Shown: piece by piece, positions 1-64,000 of the stretch
Layout of the letters: each line of letters opens with the position of its first letter
Numbering within the stretch: the stretch's first letter is position 1
NCBI GenBank assembly: GCA_002011125.2
Contig: MTMF02000009.1
Location: 1,448,989 to 1,512,988, forward strand
Direction: 5' to 3'
DNA: 64,000 nt
Source: Candidatus Hydrothermarchaeum profundi
GTDB taxonomy: Archaea; Hydrothermarchaeota; Hydrothermarchaeia; Hydrothermarchaeales; Hydrothermarchaeaceae
Made by a program: the position numbers and the translations under genes
Notes under the pieces: generated by a model
What the model saw: the letters and a program-made list of their open reading frames with translations, nothing else
What the model was told of the DNA's origin: nothing
The model's database searches: none

Positions 1-282
1 CATACAGTAGTTGGAGTTTTTCTTTCCGGAATCATAGTTGCTAGCTTCTTTGAAAACCTAAAAACGGCATATATGGGCGTAATACTGGGGGCCTTCACAC
101 ATCTTGTAGCTGATAGTTTTCTATATCCGTGGGGCACCAATATTTGGTTTTTATGGCCGCTGTGGCAGGGTGACCCAGGCACAGGAATCCTGTGGTCTGA
201 CAGTTTTACTCCCTTATTTATAACTTCACTACTTTCTATTTTCGCCTTCACCTATAGAAAAGTAGTAGAATCCAAACTTTAA
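1..282 (+). CDS. Membrane-bound metal-dependent hydrolase (YdjM/DUF457-like), 5'-truncated by window edge
   Basis: Frame 1 is open from base 1 (HTVVGVFLSG...); hydrophobic, with HT and HLVAD motifs and a WLWPL-like segment. Confidence 0.6.
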   Translation, partial: HTVVGVFLSGIIVASFFENLKTAYMGVILGAFTHLVADSFLYPWGTNIWFLWPLWQGDPGTGILWSDSFTPLFITSLLSIFAFTYRKVVESKL

Positions 283-307
283 GTGAAAATTATTTAAATA
301 TCCTACA

Positions 308-1447
308 ATGGAATTGGAAAAAGGTGATAGTTTGAGCTATAAAGTATTAGTTACCGGAGGAGCAGGATTTATAGGATCCCATATAGTTGATAAACTGGTC
401 GATGAAGGACATGAGGTAACAATAATCGATAATTTGGAGCCCCAAGTACATCCTAAAGGCGCTCCAGAGTATGTTAATAGAGAAGCAAAGTTTATTTTAG
501 GCGATGTGAGAGACAGGGAAAAAATAGAGGAGTTAGTTGAAGATTCTGATGTTATATTTCATGAGGCCGCTATGGTAGGAGTCGGACAGAGTATGTACCA
601 GATAGAGAAGTATCTTGAAACTAATGTAATAGGCACTGGCCGACTTTTAGAAATTCTGGCTAACAAAGAGCACAATGTAAAAAAACTTGTCGTAGCCTCT
701 TCTATGAGCATATATGGCGAAGGAAAGTATGAATGTGAAAATTGTGGGGTAGTCTATCCAAAACTAAGGTCAGAGGAGCAGCTTAAAAAAGGAGATTGGG
801 AGATGAACTGTCCCGCTTGTGGAAATAAAGTGTTGCCCCTTCCTACGGATGAAGACAAACCGCTATTTCCTACATCAGTTTATGCTGTATCAAAAAGAGA
901 TCAAGAAGAAATTTGTCTCGCTGTTGGAAAGGCGTATGGTATTCCAACTGTGGCATTGCGCTATTTTAATGTCTATGGTTCAAGACAAAGTCTTTCAAAT
1001 CCCTATACCGGTGTGTGTGCAATATTTTCCTCGAGGGTAAGAAATAATCGGCCACCCATAATATTTGAAGATGGTCTACAAACGAGGGACTTTATTGATG
1101 TAAGGGACATTGTTCAGGCTAATATGCTTGCATTAGAGAAATCTAAAGCTAATTATAACGCCTTTAACGTCGGTACGGGTAAAGCCACTTCTATTCTTGA
1201 GATAGCTAGAATTATAGCAGAACTTTATGAATCGAAATTAAAACCTGAGATAGTCAACAAATATCGGGCGGGGGATATACGGCATTGTTTCGCAAATATT
1301 TCTAAAATAAGGAAAATAGGATTTAAACCAAGTATTGAACTAAAAGACGGAATGAGGAACCTAGCTGCTTGGGGTGAGAGAGAAGAGGCTATAGATAAAT
1401 TTGATGAAGCGCATACAGAACTTCAACGTAGGGGATTGGTATTGTGA
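308..1447 (+). CDS. NAD-dependent NDP-sugar epimerase/dehydratase (extended SDR) with CxxC...CxxC insert
   Basis: VLVTGGAGFIGSH, YAVSK (YxxxK), LRYFNVYG; probable true start is TTG at 332 after GGTGA. Confidence 0.9.
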   Translation: MELEKGDSLSYKVLVTGGAGFIGSHIVDKLVDEGHEVTIIDNLEPQVHPKGAPEYVNREAKFILGDVRDREKIEELVEDSDVIFHEAAMVGVGQSMYQIEKYLETNVIGTGRLLEILANKEHNVKKLVVASSMSIYGEGKYECENCGVVYPKLRSEEQLKKGDWEMNCPACGNKVLPLPTDEDKPLFPTSVYAVSKRDQEEICLAVGKAYGIPTVALRYFNVYGSRQSLSNPYTGVCAIFSSRVRNNRPPIIFEDGLQTRDFIDVRDIVQANMLALEKSKANYNAFNVGTGKATSILEIARIIAELYESKLKPEIVNKYRAGDIRHCFANISKIRKIGFKPSIELKDGMRNLAAWGEREEAIDKFDEAHTELQRRGLVL

Positions 1448-2508
1448 ATAGAATCTTAATAACTGGGGGCGGAGGTTTTATTGGTTCACATGCAGCTGCA
1501 TATTTCGCAAGTGAAGGTAATAAGGTCATTGTATTTGATAATTTGTCAAGGTGGCAGTTTCTTAAAAGCAATGAACGGAGAAAAGAAATTGCGTTATATA
1601 ATTGGAATTACCTAAAGAAATTCGATAATGTTAGATTTATAAAAGGAGATATAAGAAAAAAGCAGGAAATAGAAAAGGCAGCGGAGAAGGTGAATGCTAT
1701 AATACACACAGCTGCTCAAGCCGCTGTAACATATTCCTTTGAGGATCGTAGAGCTGATTTCGAGATAAACGCACTTGGAACTCTTAACGTCCTTGAGGCT
1801 GCAAGAAAATCTAAAGAGAAGCCAGCTGTTATTTACTGCTCTACGAATAAGGTCTATGGGGAGAATGTGAATAAAATTGGTGTAGAAGAAAAAAATGGTC
1901 GGTATGTTTTTCCAACTAAGTATTCGAGAGGTATACCGGAGGATTTCCCAATAGACGGCTGTGGGCATACTCCGTATGGTTGCTCTAAACTGGCAGGAGA
2001 CCTCTATGTACAAGATTATGGTAAGCGTGGAGAGGTAAATAGTGCTATATTTCGAATGGGTTGCATCTATGGTACGAGACAATTTGGAAGCGAGGATCAG
2101 GGATGGGTAGCTCATTTTGTGATTTCGGCGATAAAAGAGAAACCCATAACTATATACGGTGATGGTAAGCAGGTGCGAGATGTTCTATATGTTACTGATT
2201 TAATCAATCTTTTTAAAAAGTTTCTAGACAGGAGAGAAGAATATTTTGGCGAAGTCTTCAATGTGGGCGGGGGGCCTGATAATACTCTTTCTCTCCTAGA
2301 GCTACTACGGATGTTAGAAGAGAAGATTGGGAAAAAACCCACAGTCAACTATTCTGACTGGAGGCCTAGTGATCAAAAAGTATATGTATCTAATATCTCA
2401 AAAGTTAATAGAAAACTAGGATGGAAGCCGAAGGTTGGGGTAGAGGAGGGAGTAGATAATCTAATATCTTTCTTTAAGGAGAATAAAGATATATTGGAGA
2501 AGATTTAG
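1444..2508 (+). CDS. CDP-paratose/CDP-tyvelose 2-epimerase-like SDR
   Basis: GGGGFIGSH, STNKVYG, PYGCSK, EDQGWVAHF, GDGKQVRD and RPSDQ motifs typical of the RfbE/Tyv family. Confidence 0.8.
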   Translation: MNRILITGGGGFIGSHAAAYFASEGNKVIVFDNLSRWQFLKSNERRKEIALYNWNYLKKFDNVRFIKGDIRKKQEIEKAAEKVNAIIHTAAQAAVTYSFEDRRADFEINALGTLNVLEAARKSKEKPAVIYCSTNKVYGENVNKIGVEEKNGRYVFPTKYSRGIPEDFPIDGCGHTPYGCSKLAGDLYVQDYGKRGEVNSAIFRMGCIYGTRQFGSEDQGWVAHFVISAIKEKPITIYGDGKQVRDVLYVTDLINLFKKFLDRREEYFGEVFNVGGGPDNTLSLLELLRMLEEKIGKKPTVNYSDWRPSDQKVYVSNISKVNRKLGWKPKVGVEEGVDNLISFFKENKDILEKI

Positions 2509-2557
2509 CTCTTAAATAGAGAGATAAATCTATTAATACCTAATACTATAATTTATC

Positions 2558-4594
2558 ATGGAATTAAAGTCCCTTTTGAGGGATAAAAGAGAATATATTT
2601 TATTATTAGCAGTATTCTTAATTGCTATTGCTCTTAGGCTGATTACAGCGAAATATGATAGGCTCCTCGGCGCCGATCCTTGGAGGCATTTAAAGATCGC
2701 TGAGCTGTTACTAGAAACAGGGGAATTTCCTCTTTTTTACTCATATACCTTCTATCCTAGAGTTAGTCTTATTGGCTCTTATTCTGGGCTTTATTATCTG
2801 CCGGTGTACATCTACAAAATATTAGAGGTTTTTGAAGTTTCTTTTTTCAAAGTTTTCCAGCTACTACCAGCCATATTCGGAGCTTTGAGTGTAGCTCCAT
2901 TATACATGCTTGTAAAAGAACTATTTGATAAAAGAGTTGGATTACTCTCTGCGTTGTTGATTGCGATATCTCCTGCGAATCTAGAAAGGAGCCTTGCCGG
3001 ATATTACAGAGGTGACGTATTTATGGTTTTTTTTATGCTTTTAGCGTTCTATTTTTTTGTAATCTCCGTCAAAAGAAACATAGTGTTCTCACTTTTAAGC
3101 GGAATTTTTCTTTTTGTATGCAATCTATTTTGGGATGGCTGGCCTTTTGCCTTTGTCGTGATTTCATTAGCGTTTGTCTTAGGAATAATCTTTAACTATT
3201 TTAAATCCCTATCTTCTAAGAATTTAATAATCGTTTATATAGTATCTTTCACTCTTGGACTATCTCTTATATACATTTATAAGCAGCATTTTTATCAATA
3301 TACGATATGGCATCTTTTAAAGCCTCAGGTAATTTCTGTGGGTAAATTGTTTTTACTCAGTCTACTTGTAGTTTTACTCGAGCCCCTTAATAGGCTTACT
3401 CTACGTAAAAAGGCTCAGATAAAAATGGTTCTTTTTTTCCTTGTTTTAGTGCTCACATCTGCCCTCGCTTATTATTTTGGTTTACTACATAATGTTTTAA
3501 GATTCGCGGATACTCTTATACATTGGAGTACGGGGGTAGAGTCAGCCTCCACATATAGTAAAAATATCACTGAAATGCAAAAAATCACATTGAGCTACTT
3601 ATTTAGGGTCTACTATTTTCCTATACTCCTTCTTCCCTTAGGGTTATTTTCAATTATTCGAAAGCTCGATTTTGGGTCTGTTTTTACGATAGGGTTGTTT
3701 TTTACATCTGTACTGACTTTTATATGGATAGTTAGGTTTACTTTTTTAGCTTCACCTGCTGTGCTAATATTGCTCGCAATAGGAATCGCATCTCTGCCGA
3801 GTAGACGAAAAATAGTTCCCTTCTTCTTGTCATTGCTATTTGCTTCTACTGCCGTTTATTCGTTAGGATTTACATCGGAAGTGGAGCCGTTAATTTATCC
3901 TGAGTTATATCAAGCTTTAAACTGGATTAGGGAAAATACTCCCGATGATGCAGTTATAGGAACATGGTGGCATTATACTGGAGCTGTAAACGCCATAGCG
4001 GATAGAAGGGTGCCAGAGCTAACTACTCCAACCACTATAACACGTGGGTTCGCAACTTTATTATGTACGGATGATGAAGATGAAGCAATAGAAATTGCCA
4101 TTTCACGAGGATTAGATTACATAATCGTTGATAGAGGGCTTTATTTATTATGGAACGTGATTCTAAATTACTGTGATGCTGGGAACCACATTCTTAGAGA
4201 CTCAATGCTAAGCAAGTTTTACAAAGAAGAAAGATTACATAATTTCCGTTTAGAATACAGCAATAACAAAGTTAGGGTATATGCGCCTGTTTATCACTAC
4301 GCTAAGTTTAGGGTGATCAGTGACAAGTTTATCTATAAAGCTGGTCAAAAAATCATTCTCACTTTAAATGGACGTTCCAATATTAGGGAGGTAGGAGATA
4401 TAAAATCAGAGATCAACATTATAGACAGCGAGGATAACTCGGTATTTAGGAAAATTCTTAATCTTAATTTAAACGAGTCTACCACTATGGATATCTCAAT
4501 GAACCTTCCTAAAGGCCGATATAGAGTTAATGTAAATGTCTACGTAGATAAAAGGTATCTCGGTTGGGCTTACACTACATTTGTGGTGATGTAG
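2558..4594 (+). CDS. aglB: STT3/AglB-family oligosaccharyltransferase-like protein (divergent)
   Basis: Multi-TM N-terminal half with ADPWRH, YYRGD and NITEMQ; ALNWIRENTPDDAVIGTWWHY...ADR soluble domain; C-terminal beta-sandwich-like tail. Confidence 0.8.
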   Translation: MELKSLLRDKREYILLLAVFLIAIALRLITAKYDRLLGADPWRHLKIAELLLETGEFPLFYSYTFYPRVSLIGSYSGLYYLPVYIYKILEVFEVSFFKVFQLLPAIFGALSVAPLYMLVKELFDKRVGLLSALLIAISPANLERSLAGYYRGDVFMVFFMLLAFYFFVISVKRNIVFSLLSGIFLFVCNLFWDGWPFAFVVISLAFVLGIIFNYFKSLSSKNLIIVYIVSFTLGLSLIYIYKQHFYQYTIWHLLKPQVISVGKLFLLSLLVVLLEPLNRLTLRKKAQIKMVLFFLVLVLTSALAYYFGLLHNVLRFADTLIHWSTGVESASTYSKNITEMQKITLSYLFRVYYFPILLLPLGLFSIIRKLDFGSVFTIGLFFTSVLTFIWIVRFTFLASPAVLILLAIGIASLPSRRKIVPFFLSLLFASTAVYSLGFTSEVEPLIYPELYQALNWIRENTPDDAVIGTWWHYTGAVNAIADRRVPELTTPTTITRGFATLLCTDDEDEAIEIAISRGLDYIIVDRGLYLLWNVILNYCDAGNHILRDSMLSKFYKEERLHNFRLEYSNNKVRVYAPVYHYAKFRVISDKFIYKAGQKIILTLNGRSNIREVGDIKSEINIIDSEDNSVFRKILNLNLNESTTMDISMNLPKGRYRVNVNVYVDKRYLGWAYTTFVVM

Positions 4595-4595
4595 T

Positions 4596-4994
4596 TTGAA
4601 ATACGAATATGTTATCATTTTGACAACAATTTCAATATTTATTTTAGGTATAGCTTTGCATCCTGCTCCAAAAGAGAGATTTACAATTTTACATTTTACA
4701 GAGCCGATGTCTTTGCAAGAGATAATCAAAATAAATCAACCATTTTATGTGAATTTTACTGTTATTAATCATGAGTATGCGGATCATGAATATCGATATG
4801 AGATATTGTTAGGTGATAAAAAGATCAAAGAGGGCACTATAGCTTTATCTCATAATGAGTCTAAAGAAGTTTCGGAAACAATAATTGCAAAGGAACCAAA
4901 AAATAGAACAATGGTATCTATTCGGCTGTACAAAGACGGTTTGAGCACTCCTTACCGAAGCCTTAGATATCTTGTGAATATTACTGAGGGATAA
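4596..4994 (+). CDS. DUF1616-like membrane-anchored protein
   Basis: N-terminal TM, ERFT and VINHEY motifs, C-terminal PYRSL; typical of archaeal glycosylation loci. Confidence 0.6.
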   Translation: MKYEYVIILTTISIFILGIALHPAPKERFTILHFTEPMSLQEIIKINQPFYVNFTVINHEYADHEYRYEILLGDKKIKEGTIALSHNESKEVSETIIAKEPKNRTMVSIRLYKDGLSTPYRSLRYLVNITEG

Positions 4995-4995
4995 A

Positions 4996-6180
4996 ATGAA
5001 GATAGCATTGATACATGAGTCGCCTTACACGCCAGGCAAATGGAGGAGGTTTGACCTACTTTACAAGTACTTAAAGGAGCATGGGCGTCAAGTTAAAATT
5101 ATTGCATTTTCAGACTCGGAGCCAAGGATAGATGATCTGATAAATATACAGCTTCCACCATTACATAGAATGATCGGTACTTTTTTTTATTTCTTAACTC
5201 TGCGTTATCTATCAAATCCAGTCCGGCTCTTTAAATGTTGTCTAGAATTGAGAAGAATTCGACCTGATGTTATCTTATTCCATTATTATGATCTCGGACT
5301 TTTTCTGATTTCATTTAGATTCTTGTTTAAACAGTCGATCTTAGTATACGATCTTAATGACCTAAATATTAGGATGAGATATTATAAAAAAGATAAAAAA
5401 CTCTTATTTAGAATTTTTGCATGGATTGAAGAGGTCTTTATTCCAAAAAAAGTAGATAAGGTGATAACTCCTACAGATTTTGGAAAAAAATACCTTATAG
5501 ATAAGGGGATAACTCCAGAAAAAATCTTTGTATTAAATGAATTGGTCGATAGGGGGTCTTTTTACGATGGCGAGGCGCAGAGGAGTAGACTGACTTCTTT
5601 TATAAATCCTAAACGGGAGAAGATTGTCATATGGCATGGAGTTATACGCCATTATCAAGTAGATGCAATTGTCACTATAATGAAGGGCATGTCCCTTGCT
5701 CAGAAAGAAATTCAAAATCTAAAACTTTTAATAGCTGGGCCTATTGAAGACATGAGTTCTAAAGAAAAACTATTTTCTCTGGCAAATCAACTGAAAATAA
5801 GTGTAAAGTTCACTGGCAGAGTTCCTGCCTCGCAGATACCGAGTATATTAAATTCTGCCCATATAGGCGTACAAGCTCTACCAAATGAACTTTTTTTGAG
5901 GTATATAAATGGAGTCAAACTTGCAGAATATATCTGTGCTGGTTTGCCCGTCTTATGCTCAAATTTGGAAGGACCCGCAGAGCTGGTGAGAGGAAATGGC
6001 TTTTTGTTTAAACCAAACGACTCTGAGGATCTAGCAGATAAACTGCTAAAGATTCTCAGGAGCGATTACCAACAATTAATAGAGAGTTCTAACAGAATCG
6101 CAGAGGAGGAGTTTTCTGAAAAGGCGATTAGAAGAAAAATAAGAGAAATGGAGAGATTTTTGAAATGGTCAGTGACATAG
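4996..6180 (+). CDS. Glycosyltransferase family 4 (GT-B)
   Basis: KLAEYICAGLPVLCS...EL motif. Confidence 0.85.
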   Translation: MKIALIHESPYTPGKWRRFDLLYKYLKEHGRQVKIIAFSDSEPRIDDLINIQLPPLHRMIGTFFYFLTLRYLSNPVRLFKCCLELRRIRPDVILFHYYDLGLFLISFRFLFKQSILVYDLNDLNIRMRYYKKDKKLLFRIFAWIEEVFIPKKVDKVITPTDFGKKYLIDKGITPEKIFVLNELVDRGSFYDGEAQRSRLTSFINPKREKIVIWHGVIRHYQVDAIVTIMKGMSLAQKEIQNLKLLIAGPIEDMSSKEKLFSLANQLKISVKFTGRVPASQIPSILNSAHIGVQALPNELFLRYINGVKLAEYICAGLPVLCSNLEGPAELVRGNGFLFKPNDSEDLADKLLKILRSDYQQLIESSNRIAEEEFSEKAIRRKIREMERFLKWSVT

Positions 6181-6265
6181 AGCTTGGTAGTAGTATAGTT
6201 AGCCTAACCTATATTCCTTCAAAATACTCAGCGAAAATTGAAAGTCTTTATGGGATTGTTATAAG

Positions 6266-7741
6266 GTGAGGATATTGAGTAATATAACTTCAAGACTCGT
6301 ACGTGGGACTAAGTATTCTTTTTTAAGTTTAGTTATCGTTACATTAATCACAAGCATTCAGTCTATAATAGTTGCAAGATTATTAGGTCCTGAGAATCTA
6401 GGAATATTCACAATACTCAATAATTTACAAGGCACCGTAGCATTACTGGCGACTTTTGGCATTCCCGCAGCTACTATAAAATTTGTTGCTGAGTTTAATG
6501 CTACAGATAGGACAACTCTCGAAAGAGCGATTTCCACTTCTTTTTTTTTAATATCACCTATCGCAATATTGATCTCAATCATTTATTTTTTAAGTGCAAA
6601 GATCATCGCTCTCCGACTCTATCATGAGCAGATTTTAGTTGCATTAATAATGGTCTCAGCTATAACCGTTGTTATTCTATCTATGTTCTCCCCCCTTCAA
6701 TCAATCTTACAAGGATTTCATAAAATAGAGCTTTTCTCAAGGTTGAACATCCTGAATTCTTTTATCTCTCTTCCTATCATTATATATTTTGTATTTAAGT
6801 ATGGGTTGATTGGAGCTGTTATCGGGGCCCTTATCACTGCAGTGATCAAAACAGCGATAAATTTTAGATTTGTTTATAAAGTCCTGAAAGAAAAAAAAGT
6901 TAACTTTCAATTTAATATTGATCAAAAAATAGCTAAAAAAATGTTGAATTATGGTTTTCCTACTCTTTTATCAGGCATCGTCGTTATTCCTGCTTTTTGG
7001 TTTGCCAACACAACCTTAGCACTTAAAAGCGGATTTGGGCAAGTAGGATTATTCGGAGTAGCGAAAACCTTGTCAAATTTTCTAATGTTTATCCCCTCTG
7101 CAATTGCTGTTCCTTTAGTGCCTTTAATTTCAGAACTCCATGCCATTGATCCGAGAGAAATGTCGAACTTAGTTTCAAGGATCTTTAGATTAGTTGGATT
7201 ATTTCTATTACCTCTAGTTTTAATATTAGGTCTATATTCTAGAAATATAATTTCTATAGTATATGGAGATCAATTTTATGATGCGTGGTATATCCTGTTC
7301 TTCATGGCTTTTACAACATTTCTTATAGCTCTTGGATCTATTATAGGATATGTGATGTTAGGAATAGGGAAGATGTGGGAAGCATTTGCTGTAAATCTGT
7401 TTTGGATGAGTGTGTTCATTCCTTCATCATATTTCCTTGTACTGAACTATAGTTTAGACGGGCTAGGATACGCCTATCTTCTTTCCTATATATTATTTAC
7501 TGCATTGGTAATGATTTATGGTACTAAAAAATTAAATATAAAATTTAAAAATTTGGAACCGTTAGTAATATTCAGTACTTCATCTTTTGTACTAAGTTTT
7601 TTTATTCTAAGTTACCTAAGTGGTATTTTATTTTATATCTCATCTTTAGTATTTTTAATCGGTTTGATTTGCCTTGAATACGCAACATTAGTAAAAGAAG
7701 ACAAAGAATTGTTGTTTAAAAGTATTCGGGGTCTCTTATGA
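6266..7741 (+). CDS. Wzx/MOP-family oligosaccharide flippase
   Basis: IVARLLGPENLGIF motif, 12-14 predicted TM segments. Confidence 0.9.
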   Translation: MRILSNITSRLVRGTKYSFLSLVIVTLITSIQSIIVARLLGPENLGIFTILNNLQGTVALLATFGIPAATIKFVAEFNATDRTTLERAISTSFFLISPIAILISIIYFLSAKIIALRLYHEQILVALIMVSAITVVILSMFSPLQSILQGFHKIELFSRLNILNSFISLPIIIYFVFKYGLIGAVIGALITAVIKTAINFRFVYKVLKEKKVNFQFNIDQKIAKKMLNYGFPTLLSGIVVIPAFWFANTTLALKSGFGQVGLFGVAKTLSNFLMFIPSAIAVPLVPLISELHAIDPREMSNLVSRIFRLVGLFLLPLVLILGLYSRNIISIVYGDQFYDAWYILFFMAFTTFLIALGSIIGYVMLGIGKMWEAFAVNLFWMSVFIPSSYFLVLNYSLDGLGYAYLLSYILFTALVMIYGTKKLNIKFKNLEPLVIFSTSSFVLSFFILSYLSGILFYISSLVFLIGLICLEYATLVKEDKELLFKSIRGLL

Positions 7742-8484
7742 AACTATTGAGCAATGATGTAAAAAACTATTTTAAGAAACATGGAACAGTTTCTAGTTGG
7801 TGGAATCCTGAGGAAGGTGAACTCAAATTTCATTATGAAAAAGAGATCATAATACTAGAAGAGAATTTTGAGATACAGTCTAATTGGTCTGTACTCGATG
7901 TAGGAACGGGGAGAGGTAGATTCGCGATTTGGTTTGCAAAAAGAGGCTGTAAAGTCACTGCTTTAGACATTAGCGAAGAGATGTTAGAGATAGCAAGAAA
8001 AAATGCCAAATTAGAGGGAGTCCAGGAAAAAATAGATTTTGTTTTAGGAGATGCTGAGGATTTATCTAACGTCGGAAAGGAGTTTAATGTTGTTTGTTGT
8101 ATGGAACTTTTCGATCATCTCCCAAATCTAGACAAGGCCGTTAGAAAGATGGCTAATAAACTTGTTACAGGTGGATATTTCTTGTTTACATATGTATCTG
8201 AGGACTCGGTTTATTGGAAACTTGCTAATAGAGCTTCTAAATCGAATCTTGCAAGAGCGTACAATACCAATTATCTCCTAAAAATCTTAAATGGTAATAA
8301 TATAAAAGTAGTTAATCTATTTGGAGTTGGCTTACTTTTTCCTGTTAGAATAATCTACCACCTTTTCATACCAATTTGGATGTGTAAACTTGAAAAAAAA
8401 TTAAAGCCATATTATCATCATCCTTTTTTTGTTAAGAGATGCACCCATGTGTTGGGAATAGGGGTTAAAATGTGTAAAAGATGA
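7738..8484 (+). CDS. Class I SAM-dependent methyltransferase
   Basis: VLDVGTGRGRF, ALDISEEML, GDAEDL. Confidence 0.9.
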   Translation: MKLLSNDVKNYFKKHGTVSSWWNPEEGELKFHYEKEIIILEENFEIQSNWSVLDVGTGRGRFAIWFAKRGCKVTALDISEEMLEIARKNAKLEGVQEKIDFVLGDAEDLSNVGKEFNVVCCMELFDHLPNLDKAVRKMANKLVTGGYFLFTYVSEDSVYWKLANRASKSNLARAYNTNYLLKILNGNNIKVVNLFGVGLLFPVRIIYHLFIPIWMCKLEKKLKPYYHHPFFVKRCTHVLGIGVKMCKR

Positions 8485-8488
8485 TGTA

Positions 8489-9235
8489 ATGGAGGATAAT
8501 TTTTTGAAGTCAAACCACTCTCAGCGGAGTACAAAAGTGTGGGATGATTTTTGGAGAAATCATGAAGCTTCCGAATGGGATAGCATTTCTCAATTAGTAT
8601 TTAATGTACTATTAAAAGAGATTTTTGATTTCAAAAATAAGAAAATCCTCGAAGCTGGAAGCGGTTCCGGGCGAATATCATTAAAAGTTGCAGAGAAAGG
8701 TGCTAAAGTCTTTCTGTTAGATTATTCTGAAAGCGCAGTTACACTAAGCAAAAGAAATTCTTCAAAGAAAAAGATTAAATCAGAAATTGTACGTGCTTCT
8801 ATCTTTAACATTCCTTTTAAAGAAAATGTCTTTGATATTGTTTGGAACGCAGGCGTTTTAGAACATTTTTCTGAGGAGAAACAAATTAAGGCGTTAGAAG
8901 AAATGAGAGCCGTTTGCAAAAAAAAAGGCAAAATTATTACTATGAATCCTTATGTGCGTGCTTATTTTTACAGACTTGGTAAATGGTATGCAAAAAGAAC
9001 AGGAAAATGGGAAGTTGGCTACGAAAAACCTATTAAAACGTTAGGAAAAAAGTTAGAAGATTTAGACATTAAAATTAAAAACGAATATAATACCGGATTT
9101 ATGGAGTCGGTAGACTTTTTAGGATATATCCCATACACTACTTATCTCACTCCCATTATTCGAAAATTAAAGAAGATCTTCACCTCTTTAGGAGTTGGAG
9201 GATACTTATTAATCACAGTTGGCGAGAAAAAATGA
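8489..9235 (+). CDS. Class I SAM-dependent methyltransferase
   Basis: ILEAGSGSG, FDIVWNAGVLEHF. Confidence 0.9.
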   Translation: MEDNFLKSNHSQRSTKVWDDFWRNHEASEWDSISQLVFNVLLKEIFDFKNKKILEAGSGSGRISLKVAEKGAKVFLLDYSESAVTLSKRNSSKKKIKSEIVRASIFNIPFKENVFDIVWNAGVLEHFSEEKQIKALEEMRAVCKKKGKIITMNPYVRAYFYRLGKWYAKRTGKWEVGYEKPIKTLGKKLEDLDIKIKNEYNTGFMESVDFLGYIPYTTYLTPIIRKLKKIFTSLGVGGYLLITVGEKK

Positions 9236-10449
9236 AAATCCTACTATTGACTATTTGGCCGTACCCCCATATTGGAGGGGGTTCAACGCATATGAGAGTC
9301 CTAGGCGAAGGACTTTCTAAGTTAGGATATGATGTTGATTATTTTTCACCATCATATTTTAATAAAAATATAAAGTTTTTCATTGGCGGAACTTTGCAGA
9401 TTTTGAAAAAGTTCGCTGGTAAAAAAGAGGCTTACATTGCTGTTGACATATTTTTTAAAAAAATATTTATGTCCTTGTATCTAGTTGTAAAACAAATAAA
9501 AAATGAATATACCATAATTAATGCTCAGGATGTGTGGAGTTACAATTCAACGTTTTTGATAAGAAAAATTTTTAGAGTTCCAGTATTACTAACTGTACAT
9601 ACATATTATACCTACGAAATTATTTCGGAAGGCTTAGTCAAAAATAACTCCTTTTCAATGAGATTCTTAATAGACGAAGAGCGGAAAGCATACAAATCAA
9701 CCGTGAAAATCATCAGCGTAGATAGGAAGATTAAGGAATATATCGTAAGTAAATTTAAAGTTTCTTCAGAAAAAATCAACGTAATAAAGAATTTTGTAAA
9801 TATAGATGAATTCTATCCTCAGAGCAGAAATAAATTACAAAAATATCAAAAAAAATTTAAAATTCCTAGCAACAAAAAAATTATACTCTGTGCGAGACGT
9901 TTAGTACCTAAAAATGGTGTCATATATGCTGCTTTCGCAGCCAAAATTTTAAAACAGAAATTAGGAGACACATTCGTCATTGTTTATGCTGGCGACGGTC
10001 CAGAAAAAATTAAAATTGAAGAGTATATTAAGAAAAATGATTTACAGTCTAATGTTATGTTTCTCGGCGCCATTCCACACAACGATATGAAATTTTTGTA
10101 TAACTTAGCAGATGTAGTGATAATTCCATCAGTTAATATAGCCGGCGTTGAGGAAGCAACATCTATTACTGCCTTGGAAGCTATGGCATCCGGCGTGCCT
10201 GTGATCGCATCGAGAATTGGAGGATTAGTAGAAATTATTGATAATGGAACAACCGGGTTCTTGGTAAAAGAAAGGGATCCTGAGGAATTGAGTAATAAAA
10301 TCATAGAAGTTCTGAATAGCGATATTAGCTCCATTTTATTAAATGCAAGAGAGAATATTGTTAAAAACTATTCTCATACAGAGAGAGCGAGGAAATTTTT
10401 AGGATATTATGAGGAGATTATCAGTCAAAATAACGATCGCTTGCGTTGA
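9232..10449 (+). CDS. Glycosyltransferase family 4
   Basis: RRLVPKNG, EATSITALEAMASGVPVIAS. Confidence 0.9.
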   Translation: MKILLLTIWPYPHIGGGSTHMRVLGEGLSKLGYDVDYFSPSYFNKNIKFFIGGTLQILKKFAGKKEAYIAVDIFFKKIFMSLYLVVKQIKNEYTIINAQDVWSYNSTFLIRKIFRVPVLLTVHTYYTYEIISEGLVKNNSFSMRFLIDEERKAYKSTVKIISVDRKIKEYIVSKFKVSSEKINVIKNFVNIDEFYPQSRNKLQKYQKKFKIPSNKKIILCARRLVPKNGVIYAAFAAKILKQKLGDTFVIVYAGDGPEKIKIEEYIKKNDLQSNVMFLGAIPHNDMKFLYNLADVVIIPSVNIAGVEEATSITALEAMASGVPVIASRIGGLVEIIDNGTTGFLVKERDPEELSNKIIEVLNSDISSILLNARENIVKNYSHTERARKFLGYYEEIISQNNDRLR

Positions 10450-10514
10450 TCTAGATAATTTAAGAAGAAGCGTATTATACCTACTTTCACATATATTCTT
10501 TCACAGAAATAATT

Positions 10515-12257
10515 TTAGGTATAATCTAATTTCCACAATCTATATCCGCTTTTGTTGTATACTAATTTAAATCGTTTATCTTCTTCAATTACTTTTATAA
10601 GCGGATCGAAGCAGTACCACTTTATCTCTTCGCAAGTTGTTGGTCCATCATATATGTAATCCACGTTTATTTTTTTGAATATTTGATAATAATATTCTGA
10701 ATCATTTTTATTATACTCGAATTTTGTGTTGTTGCTTAATACTCTGAATATAGGGGACTCAGGGTATACTCTCACCGCATCACCATACCAGTTAAGGGCT
10801 GGAGCAAACTCGCCAAATATCCTTATTGGCTGTTTGTCTTCTCTATGTTCGTCTAGAAATTTAATTACATCTTGGTGAGCGTTTATCTCGTATTTGTCCC
10901 ATGTAGAGTATAGAGGATATATTTTTCCAAAAGAGTAGGTTGCTCCAAATAAAAGTAAGATTATCGCTATTTTATTTTTATTTTTTTTAAGCGGTTGTAG
11001 TAATATAGAATCATAAAGTATTGAAAGTTCTATACCCGCGTAGAGTGCAAAAATTCCAATAAAATGATGATAATATCTCGTTATTTCATCAAGGCTACTA
11101 AGCCCCATGTAATATGTGTAAGATACAAATAAAAGTAAGATTACTAATTGTTCAAACTTCTTTATGTTCCTTAAAATATATACAAAAGAGAATAAGAGAA
11201 GGGGGTAAGATACGAATATACTCTTTATAGCTATAGGGAGGGTGACATTGACGAATCCACTACTCGCAAAGAGTCCCGAAATTTTCCCTACTGAAGGGTT
11301 AAAGCCCCCTATATATGATATGGGGGTCAATCTATAATAGTAGTAATTTCTCAATACCCAGATGAGTATTAAAATATGTGCGCTGGCATAGTACTTAATT
11401 ACATTGAGTTTCTCTCCGGACTTATATAATAATGCGAATAAAAGCATAAATGAGATATAGTATCCTACAATATCGCTGCTCATGGCGAGAGTGAGGGAGA
11501 TTGCAAGTAGGAACAGGTTTTCTCTTCTTTTAGTTTTCAAGTAATATGAAAAAAAATAGAACGAGCAAGTAGTAAAAAATAAAAGGGGGATCTCTTCTGT
11601 GGACCGAGTATTATCCACTAAAAATCGTGGCCACCAACCAAATAAGGCTAATATGATAAAATAAGGCACTGATTTTCCAAAATCTCTCCCCCATTTTACT
11701 AGCGTGAAGATTGTAAAAAAAGTGTAGAATAATGGTATAGCTTTGGTTATGTCTATGGAAAAACTATTTTGCACTGAAAATAATAAAGCGATATGAGAAT
11801 AAAGTAGAGGTGGTTTATAAAGCCGGTAGTACTCATTTTCTAAATGAAACGCTGGTATCCCTCCTTCCCTAACAACAAGGCGCGCCCAAGGAAAATCAGC
11901 GAAAAGTGATATTACTGATGGATAAGTGTAGTGCTGTATTATACCTAAAAATAAGACGAAAAGCAGAGATAAAATAAGAGTTTGTGAAGGTAACTCTTCG
12001 TCATTTTTAATGTATATCCTTCTCAAAAGTATTCCTATAATAGCAGAAGTTACTATGGCTATTGTTAAAATTAAATAGCCTCTAAAGAGCCCCACTATGC
12101 CAAGTAAAATAAGATAAAATGTTAATATATACTCTCCTATTAAAACAGAAGTTAGGATTTTGGTGAATCTCAACTTTCCATTAAATGCTATAGAATGTAT
12201 GATCGCTGGATTCAATGAAAGAATAATTAACCCCAATATTATCGAAAGGAAGGACAT
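10515..12257 (-). CDS. GT-C-like (ArnT/PMT/GT39-like) polytopic membrane glycosyltransferase
   Basis: About 13 TM segments, YKPPLL loop, RYY near the last TMs, soluble C-terminal domain with NVDYIY. Confidence 0.6.
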   Translation of the reverse strand: MSFLSIILGLIILSLNPAIIHSIAFNGKLRFTKILTSVLIGEYILTFYLILLGIVGLFRGYLILTIAIVTSAIIGILLRRIYIKNDEELPSQTLILSLLFVLFLGIIQHYTYPSVISLFADFPWARLVVREGGIPAFHLENEYYRLYKPPLLYSHIALLFSVQNSFSIDITKAIPLFYTFFTIFTLVKWGRDFGKSVPYFIILALFGWWPRFLVDNTRSTEEIPLLFFTTCSFYFFSYYLKTKRRENLFLLAISLTLAMSSDIVGYYISFMLLFALLYKSGEKLNVIKYYASAHILILIWVLRNYYYYRLTPISYIGGFNPSVGKISGLFASSGFVNVTLPIAIKSIFVSYPLLLFSFVYILRNIKKFEQLVILLLFVSYTYYMGLSSLDEITRYYHHFIGIFALYAGIELSILYDSILLQPLKKNKNKIAIILLLFGATYSFGKIYPLYSTWDKYEINAHQDVIKFLDEHREDKQPIRIFGEFAPALNWYGDAVRVYPESPIFRVLSNNTKFEYNKNDSEYYYQIFKKINVDYIYDGPTTCEEIKWYCFDPLIKVIEEDKRFKLVYNKSGYRLWKLDYT

Positions 12258-12416
12258 ATAGATGGAAAGATTTATATTGAATCTATATAAGCCTAAGCCC
12301 TTACGTTATAATACTATAAAGCTTTCTAAATAACTGCCAGCTTAATTTATTATGTGGTGTATTCGCAAAAACTACAAATAAATATTACTGGGGTATATAG
12401 AACTTAGAGCGATTTT

Positions 12417-13319
12417 ATGAAACATCCAGCTGTAAGCGTAGTAATCCCTACATATAACCGGGAAGATTTGTTAAAAAAATGTCTAGGGGCTGTAATTGCT
12501 CAAAGTTACCCGAAGAGTGACTATGAGATAGTCGTTGTTGACGATGGTTCGACTGATAGGACAGAAGAAGTTGTAATGAGTATTGCGAAGACTACTAGCA
12601 ACCTAAAGTATATTAGACAGGCACATAAAGGACCCGCTGCAGCAAGAAATCTAGGAATAAAAGAGGGGAGAGGGGAAATCGTCGCGTTTATAGATGATGA
12701 CTGTATTGCGGATAAGAAGTGGTTAGAGAGTTTGGTGCAATGTTTTAGTAAAGACGACAAACTAGCAGGAGTCGAAGGAAAAGTAATTGCAGAAGGCAAG
12801 ACGCCTTTTACTCATCAAGTTGAGAATTTGAAAGGAAACTTTTATTTAACGGCGAATATAGCTTATAAGAAAAAAGTTCTTTTAGAAACGGGACTCTTTG
12901 ATGAAGGCTTTCCATATCCTGCAAGTGAAGATTGGGATTTGGCATTTAAGATACTTAAAAGGGGGGAAAAAATCAAGTTCTGTGAAAGAGCGGTTGTTGT
13001 TCACCCCTCTAGAGAACTATCACTAAAGCAATGGTTAAAGTCAACTTGGATACAGTGGGCAACGGTGGATAGGCTTTATCAAAGGCACAAAGAACTATGG
13101 AAAAAAACTACAGGGCACACTCTAATGCGCTCCTTTTTTGATGGTGTTTTCCTTTATTTTTTTGTATTTTCAAAAAGGTGGAGAAATTATCTTATCTCCA
13201 ATCCACGGAAGCTACCTAAATTTATTGTTTTCTATATTCTGCAAAGTCTAATCATTGCATTTTTTGCTGTAAGGTACCTGATAAACTTATCAAAAAATCT
13301 CATAACGGGGAGAGGATAA
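12417..13319 (+). CDS. Glycosyltransferase family 2
   Basis: VSVVIPTYNR, VVDDGSTD, GPAAARNLG, FIDDD, SEDWDL. Confidence 0.92.
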   Translation: MKHPAVSVVIPTYNREDLLKKCLGAVIAQSYPKSDYEIVVVDDGSTDRTEEVVMSIAKTTSNLKYIRQAHKGPAAARNLGIKEGRGEIVAFIDDDCIADKKWLESLVQCFSKDDKLAGVEGKVIAEGKTPFTHQVENLKGNFYLTANIAYKKKVLLETGLFDEGFPYPASEDWDLAFKILKRGEKIKFCERAVVVHPSRELSLKQWLKSTWIQWATVDRLYQRHKELWKKTTGHTLMRSFFDGVFLYFFVFSKRWRNYLISNPRKLPKFIVFYILQSLIIAFFAVRYLINLSKNLITGRG

Positions 13320-13482
13320 GATGTTTTTAAGTGAATAATTTTTCCATACTCTGTGGGGTATTAAAACCGGATTCATCCAATAATATTCTAATTTCTCTTT
13401 TCTCTTTCAACTGGGATGTAAAAGAACATAGGCCTCATACTAGATAATATCTCTGCAATAATAACGTGTAGATAAGATGCGT

Positions 13483-14592
13483 TTATGTCTCACTCACTAC
13501 TTCGTACATATTTATTATATTTTTTAATACATTTTCTTTTGAGAATCTTTCCTCTGCCCTTTCTCTAGCTTTCTTTCCCATTCTATGCCGGAAATTGTCA
13601 TTTAAATATTTTCTGAGTGCGCTGGTTAGATTGCCTTGCTTGCTCATATCAATAAGAGTTCCTCCTTCATCAACAATCCACGTGGTTATGGGAGTCTTCT
13701 GGACAATAACAGGGATACCGCTGGCCATTGCTTCAAGAATGGCAATACCGAATTGCTCTGTTAAGCTTCCTAATACAAATACATCAGACGATCCATAGAC
13801 CCTCGGTATCTCTTTCATTGGAACATTTTTCATAAAGAATATGCGATCGCCGAGCATTTTTTTTCCCATTTTTATTACTTTTTCAGTTTCTTGTTCTACA
13901 TGTCCTGCTATAATTAGATACGCGTCCTCTAGTTCTGCTACTTCCTCTATTACGTAATCCATTCTTTTAATTCTCGTTTGGATAGCACCTACAGAGAGAA
14001 CGACAAAAGCATCTTCAGGGATCCCTAGACTTTCTCTAATACTCCAAGCATTTGTGGGAGTGAATTTTTTTGTGTCAACGAAATGGGGAATCATAAACCA
14101 TTTATTAGTATTAAAGCCTGCTTTCTTTGCCTTTTCGAGGTAGTGTGGTGCGAAAAGGTGTAAATGTTCGAAGGCCAGAGGCCATCTTGGAGGGTTTTTA
14201 ATATCTTTAATCTCTAGACTAGTAGCAAAAATTACTTTTGTCTTCAGTAAGCCTAACTTCTTTACTCTCATTAACAGGCTAGCTACGCCTGCGTCAGCGA
14301 GGTGTACAATATCATAATTTTTAAGCCTTAAGGATAAAGGAATAGAAAACGTTATTTGCTCTAGTAAGTAACGGTAGAACCCGGGAATTATGCTTTTGTT
14401 CCATCCAACAAGCCGAGAATCTCTTTTAATACAGGGCAGTATCTCCTCTATCTCCGATTCTCTATCTCCTCCACCTTTAAATAGTGTGACATCAACACCT
14501 TTTTTATTAAGAGCATAAGCAAGCTCTCTTGCCCACGATTCAATTCCTCTGTAGATATGTCCAAGGCCACTAGAAGCAATAGCTACTTTCAT
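13483..14592 (-). CDS. Glycosyltransferase family 4
   Basis: EQFGIAILEAMASGIPVI. Confidence 0.9.
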   Translation of the reverse strand: MKVAIASSGLGHIYRGIESWARELAYALNKKGVDVTLFKGGGDRESEIEEILPCIKRDSRLVGWNKSIIPGFYRYLLEQITFSIPLSLRLKNYDIVHLADAGVASLLMRVKKLGLLKTKVIFATSLEIKDIKNPPRWPLAFEHLHLFAPHYLEKAKKAGFNTNKWFMIPHFVDTKKFTPTNAWSIRESLGIPEDAFVVLSVGAIQTRIKRMDYVIEEVAELEDAYLIIAGHVEQETEKVIKMGKKMLGDRIFFMKNVPMKEIPRVYGSSDVFVLGSLTEQFGIAILEAMASGIPVIVQKTPITTWIVDEGGTLIDMSKQGNLTSALRKYLNDNFRHRMGKKARERAEERFSKENVLKNIINMYEVVSET

Positions 14593-14658
14593 AAATGATT
14601 ACTCGCTTTAAACTATTAAATAAATATCCAAATTGTTTTAATTGAAAAGTAATCCGAT

Positions 14659-15459
14659 GTGATTAAGTTGAAATTTCCTAAAAAAGAGGACTTAAGTAAT
14701 AAAGACCATCTTTATCTTTACGATTATGATATAAAGGGATATCATAACCCTAATAATCATTCTTTCTGGAAAATTCATTATTTAGAGCATATCGATAATA
14801 TAATAAATACAATCTGTAAGCTAGGTACTAGAAGGATTCTAGAAATAGGATGTGCGCAGGCTAATGTAAGTACATTGCTAGCTGAAAGAGGCTTTGAAAC
14901 AGTAGCCTTGGATATCAATCCTAACTTTTTAACATATGCTATGATGAAATATGAATCTGGACGCATCTCCTATGTTGTAGGCAGTGCTGAAAGTCTTCCC
15001 TTGCAAAATGAAACATTTGACGTTGTAGTAGCAAGTGAAATCTTAGAGCATATTGCATTCCCTGAAAAACTCATTAGGGAAACAAAGCGATGTTTAAGGC
15101 CTGGAGGATACATTATTATTACTACCCCTAACGGAGAGTGTTTATTTAGAGAGAAAGTAGAGTGTTTCTCTAAAGCAAAGGCACAAAGAGATAAATTAAA
15201 GGAACTTCAATTTGGTCCAAGCGGTAAAAATCATCTTTTCCTATTCACCCAAAAGGAAATAATTGAGTTATTGGGGGAGTTAAAATTAGATATAATATCA
15301 ATCAAGTGGATTAAATCGATATTACTAAATAGGTTCTCTCAGCCTTTTATTAGACTTTTTCCTATATCCCTAATAAACAAAATAGAATCAATTTTATCTA
15401 ACTTTCCTTTCTTAAATAGAAAAATAGGCACTACTTTACTGGTAATTGCCCGTAAATGA
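14659..15459 (+). CDS. Class I SAM-dependent methyltransferase
   Basis: ILEIGCAQA, FDVVVASEILEH, LRPGGYIIITTPN. Confidence 0.88.
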   Translation: MIKLKFPKKEDLSNKDHLYLYDYDIKGYHNPNNHSFWKIHYLEHIDNIINTICKLGTRRILEIGCAQANVSTLLAERGFETVALDINPNFLTYAMMKYESGRISYVVGSAESLPLQNETFDVVVASEILEHIAFPEKLIRETKRCLRPGGYIIITTPNGECLFREKVECFSKAKAQRDKLKELQFGPSGKNHLFLFTQKEIIELLGELKLDIISIKWIKSILLNRFSQPFIRLFPISLINKIESILSNFPFLNRKIGTTLLVIARK

Positions 15460-16540
15460 TATTCTCAACCCTCTGTGATAATTTCTCCCAGTCAAATTCT
15501 GATAGAGAAGGATAATTAAAAGTCTTGTTCATCGCCTTAATAACATTTTTAGCAAAATCTCTCGCATTAGGCTCTGAAAAAACTATATTCTTAAAGCCTA
15601 AAAGCTTAAGTTCTTCTAATTCTATAGAGACTACTGGTTTCTTTGCAGCCGTATATTCTAGGACTTTAATAGGGCAAGCTGAATCGAAATATACATTTTT
15701 TTCTACGGGATAAGTTCCTACATCGCTTGCTGCAAAATAGTCAGGTATCTCATTATAATCGACCCACCCTGTAAAGATTACGTCGTCCCTATATTTTTCA
15801 ACATGCTTCTTCATTTCAGGGATCAAATAACTATCGCCTACGACCATAAATTTCACTTGAGAGACAGCCTCTCTAATAAACTGAACTGAGTCTAAAAAAT
15901 AAAAAGATTCGCTACAGGTTATACCAATAAGACTAATGATCTTTTCCTTATCTAATCTATATTTTCTTCTTATTCTCTCAGGATTTGTCTTTTTAAACTT
16001 GTGAAGGTCAATTCCATTCGGCACATAAAAGCAGTTCTTGTTATATTTCTGGGCATCATTATGAAGGACATTTGATGCGCATATTACCGCTTCTGATTCT
16101 TTTAGATAAACTTCTTTTGTTTTTTGATTTCCAATATAATCAGCATAGTCAAAGATAACTGGGATCCCTAAATCAAATGGTGGAAAGCCATTAAGATAAT
16201 AATTTGAACCACAAAATATTATATCGATCCTATATTTTTTTACAATTTCTTTAACTCTATGTTGAAAAAATTTCTCATTAACCTTTCGTAGCAGGTTATA
16301 CCTACTCAAACACAACCGTCTGAAGTGATGAAGATGTATCTGATTTTCTCTCTTCGTCCAATTCTGTAAGGCTTTCCAGTGTATTGAGGGATTTAAAAAA
16401 TATCTGAATTTTGGCCCCTTTGGTTCAGTCCAAACTAAGATGTGAATTTCATGCTTTTTCTTCAATCTATCAATAAAATAATGTGATCTCTGTCTGATTT
16501 TGTTCAGCCAACTTGCATGAGGGATCCAAAGTATTTTCAT
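15431..16540 (-). CDS. GT-B (GT4-like) glycosyltransferase
   Basis: RQRSHY, VPNGID, CPIKVLEYTAAKKPVVS. Confidence 0.85.
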   Translation of the reverse strand: MKILWIPHASWLNKIRQRSHYFIDRLKKKHEIHILVWTEPKGPKFRYFLNPSIHWKALQNWTKRENQIHLHHFRRLCLSRYNLLRKVNEKFFQHRVKEIVKKYRIDIIFCGSNYYLNGFPPFDLGIPVIFDYADYIGNQKTKEVYLKESEAVICASNVLHNDAQKYNKNCFYVPNGIDLHKFKKTNPERIRRKYRLDKEKIISLIGITCSESFYFLDSVQFIREAVSQVKFMVVGDSYLIPEMKKHVEKYRDDVIFTGWVDYNEIPDYFAASDVGTYPVEKNVYFDSACPIKVLEYTAAKKPVVSIELEELKLLGFKNIVFSEPNARDFAKNVIKAMNKTFNYPSLSEFDWEKLSQRVENIIYGQLPVK

Positions 16541-18366
16541 CGTCTAAAAATCACCACTTCTCCATTATCGTAGATCTTGCTGGTTTCTTTAAAATTATTT
16601 AAGATTGCTTTATCTATCTTTACTTTCCAAATAAATCCTCTGTCCAATTTATCTAAATTTATAATGAAAAATCCCTTTTCATCAGCGACACCCGGGCTAA
16701 ACATTCTAATATCTTTTTTATTAGTTTGTATTATACCCCTATCTCCGCTGAATAGATATCGACTACTTACTTCATCAACGTAAATCGAACCTACAATTTT
16801 ATTTACAAAAGGATATTCAGCCAATACCGGCTGAGTAGCATGTCGCTGGTCAAAGGGTAATTCTCTATTAAAAATACCGTTATCATCCCCCGTCAGATAA
16901 CTTGTAAGGGAAAAGAAACAAAAAATAAATAGAAAGGATGCGGCCACTAATATTTTTAAATAGTTTTTCTTTATAAGCGCGAAAATAGCTGTTAGTCCTA
17001 CTGCCGCAGGAATTATCGTTAGGATATCCCCATGCACCAAAAATCTTGATGGTTGTGTCTCAAAAAAATTAGTCAGAACAGAGTATACAGGTATTATGTA
17101 AATGAATACTATACCTAGAAGTATAGTCAATTTTTCCAAATCATATTTCAAAAGCCACTTTAGCGATCCTATAACTCCTAAAAGCAAAATTAGAGAGATT
17201 CCGATATAAGATATATATGCTTCAAAATGATAAATCCAAGACATTTTCGCAACAGTTTCTGGAGGGAGTACAGTAATCAACGGTACTACTTCTTCATCTG
17301 GGATGAAAATAATCTTTACAATTTCTACGAAAAGGGAATAATGCACGAACTCTAAATATGCTACAAAACCTATGAAATAAGATACAAAGGGCGTGATCTT
17401 AAATGTATAATGTTTTTCTTTAAAATAAGCTGCAGTGTTTTTTAGAACAAAGTTTGCTCCTAAAAATGCGAGTAATGCCACTGTTGCTGTTGGATGGACA
17501 AAAAAAACAGCTACTGCGGCTAACCAAAAAATTATCCATGAGCGGTATATACCGTAGCGTGAGGCTTTTATAATAGCTAGAATTCCGAATAAAATAAATG
17601 TAACTTCAGGCCTTGCTAACCCTGTAGATCTGTAAATATGCAGGGTTGAAACCGCTGTTATTAAAGCACCTATGAGAGCAATTTTACTATTAGAAAGTTC
17701 ATTTACAATGTAGTACATTAAAAGTACAGTAAATGTTCCTATTAAGAGATTGGTAGCGAGTAGTATAGGAATATCAAAAGACAAGAATAGAGACGTGATC
17801 GTATTGATAATGTGAAAAAAAGGGTAGTAGTAGTAATGTCCCGATGCCGGATTAAGTTTACCAGATGTTACGAGATCTCCGATCCTATGATAATGCCAGT
17901 AGGCATCCCATCCGGTGAGATAAGGGTTGATTAATGGGGTACTAACTCTCGTTAACGCAGCTAAAATGAGTATTTCAACTAAAATTTTGGTACGTATAAC
18001 CTTAGTAATTCTTTTAGTAAAAAGGATTTGTAGGCCTATAGCTACAAATGCGGCTGAGATAAAAACATAATAAGACAGGGGCTTTACATAGATTGCGTCT
18101 CTAAGTGACAATATGGAAAGCGAGAGAAAGAAGATATACATCGCATCGAATATCCTTATCTGACTGGTTGAAAGTATATCGATAGAACTCAACGTATTTT
18201 TAATCAGCCTTGCATGGTAAATCGAAAATATAAGGATTCCAATGAAACCAAAAATCGCATATTCTATTACAAATACACTTAAAGTAGATGTACCTCCACT
18301 ATATTTGGTAACGATATATGTTACAAAAAGTAAACTACCTAATATTAACCCAACTGTCTTCCGCAT
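16537..18366 (-). CDS. Polytopic membrane protein, GT-C-like / archaeal glycosylation-associated
   Basis: GWDAYWH and YYYYPFFH external-loop motifs, many TMs, C-terminal KIYDNG. Confidence 0.55.
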   Translation of the reverse strand: MRKTVGLILGSLLFVTYIVTKYSGGTSTLSVFVIEYAIFGFIGILIFSIYHARLIKNTLSSIDILSTSQIRIFDAMYIFFLSLSILSLRDAIYVKPLSYYVFISAAFVAIGLQILFTKRITKVIRTKILVEILILAALTRVSTPLINPYLTGWDAYWHYHRIGDLVTSGKLNPASGHYYYYPFFHIINTITSLFLSFDIPILLATNLLIGTFTVLLMYYIVNELSNSKIALIGALITAVSTLHIYRSTGLARPEVTFILFGILAIIKASRYGIYRSWIIFWLAAVAVFFVHPTATVALLAFLGANFVLKNTAAYFKEKHYTFKITPFVSYFIGFVAYLEFVHYSLFVEIVKIIFIPDEEVVPLITVLPPETVAKMSWIYHFEAYISYIGISLILLLGVIGSLKWLLKYDLEKLTILLGIVFIYIIPVYSVLTNFFETQPSRFLVHGDILTIIPAAVGLTAIFALIKKNYLKILVAASFLFIFCFFSLTSYLTGDDNGIFNRELPFDQRHATQPVLAEYPFVNKIVGSIYVDEVSSRYLFSGDRGIIQTNKKDIRMFSPGVADEKGFFIINLDKLDRGFIWKVKIDKAILNNFKETSKIYDNGEVVIFRR

Positions 18367-18456
18367 AAGATACTGCCTTTTAGCCTATAAATTATAAAAT
18401 GTTTATTTTCATGACTCTTGGAGTCTAGATTTATTGAATGTTCTACTATTACAGAA

Positions 18457-19584
18457 TTAGGTGTATTTATAGATCTCGTCATATGTCTTAACTAACTCTA
18501 AAACAATTTTATTAAACGAATATTTTTTTTCTACTACTTTTTTAGCGTTTTTTCCTATTAAGTCACTCTTTTTGCCATCTGATAAGCATATTTCCAAGTA
18601 TTTCACTAAATCTGTAATATTTTCTTTTTCAAATAAAAACCCGTTTTTGCCATGGGTTATAATGTTCTTTGGTCCAATAATATTACTAGCAATTACCGCT
18701 TTACTTGAAGCCATGGCTTCTAATAATATACCTGGGAAATTTTCAAACAACGATGGTAAAACAAAGACACTGCATTCAGATAAGTATTTTCTTACTATTT
18801 CTCGGCCGCTCCAAGGAATAAATCTTATTTTATCTTTTTTTCTTGTTTTTAGAGCTAACCTTCTTAGTATATCCTCCTCCGGGCCAGATCCCAATAAGAT
18901 TAAGTGATAGTCATCAAAATCCCTATGTAAGCAGTCGAAAGCTTTAATGAGATATCTAACACCTTTAACTTTGTTTAGTCTTCCTGCGTAGAGGATATAC
19001 CCTTTGTCTCCATTATTTGAATATAACTTAGGATCGACTCCTCGTGGAACTACTTTTGTATTTTTTATTCCTCTAGAGTTAAGATACCGCTCTATACTCT
19101 TGTTCAGTGCAATTACAACGTCTGATTTTTTCATAATATTTTCTTCTAATTTCTTTTTAATGCCAAAGAAAAAGTAGTTCAATTTATTGTATTTTAGTGC
19201 GAAGTCCTTATAATAAGCAAATGCATCGTAATTAGCGGTAAAAAAAGCCTGCGTGATACTTAGCTTTGAAGGGAAGTATGCGGAGAATCTTTCTGATAAA
19301 TTTATAATGTCAGGTTTGATTTTTTTAATCTCTTTTGCAGCATTTTTTGAATATATAAGTACCGACAGAACATCGTCTTTAAAGGGTGCTTTTACATCAA
19401 TGAAGTTAATTCCTTCGAGATTTTCAGTTTTTCCGTCTATAAAACGTTTTATTATATGGATTTCATGTCCTAACTTGACAAATTCTTTGGCCATGCCAAA
19501 AATCTGAGATTGGGTACCTCCTCCATCTGGATATCTATCATATATAGGATGACCAGGAGAAACGAAAAGAATTTTCATAATCAA
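18457..19584 (-). CDS. Glycosyltransferase family 4
   Basis: GRLNKVKG, ENFPGILLEAMAS. Confidence 0.9.
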   Translation of the reverse strand: MIMKILFVSPGHPIYDRYPDGGGTQSQIFGMAKEFVKLGHEIHIIKRFIDGKTENLEGINFIDVKAPFKDDVLSVLIYSKNAAKEIKKIKPDIINLSERFSAYFPSKLSITQAFFTANYDAFAYYKDFALKYNKLNYFFFGIKKKLEENIMKKSDVVIALNKSIERYLNSRGIKNTKVVPRGVDPKLYSNNGDKGYILYAGRLNKVKGVRYLIKAFDCLHRDFDDYHLILLGSGPEEDILRRLALKTRKKDKIRFIPWSGREIVRKYLSECSVFVLPSLFENFPGILLEAMASSKAVIASNIIGPKNIITHGKNGFLFEKENITDLVKYLEICLSDGKKSDLIGKNAKKVVEKKYSFNKIVLELVKTYDEIYKYT

Positions 19585-19634
19585 AAGTATATATTGATTC
19601 AGGGATATATAGGTATATTCTTGGGGTTTTAATC

Positions 19635-21386
19635 TTGTGTGGCATATGCGGTGTGGCAGGTTTTGAAGATAAGGAATTAGTTAAAAGAATGTGCAATACC
19701 ATTAAACATCGCGGTCCAGACGATCAAGGAATATTCTCAAATGATAATGTTACTCTGGGTAATCGACGTTTAAGCGTTATAGACCTTGAGGGTGGGCATC
19801 AACCTATTCATAATGAGGAGGAGTCAGTGTGGGTTACTTATAATGGTGAAATCTACAATTATCAAACTTTGAGAACCGAATTAGAAAAGCTTGGGCATTC
19901 TTTTTACACTAGGAGTGATACGGAAGTCATTGTGCATCTTTATGAGGAATTTGGAGAAAACTTCACCACAAAGCTTAGGGGGATGTTTGCTTTTGCATTA
20001 TGGGATATAGATACTGAAAAGCTAATTTTAGCGAGAGATGGAAGAGGAATTAAACCATTATATTATACAAATTTCAATGAAGGGATTATTTTCGCTTCTG
20101 AGATAAAATCAATCCTTGAATGTGGCATAAAGAGAAGCTTAAATCTGAAAGCTGTCGATCAATTTCTCTCGTATCGTTTTGTTTTTGGTTCTGATACGAT
20201 GTTTGAAGGCGTTAAAAGCCTTCTCCCAGGGAGTCTTCTCCTATATGAAGGCGGTAAAGCAGTAACTAAGAATTTTTTGCACCTAAGAGTAAGAGGAAAG
20301 CTCTCTGAAAATGAAAAGATAGTAGCTGAAAAACTAAAAAAGCTCCTAGACGAAGCTGTACAACTAAGATTGATAAGTGATGTCCCGTTAGGTGTCTTTT
20401 TATCTGGAGGAATAGACTCTACTTCTATAGTAGGAAGTATGAGTGTTCTGGTAGATGATCCTGTAAAAACTTTTACTGTGGGTTTTGATGATGGAGATGA
20501 GGATTTTAAAAAAGCGAGATTAGTAGCAGAGTACTTCGGCACTGACCATCATGAATTAATTGTAGATTTTGATGATATGACAAAAAAGTTTCCTAAGATG
20601 ATATGGCATCTCGATGAGCCAGTCGCGGATCCTGCAATAGTACCTTTTTATTTTGTTTCTAAATTAGCGAGAAATAATGTAAAGGTTTCACTTGTGGGCG
20701 AAGGGGCTGACGAACTCTTTGGGGGATATCTACATCACAAACTGGCGTTTTCGTATGCTAATTTTTTACCCGAGATTTTAAAGAGAAAAATACTTATGCG
20801 TTTAAATGCTCCCTCTCCGATTAATGATAGAAGATTCCTCTTAGGAAATACAGAAAATCATATAGAATTTAAAAAATTCTTCGATAAGGCGCATAACTCT
20901 TATGATTTTTTAGACAAGATTTTGCTTTGGGAGATTCGGAATGTACTGCCTAAGTTTCAACTAATGCGGGTTGATAAAATTACCATGGCTCATTCTTTAG
21001 AGGCGAGGGTACCCTACCTTGATCCTAAGCTTATAGAATATGCAGTATCTATCCCTAATAATCTCAAACTCAAAGCTCTCGATGGAAAGTATATACTTAA
21101 GAAAGCGGTAAAAAAAAGCATTCCTAAGCCAATTATAAAAAGTAAAAAGAGAATTTTTACTGTGCCTCTTAGAACATGGTTTAGAGAGGGATTAGGAGAA
21201 ATGCTATCATACTTATATGATTCAACTATGTCGGAAGATAGGTACTTGAATCGAGAGCATATCCATAAAATCATTAATCGCAAATCAGCTAGAAATTCTC
21301 ATTTTTACCATTTATGGTCTCTTCTAATGCTTGAACTTTGGTATAGGATCTTTATAAAGGAAGAAAAATCATGGAAATTTCCTTAG
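19635..21386 (+). CDS. asnB: Asparagine synthase (glutamine-hydrolysing) family amidotransferase
   Basis: N-terminal MCGI, HRGPD, YNGEIYN, LSGGIDS, GEGADELFGGY, SLEARVP. Confidence 0.95.
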   Translation: MCGICGVAGFEDKELVKRMCNTIKHRGPDDQGIFSNDNVTLGNRRLSVIDLEGGHQPIHNEEESVWVTYNGEIYNYQTLRTELEKLGHSFYTRSDTEVIVHLYEEFGENFTTKLRGMFAFALWDIDTEKLILARDGRGIKPLYYTNFNEGIIFASEIKSILECGIKRSLNLKAVDQFLSYRFVFGSDTMFEGVKSLLPGSLLLYEGGKAVTKNFLHLRVRGKLSENEKIVAEKLKKLLDEAVQLRLISDVPLGVFLSGGIDSTSIVGSMSVLVDDPVKTFTVGFDDGDEDFKKARLVAEYFGTDHHELIVDFDDMTKKFPKMIWHLDEPVADPAIVPFYFVSKLARNNVKVSLVGEGADELFGGYLHHKLAFSYANFLPEILKRKILMRLNAPSPINDRRFLLGNTENHIEFKKFFDKAHNSYDFLDKILLWEIRNVLPKFQLMRVDKITMAHSLEARVPYLDPKLIEYAVSIPNNLKLKALDGKYILKKAVKKSIPKPIIKSKKRIFTVPLRTWFREGLGEMLSYLYDSTMSEDRYLNREHIHKIINRKSARNSHFYHLWSLLMLELWYRIFIKEEKSWKFP

Positions 21387-22498
21387 TATCCTCGGTTTTC
21401 CCTTATCCTAAGAAAGGAGTTTTTGTTGGGATCGAGAGATTCGTATCAGAGTATTCTGCTGTTTTAGCAAAGAAAGGCCATAAGGTAAAGGTAATAACGA
21501 CTTACTGGAATGGAGGAAAAGCGAGGGATGAATATAATGGGATCGATATCTATAGAGTGAGAGATTCTAGCATCTCGTATGGTAAAATTGGAAGAGTATT
21601 TGATCTACACTACACGACCTTTGGAAGAAATGTTTTAAAGTGCAGAGAAATTTGGAATTCTGATATTATACATGCAATCTCTACATTAGTTACAACAAAA
21701 AAAATTAAAGAACGAGGAGTACCTGTGGTGAGTCACTTCCACCATAAAGCAGAAATGAGAGAGCTTTCTGACTATTTAGTTGTACCCTTTCATATAAGAA
21801 ATGAGAAGATAGCTTATTCCCATTCTGATGCTATTATTACTATGTCACGAGCCAATGAACGAGTACTAATAAGTGACTACGGAGTTGATAAGAGTAAGGT
21901 AAAAATAATACCACATGGCGTGGATATCAACAAATATTACAAGAAAACAATTGAAAAAGAGAATTTTATAATCCTTTTTGCTGGAGCATTAATACCCCGA
22001 AAGGGAGTTCGATACCTTATAGAGGCTTTTGGTAAAGTTAGCCTGAAGCATAAAAAAACAAAGTTAATAATTATTGGTGAGGGTTCTGAGAAAAAAAAGT
22101 TAAAATCATTATCAGAAAAATTAAATTTAAACGTAGAATTCACCGGGCTAATCGAAGACAATGAGCTTTTGAAGTATCTTAATATCGCTGATGTTTTCGT
22201 TCTTCCTTCGCTTAAAGAGGGCTTTGGTCAAGCTATAGTTGAGGCAATGGCATGCAGCCTTCCAGTGATAGCGAGTAATACAACTGCTATCCCAGAAGTT
22301 GTAGGCGATGCAGGGATATTAGTTAGACCGAAGGACTCTAGGGCGCTTGCTGATGCTATTATTTATCTGATCGAAGATGAAAAATTTAGAAAAGAACTTG
22401 GCATTAAGGGGCGTAGGAGAGTAGAAAAATATTTCAGCTGGGAGAAGGTTGTCGAGAAGGCAATAAATATCTACGAAGAAATAGTAGAGAAAGATTAA
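21371..22498 (+). CDS. Glycosyltransferase family 4
   Basis: EGFGQAIVEAMACSLPVIAS. Confidence 0.92.
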   Translation: MEISLVSSVFPYPKKGVFVGIERFVSEYSAVLAKKGHKVKVITTYWNGGKARDEYNGIDIYRVRDSSISYGKIGRVFDLHYTTFGRNVLKCREIWNSDIIHAISTLVTTKKIKERGVPVVSHFHHKAEMRELSDYLVVPFHIRNEKIAYSHSDAIITMSRANERVLISDYGVDKSKVKIIPHGVDINKYYKKTIEKENFIILFAGALIPRKGVRYLIEAFGKVSLKHKKTKLIIIGEGSEKKKLKSLSEKLNLNVEFTGLIEDNELLKYLNIADVFVLPSLKEGFGQAIVEAMACSLPVIASNTTAIPEVVGDAGILVRPKDSRALADAIIYLIEDEKFRKELGIKGRRRVEKYFSWEKVVEKAINIYEEIVEKD

Positions 22499-22513
22499 AC
22501 AAAAGCTAGTCAA

Positions 22514-23668
22514 TTATTTTTCTTCTAACAATTTATCATACAGTTCGATATATCGTTCTATAATTATTTCCCAACTGTAATTTTCAGCTATTTTTCGAGC
22601 ATTTTCACCAAAGTCCTTTATCTTTTTTTCGTCATTTAACAATGAAATAAGCTTATCTGAAAGTTCTTTTGGATTGAAACCTACGAGGTAGCCTGCGGTA
22701 CTATCTTCAATAATATCTCTTGCGACTCCTACAGGAGTTGAAATTATTGGAAGCCTAGAAGCGGCAGCTTCTAAGATGGTTTGACCGAAATTCTCATATT
22801 TAGAGGTGTAGACAAACACATGTGAAGACTTATAAACTTTAATCAAATCTTCTCCATAAATAGGGCCAACAAATTTCACATAATCGTGGATGTGTAGGTC
22901 GTTAGCTAGATTTTTAAGTTCTAACATATACCCCCTATAACTTGCGAAACTCCTCTTAACTTCGTCTCCAATAATAACCAATTCAGAGTCCTTTACCTCT
23001 TTTACTACTTCTTTGAACGCATAAAGGATCTGTTCAAGATTTCTGTCTCGGGATATTCGTCCTACAAATAGAATCCTCTTATTAGGACTCTTTTTACACG
23101 GGACTTTATCGTATAATCCTAGGTTAATTCCGGCAGGTATAACGGATATTTTACTCTCTTCTACCCCAAATTCAACCGCTTCTCTATACTCTTGTATAGT
23201 TGATACAATCACAGTATCCGCCTTTCTAGCTACCGATTTTAGGGTGACTAAATCATGAACTCTATAAGGAATTCCAAAAAACCCGCTTACAAACTTCTTA
23301 TACCCCACTAGTCCACCGTGAGGTTGTAATATGAATGGCTTTGATTTTATCCTGGAAGTTATGAACCCACAATCTGTAAGCATATTCCGATAATTATGCG
23401 CATGCAGGATATCAAAATCCTCTTTTAAAAGCCTCGTAAAAATACTTGGAACGATTCGATACTGCATGACTCCACCAAAACTCCGAAGTCTTGAAATAGA
23501 GACCCCCTGTACGATTTCGTTTTTAGGTATAGATCTCACTTCAAAATCAGATGTAACTACAGGTGAAGAGACACCTCTTTTTTCTAGTTGAAGAGATACT
23601 TCAAAAGCTTGTTTACCTGGGCCCGTTACTACCGGAAAAAACATGGGAATAGTTCTAAGAACTTTCAA
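22514..23668 (-). CDS. Glycosyltransferase family 4
   Basis: ENFGQTILEAAASRLPIIS. Confidence 0.9.
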   Translation of the reverse strand: MKVLRTIPMFFPVVTGPGKQAFEVSLQLEKRGVSSPVVTSDFEVRSIPKNEIVQGVSISRLRSFGGVMQYRIVPSIFTRLLKEDFDILHAHNYRNMLTDCGFITSRIKSKPFILQPHGGLVGYKKFVSGFFGIPYRVHDLVTLKSVARKADTVIVSTIQEYREAVEFGVEESKISVIPAGINLGLYDKVPCKKSPNKRILFVGRISRDRNLEQILYAFKEVVKEVKDSELVIIGDEVKRSFASYRGYMLELKNLANDLHIHDYVKFVGPIYGEDLIKVYKSSHVFVYTSKYENFGQTILEAAASRLPIISTPVGVARDIIEDSTAGYLVGFNPKELSDKLISLLNDEKKIKDFGENARKIAENYSWEIIIERYIELYDKLLEEK

Positions 23669-23678
23669 TGAAATACAC

Positions 23679-24458
23679 CTATTTATTTGCTTTAACTACT
23701 AAAAATCTCCCAAATTTTTGTACCGGATGTCTCCTACTCATTCTTGGAAATATTCTTGATAAAGGATATAAGCTATCAAACATCTGTATTCTTATATTTT
23801 TAAATCTCGCATTTCTAAACGTATTTTCTGCTTCACTACGGGTAAAGTACTTTATTAAAGGATGTTCCCACATTTCTTTAAAGGCAGAGATTTCTGCGGG
23901 AGTAGCTCTCCTTCTTACTATGGATTCAAAAACTCTAAGTAATTTTTCTCCAAATATCCTATACAAAAACTTGTTTATTTTAGTTATAATAGTTGCCAAG
24001 CTATACTTATGATAAAGTAAGACTATCACTTTGCCATTGTTTTTAAGTACTCTATGTATCTCTTTAATTCCTTTATCATAGCCGGGAGTATGATGGAGAA
24101 CCCCTATACTGTAAACAAAGTCGAAAACTCCTTTCTTCAAAGGCATATTTTCAAGGTCACATCTTATTAACCGTGGCTGGAAACCCGCAGATTCCATTTT
24201 ACTTTTTAGTATTTTCAAGGGTTTCTCAGCTAGGTCAACTCCAACCACGTGGCTTCCATTTTCTATGTACTTTAGCAAATCTATTCCAATACCACATCCT
24301 ACATCGAGTAATAATTCATTTGCATGCTTATCATATTCAAATAAGTCATCTAACCAAGGCAGGAGAGTATATCTAGCATCGTCTTTCTCCCAGTCTCCAC
24401 CACAGGGGTGCAAGTCATAAAATTTTCGTATTTTACTCTTAAGAAACTCATTTGACAT
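23679..24458 (-). CDS. Class I SAM-dependent methyltransferase
   Basis: LLDVGCGIG, FDFVYSIGVLHH. Confidence 0.9.
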   Translation of the reverse strand: MSNEFLKSKIRKFYDLHPCGGDWEKDDARYTLLPWLDDLFEYDKHANELLLDVGCGIGIDLLKYIENGSHVVGVDLAEKPLKILKSKMESAGFQPRLIRCDLENMPLKKGVFDFVYSIGVLHHTPGYDKGIKEIHRVLKNNGKVIVLLYHKYSLATIITKINKFLYRIFGEKLLRVFESIVRRRATPAEISAFKEMWEHPLIKYFTRSEAENTFRNARFKNIRIQMFDSLYPLSRIFPRMSRRHPVQKFGRFLVVKANK

Positions 24459-24530
24459 TTTCTAATCTGGTATAAAATAAGTGTGATTACTCTTTAAAAT
24501 AATACGCCTTATTTACGGGATAGCGATTAT

Positions 24531-25415
24531 CTAAATTTTTATTGAAGAAAGCCTTTCTTCTATAAGCTCCTTTTTTAAATTTTCACCTATAACTACGAAC
24601 TTAGATAAATCCGAACTTTCTAATTTTTCTATATCTAAACTTCTTGGAACATAATTGAAATTTATTACTCCATCGTCTGTTTTAATAATGCCTTTAGCCC
24701 GAATTATATCTCCAAATTCGCCAGAATCCAAGGTTGATAGAAATTTTTTTAATTTTGTATTATCAAATTTATTTTCTGTTTCGAACGAGAAAGAATCTAA
24801 GTGAATGTCAAAATAATAGGGTTTAACATCTCGTTCCCTTTTACCCTCTAGTAGTGGAGTCTTACAATATACTGTCCTAAAGATTACCGCCGATCTATTA
24901 AGATCCTTAATGATATCTTCAATTTCATCAATGATTTCCTTTGAAACTAAATCGCACTTATTTATTAATAAGATATCAGAGTTGGTTATCTGATCCAAAA
25001 AGAAATTACCTAAATTCCCTGATTTATAATAGTTAAGGAAAGTAGTTGCATCTATTACTCCGATAACAGGTTCAATTTCCAAAGAATCATAAATCTTAGA
25101 TATTTTAAGGGACTCAAGGATATTGGAAGGTGTTGCAATACCTGAAGGCTCAATAATAAGCCTAGCTGGATTAATTTCTTTCAATATTTCTTCTACAGTC
25201 CTTATTAAGTCTGCTCTCAATGCACAGCAGATACACCCACTTGGAAGTTCCATAACTTCAAGTGCACCGTACTTAGTAATCACAGCGCCATCGATCGCGA
25301 CATCTCCCATCTCATTTATAAGTACAACTGTCTTTTCTTTAGATTCTTCAAGTATATTTCTCAAAAGTGTTGTTTTTCCAGCTCCGAGGAATCCGCAAAT
25401 TATCTTAATTTTCAT
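24531..25415 (-). CDS. CobW/COG0523-family P-loop GTPase metallochaperone
   Basis: GFLGAGKTT, GCICC (CxCC), EPSG, NKCD, C-terminal IRAKG domain. Confidence 0.92.
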   Translation of the reverse strand: MKIKIICGFLGAGKTTLLRNILEESKEKTVVLINEMGDVAIDGAVITKYGALEVMELPSGCICCALRADLIRTVEEILKEINPARLIIEPSGIATPSNILESLKISKIYDSLEIEPVIGVIDATTFLNYYKSGNLGNFFLDQITNSDILLINKCDLVSKEIIDEIEDIIKDLNRSAVIFRTVYCKTPLLEGKRERDVKPYYFDIHLDSFSFETENKFDNTKLKKFLSTLDSGEFGDIIRAKGIIKTDDGVINFNYVPRSLDIEKLESSDLSKFVVIGENLKKELIEERLSSIKI

Positions 25416-25443
25416 AAGGACTTAGGTAGATTCTTAACTTCTT

Positions 25444-26472
25444 TCAGGTTTTATATTCATGCGCTGCATTGATGAATGCTTGGATGTTCTCTAGGGGCAC
25501 GCTTGGAGGGATATCGCAGCCAGGCATAAGCACATAGCCTCCTCCCTCTGCTCCATCCTTTATCGCTCTAAGTGAAGCCTCTTTTACTTCTTCAGGAGTC
25601 TTCTCGTTCATCACTCCCACGGGGTCTACGTTTCCAGCTATGCACATCTTCCCCTTGAAAAGCTCTTTGGCAGCCTTAAGGTCCACCTTATAGTCAAGAG
25701 TGAAACAAGTTGCACCGCATTCCAAGATCGAGGCGAGCTTATCAGTCGTGTCACCGCAGATATGCACCAAGCTATATACCCCCTTCTTCTTAAACTCCCT
25801 GTTTATCCTTCTAAGGTAAGGCAGGGCAAACTCGTCGAAATGCTTCTTAGATATCAGGTCACCCGAGGCAGTAGGGTCCGCGATGCTTACAACCTCTATG
25901 ACGCTCTCCTCGATAAGCGGCCGATAAAACTCGAGGTTAAGCCGTGCCGCGAAGTCGACGACCTTTTTAACGAAGCCGGGGTCCCTGAAGATGCTGATCA
26001 TCAGGTTCTCAACGCCCATTATCTGCGCGCCCAACGTGAAAGGCCCCCAGCAGGTAGCTGTCACCAGGTACTCGCCGCCTATCTCTTCAGAAACGATCCT
26101 GGTCGCGTCCCATATAGTGTTCACTATCTTGTCCCCCGCTAGGTCTTCTAGATCTAACTTATCAAGTTCCTTTAGACTGTTTACTAAAGGTGCTGCCAGA
26201 TCCGGGGGGCCAACCTTCCTAAACTTCATTTCTCCCCCAAGAGCGGCGGCATGAAAGTTGTTATAGCCTGAACCGCAGTATACGATATCGCTCCTCAGCT
26301 TACTGCTCATCGAGATCAACACGTCAGCCATTTTTTGCGGACTCTCAGCAAGCGTCAAAAAAGTGTTATCCGAGTTGAATATAGTCCACGCCCCGCCTCC
26401 AAAGAGAGCCACCGGTATCCTATCAGGCACGCCTAACCGGAAAGCTTCTAAAACCGCATCCCTTGGCTTCAT
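25444..26472 (-). CDS. MtaA/CmuA-type methylcobamide methyltransferase (UroD superfamily)
   Basis: GPFTL, ADPTAS, HICG and MPGC Zn-ligand motifs. Confidence 0.85.
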   Translation of the reverse strand: MKPRDAVLEAFRLGVPDRIPVALFGGGAWTIFNSDNTFLTLAESPQKMADVLISMSSKLRSDIVYCGSGYNNFHAAALGGEMKFRKVGPPDLAAPLVNSLKELDKLDLEDLAGDKIVNTIWDATRIVSEEIGGEYLVTATCWGPFTLGAQIMGVENLMISIFRDPGFVKKVVDFAARLNLEFYRPLIEESVIEVVSIADPTASGDLISKKHFDEFALPYLRRINREFKKKGVYSLVHICGDTTDKLASILECGATCFTLDYKVDLKAAKELFKGKMCIAGNVDPVGVMNEKTPEEVKEASLRAIKDGAEGGGYVLMPGCDIPPSVPLENIQAFINAAHEYKT

Positions 26473-26602
26473 ACTATAACACTAATCCAATTATTATTTA
26501 AGACTTTTTAAAAATAGGAACATAACTTTTAAATAAAAACATGTGCCTATAGAAGTTAGGGCTTTAAGCTCTGGTGTTGTGTTTTTTAGGAGGTGAGTTG
26601 TT

Positions 26603-27049
26603 TTGGCTGAGGCTAAGGAGTTGTCTGCGGAGGAGGCCGACAGGTATATGGAGGAGGTCATGGGCTTTACGCCCAGGATGTTTAAGGTGATTAACACGGT
26701 TAACCCTGAGGCTGGTAAGACCTTCGCGGACTTCTATAACAGTATATGGAAGGACGCCGCTCTTTCTAAGAAGGTTAAGGAGCTTATCTTCACCGCCATA
26801 GGCGTCGCCAACATGTCCCCTAGGTGCCTTATACACGTTATACCCGCGTTAAAGGCAGGGGCTACGACGGCAGAGATATTTGAGGCGGTATCGGTCGGCG
26901 TTATAGCCGCTGGCTTCGTGCCCAACGGCAAGGGCATACCCTACGCCTTCGAATACGCTGCCAAGGTACTAGAGATAGCAGACAAATACAGCAAAGGCGA
27001 AGAATGGGAATACCTGCTGCCGCCAAAATTCGACCACGGCATATACTGA
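26603..27049 (+). CDS. Carboxymuconolactone decarboxylase/AhpD-like protein
   Basis: ALSKKVKELI...SPRCLIH...AGAT.AEIFEA; strong SD AGGAGGTGAG before TTG. Confidence 0.85.
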   Translation: MAEAKELSAEEADRYMEEVMGFTPRMFKVINTVNPEAGKTFADFYNSIWKDAALSKKVKELIFTAIGVANMSPRCLIHVIPALKAGATTAEIFEAVSVGVIAAGFVPNGKGIPYAFEYAAKVLEIADKYSKGEEWEYLLPPKFDHGIY

Positions 27050-27066
27050 GGAGGGGACACCCTCCT
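27049..27066. terminator. GC-rich hairpin between convergent genes
   Basis: AGGAGGG-GACA-CCCTCCT followed by a T-rich tract. Confidence 0.5.
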
Positions 27067-27068
27067 TC

Positions 27069-27380
27069 TTATTTTTCTATAGTCATTGTTACGTCTTTAG
27101 GTAGAGCAAATCCCATCTCGACTTCAATTGCTTTCAAAATAGCTGCGGGTACGGGACAGGCCGGATGTTTTATATGTTTCGAGGCTATCTTGTAAATTTC
27201 AGAATCATTAATTCTCAAAAAAACATTATCGCCGCTTACTTCGTCAAGCTCCTTAGCAAGATTTTTGATCATTTCACAAGGGCTTGCGATTTTAAGCTTT
27301 AATTTATTTTTATCATTTTTTTCTGCTTTTATTACTACTGTAAAACCACAAGCGCCTGCTGAAACTTTTACTTTCGACAT
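27069..27380 (-). CDS. DUF6951-like small Cys-containing protein
   Basis: GACGF, SPC and HPACPVP motifs. Confidence 0.7.
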   Translation of the reverse strand: MSKVKVSAGACGFTVVIKAEKNDKNKLKLKIASPCEMIKNLAKELDEVSGDNVFLRINDSEIYKIASKHIKHPACPVPAAILKAIEVEMGFALPKDVTMTIEK

Positions 27381-27450
27381 CTTAGACTAAAATCACAAGG
27401 TAACAACCGCAATAATATTTGTTCTTATGTGTTCATCAAAATTAAACATA

Positions 27451-28641
27451 TTATTTTTTCTTTTTATGTACTAGGAGATCTATTCCTAAATCTTTGGGGG
27501 AGGATCCTCTTTTTTTTGCTAAATACATCATCTTAGATGCTTTAGAAAGTTCTGTAATACAGCCTTTTGTTTTATGGCTAGCTTCAGTAGTAAAAACTAA
27601 ATCAGCACCACATTCGCTAGCTATTCCACATAAAACTGCGTTTATTCCAATAGAATCAGCATCAATAAGTTCTGTAACATTTCCAATCCCCATTAACATT
27701 GGAATATTATGATAAAGACGACCAAATTTTCTATAAGCTATTATAGAGTCTGACAATCCAAAATTAATTGGCTTCAGTATAGGATCAGCAATTACTTTTT
27801 GAAAGTTTCTTTCTTTAGCTAATTTAATATTATTCTCTAGAAATTTAATCCTTTCATCCGGATTATCTGGTATCACTCCCTTTTTCATAGGAAGAATGAC
27901 AGCAGCCTGTTCTACTCTTTTAAAATTTTTTATCATACTCTCATCAAAGCTGAGAATTAGATCTATACCTTCTTCAATAGCGCATTCTATATTTTTTTTG
28001 TTAAGAGTATCTATAGAGAGAGGTTTTCTTAATTTTTTAAGTTCTGGGACAACTTCTCTAATTTTGTCTTCATCTTCTTTATTTAAACCTAAATCTATAA
28101 TATCCGCTCCAGATCTAATATAATACTTCGCAATTTTTATTATCTCGTCTAAGTTTTTACTACTAATATCCACAATTTCAGCGACTATTCTAATTGGGAA
28201 ATCTTTACCGACGGGTAATTCTCCAATTAGAATGTTTCTTGAAGTTTTTAGTGTTTCTCTTATGTAATCAGGGGACTTGAGTTTTTCAAATTCTTCTAAG
28301 GCTTTTTTCTTTTTATAATCTACTAAAAACTCGTCAGCTGGAATATCCTTTGAAAGAGGGATCTTTTCGATATTTTCTAAGAGTATGTCGAGGTCTGCAA
28401 TATCCTTTGGGCCTCTATATGTTTTTATACCTAGAGTATTCTCTATCTCGCTTAGATCTGCATCTACAAGCCCAGGTAGAATCAGGATATCGTAGTTTTT
28501 CTTTACACTTTTTTTAATGAGTTCTGGGGTAAGAAACGTAGCCACTTCGAGAGGAGGTATATACACATCGCATCCGTATCTTCTAGCTATATCTTTAACA
28601 TAATTTTCAGTAGATTTGGCACTTATGAGGAGTACTTTGAT
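27451..28641 (-). CDS. Dihydropteroate-synthase-like protein (MJ0107/Orf20 type, methanopterin pathway); probable ATC start
   Basis: GADIIDLG, SIDT, IADPIL, GNVTELIDADS; conserved N-terminus KVLLIS extends upstream of the ORF-track start (28566). Confidence 0.8.
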   Translation of the reverse strand: MKVLLISAKSTENYVKDIARRYGCDVYIPPLEVATFLTPELIKKSVKKNYDILILPGLVDADLSEIENTLGIKTYRGPKDIADLDILLENIEKIPLSKDIPADEFLVDYKKKKALEEFEKLKSPDYIRETLKTSRNILIGELPVGKDFPIRIVAEIVDISSKNLDEIIKIAKYYIRSGADIIDLGLNKEDEDKIREVVPELKKLRKPLSIDTLNKKNIECAIEEGIDLILSFDESMIKNFKRVEQAAVILPMKKGVIPDNPDERIKFLENNIKLAKERNFQKVIADPILKPINFGLSDSIIAYRKFGRLYHNIPMLMGIGNVTELIDADSIGINAVLCGIASECGADLVFTTEASHKTKGCITELSKASKMMYLAKKRGSSPKDLGIDLLVHKKKK

Positions 28642-28692
28642 CTTACCACCTCGAAAATCTATATTAATAGGTCTAACCTTTCATAGATAAAT

Positions 28693-29280
28693 ATGTTGAG
28701 TTCTAGATTTAGAAATTATATAGAGTACTTTATTATTCCTGTCGCAAAGCTAATAGCTAAATCGCGTGTAAGCCCAAATAGTCTTACTACAATAGGATTT
28801 ATTGTAAGCATATTTGTTGCGGTCGCTTTTTTCTATAATAACTTAACTGCGGCTTTTTTATTTCTTCTATTAACATCTTTTTTTGATTTACTCGATGGGG
28901 CAGTTGCAAGAGTTACTGGAGGCGTAACCAAGTTTGGAGGTTTTTTGGATTCAACGCTCGATAGGTATTCTGATTCAGCGATATTGATAGGGATCGCATT
29001 TTTCTTAAAGAATTTCTACTTTTTGATATTCATAGTTTTAATAGGCACTTTCCTTGTGAGTTATAGTAGAGCTAAGGCGGAAGTGTTTATTAATAAATGT
29101 GATATAGGATTTGCGGAGAGAGCTGAGAGATTATTACTGGTAACGTTTGTTACATTTCTTTCTGCGTACAAAATTGTTGAACCAAAAGAGGCTTTTTTTG
29201 TTGTTCTAATATTTCTAGCTGTTATAACCCATTTAACCGTTTTTCAGAGAATACATTATACATACAAACTATTGAGATAG
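28693..29280 (+). CDS. CDP-alcohol phosphatidyltransferase, probable archaetidylinositol-phosphate synthase
   Basis: DLLDGAVAR...GGFLDSTLDRYSD signature, RAER motif, near ino1. Confidence 0.85.
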   Translation: MLSSRFRNYIEYFIIPVAKLIAKSRVSPNSLTTIGFIVSIFVAVAFFYNNLTAAFLFLLLTSFFDLLDGAVARVTGGVTKFGGFLDSTLDRYSDSAILIGIAFFLKNFYFLIFIVLIGTFLVSYSRAKAEVFINKCDIGFAERAERLLLVTFVTFLSAYKIVEPKEAFFVVLIFLAVITHLTVFQRIHYTYKLLR

Positions 29281-29571
29281 TTTTTCCACCATCTTATTCA
29301 GATATTTTACTCCCTCTTCAAGAAGATTTTTACCTTTTTCGGTAATGTAGTAATACTTCTTATTTTCTTTTTTTTCTCTTCTTACATAACCAGAAGTTTC
29401 AAGCCGGTATAATACTACATAGGGTGTAATTAATGCTGGTTCAAAATCAAATTTCTTTTTCAATTCTTTTTTTATTTCATACGCGTACATCTCTTTATCC
29501 GCTAGAAGTTTCAATATGTATATCCACAATATTTCTTTCGTAGTTTTTACCTTAAGTCTCTCCAGAGGCAT
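29269..29571 (-). CDS. PadR-family transcriptional regulator
   Basis: YAYEI...PYVVLYRLE..G...KKYYYITEKG. Confidence 0.88.
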   Translation of the reverse strand: MPLERLKVKTTKEILWIYILKLLADKEMYAYEIKKELKKKFDFEPALITPYVVLYRLETSGYVRREKKENKKYYYITEKGKNLLEEGVKYLNKMVEKLSQ

Positions 29572-29637
29572 ATCTTTATTTTATCACCATAAAATATTTA
29601 AAAGAGTATTTTATACCCATAAAATAGGTGGTCTCAT

Positions 29638-30720
29638 ATGGGGAAAAAAAAGGTAAGAGTAGGAATCATCGGGATAGGAAACTGTGCGTCTGCACTTGTT
29701 CAAGGAGTTGAATTTTATAAAAACACTTCTGATGACGAGTTTATTCCGGGATTGATGCATCCAAAATTGGGCGAATATCATGTAGGGGATATAGAATTCT
29801 CTGCAGCTTTTGATATAGATAAAAATAAGGTTGGCAAGGATTTAAGCGAGGCTATTTTTACTAAACCAAATAATACATATAAATTTTCTGATGTTCCAAG
29901 ATTGGATGTTCCAGTTCAACGCGGCATGACACACGACGGTTTAGGAAAATACCTATCGGGAGTAATAGAGAAACATCCTTCGCCTACGGTTGATGTAGTT
30001 GATGTACTGAGAGAAACTAGAACCGATGTAGTAGTAAATTTTCTGCCCGTGGGAAGCGAATTCGCAACGAAATGGTATGTTGAGATGGCATTAGAAGCAG
30101 GATGCGGTTTTGTTAATTGTATACCCGTCTTTATTGCAAAAGAAAAGAGATGGCAAGAACTCTTTGAAAAAAAGGGTCTACCAATAATAGGAGACGATAT
30201 TAAAAGTCAAGTTGGAGCTACCATTGTTCATAGAGTGCTTGTAAATCTTTTCAGCAGTCGAGGAGTAAAACTCTTAAGAACATCTCAGTTAAATGTTGGA
30301 GGAAATACAGATTTTTTAAACATGCTTGAAAGAGAACGATTAGAGTCTAAAAAGATATCAAAAACTACTGCGGTTTCTTCTCAATTGCCCTACACTATTG
30401 CAGAAACAGATATACATATTGGGCCTAGTGATTATATCCCTTGGTTGTTAGATAGGAAGTGGGCATATATCAGATTAGAAGGAAGTAGCTTCGGTAATGT
30501 CCCTTTGAATATAGAATTAAAGTTAGAGGTCTGGGATTCTCCAAACTCGGCAGGCGTAGTAATAGATGCTATAAGATGCACAAAAATTGCAATCGATCGT
30601 GGTATAAAAGGGGTTTTAAAAGGCCCCTCTGCATATTTTATGAAATCCCCGCCTGAACAGTTCTCTGATGATACTGCACGCGAGATGGTCGAAGATTTTA
30701 TTAAAAATAAAAAAAATTAA
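29638..30720 (+). CDS. ino1: myo-inositol-1-phosphate synthase
   Basis: [36 protein letters not shown]. Confidence 0.95.
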
Positions 30721-30905
30721 GTTTCATAATGGTGTACTGTATTTACATCATGCTTACTAGAATTACATTTTAATAATCCTTGATTTTCTAGGTACTCTAT
30801 AGCTTTTAAAACCTTTTTGGGACTCACTAATATTTCAGACGCGATATCAGTAGCGCTACGTGGTCCTCTTTTAAGTAATCTTAATACTTTTTCTTCAACT
30901 CTCAT
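30717..30905 (-). CDS. Small HTH protein
   Basis: GPRSATDIA...[14 protein letters not shown] winged-helix pattern. Confidence 0.65.
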
Positions 30906-30908
30906 TTT

Positions 30909-31130
30909 TTAGATGACAAAATAGTGATTGATTCCGTTGATCTCTTCTTTCTGAAGATGCTTGTGCAACATATTGTGGTAAATGAACATCTTTAGATGGG
31001 TATCCTTGACATTGTAGCCCTTCCTTTTGACCCTCTCTACAATCTGTTTTCCATTAAGTTTTTCTCCCTCATTGAAAACGCTTAATATTACCTTAGCTTT
31101 ATGGGCTGCGTTTCCAAACTTTTTTCCCAA
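30909..31130 (-). CDS. Small basic, probably winged-helix, hypothetical protein
   Basis: SD GGAGGTG before TTG; LNGKQIVERV helix and C-terminal beta-hairpin (INGINHY). Confidence 0.7.
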   Translation of the reverse strand: MGKKFGNAAHKAKVILSVFNEGEKLNGKQIVERVKRKGYNVKDTHLKMFIYHNMLHKHLQKEEINGINHYFVI

Positions 31131-31251
31131 TTTTTACACCTCCCTAATCTTTTTTTATTAAAATAGACAATTAAAGAGCGTATTAAATTCTTTTTAAATA
31201 AAATTACATTAAATTTTTTAAAATATAACAAATTATTGGACATTTTTATTT

Positions 31252-31425
31252 TTAGATTTCAATAATCTGCCTAATTACAATGAATCCTGCTTTCTCTATA
31301 GGAATTAATAAATAGTTTTCAATCGAGTTTTCGGACTCAGATACTCTAAGAATAGAGTAGCTCTTTGGAGCGTTTTTTGTATTGTTGTTATCAAAAATAT
31401 TGAGGCATTCAACACCGCTATTCAT
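31252..31425 (-). CDS. 57-aa hypothetical protein not in ORF track (MNSGVECLNIFDNNNTKNAPKSYSILRVSESENSIENYLLIPIEKAGFIVIRQIIEI)
   Basis: ATG preceded by GGGAGGG SD, 30 nt downstream of the ftsZ stop. Confidence 0.6.
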   Translation of the reverse strand: MNSGVECLNIFDNNNTKNAPKSYSILRVSESENSIENYLLIPIEKAGFIVIRQIIEI

Positions 31426-31455
31426 TTTACCCTCCCAAAAGGATAATGGGGAAGA

Positions 31456-32619
31456 CTACACAATGTAGTCTATCCCTAAGTCAGCCATAACTCCCTGTGG
31501 CTTTGGTTTTTCTGTTTTTCTGAAATGCTTGTTCTGGAAATTGAATGTGCCGACTCTTCTGTTTAGTGTCATCCTCTTGGGAATCTGAATATCCTCTGGT
31601 CCCAATATGTCTGGAGAGGTTACTCCAGTCATAATTACCATTACTTCTACCCTGCCATTGTAACTTGGATCTATTCTTGCGCCCCATATGACATTAGAAT
31701 CATCCTGTAAGTAACCTGTAGCGATCTCTCCGATTCTATTAGCCTCAGCAAGACTCAAATCTTCTCCACCAGTGATATGCACTAAAGCTCCAAACGCTCC
31801 CCTATAGTCTACTTCTAATAAGGGATTCTCAAGTGCATGAGTTACAGCTTCCTCAGCTCTATTTCTTGAGTCTGATTCACCGAGTCCAATCATAGCTATT
31901 CCTCTACCCGACCCTTCTTTCATAACAGATCTTACGTCAGCAAAATCTAAGTTAATCAAGCTGGGAGTTGAAATAGTCTCGGTTATTCCTTTAACCATTC
32001 TCGCTAAAACTTCATCAGCTACTCCGAATGCATCTTCTATTGGGAGATCGGGAACATAGCTTAGTAGCTTATTGTTATCTATGACTACAACGCTATCACA
32101 TGCCTTTCTAAGATTAGTTAGTGCGGTATGACTTTTGAGTATTCTCGCTCTTTCAATCTTAAAAGGCAACGTAACTGCCCCGACTACTACGGCTCCATTA
32201 CTTTTTGCAACTTCGGCTACAATAGGTAAGCTGCCTGTGCCAGTTCCTCCACCTAAACCCCCTGTTACAAAAACTAAGTCTGCTCCTTCGACTATTTCTT
32301 TTAATGCAGGTTTTGCTTCTATAGCAGATTGCTCTCCCACTTCAGGATTTCCGCCGGCTCCCAGCCCCTTGGTTAAATCATATCCTATGAGAACTTTCTT
32401 GTCTGCTTTAGTGACTGCTAAATGTTGTTTATCTGTGTTCACCGCTATTAGCTGTGCTCCTTTCACGCCGATATGTGAAAGCCTGGTTATAGTGTTATTT
32501 CCAGCACCTCCACATCCTATTACTAATATTTTGGCTTCACCAATCTCGGTCTCGGAGACTGGTTTTGCCCTATTTATTATCTGGTTGTTCTCCATCGCTT
32601 TTCTAAATATAGTTTCCAT
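31456..32619 (-). CDS. ftsZ: Cell division protein FtsZ (FtsZ2-type)
   Basis: GGAGNN, NTDKQHL, GGLGGGTGTG, INLDFADV, C-terminal LGIDYI; not in the secE-spt5 context typical of ftsZ1. Confidence 0.95.
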   Translation of the reverse strand: METIFRKAMENNQIINRAKPVSETEIGEAKILVIGCGGAGNNTITRLSHIGVKGAQLIAVNTDKQHLAVTKADKKVLIGYDLTKGLGAGGNPEVGEQSAIEAKPALKEIVEGADLVFVTGGLGGGTGTGSLPIVAEVAKSNGAVVVGAVTLPFKIERARILKSHTALTNLRKACDSVVVIDNNKLLSYVPDLPIEDAFGVADEVLARMVKGITETISTPSLINLDFADVRSVMKEGSGRGIAMIGLGESDSRNRAEEAVTHALENPLLEVDYRGAFGALVHITGGEDLSLAEANRIGEIATGYLQDDSNVIWGARIDPSYNGRVEVMVIMTGVTSPDILGPEDIQIPKRMTLNRRVGTFNFQNKHFRKTEKPKPQGVMADLGIDYIV

Positions 32620-32636
32620 ATTCGCTTTTACCCCCT

Positions 32637-32841
32637 TTGTGAATAAGTGAACAAATATTGTGAATGTGCCCCTATATAAATCTTTCTATTTTATTTTTTT
32701 TTATAAATTAAATGTTAATAGACGTTAAATTTCTTATTCACATGATAATAATTGAATTATAATATGAAAAGATATTTATATGCGGAAATTTTTGTATACA
32801 TAGTTGTGAATAAAAAAATAATCTGGTGATATTGTGAATAG
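32637..32841. promoter_or_regulatory. Divergent promoter region with repeated TGTGAATA-like boxes
   Basis: Boxes at 32637, 32645 (variant), 32658, 32734 (inverted), 32804 and 32832; TATA boxes at 32673-32680 (-) and 32775-32782 (+). Confidence 0.7.
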
Positions 32842-33430
32842 CTATGAAGAGTATATCCTTATAAATCTTGAGGCAGAAGATAGGTTTGGAAGTTCTTCTA
32901 TTACTCTCGAGGGCTTAGATTATGGGGATGCTTGGGAAGAGATAAAAAACCATCTAAAATTTTTATATCAAACAGAAAGATTCGTCGATATCACACTATC
33001 AATAAAAATTAAGGAAGAAACAACTAAAACCATTCAAAGAAAATTAAAAAATGTTGGATATAGTAAAGCAAAAGATGCAATAGCAGGGTTTTTAAAATAT
33101 GCTTATAGAATTGAAGATGAAACGCTACTATTACCTGCAATTGAATCTCCGATAGAGCCAATTTTTGGAGAATCAAGCTGGCTTTCTAATTATGATCTTG
33201 AAAATTTAACTCAAAAAGAAAAAGTATTTTTGCTATTAAAATACAATCATCCTGGTCATTGGGTGAAATCGCAAGAACTTCAAAAGGAATATAAGATTGT
33301 ATATGGAGAACAAATAAAACTTAGCTCCCTTTCAACATATTTGGCTAGATTCTACGAGAAAGGCAGTTTAGAGAGGAGGGGCAGTAGAGCACAGAGAGAA
33401 TATCTACTTAAAGCAGCTTCAAGTTTTTAA
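32834..33430 (+). CDS. Hypothetical protein with C-terminal winged-helix domain, putative regulator
   Basis: SD GGTGAT before GTG; C-terminal LTQKEKV...KSQELQKEY...LSSLSTYLARFYEKGSLERRG...REY. Confidence 0.7.
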   Translation: MNSYEEYILINLEAEDRFGSSSITLEGLDYGDAWEEIKNHLKFLYQTERFVDITLSIKIKEETTKTIQRKLKNVGYSKAKDAIAGFLKYAYRIEDETLLLPAIESPIEPIFGESSWLSNYDLENLTQKEKVFLLLKYNHPGHWVKSQELQKEYKIVYGEQIKLSSLSTYLARFYEKGSLERRGSRAQREYLLKAASSF

Positions 33431-34044
33431 TGCTTTACACCCACTTTCTTTAAAAGACGCAATATTTTTTCATATTCACCTCGGCTAATAGTTTTTTCCA
33501 TTATCTTAAGATACTCTGTGATATCGACATCTTCTCTTCGTGATAGCTTTATAGCTAGCTCTATAGCAGCACATAGACCCCTATTTACGGCAATAGGATT
33601 TCCAGAAACTGACATGTCCACGACTTTGCACTTGATTAAAGAAAACTTAGTAGGCCTGAATTTATCAGATTTCAGATATTCCTTATGGGCAAGGAGTTCC
33701 GTCTCTATATATGCACTAGATTTTTTGAGAATAGGGGCATTAACTTTTTTAGCTTTATCTACGCTCTCTCTTTCTATTTCTAGTTCAGTAGCCCCTTTGC
33801 CTCTACCTAATAGCGTAGTGCTCAAAAATAAGTAAGGATCAGAAGTAACATTAATAACACATGCCTTATTCCTCATAAGGTTATTATATGTATCACTAGT
33901 TGTGTGAATCCTCATTACTACAATATCCTCGCCTATAGAACTTATTCCAATTGGTGCCGCGTTTGGACTTCCATCTTCATTATAAGTTGTTACAATAGCT
34001 TCAGAAATCTGATTTTCTTTTATTCCCAAGTCTGACAATTTCAA
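33427..34044 (-). CDS. DUF447-family protein
   Basis: EAIVTT, PNAAPIG, T..N, NRG..A.IE.AI motifs. Confidence 0.8.
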   Translation of the reverse strand: MKLSDLGIKENQISEAIVTTYNEDGSPNAAPIGISSIGEDIVVMRIHTTSDTYNNLMRNKACVINVTSDPYLFLSTTLLGRGKGATELEIERESVDKAKKVNAPILKKSSAYIETELLAHKEYLKSDKFRPTKFSLIKCKVVDMSVSGNPIAVNRGLCAAIELAIKLSRREDVDITEYLKIMEKTISRGEYEKILRLLKKVGVKH

Positions 34045-34946
34045 ATTCTCAATCCTCTTAAAAGCGATATCATTAAAGACGAAGTAACGAGATCAGCTGT
34101 TGTACCTGGATTTAAACGATTTTTGCTTTTTCTCAAATAATTATCAAACTCATGCACGGATAAACTTCCTTCTAATACTCTCTGAGCTTTCTTAGATACT
34201 TCTTCAGCAATTTTAGCACCCTCTTTCCGCTTAATCAAGGAGTCAGGTATTTCTGATAAAATTTTTAGGTAGGTATTTACTATAGCGTCATTAATATTTT
34301 TTAGTTGTGAATACTCTTCCATTAAGGTAGGGAATCCTATTTCAAATGAAATTCTCATTGATGTCGTTAATTCTTTAGCGATAGAATCATCTTTGCTTAA
34401 TTCCATAAGCTGAAAAAGGTTCACTTTATTCTCTTCAATTTCTCTTAAAGATCTGTCACTAAAAACATCATATTCTTTTACTTTACCCATGCCTCCAGGT
34501 TTAACGATCCTAATCGTATTAAACAACGCCAGAGAATCATGAAAAGTGCTCTCTTTTATAATGTGGTCTATGTTTTTCCTTATTACTTTCTCATTCTCAG
34601 TTCCCATAGCAATTGAGGCGCCCCATGCGGAGGATAGGGGTATTAAAAGCATAGCAATCCCAAGATTAGTATTCTTGCCGGTATGCCATTTTTTTGACTC
34701 AATTACAGCATCCATTACAAGTCTTCCAATCCCTATCTCGCTAAATCTCATGTTACCGGTTCCGGATTTGAACCCTCTCTCAGCAGCTTTTTTAGTTGAT
34801 TTCCACAGGGATACTCCGCTGGCTAAAAAATGTTCAAATCTGGTATCATCGAAATCATGGTATCTGTTCACATTGCCAGGTTTAGGAGCGCTTACTTCTA
34901 AAACGCATGCAAGTTGAGCGCATGTAGGTATATCAGAAATTTCCAT
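34041..34946 (-). CDS. citG: CitG-family triphosphoribosyl-dephospho-CoA synthase-like protein (archaeal C1-cofactor type)
   Basis: LEVSAPKPGNV, NTNLG, NPGTTAD. Confidence 0.85.
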   Translation of the reverse strand: MEISDIPTCAQLACVLEVSAPKPGNVNRYHDFDDTRFEHFLASGVSLWKSTKKAAERGFKSGTGNMRFSEIGIGRLVMDAVIESKKWHTGKNTNLGIAMLLIPLSSAWGASIAMGTENEKVIRKNIDHIIKESTFHDSLALFNTIRIVKPGGMGKVKEYDVFSDRSLREIEENKVNLFQLMELSKDDSIAKELTTSMRISFEIGFPTLMEEYSQLKNINDAIVNTYLKILSEIPDSLIKRKEGAKIAEEVSKKAQRVLEGSLSVHEFDNYLRKSKNRLNPGTTADLVTSSLMISLLRGLRI

Positions 34947-34951
34947 ATTTC

Positions 34952-35878
34952 TTAATTTAATAATTCTAATATAAAACTCGCTAGTGTAGTCTTATCGTTA
35001 AGGCTTCTCATAATTATATTTGTTTCATAGCATTCTACACCGAGATTTTCAATAGCCGCTTTTGAATCATCGGAGGAATTTATTATGAATTTGCTTATAA
35101 TGCCGCTATAAACTTTGGCGACTCCGACTGGACTTACTTCGAATCCCATAGCTTCCATAAATTTATCTGCAGGACCAGATACGGGATTAGTACCTATAAT
35201 AGGCGATATTGCTACGCATTTTGCGTTGTTTTTTCTAATAGCTTTTTTTATTCCTTTGATAGATAAAATTGGAAGAATGCTTGAAATAGGATTACTTGGT
35301 CCAATAATTATACCATTAGCATTTGCCAAAGCTTTTAACACAGATGGAAGAGGTCTAGCTTTTCCTATTCCATGGAAGTAAATGCTATTAACCTTTAATT
35401 TTCCTTTGTATCGGATGAGATAAGTATGGAGATTCATTTCTCCAAGCGGAGTTTGTATTATCGTCTGAACCCTATCGTTACTCATCGGGTAAACCTTAGC
35501 CTTTACTCCTAATGCTTTTTTTTGGAGTTCAATCACTCTTGATAGCCTCATGCCTTTTGACAGTAGAACCCCTCGTTGGATATGCGTAGCTCGGTCTCTA
35601 TCCCCTATGTTCAAGATCTCATCGTAACCGAGTTCTTTCAAAGTTTTATGTGTTATAAATGAATCTCCTTTAATGCCGTACCATGTTTCTTCATTGATCT
35701 TATCCGCTAAAGTGTACATAACCGTGTCAACATCTGGGGAGAAATATCCATGTGGCAGCCACTCATCTTCAGCAGTGTTAACAATAACTACAAGTTGATT
35801 TTCTGGGAGTATCTCTTTTAAACCTTGAAGAAGCTTAGGAGTCCCTGTCCCGCCTGAAAGAACTACGAGCATGCTCAT
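34952..35878 (-). CDS. cofD: 2-phospho-L-lactate transferase
   Basis: LSGGTGTPKL, SPDVDTV, IGDRDRA, GPSNPISSI. Confidence 0.93.
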   Translation of the reverse strand: MSMLVVLSGGTGTPKLLQGLKEILPENQLVVIVNTAEDEWLPHGYFSPDVDTVMYTLADKINEETWYGIKGDSFITHKTLKELGYDEILNIGDRDRATHIQRGVLLSKGMRLSRVIELQKKALGVKAKVYPMSNDRVQTIIQTPLGEMNLHTYLIRYKGKLKVNSIYFHGIGKARPLPSVLKALANANGIIIGPSNPISSILPILSIKGIKKAIRKNNAKCVAISPIIGTNPVSGPADKFMEAMGFEVSPVGVAKVYSGIISKFIINSSDDSKAAIENLGVECYETNIIMRSLNDKTTLASFILELLN

Positions 35879-36627
35879 CTCCTGAATATATCAATCCTTT
35901 TATCTCTTAATAAGTCGCTTGCTTTCCCGCTACCGAGAAAATTAAGCCCTTTTATCACTGCACAGGGTATCCCTTCATTTGCCTCTCCAAAAATTAGAGA
36001 AGCAAATGCAGCCAATGCGTCTCCAACCGCAACTCGGGTTACTTCAAGACGGCGGTTGTATAAATCTCTGTGTCCTCTCCTATCCCATAAAACAGTTATT
36101 CCAGACGCACCTATAACAAATCCCACAGTTCCATATCTAAATGGTCTCCCCCATGAATCAACTATTATAACTCCTAATTTCTTTCCCGTTTTTTCTTCAA
36201 GGCTTGTTCTGATCTCATAGGCAGATTCGTCTGGATCTTTTGGTAAAAGCTTCACCATACCGCTACTAACATTACTCTGATCAACACCCCCATTAGCGCA
36301 TATAAACCCCTGTTTAGTTTCAACAATTATAAAATGTTCACCAAACCCGATAATTTCTTTAGATTCCCTCAATACGAGTTCTATAATTCTTGGGTCCTTT
36401 CCAATTTTATTAGATAATTCAAGTGCTTTCTTGGATGGCTGAATATCGTCTAACTTATATAGCCTACCTTCAGCTTTTGAAACTATCTTCTCTGTAATAG
36501 CAATTATATCGCCATTGTCTAGCCTTATTCCACTAGCAGATAATGCATTCAAGATAATTTCAACGATATTGTCTCCAGGGCGTACCTCTGGGATTCCTTC
36601 TAGTCCGATCACTTGAACTTGTTTCAT
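35875..36627 (-). CDS. cofE: Coenzyme F420-0:L-glutamate ligase
   Basis: KIVSKAEGR, ANGGVDQSN, DPDESA, DSWGRPFR. Confidence 0.93.
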   Translation of the reverse strand: MKQVQVIGLEGIPEVRPGDNIVEIILNALSASGIRLDNGDIIAITEKIVSKAEGRLYKLDDIQPSKKALELSNKIGKDPRIIELVLRESKEIIGFGEHFIIVETKQGFICANGGVDQSNVSSGMVKLLPKDPDESAYEIRTSLEEKTGKKLGVIIVDSWGRPFRYGTVGFVIGASGITVLWDRRGHRDLYNRRLEVTRVAVGDALAAFASLIFGEANEGIPCAVIKGLNFLGSGKASDLLRDKRIDIFRR

Positions 36628-36717
36628 GCGAAAATATTCTATATAAGAGGGTTTAAGCTTTTCTTTATAGACAGAGCTCTCTAAAATAAGAAGAGGAGGC
36701 TCTTGTGGGGTTAAAAG

Positions 36718-37962
36718 ATGAAAGTTTATTTCGAGACGTATGGTTGCACAATGAATAAAAGCGATACTGACTTAGCAATAGGTTTAGTACAGAGGGAGCA
36801 TAAAATAGTTGGAAGTGCTCATGAAGCTGATGCCATTGTGGTAAATTCTTGCGGAGTCATAGAGACTACGGAAAGAAAGATAATAAAGAGATTATATGTT
36901 CTAAAAAAGTCTAATAAAAAAATTATTCTAACTGGATGTCTCCCTAAAATTAATCCTTCAGTAATAAAGAAATCTATGGTAGATGCAGTCGTTCCTCTCA
37001 GGGCGATAAACACTGCTCTGGGGAAATTTAACGGTAGAGAGATAGAGGCTTCTCATAAGAGCGAAATAGATAGGTATTATCTGCCTGTAAGTAGACCTAA
37101 TGGTGTAATCGCAGTTGTGCCGATCTCTGAAGGATGTTTAGGGGAATGCACATACTGCGCTACTAAGAAAGCGAGAGGGAGACTTAAAAGTAGATATCCT
37201 GATTTTATATTGAGAGAAGTTAGGGACTTGATCAAAGAAGGGTACAAAGAAATACAACTTACTGCTCAAGACACAGGTGCTTATGGTTTGGATATTGGAG
37301 TTCGATTACATGATCTCCTAACAAAAATCTGTGGTGTAGGGGGTGATTTTAGGATTAGAATTGGGATGATGAATCCAAAGAATGTAATTGACATACTTGA
37401 TGCCCTTGTAGATGTCTACCAAAATGAAAAAATATATAAATTCATCCATCTTCCATTGCAAAGCGGTGATGATCAGGTTCTTAAAGATATGAAAAGAGGG
37501 TATACTGTCGCTGATTTTATGAATATTGTTGAGGTAATTAAAAGGAAGTTTCCTGAAATGACTTTTTCAACCGACGTTATTGTGGGGTATCCAACAGAGG
37601 ACGAAGAAGCATTTCTAAAGACAAAAAATCTTATAAAACAAATTGAGCCCGACATTTTGAATATAACGAGATTCTCTAAGCGTCCGGCTACTGAGGCAGC
37701 GAAGTTAAAGGATACTCTTGATAGAACCAAAAAAAATAGATCTAGAGAACTAACAAGTTTACATCATGAAATCGGATTAAAGAAGAATAAAAAATACAAA
37801 GGTAGACAATTAGATGTCTTGATAACAGAAAGAGGAAAAAATAACACGTTTTTAGGCAGATCTAATAATTATAAACAGATAGTACTAAAAAATGGTAAAA
37901 TTGGGGAGTTCTACAAGACAAAAATAGTAGACTTTACTTTTACTTATTTGATCGGTAACTAA
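36718..37962 (+). CDS. tRNA t6A37 methylthiotransferase (MiaB-like radical SAM, archaeal MtaB type)
   Basis: ETYGC..N..D, NSC, GC, CLGECTYC, C-terminal TRAM domain. Confidence 0.88.
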   Translation: MKVYFETYGCTMNKSDTDLAIGLVQREHKIVGSAHEADAIVVNSCGVIETTERKIIKRLYVLKKSNKKIILTGCLPKINPSVIKKSMVDAVVPLRAINTALGKFNGREIEASHKSEIDRYYLPVSRPNGVIAVVPISEGCLGECTYCATKKARGRLKSRYPDFILREVRDLIKEGYKEIQLTAQDTGAYGLDIGVRLHDLLTKICGVGGDFRIRIGMMNPKNVIDILDALVDVYQNEKIYKFIHLPLQSGDDQVLKDMKRGYTVADFMNIVEVIKRKFPEMTFSTDVIVGYPTEDEEAFLKTKNLIKQIEPDILNITRFSKRPATEAAKLKDTLDRTKKNRSRELTSLHHEIGLKKNKKYKGRQLDVLITERGKNNTFLGRSNNYKQIVLKNGKIGEFYKTKIVDFTFTYLIGN

Positions 37963-38093
37963 ACATAACGCGATTTTTATGCATAATTCATTAAAAAAGT
38001 GAAGAATTTCGAAATAATTGGCGGAAAGATGGAAAAACACAACATGGAAGAAATATCGGGATACTCTGCGGATAAAAAGACGGAGGTGATATT

Positions 38094-38282
38094 ATGGTTA
38101 GACCGGTAGTAGATACAGAACTTTGTACAGGGTGCGGAACTTGCGAGTCTCTCTGCCCTGATGTATTTGAGGTTGGAGACGACGACAAATCCCATGTTAT
38201 AAATGAGGAAGGATGTAACGGTTGTGATTGCCAGGAAGCTGTCGACTCCTGCCCTGAGGGTGCTATTAGTTTAGTTGAGTGA
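38094..38282 (+). CDS. Monocluster ferredoxin
   Basis: CTGCGTCESLCP...CPEGAI; SD GGAGGTGA. Confidence 0.92.
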   Translation: MVRPVVDTELCTGCGTCESLCPDVFEVGDDDKSHVINEEGCNGCDCQEAVDSCPEGAISLVE

Positions 38283-38325
38283 GAGGACTCAAAGTGAGAG
38301 GAGGATTTGAGAGAGGGGACGAGCC

Positions 38326-38802
38326 TTAACTCTGAGGCTCGCCAAATCTCTCTTTTAGGATTAAATATAGATAAAGGCGTGTTTTTAGATTGATATTTAA
38401 CCCCCTATATAAGTTATTTTTTGTTAATCCGTCAAAATAAATAGGATATGTGAATATAACATTACTTAATATTCCTTTTTCATCAAATTTGAATTCAAAT
38501 TGATTTTCTTTAAATATAAACTCTTTCCTAAGCTCATCTAGGAACTTTTCGCGTGCATTTTTTTCCATATTTTTGAGCCTTTCTTTAAAGTATGAAGTTA
38601 TAATTATTGGGTCGACAATTAATAATAAATCCCCGATTTGCTTCGGTTGCACAATATGCTGCCTTGTTTGTTTTCCAATTGGGTAATCTATCTTAAAATT
38701 AAAGGTTGCATTTTTATCCTCAATTTTTTCAATTGAATGGCCGTTTTCAGTTATCCACTTATATACAATTTCTTTTGCTTCTTCAGCATCTTTTATTTCC
38801 AT
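38326..38802 (-). CDS. DUF2299-like protein
   Basis: WITE.G, IVQPK, IYFDGLTK motifs; SD GAGGTGA. Confidence 0.7.
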   Translation of the reverse strand: MEIKDAEEAKEIVYKWITENGHSIEKIEDKNATFNFKIDYPIGKQTRQHIVQPKQIGDLLLIVDPIIITSYFKERLKNMEKNAREKFLDELRKEFIFKENQFEFKFDEKGILSNVIFTYPIYFDGLTKNNLYRGLNINLKTRLYLYLILKERFGEPQS

Positions 38803-38847
38803 TTTTACATCACCTCAATAGCATTAAAAGTAAATTATATAATATAA

Positions 38848-38935
38848 AGGCAAAGGCAGGAAGGCTTAAAAAAATTTTTAGTAGGAGGCTATCTGCAGAA
38901 GGAAAGAGGTGGATGAACTTATCCTGCCTTTGCCT
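38848..38935 (-). ncRNA. Candidate small RNA: 14-bp terminal stem enclosing anti-SD motifs
   Basis: Perfect inverted repeat AGGCAAAGGCAGGA / TCCTGCCTTTGCCT; BRE-TATA on the minus strand at 38959-38975. Confidence 0.5.
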
Positions 38936-39136
38936 ATCTGTAATTTAATTAAACTCTAAATATAAAAACCTTTTGAATAATTATCCAAACTATTAGCGAT
39001 ATTAAAAAAATTAATTAGAACTATTTTTGAATATTTTTTCATAATCATTAAAAAAAATTAGACAAAAATATAGAAAGTATATCTATATGGCGGGTTGATG
39101 GATAATAGATCATTTATCTCCTCATAGAAGTATAAT

Positions 39137-39183
39137 AAAAAAATGAGGCAGGGGAACCTTACATATCCATTAGGTTTTCCCCT
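39137..39183 (-). terminator. Hairpin plus oligo-T downstream of the 38-aa ORF
   Basis: AGGGG(AA)AACCT...AGGTTCCCCT followed by GCCTCATTTTTTT on the minus strand. Confidence 0.5.
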
Positions 39184-39199
39184 TTATTTTTAGTGGGAT

Positions 39200-39316
39200 T
39201 TAAAGTTTCTTTAACAGTTCATCCACACTTGGAAGTCCATTAAGCTCGTCTTCATTCATTTCTTCTTTATATGCAGATAGGTCCATTGCAATATCTTTTG
39301 CAGATTTCTCAGCCAT
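39200..39316 (-). CDS. 38-aa acidic small protein (MAEKSAKDIAMDLSAYKEEMNEDELNGLPSVDELLKKL)
   Basis: Strong SD GAGGTGAGG, own TATA (39366-39374) and a terminator hairpin; the track's 100-aa version runs into the tRNA. Confidence 0.7.
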   Translation of the reverse strand: MAEKSAKDIAMDLSAYKEEMNEDELNGLPSVDELLKKL

Positions 39317-39421
39317 TAATTCCTCACCTCTTTCCACTAAATACAAACTGACATTAGAAGTTCCCATATATAAATTTAATTGTAAAAAAAATTCAATAGG
39401 ACTGCTACATTGTATCATGAG

Positions 39422-39516
39422 TGCGGCCACCGGGATTCGAACCCGGGTAGCTAGCTTTTTCCAGCCTTTAGCAAGGCTATGGGAAGCTAGTGTCTTAACC
39501 ACTGGACCATGGCCGC
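39422..39516 (-). tRNA. tRNA-Gly(CCC) with 23-nt intron at 37/38 (39457-39479)
   Basis: Acceptor GCGGCCA/TGGCCGC, T-loop TTCGAAT, anticodon stem CTAGC/GCTAG, perfect BHB (TTCC/GGAA helix, CA^T and AA^A bulges); CCA not encoded. Confidence 0.95.
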
Positions 39517-39556
39517 ATACTATTCAACTATTATAATTGTGGCTTATTAAAATTTT

Positions 39557-41154
<1,598 letters not shown>

Positions 41155-41171
41155 CTACAGGGGCGGTAAAT

Positions 41172-41327
41172 TCATTTTTTCTTCCAGATGGTATAACCAC
41201 AGGAACCACATGCATAGCGATCCTTATGTTCAGCCATGAATACCCCATCCCCACACCGCGGGCATGACTTTTTCTTCCGGATAATCTTATTATCTTTTAT
41301 TTCATATAGCTTCCATTTTTGTGACAT
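41172..41327 (-). CDS. rps27ae: 30S ribosomal protein S27ae (not in ORF track)
   Basis: [51 protein letters not shown]. Confidence 0.95.
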
Positions 41328-41351
41328 TTTCTGACCTTCCTGAAAATCTTT

Positions 41352-41693
41352 TTAAGCCTCCTCTTTTACAGTTTTTTCTAAATTCTTTGTATCGCTCTCC
41401 TTTTCTTTCTCTTCCTCTGCGATAAAATTCTTCTTCAATATGTGTTCGGGCTCGATTTCTAAGGCTTTTTCCTTGCTTTCGTATATTTTTACAAAACCTA
41501 CTGATTCTCTAGCTCCAAAGAGGGATTTAAATGAGTCAACGACTACTGTGCCTTTTTTAGCTGTCATTAAAGCTTCTATTTTCTCTCTTACTTCTTTTCT
41601 GGTTGGGGTAGCGCCATTATGGTAGATCCTCACCCGTAGCTCTTTCCTATACAGTAAGGGATTATCTTTTTCTTCTAGAATCTCTATCTTCAT
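41352..41693 (-). CDS. rps24e: 30S ribosomal protein S24e
   Basis: MKIEILEEKDNPLLYRKE, ATPTRKEV, conserved operon position. Confidence 0.95.
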   Translation of the reverse strand: MKIEILEEKDNPLLYRKELRVRIYHNGATPTRKEVREKIEALMTAKKGTVVVDSFKSLFGARESVGFVKIYESKEKALEIEPEHILKKNFIAEEEKEKESDTKNLEKTVKEEA

Positions 41694-42223
41694 TTGGTAT
41701 CCTCCGGAAGCTTCCATTTTTCTCTATCCCACATTAGTTTTATTATGCTACCAGCATCAAATTTTGCATCCTCTGTTACCCTTACCATCACAATCCCCTC
41801 ATCTGGCTGGCCATATAAAATTACAGAATCCCAGTCAGCTTCTACGATGCATGGCAATACGGCTAGGTCCTCCTCACCGTCTACGATGATGAGAGTACCC
41901 TCTCTCTCCAATCCTTTATGGATTTTATCCCATAAATCCCTACTTATCATTCCCGGAGGGTTTTTTGCTTGTAATGCATGTTTCTTGATGTCGAATTTCT
42001 CTTTTATATCTCTCTTGGTCTTAAGATCTACTACGGCTAGATAAGGCTTTACACCTACAGCTAATACATTTTTAAGGGTAGTGTCTCCAACCACAATTAC
42101 TTTCTCGCCTTTTAATTCCTTTTTTATCTCTTCGGCAGGTTTAAGACCCTCCCCCCGATAGATTTTTCCAAAGGGCTTTTTTAATAGGCCTCGGACCTCT
42201 TCAGGTAATATAAGATCTTTCAT
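41690..42223 (-). CDS. GTP-dependent dephospho-CoA kinase (DUF359)
   Basis: VGD, VDLKTKR, NPPG, VDGEEDL, YGQP. Confidence 0.9.
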   Translation of the reverse strand: MKDLILPEEVRGLLKKPFGKIYRGEGLKPAEEIKKELKGEKVIVVGDTTLKNVLAVGVKPYLAVVDLKTKRDIKEKFDIKKHALQAKNPPGMISRDLWDKIHKGLEREGTLIIVDGEEDLAVLPCIVEADWDSVILYGQPDEGIVMVRVTEDAKFDAGSIIKLMWDREKWKLPEDTK

Positions 42224-42405
42224 CCTTTTACCCTCAACGCATATTTACCTTTAACTTTAATATCCAACTTTTCAGCGATTAGAGAATTTTCAGGGTCTAT
42301 AACACTCACGTAGCCCATCCAGTCAGCTGAAGTTGCGACCTTGCATATTGGGCATATATCAAGATTTGTTATCATCTTGCATTCTTTACAAGCTTTCTCT
42401 TTCAT
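42220..42405 (-). CDS. spt4: Transcription elongation factor Spt4 (RpoE'')
   Basis: KACKEC...CPIC...W.G...DPENS.IA...GKYALRV. Confidence 0.95.
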   Translation of the reverse strand: MKEKACKECKMITNLDICPICKVATSADWMGYVSVIDPENSLIAEKLDIKVKGKYALRVKG

Positions 42406-43029
42406 TTATTTTTCCTCTTTAGCAGCTTTTTTATCTTTCATTGCGCCTTCTTTACTTTTCTTTTCTTCTTCTAGCCATTCAAATTTACCTAAACCAGGTT
42501 GTCGCATTGTAAGATTTATTTTACTCTCTTTTTCTTTTTCTGAACTCAGGCTTATGGCGACTACACGGGCTCTAACTTTGTCACCTACTTGAAGTACTCT
42601 ATTTGTTTCTTTACCGATCAATGCTTCTCTCTTTTTGTCATATATTATGAAGTCGTCTGTTATTTGAGATACGTGAATTAATCCATCCAGCGACCCAAAT
42701 CTGACAAAAGCTCCGAATTCTACTATTTCTACTACTTCTCCGTCTAGTATCTCATGAAGTTCTGGCTTAAAGACCAAGGCTTCGAACTTAGTATTGTGAA
42801 AAGCGGCTCCATCTCCGGGAATAACGCTGCCATCATCTATCTCTTTAATATCGGTTATAGCCAGTACGGCTCCTAAGTCTTTATCAATTTTACCTTCGTA
42901 TCCTCCTTCTCTACGTCCTTTGTAGCTATAACCCACTTTTAGAATATTATCAATCACGTCACCTAAGGGCTTTCCAAACATTTCTGGCGGTACTCTCACC
43001 AGATCCTCTAAGACCACTAATTTGAATAT
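42406..43029 (-). CDS. rpoE1: RNA polymerase subunit Rpo7 (E'); probable ATA start
   Basis: EDLVRVPP, GDGA, FGAFV.FG.LDGLIHVSQI, LTMRQPGLGK. Confidence 0.95.
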   Translation of the reverse strand: MFKLVVLEDLVRVPPEMFGKPLGDVIDNILKVGYSYKGRREGGYEGKIDKDLGAVLAITDIKEIDDGSVIPGDGAAFHNTKFEALVFKPELHEILDGEVVEIVEFGAFVRFGSLDGLIHVSQITDDFIIYDKKREALIGKETNRVLQVGDKVRARVVAISLSSEKEKESKINLTMRQPGLGKFEWLEEEKKSKEGAMKDKKAAKEEK

Positions 43030-43041
43030 GGTGATACCTCC

Positions 43042-43431
43042 TTATTTCAAATATCCTTCAATGGTTAAGTATTTTTTTTGCCTTAAATAAATGATAGGTG
43101 CCCCCTTTTTTCTTATCTTCTCCTTTAAAACCTTATCGTTTGTACAAATAATAGTATCTCTTGATGCAAGATTTAGTAGGATATCGTCGGGATTTCCTTT
43201 TATATCAAGTAATTTCATTTTTTTTACCTCATGTAATGCAGCTCGTGCATATTGGGCACTAGTTCCCTTCTTTTTTGAGAGTTTTTCTAGTTCTTCAATA
43301 ACTCCTTTCAAGGTGTATACTTCGTATTTAACATCCAAGATTCTTTCAATCTCAGAACGAATATCAACGCCAAATTGAAACTGAGATAGAATAAAGTTCG
43401 TATCTAATATTACTTTATATGATTGTTCCGT
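43042..43431 (-). CDS. PIN-domain (Fcf1/Utp24-like) protein; probable ACG start
   Basis: KVILDTNF lies upstream of the track start; DD and CTND motifs; conserved position after eif2g. Confidence 0.85.
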
Positions 43432-44635
43432 ATCCTATCAGCCTCCACCGGGTACCTATACGTCTACTTATCGCCACCCTATCTCCTTTATCAGCGCTTA
43501 CTGGTAACCTTAGCTTAAGCTCTGCGCTACCATTTCGTGCACTCGTTACAACGCCAACACTTGTGGACGTTCCTACATTTAGCATGATAAGTTCGCTAGT
43601 CTTCAATTCTTCAACTTCTAACTCTTCTTTTGCACCAACTACCCTATTGAGGAGATTAACTTGAAGTGTTAAGCTGTTAAGTATGGGAGGCAGAGTTCCA
43701 GGTTCTCCTAATATCATGCCACTTAGACCATCGGCTTTTGTTAGGCTTGGATCCAGTTTGGTACCTATGCCTATTAAACCTCCAGGTCTCGCTATTTCTA
43801 TCTTTTCACTACCAACCATTAATGAAGTTATAGTAGTTTTAAGAGATCTCCAAAACGTTTGATTTTCTTCTTCTATCTTCAATCCAGGCCGGATTTCGAT
43901 TGTGTCGCCTACTTTTAAAGTACCTTGCATCAATGAACCTCCAACCACGCCTCCCTTTAACTCTTCTGGAGGAGTCCCGGGGCGATTAACGTCAAATGAT
44001 CTGGCGATATACATCCTAGCAGGCTTATTAGGATCCCTTTTAGGGGTCGGAATATTATTCTCTATTTCCATAATGAGGACATCGATATTAGCCTTATGCT
44101 GGGCTGCAATTGGTATAATAGGTGCGTTTTCAGCTGAGGTTCCCTTTATAAACTCTTTGATTTGTTTATAGTTTTCAAGTGCCTTTTCTTTAGAAACGAT
44201 ATCTATCTTATTTTGGACAATAACAATATTTTTTACTCCAATTATGTCTAGAGCCATTAAATGTTCTTTAGTCTGTGGTTGTGGGCAGGGCTCATTCGCA
44301 GCTATTACTAGTACAGCACCATCCATTATAGCAGCTCCTGATAGCATTGTAGCCATTAGTGTTTCATGACCCGGAGAATCTACAAATGAAACAGCTCTTA
44401 GAACCTCTGTTTTGGTACCACAATGGGTGCATATCTCTTCAGTTGTATAAGCTTGCGGTTCTGGGCACTTTGGGCATTTTCTAAACACGCAATTTGCATA
44501 ACCTAGCCTGATTGATATCCCTCTTTTTATTTCCTCACTGTGCCGGTCTGTCCAAACACCAGATAAAGCTTGAGTTAAAGTAGTTTTTCCATGGTCAACA
44601 TGACCAACCATCCCAATATTGATCTCAGACTGCAT
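43415..44635 (-). CDS. eif2g: Translation initiation factor 2 gamma subunit
   Basis: [37 protein letters not shown]. Confidence 0.97.
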
Positions 44636-44636
44636 C

Positions 44637-45020
44637 CTACTGTTCCTCTGCTCCTAATATTTTTTCTATAGGAGTATTTCCTTTTTTCACTATTTTTGCA
44701 TTTATCTGGACAATATTAGGTGTTATAGTGTTTCCAGCTACTGTTTTTCGCTTTTTAGTTCCTTTAGTTTTTGGCTTATAACCCGGGCCTTTTGTTAAAT
44801 ATACTCTTCTTCTTGTCCTACCGGGCACATCTTTTCTCATTGGGAAGCCATCTTTATCGCTTCCCCCAGTAATCATTAATTCATAACCGCTTAATCCAAT
44901 ACCTTTTGCATTTACCACTTCACCTATTTTTTTTCCAACGAAAACTTTTGCTTTAGCTTCGTCTAACTCTAAATTATAAGACCTCCCTGTTTCTGGGTCT
45001 GAGATTATGATCTTTTGCAA
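44637..45020 (-). CDS. rps6e: 30S ribosomal protein S6e
   Basis: [20 protein letters not shown]. Confidence 0.96.
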
Positions 45021-46802
45021 TTAAACACCTCCAGTTGCCCAAAATGGGTTTTTCTTGCGCTTGATTCTTTTTATTTCTTCAAAAGCTTCATTTTCCTCAA
45101 ACGATAGATCTTCTTTATATTTTGCTTCAATTAATCTGGCTTCGTTTTCAGATATATCGCTATATAAAATATCTCCCTCATTTATTTGTTTTCCTACTAC
45201 TGGTCCCTCGATAGATACCGCAACTTGTTGGCCAATTTGTGCACATGAAATGTTTCTGCCTTTATCTTGAATTCCTTTTATATATCCAATTTGGGTTCCG
45301 TCCTCCTTCATTAATTTATAGTTATTCCTTATAACCCCTGCTAGTACTTCTATTCCTACTATTGCTGGCTTACTCGTTCTAAAAACAAAACCAGGGAGTA
45401 TTCTTATCTTCGCTGGCATAATTATTTTCTCTAGCTCTCTCTTCTTCTCTTCCTCTAGTTTTTCTTTAACCCAGTCTAGGTATTCTTCAATTAATTTATA
45501 AATAACATTATTTCTGAAAATTAGTACTCCAGTATTATTTGCTCTCTCCTCAGCGTCTTTCAATACTTTAACATTGAATCCTAATACTACTGCCCTAATC
45601 GGGGCTTCCTCTTTTGCAGTCTCGGCTTCTAAAATATCCCGTTTTGTAATATCTCCCACATCAGCAAGTCTGATAGGTATCTTCTCTTCTTCTAGCATCT
45701 TTACAAGTGCTTCTAGAGAGCCTAAGGTATCTGCCTTTACTATGACTCCCAGTTTTTCTGTTTCTACTTTGACTTCCTCCATCTCAGCTTTGACTTCTTC
45801 TATTATCTCGTCTCTCCCATTCCATATTGCTCTTAAAGGAGAGCCAGCGAGAGCCTCTCCTAAATTTGGTGCTGCGATTTTGATTCCTGCTGCAGCTACA
45901 ACTTCAGTAGTGCTTTGAAATCTATACCTAGGGTCTCTTATTTCGTCTAACGGTTTCGGCTTTAGAAGAGACCTTACTTTCGTCACAATAACATCTTTTT
46001 TTCCTCCTAAAGCAATGTAGTCCCCTCTCCTAATTTTTCCATCGTAGATTATTACATCTATTGTTGTGCCGAGCCCTACTTCCTCTTTTACCTCTAATAT
46101 CGTCCCCTTAGCCGGGCTGTCAAGTTTGATTTGTAGTTTTTTCTCTAAGAACTTTTGAGCTAATCCGATTAGTATCATTAAAAGCTCTGGAAGACCTTCT
46201 CCAGTTTTTGCACTGACCGGAACTATTGCGACTTGCTTCTCAAATTTTTCTACTCTGTCGAATCTTTCTGATTGAAATCCTTCTTCATAGAGCTTGCCTA
46301 CTAACTCGTATACTTTCTCCTCCAAATATTTTCTTACACCCTCAGTTTGTTTTGAAAAACTATGGGTAAATGGATATCTCTGGAAAACTTGCCATCCGCG
46401 TATTTTATCGATTTTATTTGCTGCTATTAGGAAAGGCGTCCTATTTGTTCTAAGAATATTTAGCGCTTCGAAAGTTTGAGGCTGAAAGCCTTCTGTTATA
46501 TCTACAACCAGTATAGCAATATCAGCTAGCGCTCCTCCCCTTTTACGGAGCGTTGTAAAAGCCGCATGCCCGGGGGTGTCTATGAAGAGAAGTCCTGGGA
46601 TAGTTATCTTAATACTCAGTTGTTTCATCAAGCCTCCACAAATATTTTCTATGACCTTTATAGGTATCTCAGTAGCTCCTATATGTTGTGTAATGCCCCC
46701 TGCCTCTCTCTCTGCAACCGCGCTCCCTCTTATCTTATCTAGTAGAGTAGTCTTACCATGGTCTACGTGACCTAACACGGACACAACGGGTTGCCTTATC
46801 AT
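45021..46802 (-). CDS. infB: Translation initiation factor IF-2 (aIF5B)
   Basis: [27 protein letters not shown]; no intein. Confidence 0.97.
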   Translation of the reverse strand: MIRQPVVSVLGHVDHGKTTLLDKIRGSAVAEREAGGITQHIGATEIPIKVIENICGGLMKQLSIKITIPGLLFIDTPGHAAFTTLRKRGGALADIAILVVDITEGFQPQTFEALNILRTNRTPFLIAANKIDKIRGWQVFQRYPFTHSFSKQTEGVRKYLEEKVYELVGKLYEEGFQSERFDRVEKFEKQVAIVPVSAKTGEGLPELLMILIGLAQKFLEKKLQIKLDSPAKGTILEVKEEVGLGTTIDVIIYDGKIRRGDYIALGGKKDVIVTKVRSLLKPKPLDEIRDPRYRFQSTTEVVAAAGIKIAAPNLGEALAGSPLRAIWNGRDEIIEEVKAEMEEVKVETEKLGVIVKADTLGSLEALVKMLEEEKIPIRLADVGDITKRDILEAETAKEEAPIRAVVLGFNVKVLKDAEERANNTGVLIFRNNVIYKLIEEYLDWVKEKLEEEKKRELEKIIMPAKIRILPGFVFRTSKPAIVGIEVLAGVIRNNYKLMKEDGTQIGYIKGIQDKGRNISCAQIGQQVAVSIEGPVVGKQINEGDILYSDISENEARLIEAKYKEDLSFEENEAFEEIKRIKRKKNPFWATGGV

Positions 46803-46860
46803 TCTTATAGAACTCCTACTAAAAATATGATATGACTTTTAATTAATTAGCTTAAGATAG

Positions 46861-47313
46861 TTAGCTTTCGTAAATCCACTCTTCGCCTGCCCTTTTATAT
46901 TTGACGAGTTCTTCTTCACTAAAGAATAGTTCTAACTCTCTTTTGGCAGATTCAATCGAGTCCGAGGCATGAACTATGTTTTTCCCAACATCTATTCCAA
47001 AATCCCCTCGAATTGTTCCTATAGGCGATTCTTTAGGGTCAGTATTTCCTATAATAGATCTTAGTATCCTTACTGCATCCTTGCCTTCAATAGCCATAGC
47101 AACTGAGGGGGCTGAGGTGATAAAGGATATAAGACTCTCAAAAAAAGGCTTATCTTTATGTTCGGCGTAATGTTTTTTTGCGAGATTCTCGTCTAGCTTT
47201 ATCATTTTCATTCCTACTATTTTCAGGCCTTTATCTTCTATTCTAGATATGACTTTTCCTATTAACCCCCTTGATACTCCATCAGGCTTTATCATTAGGA
47301 ATGTCCTCTCCAC
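46861..47313 (-). CDS. ndk: Nucleoside diphosphate kinase
   Basis: [27 protein letters not shown]. Confidence 0.97.
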
Positions 47314-47326
47314 TTTTTCAGCCCCA

Positions 47327-47512
47327 TTAATCTCGCTTCTTTTTAATAACCCACCTTACTTTTCTAGGAGTCCTTCCAAGTTTAATGAGATTTTTTTCAC
47401 ATTTTGAACTGCAAAAATAGAGTACATGGCCGTCTTTCTTTACAAACATTATTCCAGTTCCGGGTTCGATCGTATCCCTACAAAATGAACATTTATGGGC
47501 TTCCATTTCCAA
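47327..47512 (-). CDS. rpl24e: 50S ribosomal protein L24e
   Basis: CSFC...IEPGTG.MFV..DG....FCSSKC. Confidence 0.96.
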
Positions 47513-47515
47513 TCA

Positions 47516-47731
47516 CTATGGTATTTTTATCTCCCTTGCTTCACGCTCAGTTTCCATTAATATTAAGATATCACCAACTCTAACGGGTCCTTTAACATTC
47601 CTTCGGATAATCCTCCCTTTATCCCTTCCCTGAAGTATCCTACATTTTACCTGTAATATCTCTCCTGTCATTCCTGTTCTCCCAATTACTTCGACAACTT
47701 CTGCGGGAAAACCTTGATATTCCTCAACCAT
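47516..47731 (-). CDS. rps28e: 30S ribosomal protein S28e
   Basis: [24 protein letters not shown]. Confidence 0.96.
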
Positions 47732-47740
47732 ATAGATCGC

Positions 47741-48112
47741 TTACTCCTTTTTTAATGCTTTAAGTTGCTCTACAATCTCATCAACAGCTTCTTTTGCCTT
47801 TCCAGGATTTACTATGCATGATGAAGCAGTCGGAACCTCGATTCCACTAGCTTTTCCAAGTTCCATTTTATCTGGCACATATATATAGGGGATTTTTTTC
47901 TCTTCGCAGAGCATAGGTAGATGAGCCACTATTTCTTCAGGCTCAACATCTGTGGCGATCAAAACAAGTTTTGCTTGGCCACGCTCAACCAACTTAGTCA
48001 CTTCGTTTGTTCCTTTTCTAATTTTTCCAGTGCTCCTTGCAGTTTCCAAGGCTTCATATGCTTTTTCAGCGAGTTCTTTCGGAACCTCGAACCTTACATA
48101 CATTTTAGACAT
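47741..48112 (-). CDS. rpl7ae: 50S ribosomal protein L7Ae
   Basis: [24 protein letters not shown]. Confidence 0.97.
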
Positions 48113-48114
48113 TT

Positions 48115-48136
48115 CATACCTCCTTTCATCGGTATG
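48115..48136 (-). promoter_or_regulatory. K-loop in the rpl7ae 5' UTR overlapping the SD
   Basis: CAUACC-GAU-GA-AAG-GA-GGUAUG: 6-bp stem, 3-nt bulge, tandem GA/AG. Confidence 0.75.
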
Positions 48137-48177
48137 TCCTATTAGAGAGAATTAATATCTGATTTAAAGTTTTCCCT

Positions 48178-49854
48178 TTATTTATGAGTAAAGTAGGATA
48201 CTATTTCTCCGTCTTTACTGTCTATTCTGACGTAACCAAATCTCTCAAATTGTACTATATCATCTATGTTAACATCAGTAAGGCTAATTTCTCCTACTCC
48301 TCCAATAACTCCATTAGGTGAGATTACTTTAACTGCGATATTCTCTTTTACGGGTACCCAGTGAATTAATTTTGCCTTTATTTCTCTTGCATACTCCAGT
48401 TCTTCACTTACAAATTTGCTAATAATCTTATCTTTCTTACTACAGATCTCTATATTAAATGCCTCCATGAGTCTAACAGTGTTGCCTTCTTTCAAATTAT
48501 CGAAATCTTGTTTGGTAATGTATAATCTACACTCACCTTGCTCTGAGGTAATACTGATTACTCTACTACCTCTATCTGGATAATCAGGATGTAGTGGTGC
48601 TTTAACTTTTTTCCCTTTACATCCCTTCACGATCAATTCTTTTGGATTAAAAACAAAAAAGTACCTGTTTGATTTTGCATCGATGAAACTTCTATTAAAT
48701 GCGTAGAGATTTTCCCAACTAAAGTTTATGTCCGCCATTTTTACCCCAATGTCTATCATGGCTTGTCTAACGGCCTCAGGCTGTATTCCTCTACGTTTAA
48801 GCGCTTTCAATGTTCCCAGCTTTATGTCATCCCATCCAGAATATTCTCCTTTTTTAATTCCTTCCCTAATATCGGAAGTGCTCAATGCAACACCTTCTAT
48901 TTTTAGTCTACCATAATGAATAAACTCTGGAGGTGTCCAGCCAAGATATTTATAAATGAATTTTTGCTTTTCAGTATTTGCTATGTGATCTTTGCCTCTC
49001 AATACGTGAGTAAGACCATCTAAGTGATCATCAATTGTTACCGAAAAGTTCATAAGAGGGTATACTCTACAGTCTCCAACACGCGGATGGGGAAAGCCAC
49101 TTATCCTCATTATCGGAAACTCTCGCATAGAGGGGTCTGCTAGGTTCATATCCGTTTTTAGTCTTACTACAGCTTCTCCTTCACCATAAGCAGTGAACAT
49201 TTTTTCAAATCTTTCAAGGTTCAGTTCTATTTCGTTGTTTCTGCAGTTACAGATTCTCTTTAGTACTCTTAATTTTTGAAATTCTTTAGGATTGCAAGTG
49301 CAAACATACGCGTGCCCTTTTTTTATTAATTTCTCCGCATAGCGATAGTAAATTTCTAAGCGGTCAGATTGTATCACCGTTTTATGAGTAGTTACCCCGA
49401 GCCATTCTAAATCCTGCTTTATCATGTCATAGGCGTCTAGGTCTACTCTAGTTGGGTCAGTATCTTCGAATCTTAGAATGAGCTTTCCATTGTATCGTTT
49501 AGCATATTCATCATTTAATACAGCTGCCCTACTATGGCCTAGATGCAGGGGTCCTGAGGGGTTAGGGGCAAATCGTAAAACAACATTTTTGGTTTTAGAT
49601 AATGGGGGTAATGTTTTCTCTCTCTTCTCTTTAACCGAGAATTCATATTTCTTTATATTTTTTTCTCGTTCTTTAATAGAAAGAGAATTCACTTCTTTTA
49701 CTATATCCTCAACCTGAGGGAGGAGTTCCTTAATTCTGGATTTAAGCTCTGGAAGCTCAGCGAGTACTTTACCCAAAACAGCTTTAGAATCCGCTTTCCC
49801 ATAGTCAAGGGCATTTTTCAGCGCATACTTATAGATTATCTCTTTCAAACTCAT
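48178..49854 (-). CDS. gltX: Glutamate--tRNA ligase
   Basis: RFAPNPSGPLHLGH, RFEDTDP, THVLRGKDH, LSTS, QFERFGY. Confidence 0.96.
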   Translation of the reverse strand: MSLKEIIYKYALKNALDYGKADSKAVLGKVLAELPELKSRIKELLPQVEDIVKEVNSLSIKEREKNIKKYEFSVKEKREKTLPPLSKTKNVVLRFAPNPSGPLHLGHSRAAVLNDEYAKRYNGKLILRFEDTDPTRVDLDAYDMIKQDLEWLGVTTHKTVIQSDRLEIYYRYAEKLIKKGHAYVCTCNPKEFQKLRVLKRICNCRNNEIELNLERFEKMFTAYGEGEAVVRLKTDMNLADPSMREFPIMRISGFPHPRVGDCRVYPLMNFSVTIDDHLDGLTHVLRGKDHIANTEKQKFIYKYLGWTPPEFIHYGRLKIEGVALSTSDIREGIKKGEYSGWDDIKLGTLKALKRRGIQPEAVRQAMIDIGVKMADINFSWENLYAFNRSFIDAKSNRYFFVFNPKELIVKGCKGKKVKAPLHPDYPDRGSRVISITSEQGECRLYITKQDFDNLKEGNTVRLMEAFNIEICSKKDKIISKFVSEELEYAREIKAKLIHWVPVKENIAVKVISPNGVIGGVGEISLTDVNIDDIVQFERFGYVRIDSKDGEIVSYFTHK

Positions 49855-49966
49855 AAACTCCTTCGGTTTAAATCGTTAATGTAAAAAAGCTTTACCTTGG
49901 ATAGAATAAATTTATAAGCTTTGAATTAAAAACATTACTGAAAACTCTTATAAAAGGTGGGGTGAG

Positions 49967-50137
49967 ATGAAGAGAGAGATCGAGGGAATATTAGTAAGGG
50001 AGAAGGATCAGCCAGCTATCAAAACCTCTGATAATAAGATTAGACTAATTTATAATCTATTTGATGGACTTACAGGAAAAAAAGTTAAATTTATTATCGA
50101 GGAAATCACCGAAGAAGAGAGCACAGACGATGCCTAA
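49967..50137 (+). CDS. 56-aa hypothetical protein not in ORF track (MKREIEGILVREKDQPAIKTSDNKIRLIYNLFDGLTGKKVKFIIEEITEEESTDDA)
   Basis: SD-like GGTGGGGTGA directly before ATG; TATA-like element upstream. Confidence 0.65.
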   Translation: MKREIEGILVREKDQPAIKTSDNKIRLIYNLFDGLTGKKVKFIIEEITEEESTDDA

Positions 50138-50212
50138 GTCTGTAGCTAGCAGTTTATTTGACGAGGGAATTTTTAAGCGTTGATATCCTACTATAAGCTT
50201 CGAGTGATTAAT

Positions 50213-51199
50213 ATGGATATACTATGGTTAGATGATGAAGATATGAAGAAAGTTTTAACTATGGATAAGGTCATGGACGCGGTTAAAGAAGCTTTTAAGG
50301 AACATGGTTTAAAGAATGTCAGAATGCCTCCTAAGATTTATCTTAATTTAAACGAATTCAACGGGGATATTAGGGCTATGCCAGCATATATTCCCTCGCT
50401 AAAAACAGCAGGTGTAAAAATAGTTAATGCTCATCCAGATAATCCTAAAAAAAATCTTCCTACAGTGATGGCAGTAGTTATATTAAATGACCCTACGACA
50501 GGTGCTCCTTACTCTATAATGAACGGAACTCTTCTCACAGACATGAGAACCGGTGCTGCAGGAGGTCTCGCAGCGAGATATTTGGCAAGAGAAGATTCAG
50601 CTGTGATTGGAATGATAGGCTCTGGGAGACAGGCTAGAACTCAACTTATGGGGTTAAGTGAGATAATGGGTATCGAGATGGTAAAAGTAGCGAGTAAAAG
50701 CAGAGAAAGTTGCGTAAAATTCAAGGAGGAAATGAAAGAACTCATCTGTGGAGATATCGTTATAACTACGGTTAAAGAGGCATGTGACTGTGATATCTTG
50801 GTGACTACCACGCCTGTTACTGCTCCTATTATTAAGGCAGAATGGGTCAAGCTTGGCACTCACATTAATGCTATTGGAGCAGATGCGCGAGGAAAAGAGG
50901 AATTAGACCCTTTACTCCTAAAGAAGTCGAAAATAGTTGTAGATGACAAGGCGCAAGCGTTTCACTCCGGTGAAATTAATGTTCCTCTTGAAAAAGGGAT
51001 AATCACCGAGAAAGATATCTACGGAGAACTCGGTGAAATAATAGCTGGATTAAAGCCCGGTAGAGAAAATGACTCGGAGATAACTATTTTTGACTCTACA
51101 GGTCTCGCAATTCAGGATATCGCTACGGCTAATCTCGCATATTCTCTGGCAAAATCTAAGGGTTTAGGAATGAGTATTCCATATAATCCTTTGAGCTAG
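50213..51199 (+). CDS. ala: Alanine dehydrogenase (ornithine cyclodeaminase/mu-crystallin family)
   Basis: GDIRAMPAY, GVKIVNAHP, TDMRTGAAG, HINAIGAD, FDSTGLAIQD. Confidence 0.85.
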   Translation: MDILWLDDEDMKKVLTMDKVMDAVKEAFKEHGLKNVRMPPKIYLNLNEFNGDIRAMPAYIPSLKTAGVKIVNAHPDNPKKNLPTVMAVVILNDPTTGAPYSIMNGTLLTDMRTGAAGGLAARYLAREDSAVIGMIGSGRQARTQLMGLSEIMGIEMVKVASKSRESCVKFKEEMKELICGDIVITTVKEACDCDILVTTTPVTAPIIKAEWVKLGTHINAIGADARGKEELDPLLLKKSKIVVDDKAQAFHSGEINVPLEKGIITEKDIYGELGEIIAGLKPGRENDSEITIFDSTGLAIQDIATANLAYSLAKSKGLGMSIPYNPLS

Positions 51200-51200
51200 T

Positions 51201-51872
51201 TTAATGGTGAGAGGATTTTAGACTTAGTGATAAAAATAAGTGGTCTTTCTCATATGGACTTAGATCGATGCTTTGTTCTATTTGAAAAACCTTTCTCAGT
51301 TTTCTTTTCTCTCTTCTGAAGATAGTTTCCGGCCTTTCCGCTACGTCTATACTTCGGGCTTTTACAGCTAGTAGTGCATGCCCCTCTTTTTTTAGGAAAT
51401 ATTCTGCATTAATGGTAAGTATCTCTGTTTGATTAGGCTGAGCTATATCTTGGTAAATTATGTCGACTTCTTCTAGCAATGGACTATACTCTTCAGGGTT
51501 TGACGCGTTCCCAAGGATAGGTATTAGGTTGTTTCTCTTTCTACTATTCTCAAGTAGTCCGAGGTATGCTTTTTTAGAAAATTCGATACAGTATACTACT
51601 CCTTCTGTAGCCACATCAGAGACATGGGAAGCAGTAGTTCCGGTTGCAGCTCCTAAGTACAGTATCTTTGAGTTTTTTTCAATAGGAAGGTTTTCTAGCC
51701 CATTCAGGATAGCCGCTGCGAGTTTACTTCTTGTAGGATTCCATAGCCTATATTCCTCTCCATTAATCTCAATTAATCTCTCGCCGTAGACGTTAAGTCC
51801 TGGCGTATAATTTTTGGTAGCAAGTCTGTCTCCTAGCAGATATATGCCTGGAAATTTTTCTTCTACCTGCGT
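51201..51872 (-). CDS. flpA: Fibrillarin rRNA/tRNA 2'-O-methyltransferase; probable ACG start
   Basis: Frame continues upstream of the track ORF through VYGE, YRLWNPTRSKLAAA and LYLGAATGTTASHVSD; DIAQPNQ, LSPYEKDH. Confidence 0.93.
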   Translation of the reverse strand, partial: TQVEEKFPGIYLLGDRLATKNYTPGLNVYGERLIEINGEEYRLWNPTRSKLAAAILNGLENLPIEKNSKILYLGAATGTTASHVSDVATEGVVYCIEFSKKAYLGLLENSRKRNNLIPILGNASNPEEYSPLLEEVDIIYQDIAQPNQTEILTINAEYFLKKEGHALLAVKARSIDVAERPETIFRREKRKLRKVFQIEQSIDLSPYEKDHLFLSLSLKSSHH

Positions 51873-52921
51873 TTTCTTTCCCTCCCCGTTTTCTTTTTCC
51901 GCTTAATAATCCTCATTTTCTTAGGTTCAACAGGATAACTTTCTTTTATCTCTTTTATCCTTTCATTTAACTCTTTATTAAGAAGATCAGCGATATACTC
52001 CCCTGTAAAAGCGTCAGCTCTAGCAGCTATAGATATTTTTTGGGCAATAATCCTCGCTATCTTTCCTCTCTGCCACCATGGTGCGGATTTTATTAGAGGG
52101 TGTTGGGATATTATTCCATGTTTAGGGGGTGGGAGTTTCTTTCTAATGTGCATGAATAATGCCCGTTCGGCTCCTAATAGCTGTAGTCTACTTCCGGGCA
52201 TTTTAGCTAAATTATCCAGACCTTTCGCATAATGTAATAATCTGGCTCCTAGTGTGGGACCTATAATAGCTGATGTATTCGGAGCTACTTTTTCCATCTT
52301 TTTTATTATATATTTTTCAAGCTTTTTTTTAAAGTTCCATAATGATAAGATGCCCTCAGAAAAATCGGTAATTATACTTATATCCTCCTCCAAGAAATCT
52401 GCGCCGACAGATTCTTTAGCTAACTTCCCTAATTCCCCTTCAAACATTTCTCTAGGGCCATACTTCCTTATAAGCTTTGAATATTTTTCATTGTCATTGA
52501 TTTCCTTATCCAATTCTGGAAAATGTAGGGAATACCATTCTCTTATCATTTCCGTCAGTTGATTAAGGGAGTACTCTATCACGTCTAAAGCTTTAACGCC
52601 TTGAATTATTAGTTGATCTTCTTCCATGCTTTGAAGCTCTTGTTTAGCTAACTCTTCAGCAACTCCTTTAAGTAGCGAGTAGTATTCGGGTAGAGAAACA
52701 TCGAATTTTGCTATTATCTCTGGAAAATTTCGTCTTAAGATCTTCCCGCCATCTTCTATCTCAAAATTTTTGAATTTCTTCAATATTGCAGCGTTTGTCT
52801 TTTTCTTTAATCTCTCGGAGATTGCCTTTGGGTCTTTGGGGAAGGGTTCAAATTCAAGTAAATCTCCCTCTTCACTAAATACGAAAAAACCTAGGATATT
52901 TTTCGCTATGTAAACTTTCAT
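51863..52921 (-). CDS. nop5: Box C/D RNP core protein Nop5
   Basis: REWYSLHFPEL, APN, QLLGAERALF, PPKHG, RGKIAR. Confidence 0.95.
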   Translation of the reverse strand: MKVYIAKNILGFFVFSEEGDLLEFEPFPKDPKAISERLKKKTNAAILKKFKNFEIEDGGKILRRNFPEIIAKFDVSLPEYYSLLKGVAEELAKQELQSMEEDQLIIQGVKALDVIEYSLNQLTEMIREWYSLHFPELDKEINDNEKYSKLIRKYGPREMFEGELGKLAKESVGADFLEEDISIITDFSEGILSLWNFKKKLEKYIIKKMEKVAPNTSAIIGPTLGARLLHYAKGLDNLAKMPGSRLQLLGAERALFMHIRKKLPPPKHGIISQHPLIKSAPWWQRGKIARIIAQKISIAARADAFTGEYIADLLNKELNERIKEIKESYPVEPKKMRIIKRKKKTGRERKRR

Positions 52922-52963
52922 GAAATTATTTAAATCCTTGCGTATTAATTTACTTTTGGTGTT

Positions 52964-53866
52964 ATGATGTTATCAATCGAACTTTGCGGTTTATCTTTAA
53001 GAAATCCTACAATTCTTGCTTCGGGGATTTTAGGTTCAACTGGAGCTACGTTAAACCGTGTCGCTAGAAATGGTGCTGGCGCTGTCGTTACAAAATCTAT
53101 TGGTGCTAAACCCCGGGATGGTTATCCGAATCCGACGGTATTAGAACTACGCCAAGGCTTACTAAACGCTATTGGACTTGCTAATCCGGGGTATAACAAT
53201 TTTGAGGAAGAAATTAAAGTCGCGAAAAGAGGAGGAGTTCCTATTATAGTTAGCATATTTGGCTTTGATATAGGTGAGTTCGTCGAGGTTGCCAAGGCAG
53301 TCCAAAATTTTGGAGCAGACGCAGTTGAATTAAACCTCTCCTGTCCGCATGTAAAGGAAACTGGAGCGTACTTTGGGACTGATCCTGAAATCACTTATGA
53401 GCTAGTTAAAGCTATTAAAAGAGAAATAAAGATTCCAGTAATACCCAAACTCACGGCAAATGTAAATGATATTGTAGAAATCGCTAAGGCATGTGAAGAT
53501 GCGGGTTGTGACGGAATTACTGCCATAAACACCTTAAGAGCTATGCAAATAGATATTCGAGCGAAAAAGCCTGTACTCGGGAATAAGGTTGGGGGATTAA
53601 GTGGGCCTATGATCAAGCCTATAGCAGTAAGATGCGTTTATGAAATAGCTAATGAAGTCGAAGTTCCTATTGTAGGATGTGGAGGAATAATAAACGGACA
53701 AGATGCGGTTGAGTTTATTTTGGCAGGAGCTTCTGCCGTAGAAATCGGCACCGGTATATACTTTAGAGGTATAAGCATTTTTGAAATGGTTTGTAATGAG
53801 ATTTCAAGCTATATGAAAGAGGAGGGCTATGAAACCATTAGCGAGATGGTGGGGGCGGCCCTCTAA
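52964..53866 (+). CDS. pyrD: Dihydroorotate dehydrogenase family 1B catalytic subunit
   Basis: NPTILASG, NAIGLANPG, ELNLSCPH, INT, GGLSG. Confidence 0.95.
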   Translation: MMLSIELCGLSLRNPTILASGILGSTGATLNRVARNGAGAVVTKSIGAKPRDGYPNPTVLELRQGLLNAIGLANPGYNNFEEEIKVAKRGGVPIIVSIFGFDIGEFVEVAKAVQNFGADAVELNLSCPHVKETGAYFGTDPEITYELVKAIKREIKIPVIPKLTANVNDIVEIAKACEDAGCDGITAINTLRAMQIDIRAKKPVLGNKVGGLSGPMIKPIAVRCVYEIANEVEVPIVGCGGIINGQDAVEFILAGASAVEIGTGIYFRGISIFEMVCNEISSYMKEEGYETISEMVGAAL

Positions 53867-54393
53867 TGCTTGAGGCACTAAAAAAAATAGAAGAGAGAAT
53901 ACAACTTTCTCCGGTTCAGAAAATTCTTTTAACGACGGATGGTTCTATTACTCGAATCCTTGAAGCTCTCACAGGGGAGGAGGTATCTATATCTACTGAG
54001 AAGCAAGAAGTAATAAAGGCAGATGAAGAGATAGCAACTAAGCTGCAAATTGAAGTAGGAGGCGAGGTAAATTTTAGAGTTGTAAATATTCGGTCTTCAG
54101 GTGGGGTATTAATGCATGCGATTTCTTACACTCCCCTAAAAAGGCTTAAAAAAAAGTTTAGGGAGGATATAATGAAGGCTGATATTCCTATAGGCAAAAT
54201 AATGGCACGGTTAAAAATTGAAGCACGAAGAGAAATAATGGATATGGGGATTATAGAGGCGGATGAAAGATTTAGCCAACTTTTCAGTGTGAAAAAAGGC
54301 TCTTTTCTTTTAAAAAGGACCTATAATATAATCCATAATAATGAGATACTCTTGAATATCACAGAGATATTCCCATATGAGGCATTCAGATGA
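53866..54393 (+). CDS. Chorismate-lyase-like (UbiC/DUF98) protein
   Basis: LLTTDGSITRILE, DIPIGKI, RRE, ITEIFP; adjacent to beta-RFA-P synthase. Confidence 0.85.
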   Translation: MLEALKKIEERIQLSPVQKILLTTDGSITRILEALTGEEVSISTEKQEVIKADEEIATKLQIEVGGEVNFRVVNIRSSGGVLMHAISYTPLKRLKKKFREDIMKADIPIGKIMARLKIEARREIMDMGIIEADERFSQLFSVKKGSFLLKRTYNIIHNNEILLNITEIFPYEAFR

Positions 54394-55319
54394 GAATAAA
54401 AACTCCTTCAAGAATCCATATGACTTTAATTGATTTAAATGCATCCATAGGAAGGATAGACGGAGGTATAGGCCTAGCGTTAGAAGAGCCCCATATACTA
54501 CTAGAAGCTGAGGAAAGTGGAGAGTTAGAAATCGAAGGCCCTCTGTCAGATAAAGCAAAAGAGGCCGCTCTTAAGGTTTTGGAGGCATATAGAATAGACG
54601 CGGGTATAAGGATAAATATTGAAAAAGCCTACACGCCTCATATAGGTCTTGGTTCAGGGACACAAATCTCCCTTGCTGTAGGAACGGCGATTTGCAGGAT
54701 TTATAAGAAAAATTTCACGATAAAGGGGCTCGCTAGAATGGTCGGAAGAGGAGGCACATCCGGTATAGGGGTGGCCGCATTTGAGGCCGGGGGTTTTATC
54801 TTAGATGGAGGTCATTCTACGAAGGAGAAAAAGGATTTCCTACCTTCTTCGGCATCAAAGGCAGCACCTGCTCCAGTGATTTTAAGGAGGAACTTTCCAA
54901 ATTGGGATATTGCCCTCATTATACCGCGAAGAAGAAGGAGAATAAGTGGGGTTAGAGAAGTTAACATATTCCAAGAATTTTGTCCTCTCCCTATCAATGA
55001 AGTTCAGGGCCTTTGTCACTTAATCTTAATGAAGATTCTGCCGGCATTAGCGGATGAGGATATCGAAAGCTTTGGCGATGGCATCAATAAAATCCAAAAT
55101 ATCGGGTTTAAAAAAATAGAGGTAGAACTTCAAACTAAGGAGGTTAGAGAACTTCTTAAGACTTGCAGTGAGTACTCATATGGCGCTGGACTAAGCTCTT
55201 TTGGTCCAACAATTTACTGTTTGGTGAGAGATGAAAGGAAGCTTCTTGATGCAGTAGGTGAAAAGGCAGAAGTTATAATTACAAAAGCAAATAATAGTGG
55301 GGCCAAAATCGGTGATTAA
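54390..55319 (+). CDS. mptG: Beta-ribofuranosylaminobenzene 5'-phosphate synthase (GHMP family)
   Basis: PSRIHMTLIDL...GRIDGGIG, HIGLGSGTQ, GRGGTSGIG, DGGH, SSFGP. Confidence 0.9.
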   Translation: MRIKTPSRIHMTLIDLNASIGRIDGGIGLALEEPHILLEAEESGELEIEGPLSDKAKEAALKVLEAYRIDAGIRINIEKAYTPHIGLGSGTQISLAVGTAICRIYKKNFTIKGLARMVGRGGTSGIGVAAFEAGGFILDGGHSTKEKKDFLPSSASKAAPAPVILRRNFPNWDIALIIPRRRRRISGVREVNIFQEFCPLPINEVQGLCHLILMKILPALADEDIESFGDGINKIQNIGFKKIEVELQTKEVRELLKTCSEYSYGAGLSSFGPTIYCLVRDERKLLDAVGEKAEVIITKANNSGAKIGD

Positions 55320-56055
55320 AGGGAGATTTCTTTATAATAATAAGGCCGTAGAAGGCATCTTCAAGGACGGTAAGATTGAGATCGATGGATTTGATCTGGG
55401 ATTAAGTCAAGTAAAATTTTTACCTCCAGTCATGCCGTCTAAAATCATCTGTGTAGGCTTGAACTATGAGGATCATGCTAAGGAGCTTAAGATGGATATA
55501 CCTGATGAACCGATAATATTTCTTAAGCCTCCTTCTGCCGTTATAGGGCATGAAGATAATATAGTCTATCCGAGGATCTCTCGCAGAGTAGATTACGAAG
55601 CAGAGCTAGGTGTAGTAATTGGTAAAAAGTGCAAGGATGTTAAAGAAGATGAGGCTGCTGATGTTATTTTAGGGTACACCGCTTTTAACGATATAACTGC
55701 GAGAGATTTACAGAAAAAAGACGGACAATGGACTAGGGCAAAAAGCTTCGACACATTTGCACCACTAGGCCCATACATCGTGACTCAGGATGAAATCGCA
55801 GATCCTCAGAAACTTAGTATAAAATTGTTTTTGAACGGTGAGCTAAAGCAAGACTCAAGCACACGAAATTTTATTTTTGAAATTCCTTATCTGATAGAGT
55901 TCATTTCTGGTATAATGACGTTACAACCAGGGGATATAATTGCTACTGGAACTCCTCCTGGAGTAGGCCCGATGAAGGTAGGGGATATTATTGAGATAGA
56001 GATTGATAAAATTGGGGTATTACGGAATTACGTTTCAAGCAGGGCGGAGAGGTAG
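55312..56055 (+). CDS. Fumarylacetoacetate hydrolase family protein
   Basis: SKIICVGLNY..H..E, DYEAEL, NDITARD, AKSFDTF, TGTPPGVG. Confidence 0.93.
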   Translation: MIKGRFLYNNKAVEGIFKDGKIEIDGFDLGLSQVKFLPPVMPSKIICVGLNYEDHAKELKMDIPDEPIIFLKPPSAVIGHEDNIVYPRISRRVDYEAELGVVIGKKCKDVKEDEAADVILGYTAFNDITARDLQKKDGQWTRAKSFDTFAPLGPYIVTQDEIADPQKLSIKLFLNGELKQDSSTRNFIFEIPYLIEFISGIMTLQPGDIIATGTPPGVGPMKVGDIIEIEIDKIGVLRNYVSSRAER

Positions 56056-56064
56056 AGTAATTGT

Positions 56065-56811
56065 TTATCGGAGAAATGTCCACTCTTCGTTACTATATTT
56101 TTTCTCAGCTAGTTCTTCTGCTCGTGAAATTTCTTTCTCATTTAACTCCCCTCTATAGACGTCTTTCCCGTAAGAAAATCCCTCCCATAAGGCTTTCACT
56201 ACTTCGCTGTAATCTACGTCCACGATTCTAGTTATACTCGTCACTCGCTCCTCAATTTTTTTTATTAATTTGTCAGAAATCTTTTCTTGGGAAATTCGTA
56301 GAACTGAGAACATTACTTCCAAATTTAAGTCATAAAGTATTGTACCATGCTGAAGGACTACGCCTTTTCTCCTAGTTTGAGCGTTTCCAGAGATTTTTTT
56401 CCCATCTACAATGATGTCGTTTATAGGCTGAAAACTTGATTCTATTCCCAATGTTTCAAGGGAACGCGCTATCCAGCCGCATATCTCGCGATAAGATTTT
56501 GTTATGTCTCTTGGTAATAATTCTTCAGGGGCTAGCACGCTATAAGTGATCTCTCCATTGTAATCGTGATATACAGCACCTCCACCCGTAATTCTCCTTA
56601 CTACATCAATACCCAGTTTCCTACATTTATCGATATCGACTACTTCTCTGATTCGTTGAAATCTGCCTATAGACACTGCACTTGGTCTCCATCTATAAAA
56701 TCTTACTGTGGGGGGAGATGCTCCTTGAGCTATTTTTTCAAGTATCACTTCATCTATAGCCATATTGATTTTCGCTGGGTAGGTTTGAGTAGGTATAAAC
56801 CTCCATTTCAC
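56065..56811 (-). CDS. lplA: Lipoate-protein ligase catalytic subunit (LplA/LipM family)
   Basis: NMAIDE, VVRRITGGGAVYHD, NDI...KKISGNAQ, QHGT. Confidence 0.88.
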   Translation of the reverse strand: MKWRFIPTQTYPAKINMAIDEVILEKIAQGASPPTVRFYRWRPSAVSIGRFQRIREVVDIDKCRKLGIDVVRRITGGGAVYHDYNGEITYSVLAPEELLPRDITKSYREICGWIARSLETLGIESSFQPINDIIVDGKKISGNAQTRRKGVVLQHGTILYDLNLEVMFSVLRISQEKISDKLIKKIEERVTSITRIVDVDYSEVVKALWEGFSYGKDVYRGELNEKEISRAEELAEKKYSNEEWTFLR

Positions 56812-57092
56812 TTCAAAGCCTCCCATACCGTTTCAGCTAAGTCTTTCTCCGTAAAGCCTATTAACTCAATATTTTTTTTGAAGATAACTTTGTTTAAGCG
56901 CTCTTCAATCTCCACAGGGGTAGCGTTTTTGTCCAATCCTACTAAGGCGTTTTCGAGGTCTTCTATACTCTCTCCAGGGATAAGAAAAAAATCTCCTGAG
57001 ATAATAGCTTTTTCAATAATCGTATCGGTATACCACAGTTCAACTTCTATCAGCTTTCCTCCCTTAACTTTTCTCTTGGCTATTCCCTTCAT
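56808..57092 (-). CDS. Lipoate-protein ligase accessory (LplB-like C-terminal domain) subunit
   Basis: KVKGGKLI, ISGDFF..P...IEDLE..L.G. Confidence 0.85.
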   Translation of the reverse strand: MKGIAKRKVKGGKLIEVELWYTDTIIEKAIISGDFFLIPGESIEDLENALVGLDKNATPVEIEERLNKVIFKKNIELIGFTEKDLAETVWEALK

Positions 57093-57200
57093 AGCTTGAG
57101 ATAATAATCTTGGGAGTATATTTATCTTTATTTAAACTTAAAAGAAATCTCATACAAAAACTAAGGAGCATGAAGATCTGCGGAATTATGCTGACATTTA

Positions 57201-57830
57201 TTATTCTTTAATTATCCTAAAATCAACTGCAGTTACACCTTTTTCAAATACAAGTAATGGATTAATTTCTGCTTCCTTAACTCGAACTTCTTCGCCTATC
57301 CGAGAAAATCTAGAGATAATCTTAGCTAGAGAATCAATATCTCTTGCAGGCATACCTCTAACTCCCTCAAGCAAAGGATAACTTTTTATTTCTTTAATCA
57401 TCTTCAAAGCTTCTTTTTCATCGATAGGAGCGATTCTATATGTTACATCTTTTAGAACTTCAGTGAAGATTCCTCCGAGCCCGAACATAACAGCGTAGCC
57501 AAAAATCTCATCACTTATAACTCCCACAATAACCTCCGTTCCGCCTTGGTAGTACCTCTGAATCATTACCCCCTCAATCCTTGCTTCTCTACGAAAAGCA
57601 CGGGCATTTTTTATTATTTCTGTAAATGCTGACTCTACTTCCTTTCTAGAGGTTAGATTAAGTTTTACTGCATTTGCATCTGTTTTATGTTGTATGTCCT
57701 TTGATACTATTTTCATTGCCACAGGGTAACCAATTGTTTCTGCAATTCTCACAGCTTCTTTTTCATTGGTTGCTATGTCTCCTTCTGCTACCGGAATACC
57801 AAGTTTTTTTAGAATAACAAACTCATCCAT
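57201..57830 (-). CDS. ADP-forming acyl-CoA synthetase beta subunit (ATP-grasp)
   Basis: GYPVAMKIVS.DI.HKTD, FGLGGIFTEVLKD, EINPL. Confidence 0.92.
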   Translation of the reverse strand: MDEFVILKKLGIPVAEGDIATNEKEAVRIAETIGYPVAMKIVSKDIQHKTDANAVKLNLTSRKEVESAFTEIIKNARAFRREARIEGVMIQRYYQGGTEVIVGVISDEIFGYAVMFGLGGIFTEVLKDVTYRIAPIDEKEALKMIKEIKSYPLLEGVRGMPARDIDSLAKIISRFSRIGEEVRVKEAEINPLLVFEKGVTAVDFRIIKE

Positions 57831-59169
57831 GTATTATCTTCCCCCTATAGATTAGCGATTTTACCGCTGAAGCTCCTCTCCTAGGATTTGGGTAGGATGG
57901 GATACCTCTTTCGACTAGCATTTTCATGGGTTCTTTTACTCTTTCTCCACCTATCCACGCAGAAATTAGGGGTTTATCTATGAATTTAGAACTCTCGAGT
58001 ATTCCTCTTGCAACTTCCTTAGGGTCTACTAGCGTAGTTTCAACATGGAGGACTACTATTAGATCAATATTTGATTCTCCTAATATCTCTACTGCATTCT
58101 TATATCTCTCAAATCCTCCGTCTCCCAGTACATCTACAGGATTATTGGAGGATGCTATTTCTGGTAATACTCTGCGTAATTTTTCCTTAACTTCAGTTTC
58201 AAGACTTGGAACTTCTGCTCCGAATTCTTCAATTAGATCACTAAACATTACACCGGCTCCTCCACCGTTTGTGATAATCCCTATCCTATTTCCTTTCGCA
58301 GGTTTTTGAAATGATAGCGCTACAGCCATATCAAACAGTTCAGTAGTGTCTTTAGCTATTAGAACCCCGCTTTGTTTAAAAGCCGCTTCGTATAAACTAT
58401 ATTGAGATGTCATAGAGCCTGTATGGGACATAGCTGCCCTAATCCCTCCACTAGTTTTGCCGCCTTTTAATGCTATGATAGGTTTTTTCTTTGAAACTTC
58501 TCTGGCGATTTCAATAAATCTCCTACCATTCTTAAGGCTTTCAACATACATCGCTATAACGCGGGTATCCTTGTCTCTGCCTAAGTAAGATACGAGGTCT
58601 GCGTCATCGATATCCATTTTGTTCCCAGTGCCGATTATCTTACTCATACCAATGTTCTCAGTTTTCATCCACATTATCAATGCTTCAGCCATAGCACCTG
58701 ACTGTGTAATAAACGAAATGTCCCCTCTGTCCGGCATTCCATATGCAAAACTGCAGTTCATATTGTGTTTAGTATTAATAATTCCAAAGGTATTTGGACC
58801 TACTACCCTAAAATTGCAGGCTTTTGCTCTAAAGCATAGTTTTTCCTCTAGGTCCTTTTTACCAATTTCTCGAAAACCAGCTGAAACAACTATAACTCCT
58901 CCTATCTTTTTTTGAAGACATTCAGTAAGGGAACCCTCGACAAGATTAGCCGGAACAGCTATTATTACTAAGTCTAAATCATCGGGTACTTCCCCGATAC
59001 TCTTATAACATTTTAGCCCCATGATCTCTTTGGCGTTTGGGTTAATTGGATAAATCTTGCCAGGAAAGTTGTTTTCTAAAAGATTGTTCACTATCCGATT
59101 GCCTATCTTTTTTGGATTTCTCGATGCCCCTATTATCCCTATAGTTCGGGGATAAAAGAATTTATACAT
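57823..59169 (-). CDS. ADP-forming acyl-CoA synthetase alpha subunit
   Basis: IIGAS, GPNTFG, QSGA, SHTGS (phospho-His), NPVDVLGD. Confidence 0.92.
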   Translation of the reverse strand: MYKFFYPRTIGIIGASRNPKKIGNRIVNNLLENNFPGKIYPINPNAKEIMGLKCYKSIGEVPDDLDLVIIAVPANLVEGSLTECLQKKIGGVIVVSAGFREIGKKDLEEKLCFRAKACNFRVVGPNTFGIINTKHNMNCSFAYGMPDRGDISFITQSGAMAEALIMWMKTENIGMSKIIGTGNKMDIDDADLVSYLGRDKDTRVIAMYVESLKNGRRFIEIAREVSKKKPIIALKGGKTSGGIRAAMSHTGSMTSQYSLYEAAFKQSGVLIAKDTTELFDMAVALSFQKPAKGNRIGIITNGGGAGVMFSDLIEEFGAEVPSLETEVKEKLRRVLPEIASSNNPVDVLGDGGFERYKNAVEILGESNIDLIVVLHVETTLVDPKEVARGILESSKFIDKPLISAWIGGERVKEPMKMLVERGIPSYPNPRRGASAVKSLIYRGKIIHG

Positions 59170-59343
59170 AGTTTTAGGATTAAAGCACTTTATTAAAAAA
59201 TTAATCTATGAGTGTATGTGGAGTTCTAGAAAAACTTTTTTGATTGTATAGAAAAAAGTCTGTTGATATGCTAAGAATTGGTAGGTTGTATGAATATAAA
59301 AAAATAAAAAACTTCGAGTGAGAATATAAGAATTCTGCCGACT

Positions 59344-60249
59344 ATGCTAAAGTCGAAAGTTTATATAATAAAGACGGATGACAGATTAAATGGAGTCACT
59401 GAGTTATTAAAAAAAGAGGGACTAAATAACCCTAGAGGGAAAAAAGTTGCTATAAAAGCAAATTATAACAGTGCAGACCCTTTTCCAGCGTCTACTCACA
59501 TCGATACGCTATCTGCTATAATAGATTTTCTTAAAAATGAGAAGACAGGAAGCATCACTCTAGCGGAAAGAAGTGGGATGGGGCTTACTAGAAAGGTACT
59601 GGAGGACAGGGAGGTCATGGAACTTTCTAAAAGAAAAGGCTTTGACGTTGTAATATTAGACGATTTAGACATTAAAGATTGGAACCAAGTTGATCTCGAA
59701 AATGGACACTGGAGCAGAGGCTTCTTATTCCTAAAAATCTTCCAAGAAGCAGACATTGTGATACAAACTTGTTGTCTAAAGACGCATAGGTTTGGAGGCC
59801 ACTTCACTATGTCGCTAAAGAACAGCGTAGGAATGATAGCAAAATATAACCCTGCAGACGGCTATAACTATATGTCAGAACTTCATACCTCCAGAGATCA
59901 GCGGAAAATGATAGCAGAGATTAATACAGCTTACGAACCCGATTTCATTATTATGGATGCCTTAAAAGGATTTTCTAAAGGAGGCCCAGATATTGGCGAA
60001 TTGATAAACCCCGGGATTTTAATAGCCAGCAAGGATAGGATTGCGATAGATGCTGTTGGAGTAGCTATTCTTAGAATTTATGGCACTACAAGAGAAGTTT
60101 CTAGAGGCAATATATTCCAACAGGAACAAATAGCGAGAGCGGCTGAGTTGGGATTAGGAGCCCGCGGGCCTAATGAAATAGAAGTTGTCCCTATCAATGA
60201 TGATGCTCAGCAAATCTGCTCTAAAATAGAAGATAAGCTCAAGGAGTAG
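59344..60249 (+). CDS. DUF362-domain protein
   Basis: IKAN, LKTH, TMSLKN, IMDA, D.IA.D motifs. Confidence 0.85.
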   Translation: MLKSKVYIIKTDDRLNGVTELLKKEGLNNPRGKKVAIKANYNSADPFPASTHIDTLSAIIDFLKNEKTGSITLAERSGMGLTRKVLEDREVMELSKRKGFDVVILDDLDIKDWNQVDLENGHWSRGFLFLKIFQEADIVIQTCCLKTHRFGGHFTMSLKNSVGMIAKYNPADGYNYMSELHTSRDQRKMIAEINTAYEPDFIIMDALKGFSKGGPDIGELINPGILIASKDRIAIDAVGVAILRIYGTTREVSRGNIFQQEQIARAAELGLGARGPNEIEVVPINDDAQQICSKIEDKLKE

Positions 60250-60256
60250 TATTTTT

Positions 60257-60877
60257 TTACTTCTTTTTAAGTTCGATTATCTCTACGTCTACGCTACTTT
60301 TACTAATCCTTAATAGCGCAACAGAAGGGCTTGTGAAAAGAGGATTAGTGGGGCTTCCGGGATTTAAAAGTAAAATGTCCCCTTCTTTTTTTATTACTGG
60401 TCGATGAGTATGACCAAAAATTAATACATCGAAATTATTCTCCTTAGCGACTTCTTTTATCTTATCCATTTTGAAGGGAGATAAAGAATTATGGGTCACA
60501 CCAATTCGCCAACCCATAACTTCTAGGGAGTTGACCTCCGGGAATTCAATGGAGGGATAATCCATATTTCCTTTCACTCCTACTACCGGGGCTATTTTTT
60601 CTAACTCAACAATCACTTCAGGGCTTACGAAATCGCCGGCATGAATTATATACTTAGTTTTTTGAAATATCTGGAAAACGGCTGCCGGGATTTCTTTCGC
60701 TCTTGTGGGGACATGAGTATCGGAGATTACTCCTATCTCAATAGTTTCTCCTCTTTCTTCTCCTTCTCTCTTTGTCTTTATCAAACTCTCGCTTTTTGTA
60801 TCTAAAATAAGGCAACTTAGTGTAGAAGAAAGCAACATTGTTATCACGGCTACAATTATTAGAGTTCCCTGTTTCAT
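60257..60877 (-). CDS. YfcE/Vps29-like metallophosphoesterase with N-terminal signal or anchor
   Basis: ISDTH, HAGD, GNMD, GHTH, NPGS; hydrophobic N-terminus ending LSC. Confidence 0.88.
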   Translation of the reverse strand: MKQGTLIIVAVITMLLSSTLSCLILDTKSESLIKTKREGEERGETIEIGVISDTHVPTRAKEIPAAVFQIFQKTKYIIHAGDFVSPEVIVELEKIAPVVGVKGNMDYPSIEFPEVNSLEVMGWRIGVTHNSLSPFKMDKIKEVAKENNFDVLIFGHTHRPVIKKEGDILLLNPGSPTNPLFTSPSVALLRISKSSVDVEIIELKKK

Positions 60878-60984
60878 GAGTTTTATATTTTTTATTAGTT
60901 GAGGTTAATAATAGGATCTCAAAATCAAAATTATAGAACCATTTCTACAGAAGATAAGAGATTATTTAACTTCAAAGATTCTTT

Positions 60985-61092
60985 TTACCATTTTCCTTGT
61001 ATATCCTCAACTCCCCACTCTTTTATCCTCTCTTCAAGAATTCTCTTTAAAGCAAGAATTAAAGACCTTTCATCTTCTTCGTTGTATATCAT
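60985..61092 (-). CDS. 35-aa small ORF (MIYNEEDERSLILALKRILEERIKEWGVEDIQGKW)
   Basis: Purine-rich leader (GGGAGATAGGGA) and TTTATATC TATA about 60 nt upstream. Confidence 0.45.
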   Translation of the reverse strand: MIYNEEDERSLILALKRILEERIKEWGVEDIQGKW

Positions 61093-61208
61093 TTCCCTAT
61101 CTCCCTTATCCTAACCCCATAAATTTTCCTTAATTACTCTCTTTTTTAGATATAAATAATCCTGTAGAAGTTCCGCTATAATTCTTACTTGTCCTTCAGA
61201 CGTTATAA

Positions 61209-61304
61209 TGGGGGTACTGGGATTTGAACCCAGGTCCGTGGGTTTCTTCCACTTGGAGTGGAACGTCTGGAGCCCACTATGATAGGCCGCTACACCATAC
61301 CCCC
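61209..61304 (-). tRNA. tRNA-Trp(CCA) with 23-nt intron (61244-61266)
   Basis: Acceptor GGGGGTA/TACCCCC, anticodon stem GTGGG/CCCAC, loop CTCCAG^A, T-loop TTCAAAT. Confidence 0.93.
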
Positions 61305-61359
61305 TTTTGCCAAAAGCTTATAAGCTTTGTTTTCCTATATAAATTTTTGAGTGTGTAAC

Positions 61360-61764
61360 ATGACCAAGGTAAGTGCATATACAATTGAAGAGATTGTCGA
61401 ATTATTGGAAGAAGCGCACTTTGATTTAATAGACTATTTTCAAATCAGAGACGCTGAAAAAAGAAGCCATAAGCTACAGGAATATGAATCACGAGTTAAG
61501 GCTGCTTATGACATGTGCGTTAAGACGATGGGGAAATATCCCGAGGATAGTGAATTTAAGGAATATGTTAACAAGTTCAATAGATTGATGGAGAAAAAAG
61601 CGGAAGGCCTCTCTGTTGAAGATGAGAAGGAGTTACTTGAAAAATTTCTATCTGATATAAGGAGATTTGTTCATTGGAGGAAGCTGGAAATATCTTCAGG
61701 TGAATATCTGCCTTTCAGGGATTATCGCAGCCTTAGAGAGGAAGGGGGAAGGCGGGGTATCTAA
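61360..61764 (+). CDS. Hypothetical helical protein
   Basis: Open frame with coding-like composition; TATA at about 61317-61324; no family recognised. Confidence 0.7.
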   Translation: MTKVSAYTIEEIVELLEEAHFDLIDYFQIRDAEKRSHKLQEYESRVKAAYDMCVKTMGKYPEDSEFKEYVNKFNRLMEKKAEGLSVEDEKELLEKFLSDIRRFVHWRKLEISSGEYLPFRDYRSLREEGGRRGI

Positions 61765-62789
61765 AACCACTTCTCTAGGCTAGACTGAGATTTCACCTCT
61801 TTTGTTTTATTTTCTAATTTATCAAGCGCTTTTTTAACTCTGTCGAGAGAGAAGTCTCTTTCAGTGCAAAGGAATTCAATGGTTTTATCCTTGTTGGGCA
61901 GTTCCCAGTTAATTTTGTATTCGTCCGTTACTTCTGGATTTAAAAAGAGTTCTCTTATCTCGTCGATATCAAAATTGATATCTATTTTTTTCTCTCTTAC
62001 TATTGTTTTGAGGTCGCCAAATTCTTTAATTAGAGCGTAGGCTTTTTTAGGGCCTATCCCCTCTACGCCCTTTGGGTTGTAATCAGTGCCTATAAGTATC
62101 GATAAATCAACTAACTGTGCTCTAGTTAACTCCAGCTCTCTTAGTGTTTCCTCCAGAGAGATTAGCTCTGGCTTAATTTCAATGTATGCCTGTTTTCTTG
62201 GGATCTTTCTTCTGCCTGAAATCGTGAGGTTCTTAGCAAGTCTAGGTGATCCAAATAATAGAGAGTCATAATCTTGACTCCCAGTAGCCCATACCTCCCC
62301 CTTGGCAGCCATATAAGCCGCCTGAGCCTCTCCTTCAGAAGGCGCTTGAACCACAGGCACGCCCATATATTTTAAAAGTTTTTTAGAGTCTTCTATCATC
62401 TCCTCTGTAAATCTTGAAGACTGTTGAGCGAATATCCTCGCTTCTTCAAGCCGTCCTTTTGAGACAGCCTCCAGCCATTTTCTTTGAGCCTCATCTCTTA
62501 GCTCTGATCTTTCCTCTACCACCGCTCCCTTTAGCTTAGGCGGCTTTCCATCAAAGACGTAAACAGGTTTTATCCCGAATTCTATTAGATTTACATTCCG
62601 GTAAAAGAGGCCAGAGAGATGACTTGTTATTCTACCTTGAGAATCCATTAGAGGCGTTCCATCAGGTTGCCTAATTATCGATAAGAACTGATATAAAGAG
62701 TTCATAGCGTCTATAGCTATCTTTTTTCCGCTCAATGCCTGAAAATCTATTTCTTTGGCGTTAACGAGTTCCGCAAGTTGTACTCCCAT
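61761..62789 (-). CDS. fen: Flap endonuclease 1
   Basis: MGV, YQFLSIIRQPDG, APSEGEAQAA, SQDYDSLLFG, GTDYN, C-terminal PIP box QSSLEKWF. Confidence 0.97.
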   Translation of the reverse strand: MGVQLAELVNAKEIDFQALSGKKIAIDAMNSLYQFLSIIRQPDGTPLMDSQGRITSHLSGLFYRNVNLIEFGIKPVYVFDGKPPKLKGAVVEERSELRDEAQRKWLEAVSKGRLEEARIFAQQSSRFTEEMIEDSKKLLKYMGVPVVQAPSEGEAQAAYMAAKGEVWATGSQDYDSLLFGSPRLAKNLTISGRRKIPRKQAYIEIKPELISLEETLRELELTRAQLVDLSILIGTDYNPKGVEGIGPKKAYALIKEFGDLKTIVREKKIDINFDIDEIRELFLNPEVTDEYKINWELPNKDKTIEFLCTERDFSLDRVKKALDKLENKTKEVKSQSSLEKWF

Positions 62790-62875
62790 ATGATTAAACT
62801 CCTTTTTAAAACTTAAAAAACTTTATATTATCCTTGATTAGAAGATGCCTTTAGTTTAAAATTGAGCGTGGGAAA

Positions 62876-63388
62876 ATGAGTATAGTAGTAGACGCATTAT
62901 ATTTCTTCATACCCGCATATGTTGCAAATACCTTCGCATGCATCTTTGGGCATGGTCGTCCTGTCGATTTAGGAAAGACTTTCATAGATGGCAAGCGAAT
63001 TTTAGGTGATGGTGTCACAATTAGAGGTTCCCTCGCCGGAATAACGTGCGGAACTTTAAGCGGAGTGTTAATGGCGCCCTACTCGCATCCTTTTTTGCCT
63101 AATGCTACATCTACTGATATTATATTGCTTGCTTTTCTACTATCCTTTGGAGCAATCATTGGAGACGCGGTTGGCAGTTTTATCAAGCGCAGAATTGGAT
63201 TGGAAAGAGGAGCTCCAGCACCACTCTTAGATCAACTAAACTTTGTCTTTGGAGGACTCATTTTCTCAGCGTTTATTGTGGCAGTTCCGCTGAGAGCTGT
63301 TGTAGTGCTATTATTATTAACTCCTTTTGGGCATCTCATGGTTAATAAGACCGGATATTTATTGAAAATGAAGGATGTGCCATGGTGA
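62876..63388 (+). CDS. carS: CDP-archaeol synthase
   Basis: PAYVAN, PVD.GK...DGKRILGDG, GD..GSFIKRR, P.LDQ, K.VPW. Confidence 0.92.
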   Translation: MSIVVDALYFFIPAYVANTFACIFGHGRPVDLGKTFIDGKRILGDGVTIRGSLAGITCGTLSGVLMAPYSHPFLPNATSTDIILLAFLLSFGAIIGDAVGSFIKRRIGLERGAPAPLLDQLNFVFGGLIFSAFIVAVPLRAVVVLLLLTPFGHLMVNKTGYLLKMKDVPW

Positions 63389-63395
63389 AGGTATA

Positions 63396-63908
63396 ATGGT
63401 CTCTCAAGATCTTATTCAAATGCTTAAGCCAGCGGTTAAAAAAGGCGACTTTATACTAGCGTCCGGCAAAAGAAGCAGTTATTATGTCGATATTAAAAGT
63501 GTTTCAACGAAACCAGCCGTATTAAAAATGATAGCACAGGAAATGCGAGAATTATTAGAGGGTACCGATATTGATAAAATAGCTGGCGTAGCTGTAGGTG
63601 GCGTTCCCATTGCTACAGCTTTGAGTTTGGAGACAGGTATTCCTTTCTTAATTATAAGAAAAGGTAAAAAAAAGCATGGTATGAAAACAAATATCGAAGG
63701 AGAGTTTATGGATGGCGACAAGGTAGTGGTGGTAGAGGATGTGACTACTACAGGTGGCTCCGTTATGGAAGCTGTGCGTGCTATAAGAGAGAGAGGAGAA
63801 TGCGACATGGTGCTTGTAGTGGTTGATAGAAAAGAAGGAGCCGCAGAATTATTAAAAAGTAATGGAGTCAGGCTTATCCCCTTAGTAACCGCAGAGGAAT
63901 TGATTTAG
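63396..63908 (+). CDS. pyrE: Orotate phosphoribosyltransferase
   Basis: GDFILASGKRSSYYVD, VVEDVTTTGGS, VVDR.EG. Confidence 0.95.
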   Translation: MVSQDLIQMLKPAVKKGDFILASGKRSSYYVDIKSVSTKPAVLKMIAQEMRELLEGTDIDKIAGVAVGGVPIATALSLETGIPFLIIRKGKKKHGMKTNIEGEFMDGDKVVVVEDVTTTGGSVMEAVRAIRERGECDMVLVVVDRKEGAAELLKSNGVRLIPLVTAEELI

Positions 63909-64000
63909 ATGGAACTCCCATCTTTAATACTAAAAATTGTTGGAATTCTATTAATCTTTATTGGAGTAGTTGGTACTGCTGGGAGCTTTTATGCATTAAA
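63909..64000 (+). CDS. Start of a membrane protein, truncated by window edge
   Basis: ATG immediately after the pyrE stop: MELPSLILKIVGILLIFIGVVGTAGSFYAL. Confidence 0.55.
   Translation, partial: MELPSLILKIVGILLIFIGVVGTAGSFYAL

Follow-up and report, generated by a model that had tools for sequence, protein, structure and literature searches.

Six copies of a short box, GTGAAY, lie over the predicted promoters of a divergently transcribed gene pair, ftsZ2 and a gene for a 198-aa winged-helix protein, which are 214 bp apart in DNA of about 22% GC. We consider it probable that these boxes are operators of the adjacent 198-aa protein, through which it represses both ftsZ2 and itself. An earlier note on this DNA had read the boxes in the same way, as operators giving autoregulation together with ftsZ control, and its interpretation is supported as far as sequence comparison reaches. 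All positions are numbered within the window, by which we mean the whole 64-kb stretch analyzed; it spans 1,448,989 to 1,512,988 of its contig, and the archaeal host genome measures 2.19 Mb at 39% GC and is 97.65% complete.

A box cluster over two divergent promoters

The candidate regulated target, ftsZ2, occupies positions 31456 to 32619 on the minus strand and encodes 387 aa. Its product matches Pfam Tubulin (8e-41) and FtsZ_C (5e-33) and scores 397 bits against TIGR00065 ftsZ. The genome has two FtsZ genes, and the other copy lies directly upstream of nusG and the gene for ribosomal protein L11. Against the M. jannaschii “FtsZ homolog 1,” that copy scores 441 bits and the window's copy 329 bits. 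Because the other copy adjoins nusG and L11 and scores higher to FtsZ homolog 1, we assign the window's gene to the FtsZ2 paralog. The available passages of PMC9871819 describe a conserved, protein-synthesis neighborhood for ftsZ1 and report that ftsZ2 neighborhoods usually include an RHH_1 gene. We found no ORF of at least 50 aa in the intergenic region that could be such a neighbor, and no RHH_1 match in the three small ORFs downstream of ftsZ2 or in a 62-aa ORF at 30717 to 30905.

Archaeal promoters place the TATA box at about -30 to -23, and transcription starts about 30 nt from its 5' edge. From this geometry only, we predict starts near 32650 for ftsZ2 and near 32805 for the divergent candidate regulator gene (32834 to 33430, plus strand). 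The putative ftsZ2 core promoter (32673 to 32686, minus strand) consists of a BRE-like GAAAG (32686 to 32682) followed by the TATA element ATTTATATA (32681 to 32673), whose core word is TTTATATA (32680 to 32673), and the ribosome-binding site reads GGGGGT on the minus strand (32630 to 32635). The winged-helix gene has its predicted core promoter at 32767 to 32782 on the plus strand, with AAAAG (32767 to 32771) ahead of the TATA element TTTATATG (32775 to 32782). These elements recur in relatives: TATA 7-mers are present in all 19 intergenic regions compared, cgaaag-n-tttatata recurs in most of them, and aaaag-n-tttatatatgc is recurrent before the homologous gene. The block ACCCCC (plus strand) lies 8 to 12 nt before the ATG in most relatives, with CCTCC instead in two.

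Re-reading the sequence located all six boxes where the earlier note had placed them. Three lie on the ftsZ2 side between the ribosome-binding site and the BRE/TATA element, all on the plus strand, with cores spaced 8 and 13 bp apart. Box 1 (GTGAATA core at 32639 to 32645, within TTGTGAATAA at 32637 to 32646) is the first of an 8-bp-spaced pair and would fall at about +6 to +12 of the ftsZ2 transcript, for a start deduced from the TATA box. Box 2 (GTGAACA core at 32647 to 32653, within AAGTGAACAA at 32645 to 32654) contains the predicted ftsZ2 start, and box 3 (GTGAATG core at 32660 to 32666, within TTGTGAATGT at 32658 to 32667) sits in the interval from TATA to start, at about -16 to -10. Box 4 (32735 to 32741, within TTATTCACA at 32734 to 32742) is inverted, on the minus strand, so that the plus strand reads TATTCAC. 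It is located between the two promoters, about 40 bp upstream of the winged-helix gene's TATA and also upstream of the ftsZ2 TATA. The remaining boxes are again on the plus strand. Box 5 (GTGAATA core at 32806 to 32812, within a second copy of TTGTGAATAA at 32804 to 32813) lies at the winged-helix gene's predicted start, which falls just before it, and box 6 (GTGAATA core at 32834 to 32840, within TTGTGAATAG at 32832 to 32841) contains the GTG start codon (32834). A seventh, degenerate box, GTGATAT (32826 to 32832, plus strand), stands 8 bp before box 6; it goes unscored by the strict motif and overlaps the Shine-Dalgarno sequence GGTGAT (32825 to 32830). The claim that boxes lie downstream of both TATA elements likewise holds, with three on the ftsZ side and those at 32806, 32826, and 32834 on the winged-helix-gene side. 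Repeated sites overlapping or downstream of both predicted core promoters would be the arrangement of a divergent, self-regulated repressor.

We counted 10 copies of the exact word TGTGAATA in the window, where 2.57 would be expected, and none of 100 shuffles reached that count. Genome-wide the word is found 92 times on both strands, and 4 of these copies fall within 196 bp here. From the boxes of 13 lineage representatives, we derived the consensus W-GTGAA-Y-R, in which the first G is preceded by T (34 of 55 instances), A (20), or G (1). WGTGAAYR has 408 occurrences in the genome (0.187 per kb) and 56 in 237 kb of non-coding DNA as delimited by a crude ORF mask (0.236 per kb), and 6 are packed into 222 bp here. 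Since 20,000 dinucleotide-preserving shuffles of this 222-bp stretch contained 0.088 copies on average and 3 at most, AT-rich background cannot explain the cluster. The earlier note had allowed that a motif density equal to such background would undo its reading; the density found exceeds that of the shuffles by far.

This intergenic region is the sole site in the 2.19 Mb scanned with at least three WGTGAAYR per 100 bp. It is also the sole non-coding site where two copies come within 40 bp of each other; four further close pairs exist, all inside ORFs. A motif-blind control returned 24 places in the genome (about 1 kb each) where any 8-mer has at least four non-overlapping copies per 200 bp, and these are mostly A-runs or repeat arrays. 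The genome-wide scan for a wider regulon yielded no second box cluster, and single boxes at most 120 nt from ORF starts (53 box-gene pairs) have no common theme. Enrichment at sepF and ftsZ1, for which the earlier note had hoped, did not materialize: neither gene has GTGAA or TTCAC within 250 nt upstream.

Conservation of the boxes in relatives

We compared 19 intergenic regions, the window's included, with expected counts taken from flanking DNA. An unbiased 7-mer count gave TGTGAAT 34 times against 1.15 expected, in 18 of the 19 loci, and GTGAATA 33 times against 1.09 expected, in 15 of the 19; the loci belong to kin, and counts across them are not independent and overstate their independence. 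Only the TATA words are more widely shared among 7-mers of the 19 regions. In 18 of the 19 loci, the 75 nt ahead of the ftsZ2 ATG contain at least two GTGAAY, and seven loci have three boxes by the strict word. The single miss (L017) is due to the offset of a projected ATG, and the sequence itself has TGTTCAC and TATTCAC there. All 8 further loci, which come from three other families, carry two or three boxes between ACCCCC and TATA. Every informative locus thus has two to three GTGAAY between the ftsZ2 TATA and the ribosome-binding site.

The layout in relatives consists of a pair at 7- to 8-bp spacing and a third box 10 to 14 bp further on, and the TATA-proximal box starts 5 to 9 nt past the TATA. 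On the ftsZ2 side, 9 of the 19 loci have their boxes in the window's orientation, 9 have them the opposite way round, and 1 is mixed; the TATA-proximal box alone is inverted in L105, L110, and L112. Upstream of the regulator gene, at least one GTGAAY lies within 110 nt of the gene start in 16 of 19 loci and at least two in 12 of 19. Several relatives have a GTGAAYA box just before the regulator-gene ATG that overlaps a GGTGA-type ribosome-binding site. Such ATG-proximal boxes may double as ribosome-binding sites, and because of this overlap, we treat the boxes near the regulator's start codon as a less clean subset. A box upstream of the winged-helix gene's TATA is less conserved and, among the window's relatives in these first 19 loci, is present only in L002, L007, and L012. 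Phylogenetic footprinting, a check named in the earlier note, therefore finds the motif conserved in position on the ftsZ2 side (18 of 19 and 8 of 8 loci) and on the regulator side (16 of 19).

A winged-helix protein paired with ftsZ2

The AlphaFold2 model of the 198-aa protein has a mean pLDDT of 83. It comprises an N-terminal domain built of two beta-beta-alpha units (residues 7 to 90), a disordered linker (95 to 113, pLDDT below 50), and a C-terminal winged helix (115 to 192). The elements of the latter are helices at 127 to 138, 146 to 157, and 163 to 176 and strands at 179 to 182 and 189 to 192, with block-mean pLDDT of 89 to 96 over residues 121 to 190. The modeled domain has the three-helix bundle and beta-hairpin wing of the winged helix-turn-helix (wHTH) fold class. 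VIA-align of residues 120 to 198 found Fur (9ire_B) as the best match (Z 10.2, rmsd 2.5, 70 residues aligned) and 36 chains at a Z of at least 8, those listed being mostly winged-helix domains. Foldseek ranked the RosR-DNA complex 6qfd first (E 3.4e-3), and its top rows, RosR, Fur, MecI, and F93, have a probability of 1.00 but E values of only 3e-3 to 3e-2. The model and both structural searches agree with the earlier note's description of the divergent product as a wHTH protein, and they put the winged helix at its C-terminal end.

By sequence, the protein matches no Pfam family at an E of 0.01 or below and no NCBIfam family at 0.1 or below, and a 17-sequence profile found no match among PDB sequences at an E of 1 or below. 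Its sequence profile thus places it in none of the named wHTH families (MarR, ArsR, TrmB, PadR, BlaI/MecI, Fur, and others). ESM Atlas returned only “hypothetical protein” clusters, with scores of 0.87 to 0.89, and we regard the protein as an undescribed family. The stretch from the recognition helix to the wing, LSS.STYL.R...G..R.G.RAQ.EY, is nearly invariant in the 17 sequences. We also observed a weak covariation in this stretch: L016, the locus where GTTAAY replaces GTGAAY most often, has nine of the former against two of the latter together with RRGTRAQ in the wing, and L013 and L014 likewise have T for S in RRG(S/T)RAQ together with three GTTAAY. The covariation is thin, as three S-type loci also have three GTTAAY and the palindromic GTTAAC counts twice.

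Modeled alone, the N-terminal domain reaches a pLDDT of 89.5. VIA-align identified no clear relative for it, the best match being tombusvirus p19 (1r9f, Z 7.3, rmsd 3.0, 87 aligned), and the best Foldseek row has an E of 1.8e-2 and a probability of 0.25. Weak Foldseek rows include Mago, PUR-alpha, and p19-type proteins of a sheet plus helices. The predicted domain is accordingly one without a clear structural relative, which does not in itself establish a new fold.

The protein is widespread in the phylum. A single-sequence search found it in 33 of 41 related genomes, and a profile search found exactly one copy in 30 of the 32 phylum genomes that are at least 80% complete. The two genomes without a profile match are G024 (98% complete) and G011 (81%). 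G024 also lacks any FtsZ above 54% identity to the window's FtsZ, which may reflect co-absence of the protein and FtsZ2 or equally an assembly gap. A large protein collection holds 104 clusters, of which the named ones are all hypothetical proteins and none has a Pfam domain; the lineage names given below phylum level are Candidatus Hydrothermarchaeota, Hydrothermarchaeales, or Hydrothermarchaeaceae. A single-protein locus search of genome contigs produced 112 pattern matches, none of which was confirmed. Families f5, f8, and f9 have a short form of 146 to 157 aa without the first beta-beta-alpha unit.

Pairing with ftsZ2 is the rule in these genomes. In 26 of the relatives' 30 loci (18 of L002 to L020 and 8 of L105 to L113), ftsZ2 is divergently adjacent, and the remaining four comprise two that are cut by contig ends (L015 and L106) and two that are non-adjacent. 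The two non-adjacent loci (in G035 and G037) both belong to family f11 and have no ftsZ beside the gene. The comparison of boxes and pairing spans 11 of the 12 sampled families of the phylum, f11 with its non-adjacent genes being the twelfth.

The C-terminal domain extends further and is common to about 280 sequence clusters (278 at an E of 1e-3 or below). In related Methanosarcinales proteins, a single or double beta-beta-alpha unit is accompanied by a long linker rich in Q and P and by the same winged helix. Among 38 distant relatives, there are only marginal Penicillinase_R, HTH_24, or MCM_C matches, and only Penicillinase_R in P0126 reaches its curated cutoff (24.3 bits against 22.6). Methanosarcinales loci were searched with a single protein (P0129) and a 5-sequence alignment (A4), and none of the 64 loci has ftsZ within its 1.5-kb flanks. 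Across 20 dereplicated Methanosarcinales loci, GTGAA occurs 18 times against 10.4 expected, in 11 of the 20, an enrichment of 1.7-fold that we find unconvincing and from which we conclude that self-regulation through the box is not general to the wider family. G035 and G037 have no GTGAAYR cluster before the homologue. Because none of the 64 Methanosarcinales loci is beside ftsZ, GTGAA is little enriched before those genes, and these two loci are clusterless, we assign the arrangement of box and ftsZ2 to the main Hydrothermarchaeota clade and not to the whole family.

Proposed circuit, alternatives, and known systems

In the circuit that we propose, the GTGAAYA boxes would be operator half-sites, with one box per C-terminal winged helix. 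Several protomers, connected through the N-terminal domain and with their reach extended by the linker, would fill the two or three boxes that separate the ftsZ2 TATA from the ribosome-binding site and also those around the start site of their own gene. The bound protomers would block recruitment of RNA polymerase, so that ftsZ2 and the regulator are both repressed in a local negative-feedback circuit acting on the FtsZ2 paralog. What we infer in this scheme is which protein binds, where transcription starts, whether the effect is positive or negative, and that protomers oligomerize. Winged-helix dimers mostly read inverted repeats, and direct repeats at 7- to 8-bp spacing are unusual; according to the model, the disordered linker would explain the drift in box spacing and orientation.

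That the 198-aa protein is the binder we infer from its predicted winged-helix fold, its near-invariant recognition stretch alongside the invariant GTGAA, the boxes at its own promoter, its pairing with ftsZ2, and the lack of any other cluster. With a lone target region, the regulator is most simply the protein encoded there. It is unlikely that the operators are real but read by a DNA-binding protein encoded elsewhere, with the neighbor doing something else. Such a distant binder would suit a link between protein and DNA drawn from sequence, and it would suit G035 and G037, where no box cluster precedes the homologue away from ftsZ. It fits poorly with a cluster found only at this locus of the genome, with boxes that cover the neighbor's own promoter besides that of ftsZ2, and with the joint presence of pairing and boxes in all 26 informative adjacent loci.

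We find it similarly improbable that the neighbor binds the boxes but activates transcription or regulates in both directions, as it might do via the inverted box 4 or by altering the shape of the AT-rich DNA that separates the promoters. Some archaeal regulators activate or repress depending on where their site lies, and box 4 (32735 to 32741) is upstream of both TATA boxes. The available passages of PMC7439475 moreover report that CdrS activates ftsZ2 in Halobacterium. The boxes that are conserved, however, are those downstream of the TATAs, and the upstream one is restricted to the three relatives named above.

The repeats could instead act in RNA, as 5' leader elements that fold or are recognized by an RNA-binding protein, since the predicted leaders include the regulator-gene boxes and, on the ftsZ2 side, two boxes of the three. 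We read the boxes as DNA rather than RNA because their orientation flips at a fixed place between TATA and start. The transcribed word would therefore be GUGAAU or AUUCAC depending on the lineage, and the TATA-proximal box precedes the predicted start altogether. Rfam gave no match at an E of 1 or below in L001, L047, or L038, and an RNA role seems very unlikely.

A replication origin or DnaA-box-like element, in which TTATNCACA-type repeats flank AT-rich DNA, is a highly implausible source of the pattern. In its favor, the consensus for bacterial DnaA boxes quoted in the earlier note is matched by TTATTCACA (32734), boxes of opposite orientation flank an AT-rich stretch, and Foldseek aligns the protein to the Pyrobaculum Cdc6 winged helix (1fnn_A, E 1.6e-2, 32% identity, 80 columns). 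ORC/Cdc6 chains appear at Z 8.0 to 8.2 amid many other winged helices in the VIA-align search with residues 120 to 198, and Pfam Cdc6_C does not match the 198-aa protein. On the contig, this locus is at 1481 kb, whereas the two Orc1/Cdc6 genes map to 482 and 1871 kb and cumulative GC skew reaches its minimum at 480 kb. The orc1 gene near that minimum has beside it two perfect 19-nt copies of an ORB-like repeat, TATTTCCACTGGAAATTTG, which is unlike GTGAAYA. The boxes here are in register with TATA boxes and not with an unwinding element. We rejected an origin at this locus on finding no adjacent orc1/cdc6, skew minimum, or ORB repeats here; the actual origin is about 1 Mb away and has different repeats. 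DnaA boxes in the bacterial sense were rejected as well, as DnaA (PF00308) has no match in the 97.65%-complete genome. The earlier note had judged the likeness to DnaA boxes a probable coincidence, and the lack of a DnaA-family match and the remote origin agree with that judgment.

Finally, chance in AT-rich intergenic DNA is a practically negligible explanation of the cluster: the low GC content (22.5%) would favor it, but not one of the 20,000 composition-matched shuffles exceeded 3 copies against the 6 observed and the boxes are kept in relatives.

Beyond repression of ftsZ2 and itself by the 198-aa protein, we raise a more speculative extension. The N-terminal beta-sheet domain might sense the state of division by binding FtsZ2, another ring component, or a cell-cycle signal, thereby releasing the winged helices from the boxes; we hold this to be a tentative idea and rather unlikely. 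Were it true, the level of FtsZ2 would be set by homeostatic feedback wired into its own promoter, the phylum would have a counterpart to archaeal CdrS/CdrL drawn from an unrelated protein family, and the Methanosarcinales and Bathyarchaeota relatives would form a new class of regulators.

To our knowledge, little is understood of how archaea that divide with FtsZ control the timing and dosage of its two paralogs. The closest known parallel is CdrS/CdrL, which the available passages of PMC7439475 and PMC8406309 describe as small ribbon-helix-helix proteins, with cdrS preceding ftsZ2 in a shared operon and CdrS acting as an activator of ftsZ2. As far as those passages go, the systems share a dedicated factor gene (here a candidate) beside ftsZ2, a lineage-conserved pairing, and control (here proposed) directed at ftsZ2 and not ftsZ1. 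The same passages report binding of CdrL to the promoter of the locus that encodes it, and self-regulation is likewise what we propose here. Relative to what they describe, the present protein differs in being a 198-aa two-domain winged-helix protein, encoded divergently, with boxes in repressor position, and the interval from the TATA box to ftsZ2 contains no ORF in the place of cdrS. The locus thus falls outside the CdrS/CdrL class, which is defined by ribbon-helix-helix proteins and an upstream co-transcribed gene. Against the usual RHH_1 neighbor of ftsZ2 in the available passages of PMC9871819, this phylum has a different gene in that place. Another archaeal system, aCcr1 of the Sulfolobales, is described in the available passages of PMC9976878 as a cell-cycle ribbon-helix-helix repressor of cell-division genes with a short conserved promoter motif. 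It resembles the present case in combining a small repressor (here a candidate) with a short promoter motif; on the same passages, it differs in serving the ESCRT/Cdv system at many promoters, while here a winged helix would act at one locus only.

The fold links the protein to archaeal repressors of the MarR, ArsR, TrmB, PadR, and Lrp types and to Halobacterium RosR (6qfd). Like winged-helix repressors that occlude promoters, it is predicted to have sites directly downstream of the TATA and over the start, in a divergent, self-regulated arrangement. Unlike the MarR, ArsR, TrmB, PadR, and Lrp types and RosR, it lacks membership by sequence in these families and has an N-terminal domain without a clear structural relative, and its sites are two or three single boxes, direct or freely flipped, in place of one palindrome. 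Bacterial DnaA boxes share the consensus that TTATTCACA fits, yet here there is no DnaA and no origin, and the boxes are in promoter register.

Full-text searches of literature outside subscription journals yielded only CdrS/CdrL and aCcr1 as archaeal division regulators, and the titles and abstract openings of the papers listed contain no ftsZ2-facing winged-helix gene and no Hydrothermarchaeota division control. The comparison points to a local self-regulated repressor over a divergent promoter pair, which is of a familiar kind, whereas the protein family and its attachment to ftsZ2 would be new. With a 7-bp box, a promoter layout, and a small, soluble-looking protein defined, the proposal is testable using recombinant protein and 220 bp of DNA, with no need for culturing. 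The roughly 280 sequence clusters that make up this family of unannotated winged-helix proteins thereby gain a first functional lead. Set beside CdrS/CdrL, the arrangement would offer a second, unrelated solution for ftsZ2-specific control, kept through most of an uncultured phylum.

Box copies and word clusters outside the ftsZ2 region

Beyond the cluster of putative GTGAAYA-type operators between ftsZ2 and the divergent winged-helix gene, the exact word TGTGAATA occurs six more times in the window (positions 1443, 1866, 4973, 6405, 34306 and 38449), against an expectation of approximately 2.6 for the window as a whole. At least one of these extra copies, that at 1443, falls on a GTG-AAT open reading frame (ORF) start, and we saw no pattern among the six within the window. 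Downstream of ftsZ2, the minus strand carries two additional small winged-helix genes. The product of one (window 30717-30905) is 62 aa long and matches TrmB/ArsR-type families weakly in Pfam, and the other (window 29269-29571) encodes a 100-aa member of the PadR family. No boxes were linked to either gene.

Elsewhere on the same contig (C9), a GTGAA-AAA-GTGAATA pair with 8-bp spacing is present at 77358-77372, apparently within the end of the preceding ORF. It lies 85 nt upstream of a 647-aa ORF that starts with a P-loop-like motif. A motif-blind scan of the source genome identified further places where an 8-mer recurs at least four times per 200 bp. Those at contig C6 (0-1 kb) and C9 (317 kb) each contain more than 20 recurrent words and look like repeat arrays. 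At C3 (1 kb), C8 (132 kb) and C9 (788 kb), words like TGTATCAA, ACTCCAAA and TTCTGCAA form short clusters.

Candidate operator variants and a possible leader element in relatives

Two loci encoding homologs of the 198-aa winged-helix protein carry other repeated words upstream or in the intergenic region. In the intergenic region of L016 (genome G012, contig C64), GTTAAY mostly takes the place of GTGAAY (nine words versus two), and the RRG(S/T)RAQ motif in the wing of its protein reads T rather than S, which together make this locus a candidate for a change in specificity. At L102 (contig C180 of G035, a family f11 genome), the homologous gene is not linked to ftsZ and is preceded by two direct copies of TTGTGAAATGTTTRAGTTATA, approximately 75 bp apart and approximately 60-150 nt upstream of its start. 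This pair may represent a diverged operator of the G035 lineage.

The leaders of the Methanosarcinales homologs (L038-L099) carry two hairpin-like words in tandem, CCATTGTCTGAGGGGATGAATGG and a similar copy of it, located approximately 100 nt upstream of the start and directly 5' of the ribosome-binding site (for example, L047:1420-1490). Among the loci compared, the pair is kept in Methanolobus, Methanococcoides, Methanohalophilus and Methanomethylovorans. A single-sequence fold produced two small hairpins with a z-score of only -1.5, and an Rfam search of L038 and L047 returned no match at E up to 1. These tandem words may constitute an unrecorded leader element.

Probable replication origin and likely terminus side

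The cumulative GC skew of contig C9 peaks in the 1540-kb bin. The ftsZ2 locus (window 32620-32841; C9:1481608-1481829) lies approximately 60 kb from this maximum, near the likely terminus side of the contig. The skew minimum coincides with an Orc1/Cdc6 gene at 482 kb and with two perfect 19-nt repeats of TATTTCCACTGGAAATTTG adjoining it, which are 45 bp apart (C9:~484056-484119; L021:2889-2952). This site is probably the replication origin, with its ORB elements.

Follow-up and report, generated by a model that had tools for sequence, protein, structure and literature searches.

Here we describe a locus of Candidatus Hydrothermarchaeum profundi, within a 64,000-nt window (the whole stretch of DNA that was analysed), at which a 38-aa micro-ORF with its own promoter (unit 1) is followed in tandem by what is likely an independent small RNA gene (unit 2). 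The same genome holds at least six clear copies, and about 13 candidates, of the unit-2 type of RNA gene, which probably represent a new family of sibling sRNAs acting by a known mechanism, the masking of ribosome-binding sites (RBSs). The closing helix of such an RNA would hold open a pyrimidine-rich loop, most loops carry pieces of the 16S rRNA 3′ tail, that is anti-Shine-Dalgarno (anti-SD) words, besides private sequence, and the open loop would pair in trans with purine-rich RBSs and thereby block 30S binding. The unit-2 RNA itself would pair with the 38-aa mRNA at its leader and SD (6 + 11 nt) and, within the ORF, at a 9-nt and an 11-nt site, and translation of the neighbouring gene may thus be switched off. 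We give even chances to this reading as a whole, in which unit 2 is a stand-alone family sRNA with an anti-SD loop that pairs in trans and has the neighbouring mRNA as its private candidate target. Transcription, the ends of the RNAs, pairing in vivo and repression are elements that we infer from the DNA. RBS masking itself is already known, and all the support presented here was obtained computationally, within a single genome. The features of the locus are collected in Table 1.

Table 1. Features of units 1 and 2 and of their surroundings (positions are those of the window).
Feature	Position	Strand	Remarks
tRNA-Trp (anticodon CCA), with a 26-nt anticodon-loop insertion (intron)	39421..39516	-	ARAGORN; Rfam tRNA 55.9 bits, E 6e-11
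Unit-1 TATA box (TTTATATAT)	39366..39374	-	letters read directly
Unit-1 leader with SD region: TTTAGT (39341-39336), then GGAAAGAGGTG (39335-39325), then AGG	39325..39341	-	
38-aa acidic micro-ORF, ATG 39316, stop 39202-39200	39200..39316 including stop	-	
ORF-internal site CTATCTGCA	39272..39280	-	exact 9-nt complement of sRNA 38889-38897
ORF 3′ site GTGGATGAACT	39216..39226	-	exact 11-nt complement of sRNA 38909-38919
Unit-1 3′ end: hairpin 39183-39150, then CCTGCCTCA, T7 run 39144-39138	39138..39183	-	
Unit-2 BRE/TATA (CAAAAGGTTTTTATATT)	38959..38975	-	ends ~24 nt ahead of the helix; letters read directly
Unit-2 small RNA body: 14-bp closing helix (38935-38922 with 38861-38848), 60-nt loop	38848..38935	-	
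Unit-2 19-nt loop stretch, two overlapping 11-mers	38901..38919	-	antisense to the unit-1 SD and to the 3′ part of the ORF
Unit-2 loop, CACCTCTTTCC	38911-38901	-	exact 11-nt complement of 39325-39335
Unit-2 loop, TGCAGATAG (9-nt ORF complement), then GCCTCCT (38889-38883)	38883..38897	-	
Unit-2 loop, ACTAAA	38877..38882	-	complementary to unit-1 leader 39336-39341; read directly
T7 run within the unit-2 loop	38868..38874	-	letters read directly
DUF2299 gene, downstream of unit 2	38326..38802	-	Pfam PF10061, E 4.3e-21

A first-pass annotation of this DNA had described two tandem minus-strand units downstream of a tRNA-Gly. The units lie where it placed them, but the tRNA that serves as their upstream landmark is an intron-containing tRNA-Trp(CCA). 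Direct reading of the letters recovered every sequence feature that it had listed for the two units, namely the TATA box, SD-bearing leader and 38-aa ORF of unit 1 and the BRE/TATA, 14-bp stem, loop anti-SD 11-mer, GCCUCCU and ACUAAA of unit 2. Between the unit-2 hairpin and the ATG of the DUF2299 gene there is an AT-rich, TATA-like stretch (~38835-38847) and a GAGGTGA SD. Interpretation of the locus as the remnant of a tRNA integration site was rejected, as the 3′ part of the tRNA had no repeat in the repeat search, and so was a C/D-box RNA, of which no boxes were recognised by eye. An 80-aa plus-strand ORF that runs across unit 2 was rejected as coding sequence; it is antisense to DUF2299 and crosses the hairpin.

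Archaeal TATA boxes sit at a characteristic spacing from the transcription start, and by the usual spacing transcription of unit 1 would begin near 39345. The SD of the micro-ORF is of the GAGGTGA type and lies 7 nt upstream, and in the list of open reading frames the 38-aa frame is nested within a longer, GTG-started ORF. The peptide contains 10 Asp/Glu and 5 Lys residues and no hydrophobic stretch. A search of 1.84 billion protein representatives returned a single homologue, the 46-aa protein P0002 (62% identity, E 2.8e-5), with which an ELNGLPSV block is conserved; the P0002 cluster has one member, encoded on a 130-kb JGI contig. As this one distant homologue exists, the micro-ORF probably codes for protein. 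Pfam has no family for the peptide, the protein atlas provided no lead (best score 0.86, under the useful range), and a related-locus search with the peptide/P0002 alignment recovered nothing. Likewise, metagenome_contigs had no match to a degenerate DNA pattern covering the residues that the peptide and P0002 conserve, and a profile of the peptide recovered nothing from the 37 further genomes of the phylum that were searched. The hairpin that had been proposed as the unit-1 terminator exists, but it is weak (-13.4 kcal/mol, z -0.64) and a scan for bacterial-type terminators found none at this 3′ end; the T7 run that follows would be a more credible archaeal stop signal for unit 1 than the hairpin.

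The predicted fold of unit 2 has a minimum free energy (MFE) of -24.5 kcal/mol (z -2.8; 2/200 shuffles equally good), and the loop is single-stranded in both the MFE and the centroid structures. Rfam 15 has no family that matches unit 2, even with the E cutoff relaxed to 10, and none that matches five of the sibling loci at a cutoff of 1; the only matches were to tRNAs. The paralogy of unit 2 became apparent in a stem-only search of the genome, which returned four further loci with the unit-2 helix, all of them with a BRE/TATA at the unit-2 distance and on the pyrimidine-rich strand. Transcripts are predicted to start near 38937 in unit 2 and at the equivalent position in siblings (C9:1348400, 1348605, 495336 and 193104; C8:105566). 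The layout of the family consists of a BRE/TATA ~25 nt upstream, a closing helix of 12-15 bp (GGCAAAGG-type), a pyrimidine-rich loop of 40-60 nt and, usually, a T-run; the promoter spacing, the covarying helix and the pyrimidine-rich loop are all present in unit 2. When the five sequences were aligned, 96.9% of pair cells were paired, versus 43-59% with the partner slid, and 4/13 pairs had changed on both sides, a level of covariation matched by 8/500 shuffles in statistics drawn from five paralogues of one genome. In an alignment of 10 sequences the divergent helices fell out of register.

A covariance model, R1, was trained on the five stem-found copies with unit 2 among them, and the unit-2 score of 105.6 bits therefore holds by construction. 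Searching the genome with R1 identified an independent sixth copy at E 7e-8 (7.4e-8) and weaker copies at E 0.006 to 3, and the copies found in this way have loop modules of 13-19 nt in common. A generic hairpin scan was noisy (174 hits, many of them intragenic); hits were kept only if they were intergenic and accompanied by a TATA-like word, and these count as candidates and not as members. None of the 13 candidates falls within an ORF of 90 aa or more.

Near-identical arms at five loci could also be expected of DNA-level repeats, such as miniature inverted repeats or REP-like palindromes, that are not functional transcripts, and at two loci R1 does give a score to the opposite strand as well (E 2e-5 and 2e-4). 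We nevertheless consider this origin highly improbable. The copies have next to no similarity in their interiors, whereas substitutions in the arms are compensatory, the G-U pairs of the helix are compatible only with the promoter strand and would function on that strand alone, and a promoter stands at a fixed distance on the same strand in every copy. The loops are strongly strand-asymmetric, with a pyrimidine content of 67-77% in four of the five core loops, and the flanks inspected contain no target-site duplication; repeats of this type are characterised by a conserved interior and a flanking target duplication.

In the unit-2 copy no T-run lies behind the 3′ arm, and the co-directional DUF2299 gene starts 47 nt later. 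Since six nucleotides of the loop are also complementary to the DUF2299 SD, this arrangement would fit a hairpin that acts in cis, either as the DUF2299 5′ UTR, with CACCTC sequestering the GAGGTGA SD, or as a terminator or insulator between unit 1 and DUF2299. Such a role is improbable, given that at least six of the 13 candidates have no co-directional gene downstream but face a convergent neighbour or lie antisense between genes; the family would therefore work without a downstream cistron and is probably not a class of 5′ UTRs. In addition, the TATA-like stretch separates the hairpin from the DUF2299 SD, and terminators do not resemble a hairpin with 60 nt in its loop. The T7 run within the loop could possibly end transcription, which would yield an RNA of ~65 nt that lacks the 3′ arm. 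The proposal that unit 2 is a discrete minus-strand sRNA gene, made originally from this locus by itself, is supported by the promoter spacing of its paralogues, by the covarying helix and by the copies that have no same-strand gene behind them. The missing T-run and the co-directional gene of this particular copy speak against it, but it is the part of our reading in which we have good confidence.

Beyond this genome, R1 recovered no copy from 34 other genomes of the order (96 candidates scored per genome) or, with filters off, from 13 DUF2299 loci (best E 0.88), and when the 641-nt locus was compared by blastn with 40 relatives, all matches were short and of low complexity. Upstream of the nearest DUF2299 orthologue (47% identity) there is another gene than here, and the hairpin is absent. 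In genome_contigs, from which the window's own genome is possibly absent, the stem pattern matched 96 stretches, and those listed were all bacterial and judged unrelated. The 19-nt loop module was sought in 38 genomes of the phylum and has elsewhere only matches with two mismatches, most of which seem to be antisense of purine-rich coding sequence. One such match, in G019, is intergenic and has a complementary purine run behind it.

The 16S rRNA 3′ tail of the organism, as read from the genome, is GGATCACCTCCT. Pentamers of this tail occur 14 times in the 249 nt of the five stem-defined loops, versus a mean of 1.7 in controls, and 0/5000 control sets reach 14; the enrichment is uneven, with all of the pentamers held by three of the five core loops. 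Within the unit-2 loop GCCTCCT constitutes a second 16S-tail-like motif, and the loop has the accessible SD-complementary region that characterises anti-SD sRNAs, being unpaired and containing the 11-nt SD complement. Loop matches of 10-12 nt are also found at the RBSs of other genes (resolvase-like, PurP-like, CdhD-like and MobA-like), and real RBSs among them match the loop as well as the unit-1 SD does or better, for example over 12 nt at the resolvase-like gene, on contig C8. It had been suggested that the loop may also target other GGAGG mRNAs, which agrees with both the enrichment in 16S-tail words and these additional matches. On balance we slightly favour pairing with SD-type sequences as the way in which unit 2 would act.

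Several copies carry 8-11 nt of the 16S tail in order (TCACCTCCTCC, GATCACCTCC), and would by this token be suited to imitate that tail and so to decoy a tail-recognising protein, such as a factor in SSU maturation or initiation or a tail-cutting nuclease, and not as antisense regulators. This explanation draws on the general biology of 16S-tail-binding factors; we regard it as very improbable, as two of the five core loops are devoid of tail words and a protein partner is indicated by none of the analyses.

Antisense silencing of the neighbour was the central claim of the first-pass annotation; a special relation between the two units is supported at the level of the whole unit-1 transcript only, and the SD pairing taken by itself does not single out the neighbour. 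The exact 11-nt complementarity between sRNA positions 38901-38911 and the unit-1 SD at 39325-39335 is unremarkable on its own: pairing at the leader and SD alone gives a ddG of -4.8, which was reached by 52/400 control gene starts. Co-folding with the whole unit-1 transcript, which offers three exact matches and the 6-mer, gives a ddG of -18.4 kcal/mol, which was reached by 1/400 gene-start controls and 0/300 random segments. The two complements internal to the ORF (11 nt and 9 nt) are additions to what the first-pass annotation had listed. A genome-wide target ranking (RNA.duplexfold, seeded windows) was uninformative, with long imperfect duplexes with purine-rich sequence dominating, and exact-match statistics and co-fold ddG with controls were used for this reason.

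Complementarity at multiple sites of this kind is rare in the genome. Genome-wide (both strands, self excluded), 55 matches of at least 11 nt are complementary to the 39-nt non-AT core of the loop, of which two fall in the ~210-nt unit-1 transcript, versus 0.0027 expected by our own arithmetic. At least three matches of at least 9 nt within 211 nt occur at only two places, unit 1 and one coding sequence, the latter with a cluster of four loop matches of 9-10 nt, and the word at the ORF 3′ site has one other genomic occurrence besides the sRNA gene itself. The complementary blocks (6, 11, 9 and 11 nt) are not colinear, their order being 4,2,3,1. Simultaneous pairing of all the blocks is precluded by the overlap of the two 11-mers in the sRNA; the two 11-nt contacts would accordingly be alternative or successive. 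That the neighbouring 38-aa mRNA is the true target of the unit-2 RNA is a tentative assignment, to which we give somewhat less than even chances.

Unit 2 might also be a genuine member of the sibling family with a global action on many SD regions or on other sRNAs, in which case the matches in unit 1 would be leftovers free of any regulation, derived from recombination between neighbouring AT-rich intergenic DNA or from a duplication nearby that was inverted or scrambled. The matches at other RBSs are in keeping with this, and the longest complement of the unit-2 loop in the genome is not in unit 1 but in the sibling sRNA on contig C8, to which loop positions 38887-38901 are a perfect 15-nt complement. 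Furthermore, five other siblings that were compared with their neighbouring transcript units have no complement of at least 10 nt there, the two matches listed being AT-only words or the CU-rich tail of sibling P2 itself, and neighbour targeting is therefore no habit of the family. Units 1 and 2 also have same-strand words in common (ACTAAAAAT, CCTGCCT), a hint of common descent. However, a simple inverted duplicate would be colinear, whereas these blocks, which match exactly and have sharp edges, stand in scrambled order, features that fit retained pairing sites better than decaying homology, and one block lies exactly on the SD; leftover matches of this type are, in our estimate, rather unlikely. 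Returning to the reading with unit 1 as private candidate target, it can be extended to a layer of translational control in a little-sampled lineage, made up of about ten 16S-tail-mimic sibling RNAs with private targets, RNA-RNA antagonism between siblings through the 15-nt C8 duplex, and a multi-site clamp on the microprotein mRNA, an extension that we judge unlikely.

To our knowledge, archaeal sRNAs with a known target and mechanism number a handful, nearly all of them from Methanosarcina and haloarchaea. If our reading is true, an anti-SD family present in multiple copies would clearly represent, in Archaea, what the CU-rich sibling sRNAs are in bacteria. The locus would also flag a conserved 38-aa protein of a kind that automated annotation usually misses or mis-starts. 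With four defined candidate contact sites between the sRNA and the microprotein mRNA, units 1 and 2 form a ready-made test pair.

The resemblance to type I toxin-antitoxin systems, which the first-pass annotation invoked, is confined to the proximity of a small ORF and a small RNA with complementarity to the start of that ORF, and we do not retain that logic. Type I toxins are hydrophobic and membrane-active, whereas the 38-aa product is acidic (10 acidic and 5 basic residues), without a hydrophobic stretch or Pfam family. Units 1 and 2 are tandem and non-overlapping, with the RNA not opposite the ORF; their complementarity consists of short dispersed blocks of 6, 11, 9 and 11 nt, and five siblings are without a partner complement next to them. 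In type I systems the antitoxin RNA has extended complementarity to the toxin mRNA, from an overlapping or divergent gene. Pairs of small-protein RNAs and antisense RNAs are being described in Methanosarcina mazei (bioRxiv 10.1101/2025.10.28.685009). Staphylococcus aureus RNAIII is described as contacting both the SD region and a distant coding-region site of coa mRNA (PMC2837412), and unit 2 similarly has matches to the unit-1 SD and, further away, to the 38-aa ORF. RNAIII is bacterial, large and multi-domain, and the two 11-nt sites of unit 2 use overlapping sRNA sequence.

In LhrC1-5 of Listeria monocytogenes, multiple single-stranded CU-rich regions have been shown by experiment to pair with AG-rich SDs and to block initiation (PMC5880928). 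The unit-2 family shares with these RNAs, as there described, the presence of several paralogues per genome and the CU-rich single-stranded regions; LhrC1-5 differ in being bacterial, in their stem-loops and terminator loop, in their unrelated sequence and in their induction by a known regulator. RsaE/RoxS of Firmicutes is a C-rich sRNA type comparable to LhrC. In Archaea, RBS masking has been demonstrated experimentally for sRNA162, sRNA154 and sRNA41 of M. mazei, and sRNA162 acts on a neighbouring (cis-encoded) and a distant target via different parts of the molecule (PMC3510493; PMC5867862). Unit 2 has no sequence or Rfam relation to these RNAs, belongs to a multi-copy family with one long helix-held loop, and has as its candidate target an adjacent, non-overlapping micro-ORF with several dispersed sites predicted by computation. 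Like the M. mazei sRNAs as described in those sources, it would be an archaeal, intergenic RNA with its own promoter that presents anti-RBS sequence in an unpaired linker or loop.

The main new result is that unit 2, the minus-strand candidate small RNA (sRNA) gene, has siblings in its own genome. A 12-nt arm of its helix is seen again as an inverted pair 100 kb off, and a search of the genome by stem only defined five core loci (table; C8 and C9 are contigs of this genome), the interiors of which are almost unrelated. All five carry a BRE/TATA of the CAAAAG-TTTTTATAT type, which ends ∼25 nt before the helix and lies on the strand with the pyrimidine-rich loop. The closing helix covaries, with 96.9% of pair cells paired versus 43-59% when the partner was slid, and both partners altered in 4 of the 13 pairs, which was matched by 8 of 500 shuffles; its G-U pairs fit the promoter strand only. 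A covariance model built from these loci, which re-finds them by construction, also scores the reverse strands of two loci. That observation would fit the third rival by weight, a DNA repeat; the covariation and strand preference speak against it.

Features of the window locus and core loci of the sibling family
Feature	Position	Strand	Remarks
Bud32-type kinase gene	39557-40174	minus	RIO/Pkinase domains
tRNA-Trp(CCA)	39516-39421	minus	26-nt insertion
Unit-1 TATA box	39374-39366	minus	
Unit-1 leader		minus	TTTAGT-GGAAAGAGGTG-AGG
Unit-1 micro-ORF	39316-39200	minus	38 aa
Unit-1 3' end		minus	hairpin, then T7 run
Unit-2 BRE/TATA	38975-38959	minus	
Unit-2 helix	38935-38922 with 38861-38848	minus	14 bp, encloses 60-nt loop
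Unit-2 loop words	38911-38901, 38889-38883, 38882-38877	minus	
DUF2299 gene	38802-38326	minus	PF10061, E 4.3e-21
Core locus, unit 2 (window copy)	38935-38848	minus	
Core locus	C9:1348400-1348472	plus	
Core locus	C9:1348605-1348680	plus	
Core locus	C9:495267-495336	minus	
Core locus	C8:105493-105566	minus	

The model added a sixth copy (C9:193056-193178, E 7.4e-8) and weaker matches with E values of 0.006, 0.4, 0.4 and 3. These weaker matches, together with a few intergenic matches of a generic hairpin scan, have other helices in the same layout and hold loop modules in common (19, 13 and 13 nt, plus many of 9 nt). None of the 13 candidates falls within an ORF of 90 aa or longer. Unit 2 directly precedes the DUF2299 gene, and the second rival by weight makes it a cis element of that gene; as a class these hairpins are probably not 5' UTRs, because at least six of the 13 candidates lack a same-strand gene downstream. 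Rfam families gave no match at five sibling loci, nor at unit 2, where matches with E values as high as 10 were allowed. Two siblings form a tandem pair, 130 nt apart, at C9:1348400-1348790, and beyond the second come another CU-rich tail (TCCTCTCCTCTCCATCC), a T5 run and then a convergent tRNA gene. Between the loop of the window sRNA (38887-38901, minus) and that of the C8 sibling (C8:105538-105552, minus) there is a perfect 15-nt complement (CTTCTGCAGATAGCC / GGCTATCTGCAGAAG), longer than any other that the former loop has genome-wide; the two sRNAs could pair here, or a loop module could have been inverted.

The loops resemble the 3' end of the genome's 16S rRNA, GGATCACCTCCT. Picked by their stems alone, the five core loops contain 14 tail pentamers in 249 nt, against a mean of 1.7 in random genomic segments; 0 of 5000 control sets have as many as 14. 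In several of the weaker candidates, 9-11 nt of the tail recur in their original order. Pyrimidine content is 67-77% in four of the five. The pentamers are unevenly spread (4, 8 and 2 in three loops, none in the other two, which are C-rich instead). The ordered stretches of tail would fit the fourth rival by weight, in which the RNAs are decoys for a 16S-tail-binding protein; the two loops free of pentamers speak against it.

On the minus strand of the window the order is Bud32-type kinase gene, tRNA, unit 1, unit 2 and DUF2299 gene. Every element listed in the first-pass annotation was found in place apart from the identity of the tRNA, which had been called tRNA-Gly and is tRNA-Trp(CCA). This tRNA (39421-39516) and the window's tRNA-Leu(CAG) (61209-61304) are each 96 nt long, with intron-like anticodon-loop insertions. 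A Kae1-like gene (40162-41148) adjoins the Bud32-like gene, unfused and with a 13-nt overlap. The unit-2 fold has an energy of -24.5 kcal/mol (z -2.8), and its 3' arm and downstream tail (38839-38859) are 90% complementary over 21 partly AT-rich nt to 39730-39750 in the kinase ORF. The hairpin proposed as the unit-1 terminator is present but weak, and a bacterial-type terminator scan scores none there; as an archaeal stop signal the T7 run is the more convincing of the two.

The unit-1 ORF has a strong Shine-Dalgarno (SD) sequence at the right distance and is probably coding. Its product matches no Pfam family and, besides itself, has exactly one homologue among 1.84 billion representatives (46 aa, 62% identity, E 2.8e-5), with which it shares SAKD, SAY and an ELNGLPSV block. 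The peptide is acidic (10 D/E, 5 K), on which the suggested analogy with type I toxin-antitoxin systems fails, and nothing suggests a toxin role.

The 11-nt complementarity between the unit-2 loop and the unit-1 SD region is exact, as had been claimed, but this match by itself does not single out unit 1: co-folding the sRNA with the 57-nt start region gives a ddG of -4.8 kcal/mol, equalled by 52 of 400 SD-bearing gene starts, and other genuine start regions (Holliday-resolvase-like, PurP-like, CdhD-like and MobA-like genes by Pfam) match the loop over 10-12 nt. The CdhD-type match lies in the start region of a CO dehydrogenase/acetyl-CoA synthase subunit gene (C9:1815693-1817093), whose enzyme complex is a reported target of sRNA41 in M. 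mazei (PMC5867862); at 10 nt the match is too short to be given weight. Overlooked in the first pass were a second exact 11-mer complement near the 3' end of the unit-1 ORF and an exact 9-mer in its middle. For the 39-nt non-AT loop core, both strands of the genome, self excluded, hold 767 complementary matches of at least 9 nt and 55 of at least 11 nt; two of the 55 fall inside unit 1, versus 0.0027 expected from the genome-wide count. Three or more matches of at least 9 nt within 211 nt occur in only two places, unit 1 (11 + 9 + 11) and a site inside coding sequence (9, 9, 9, 10); with the loop A/T run included, 5 of 2998 random 211-nt segments have at least three. When the full unit-1 transcript is co-folded with the sRNA, the energy is -18.4 kcal/mol, a value that 1 of 400 gene-start controls attains and none of 300 random segments. 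Pairing potential with unit 1 is therefore rare, and the partner is the adjacent gene. Three findings argue against a simple reading: the blocks lack colinearity, the 11-mers share 3 nt of sRNA sequence, and in five other siblings no complement of at least 10 nt was found in a neighbouring transcript unit, two listed matches being discounted as AT-only words or the CU-rich tail of one sibling (P2). The first rival by weight is a global regulator for which the unit-1 matches would be historical. The unit-1 5' leader (39334-39347) is also complementary (12/14) to its own 3' UTR (39183-39196), and positions 38882-38874 of the sRNA (ACTAAAAAT) nearly repeat that 3' UTR word, so that the leader could be contested between sRNA and 3' UTR.

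Searches of 34-37 further genomes from the order and phylum found neither the sibling family nor the micro-ORF nor the synteny; the closest relatives come from a different genus, and their genomes are 62-82% complete. In a genome of another family of the order (G019:C16 ∼3900-3990, minus), an intergenic CU-rich word lies 2 mismatches from a two-sibling module, with a complementary GGGAAGGAGA about 30 nt after; it could be an anti-SD/SD pair in cis or a remote relative of the sibling family. Full-text literature searches and Rfam gave no account of a family of this kind.

The best-supported reading is that unit 2 would be a stand-alone sibling sRNA, its open loop pairing with purine-rich ribosome-binding sites, and that the neighbouring microprotein mRNA would be a private candidate target of the window copy. 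The kind of system is known and the family itself appears new, all of the evidence being computational and drawn from one genome. Such pairing with ribosome-binding sites is an established mechanism of M. mazei sRNA162 (PMC3510493) and of the CU-rich LhrC siblings (PMC5880928), where experiments demonstrate it, and it is reported for M. mazei sRNA154 and sRNA41 (PMC5867862); the same mechanism is proposed here for unit 2.
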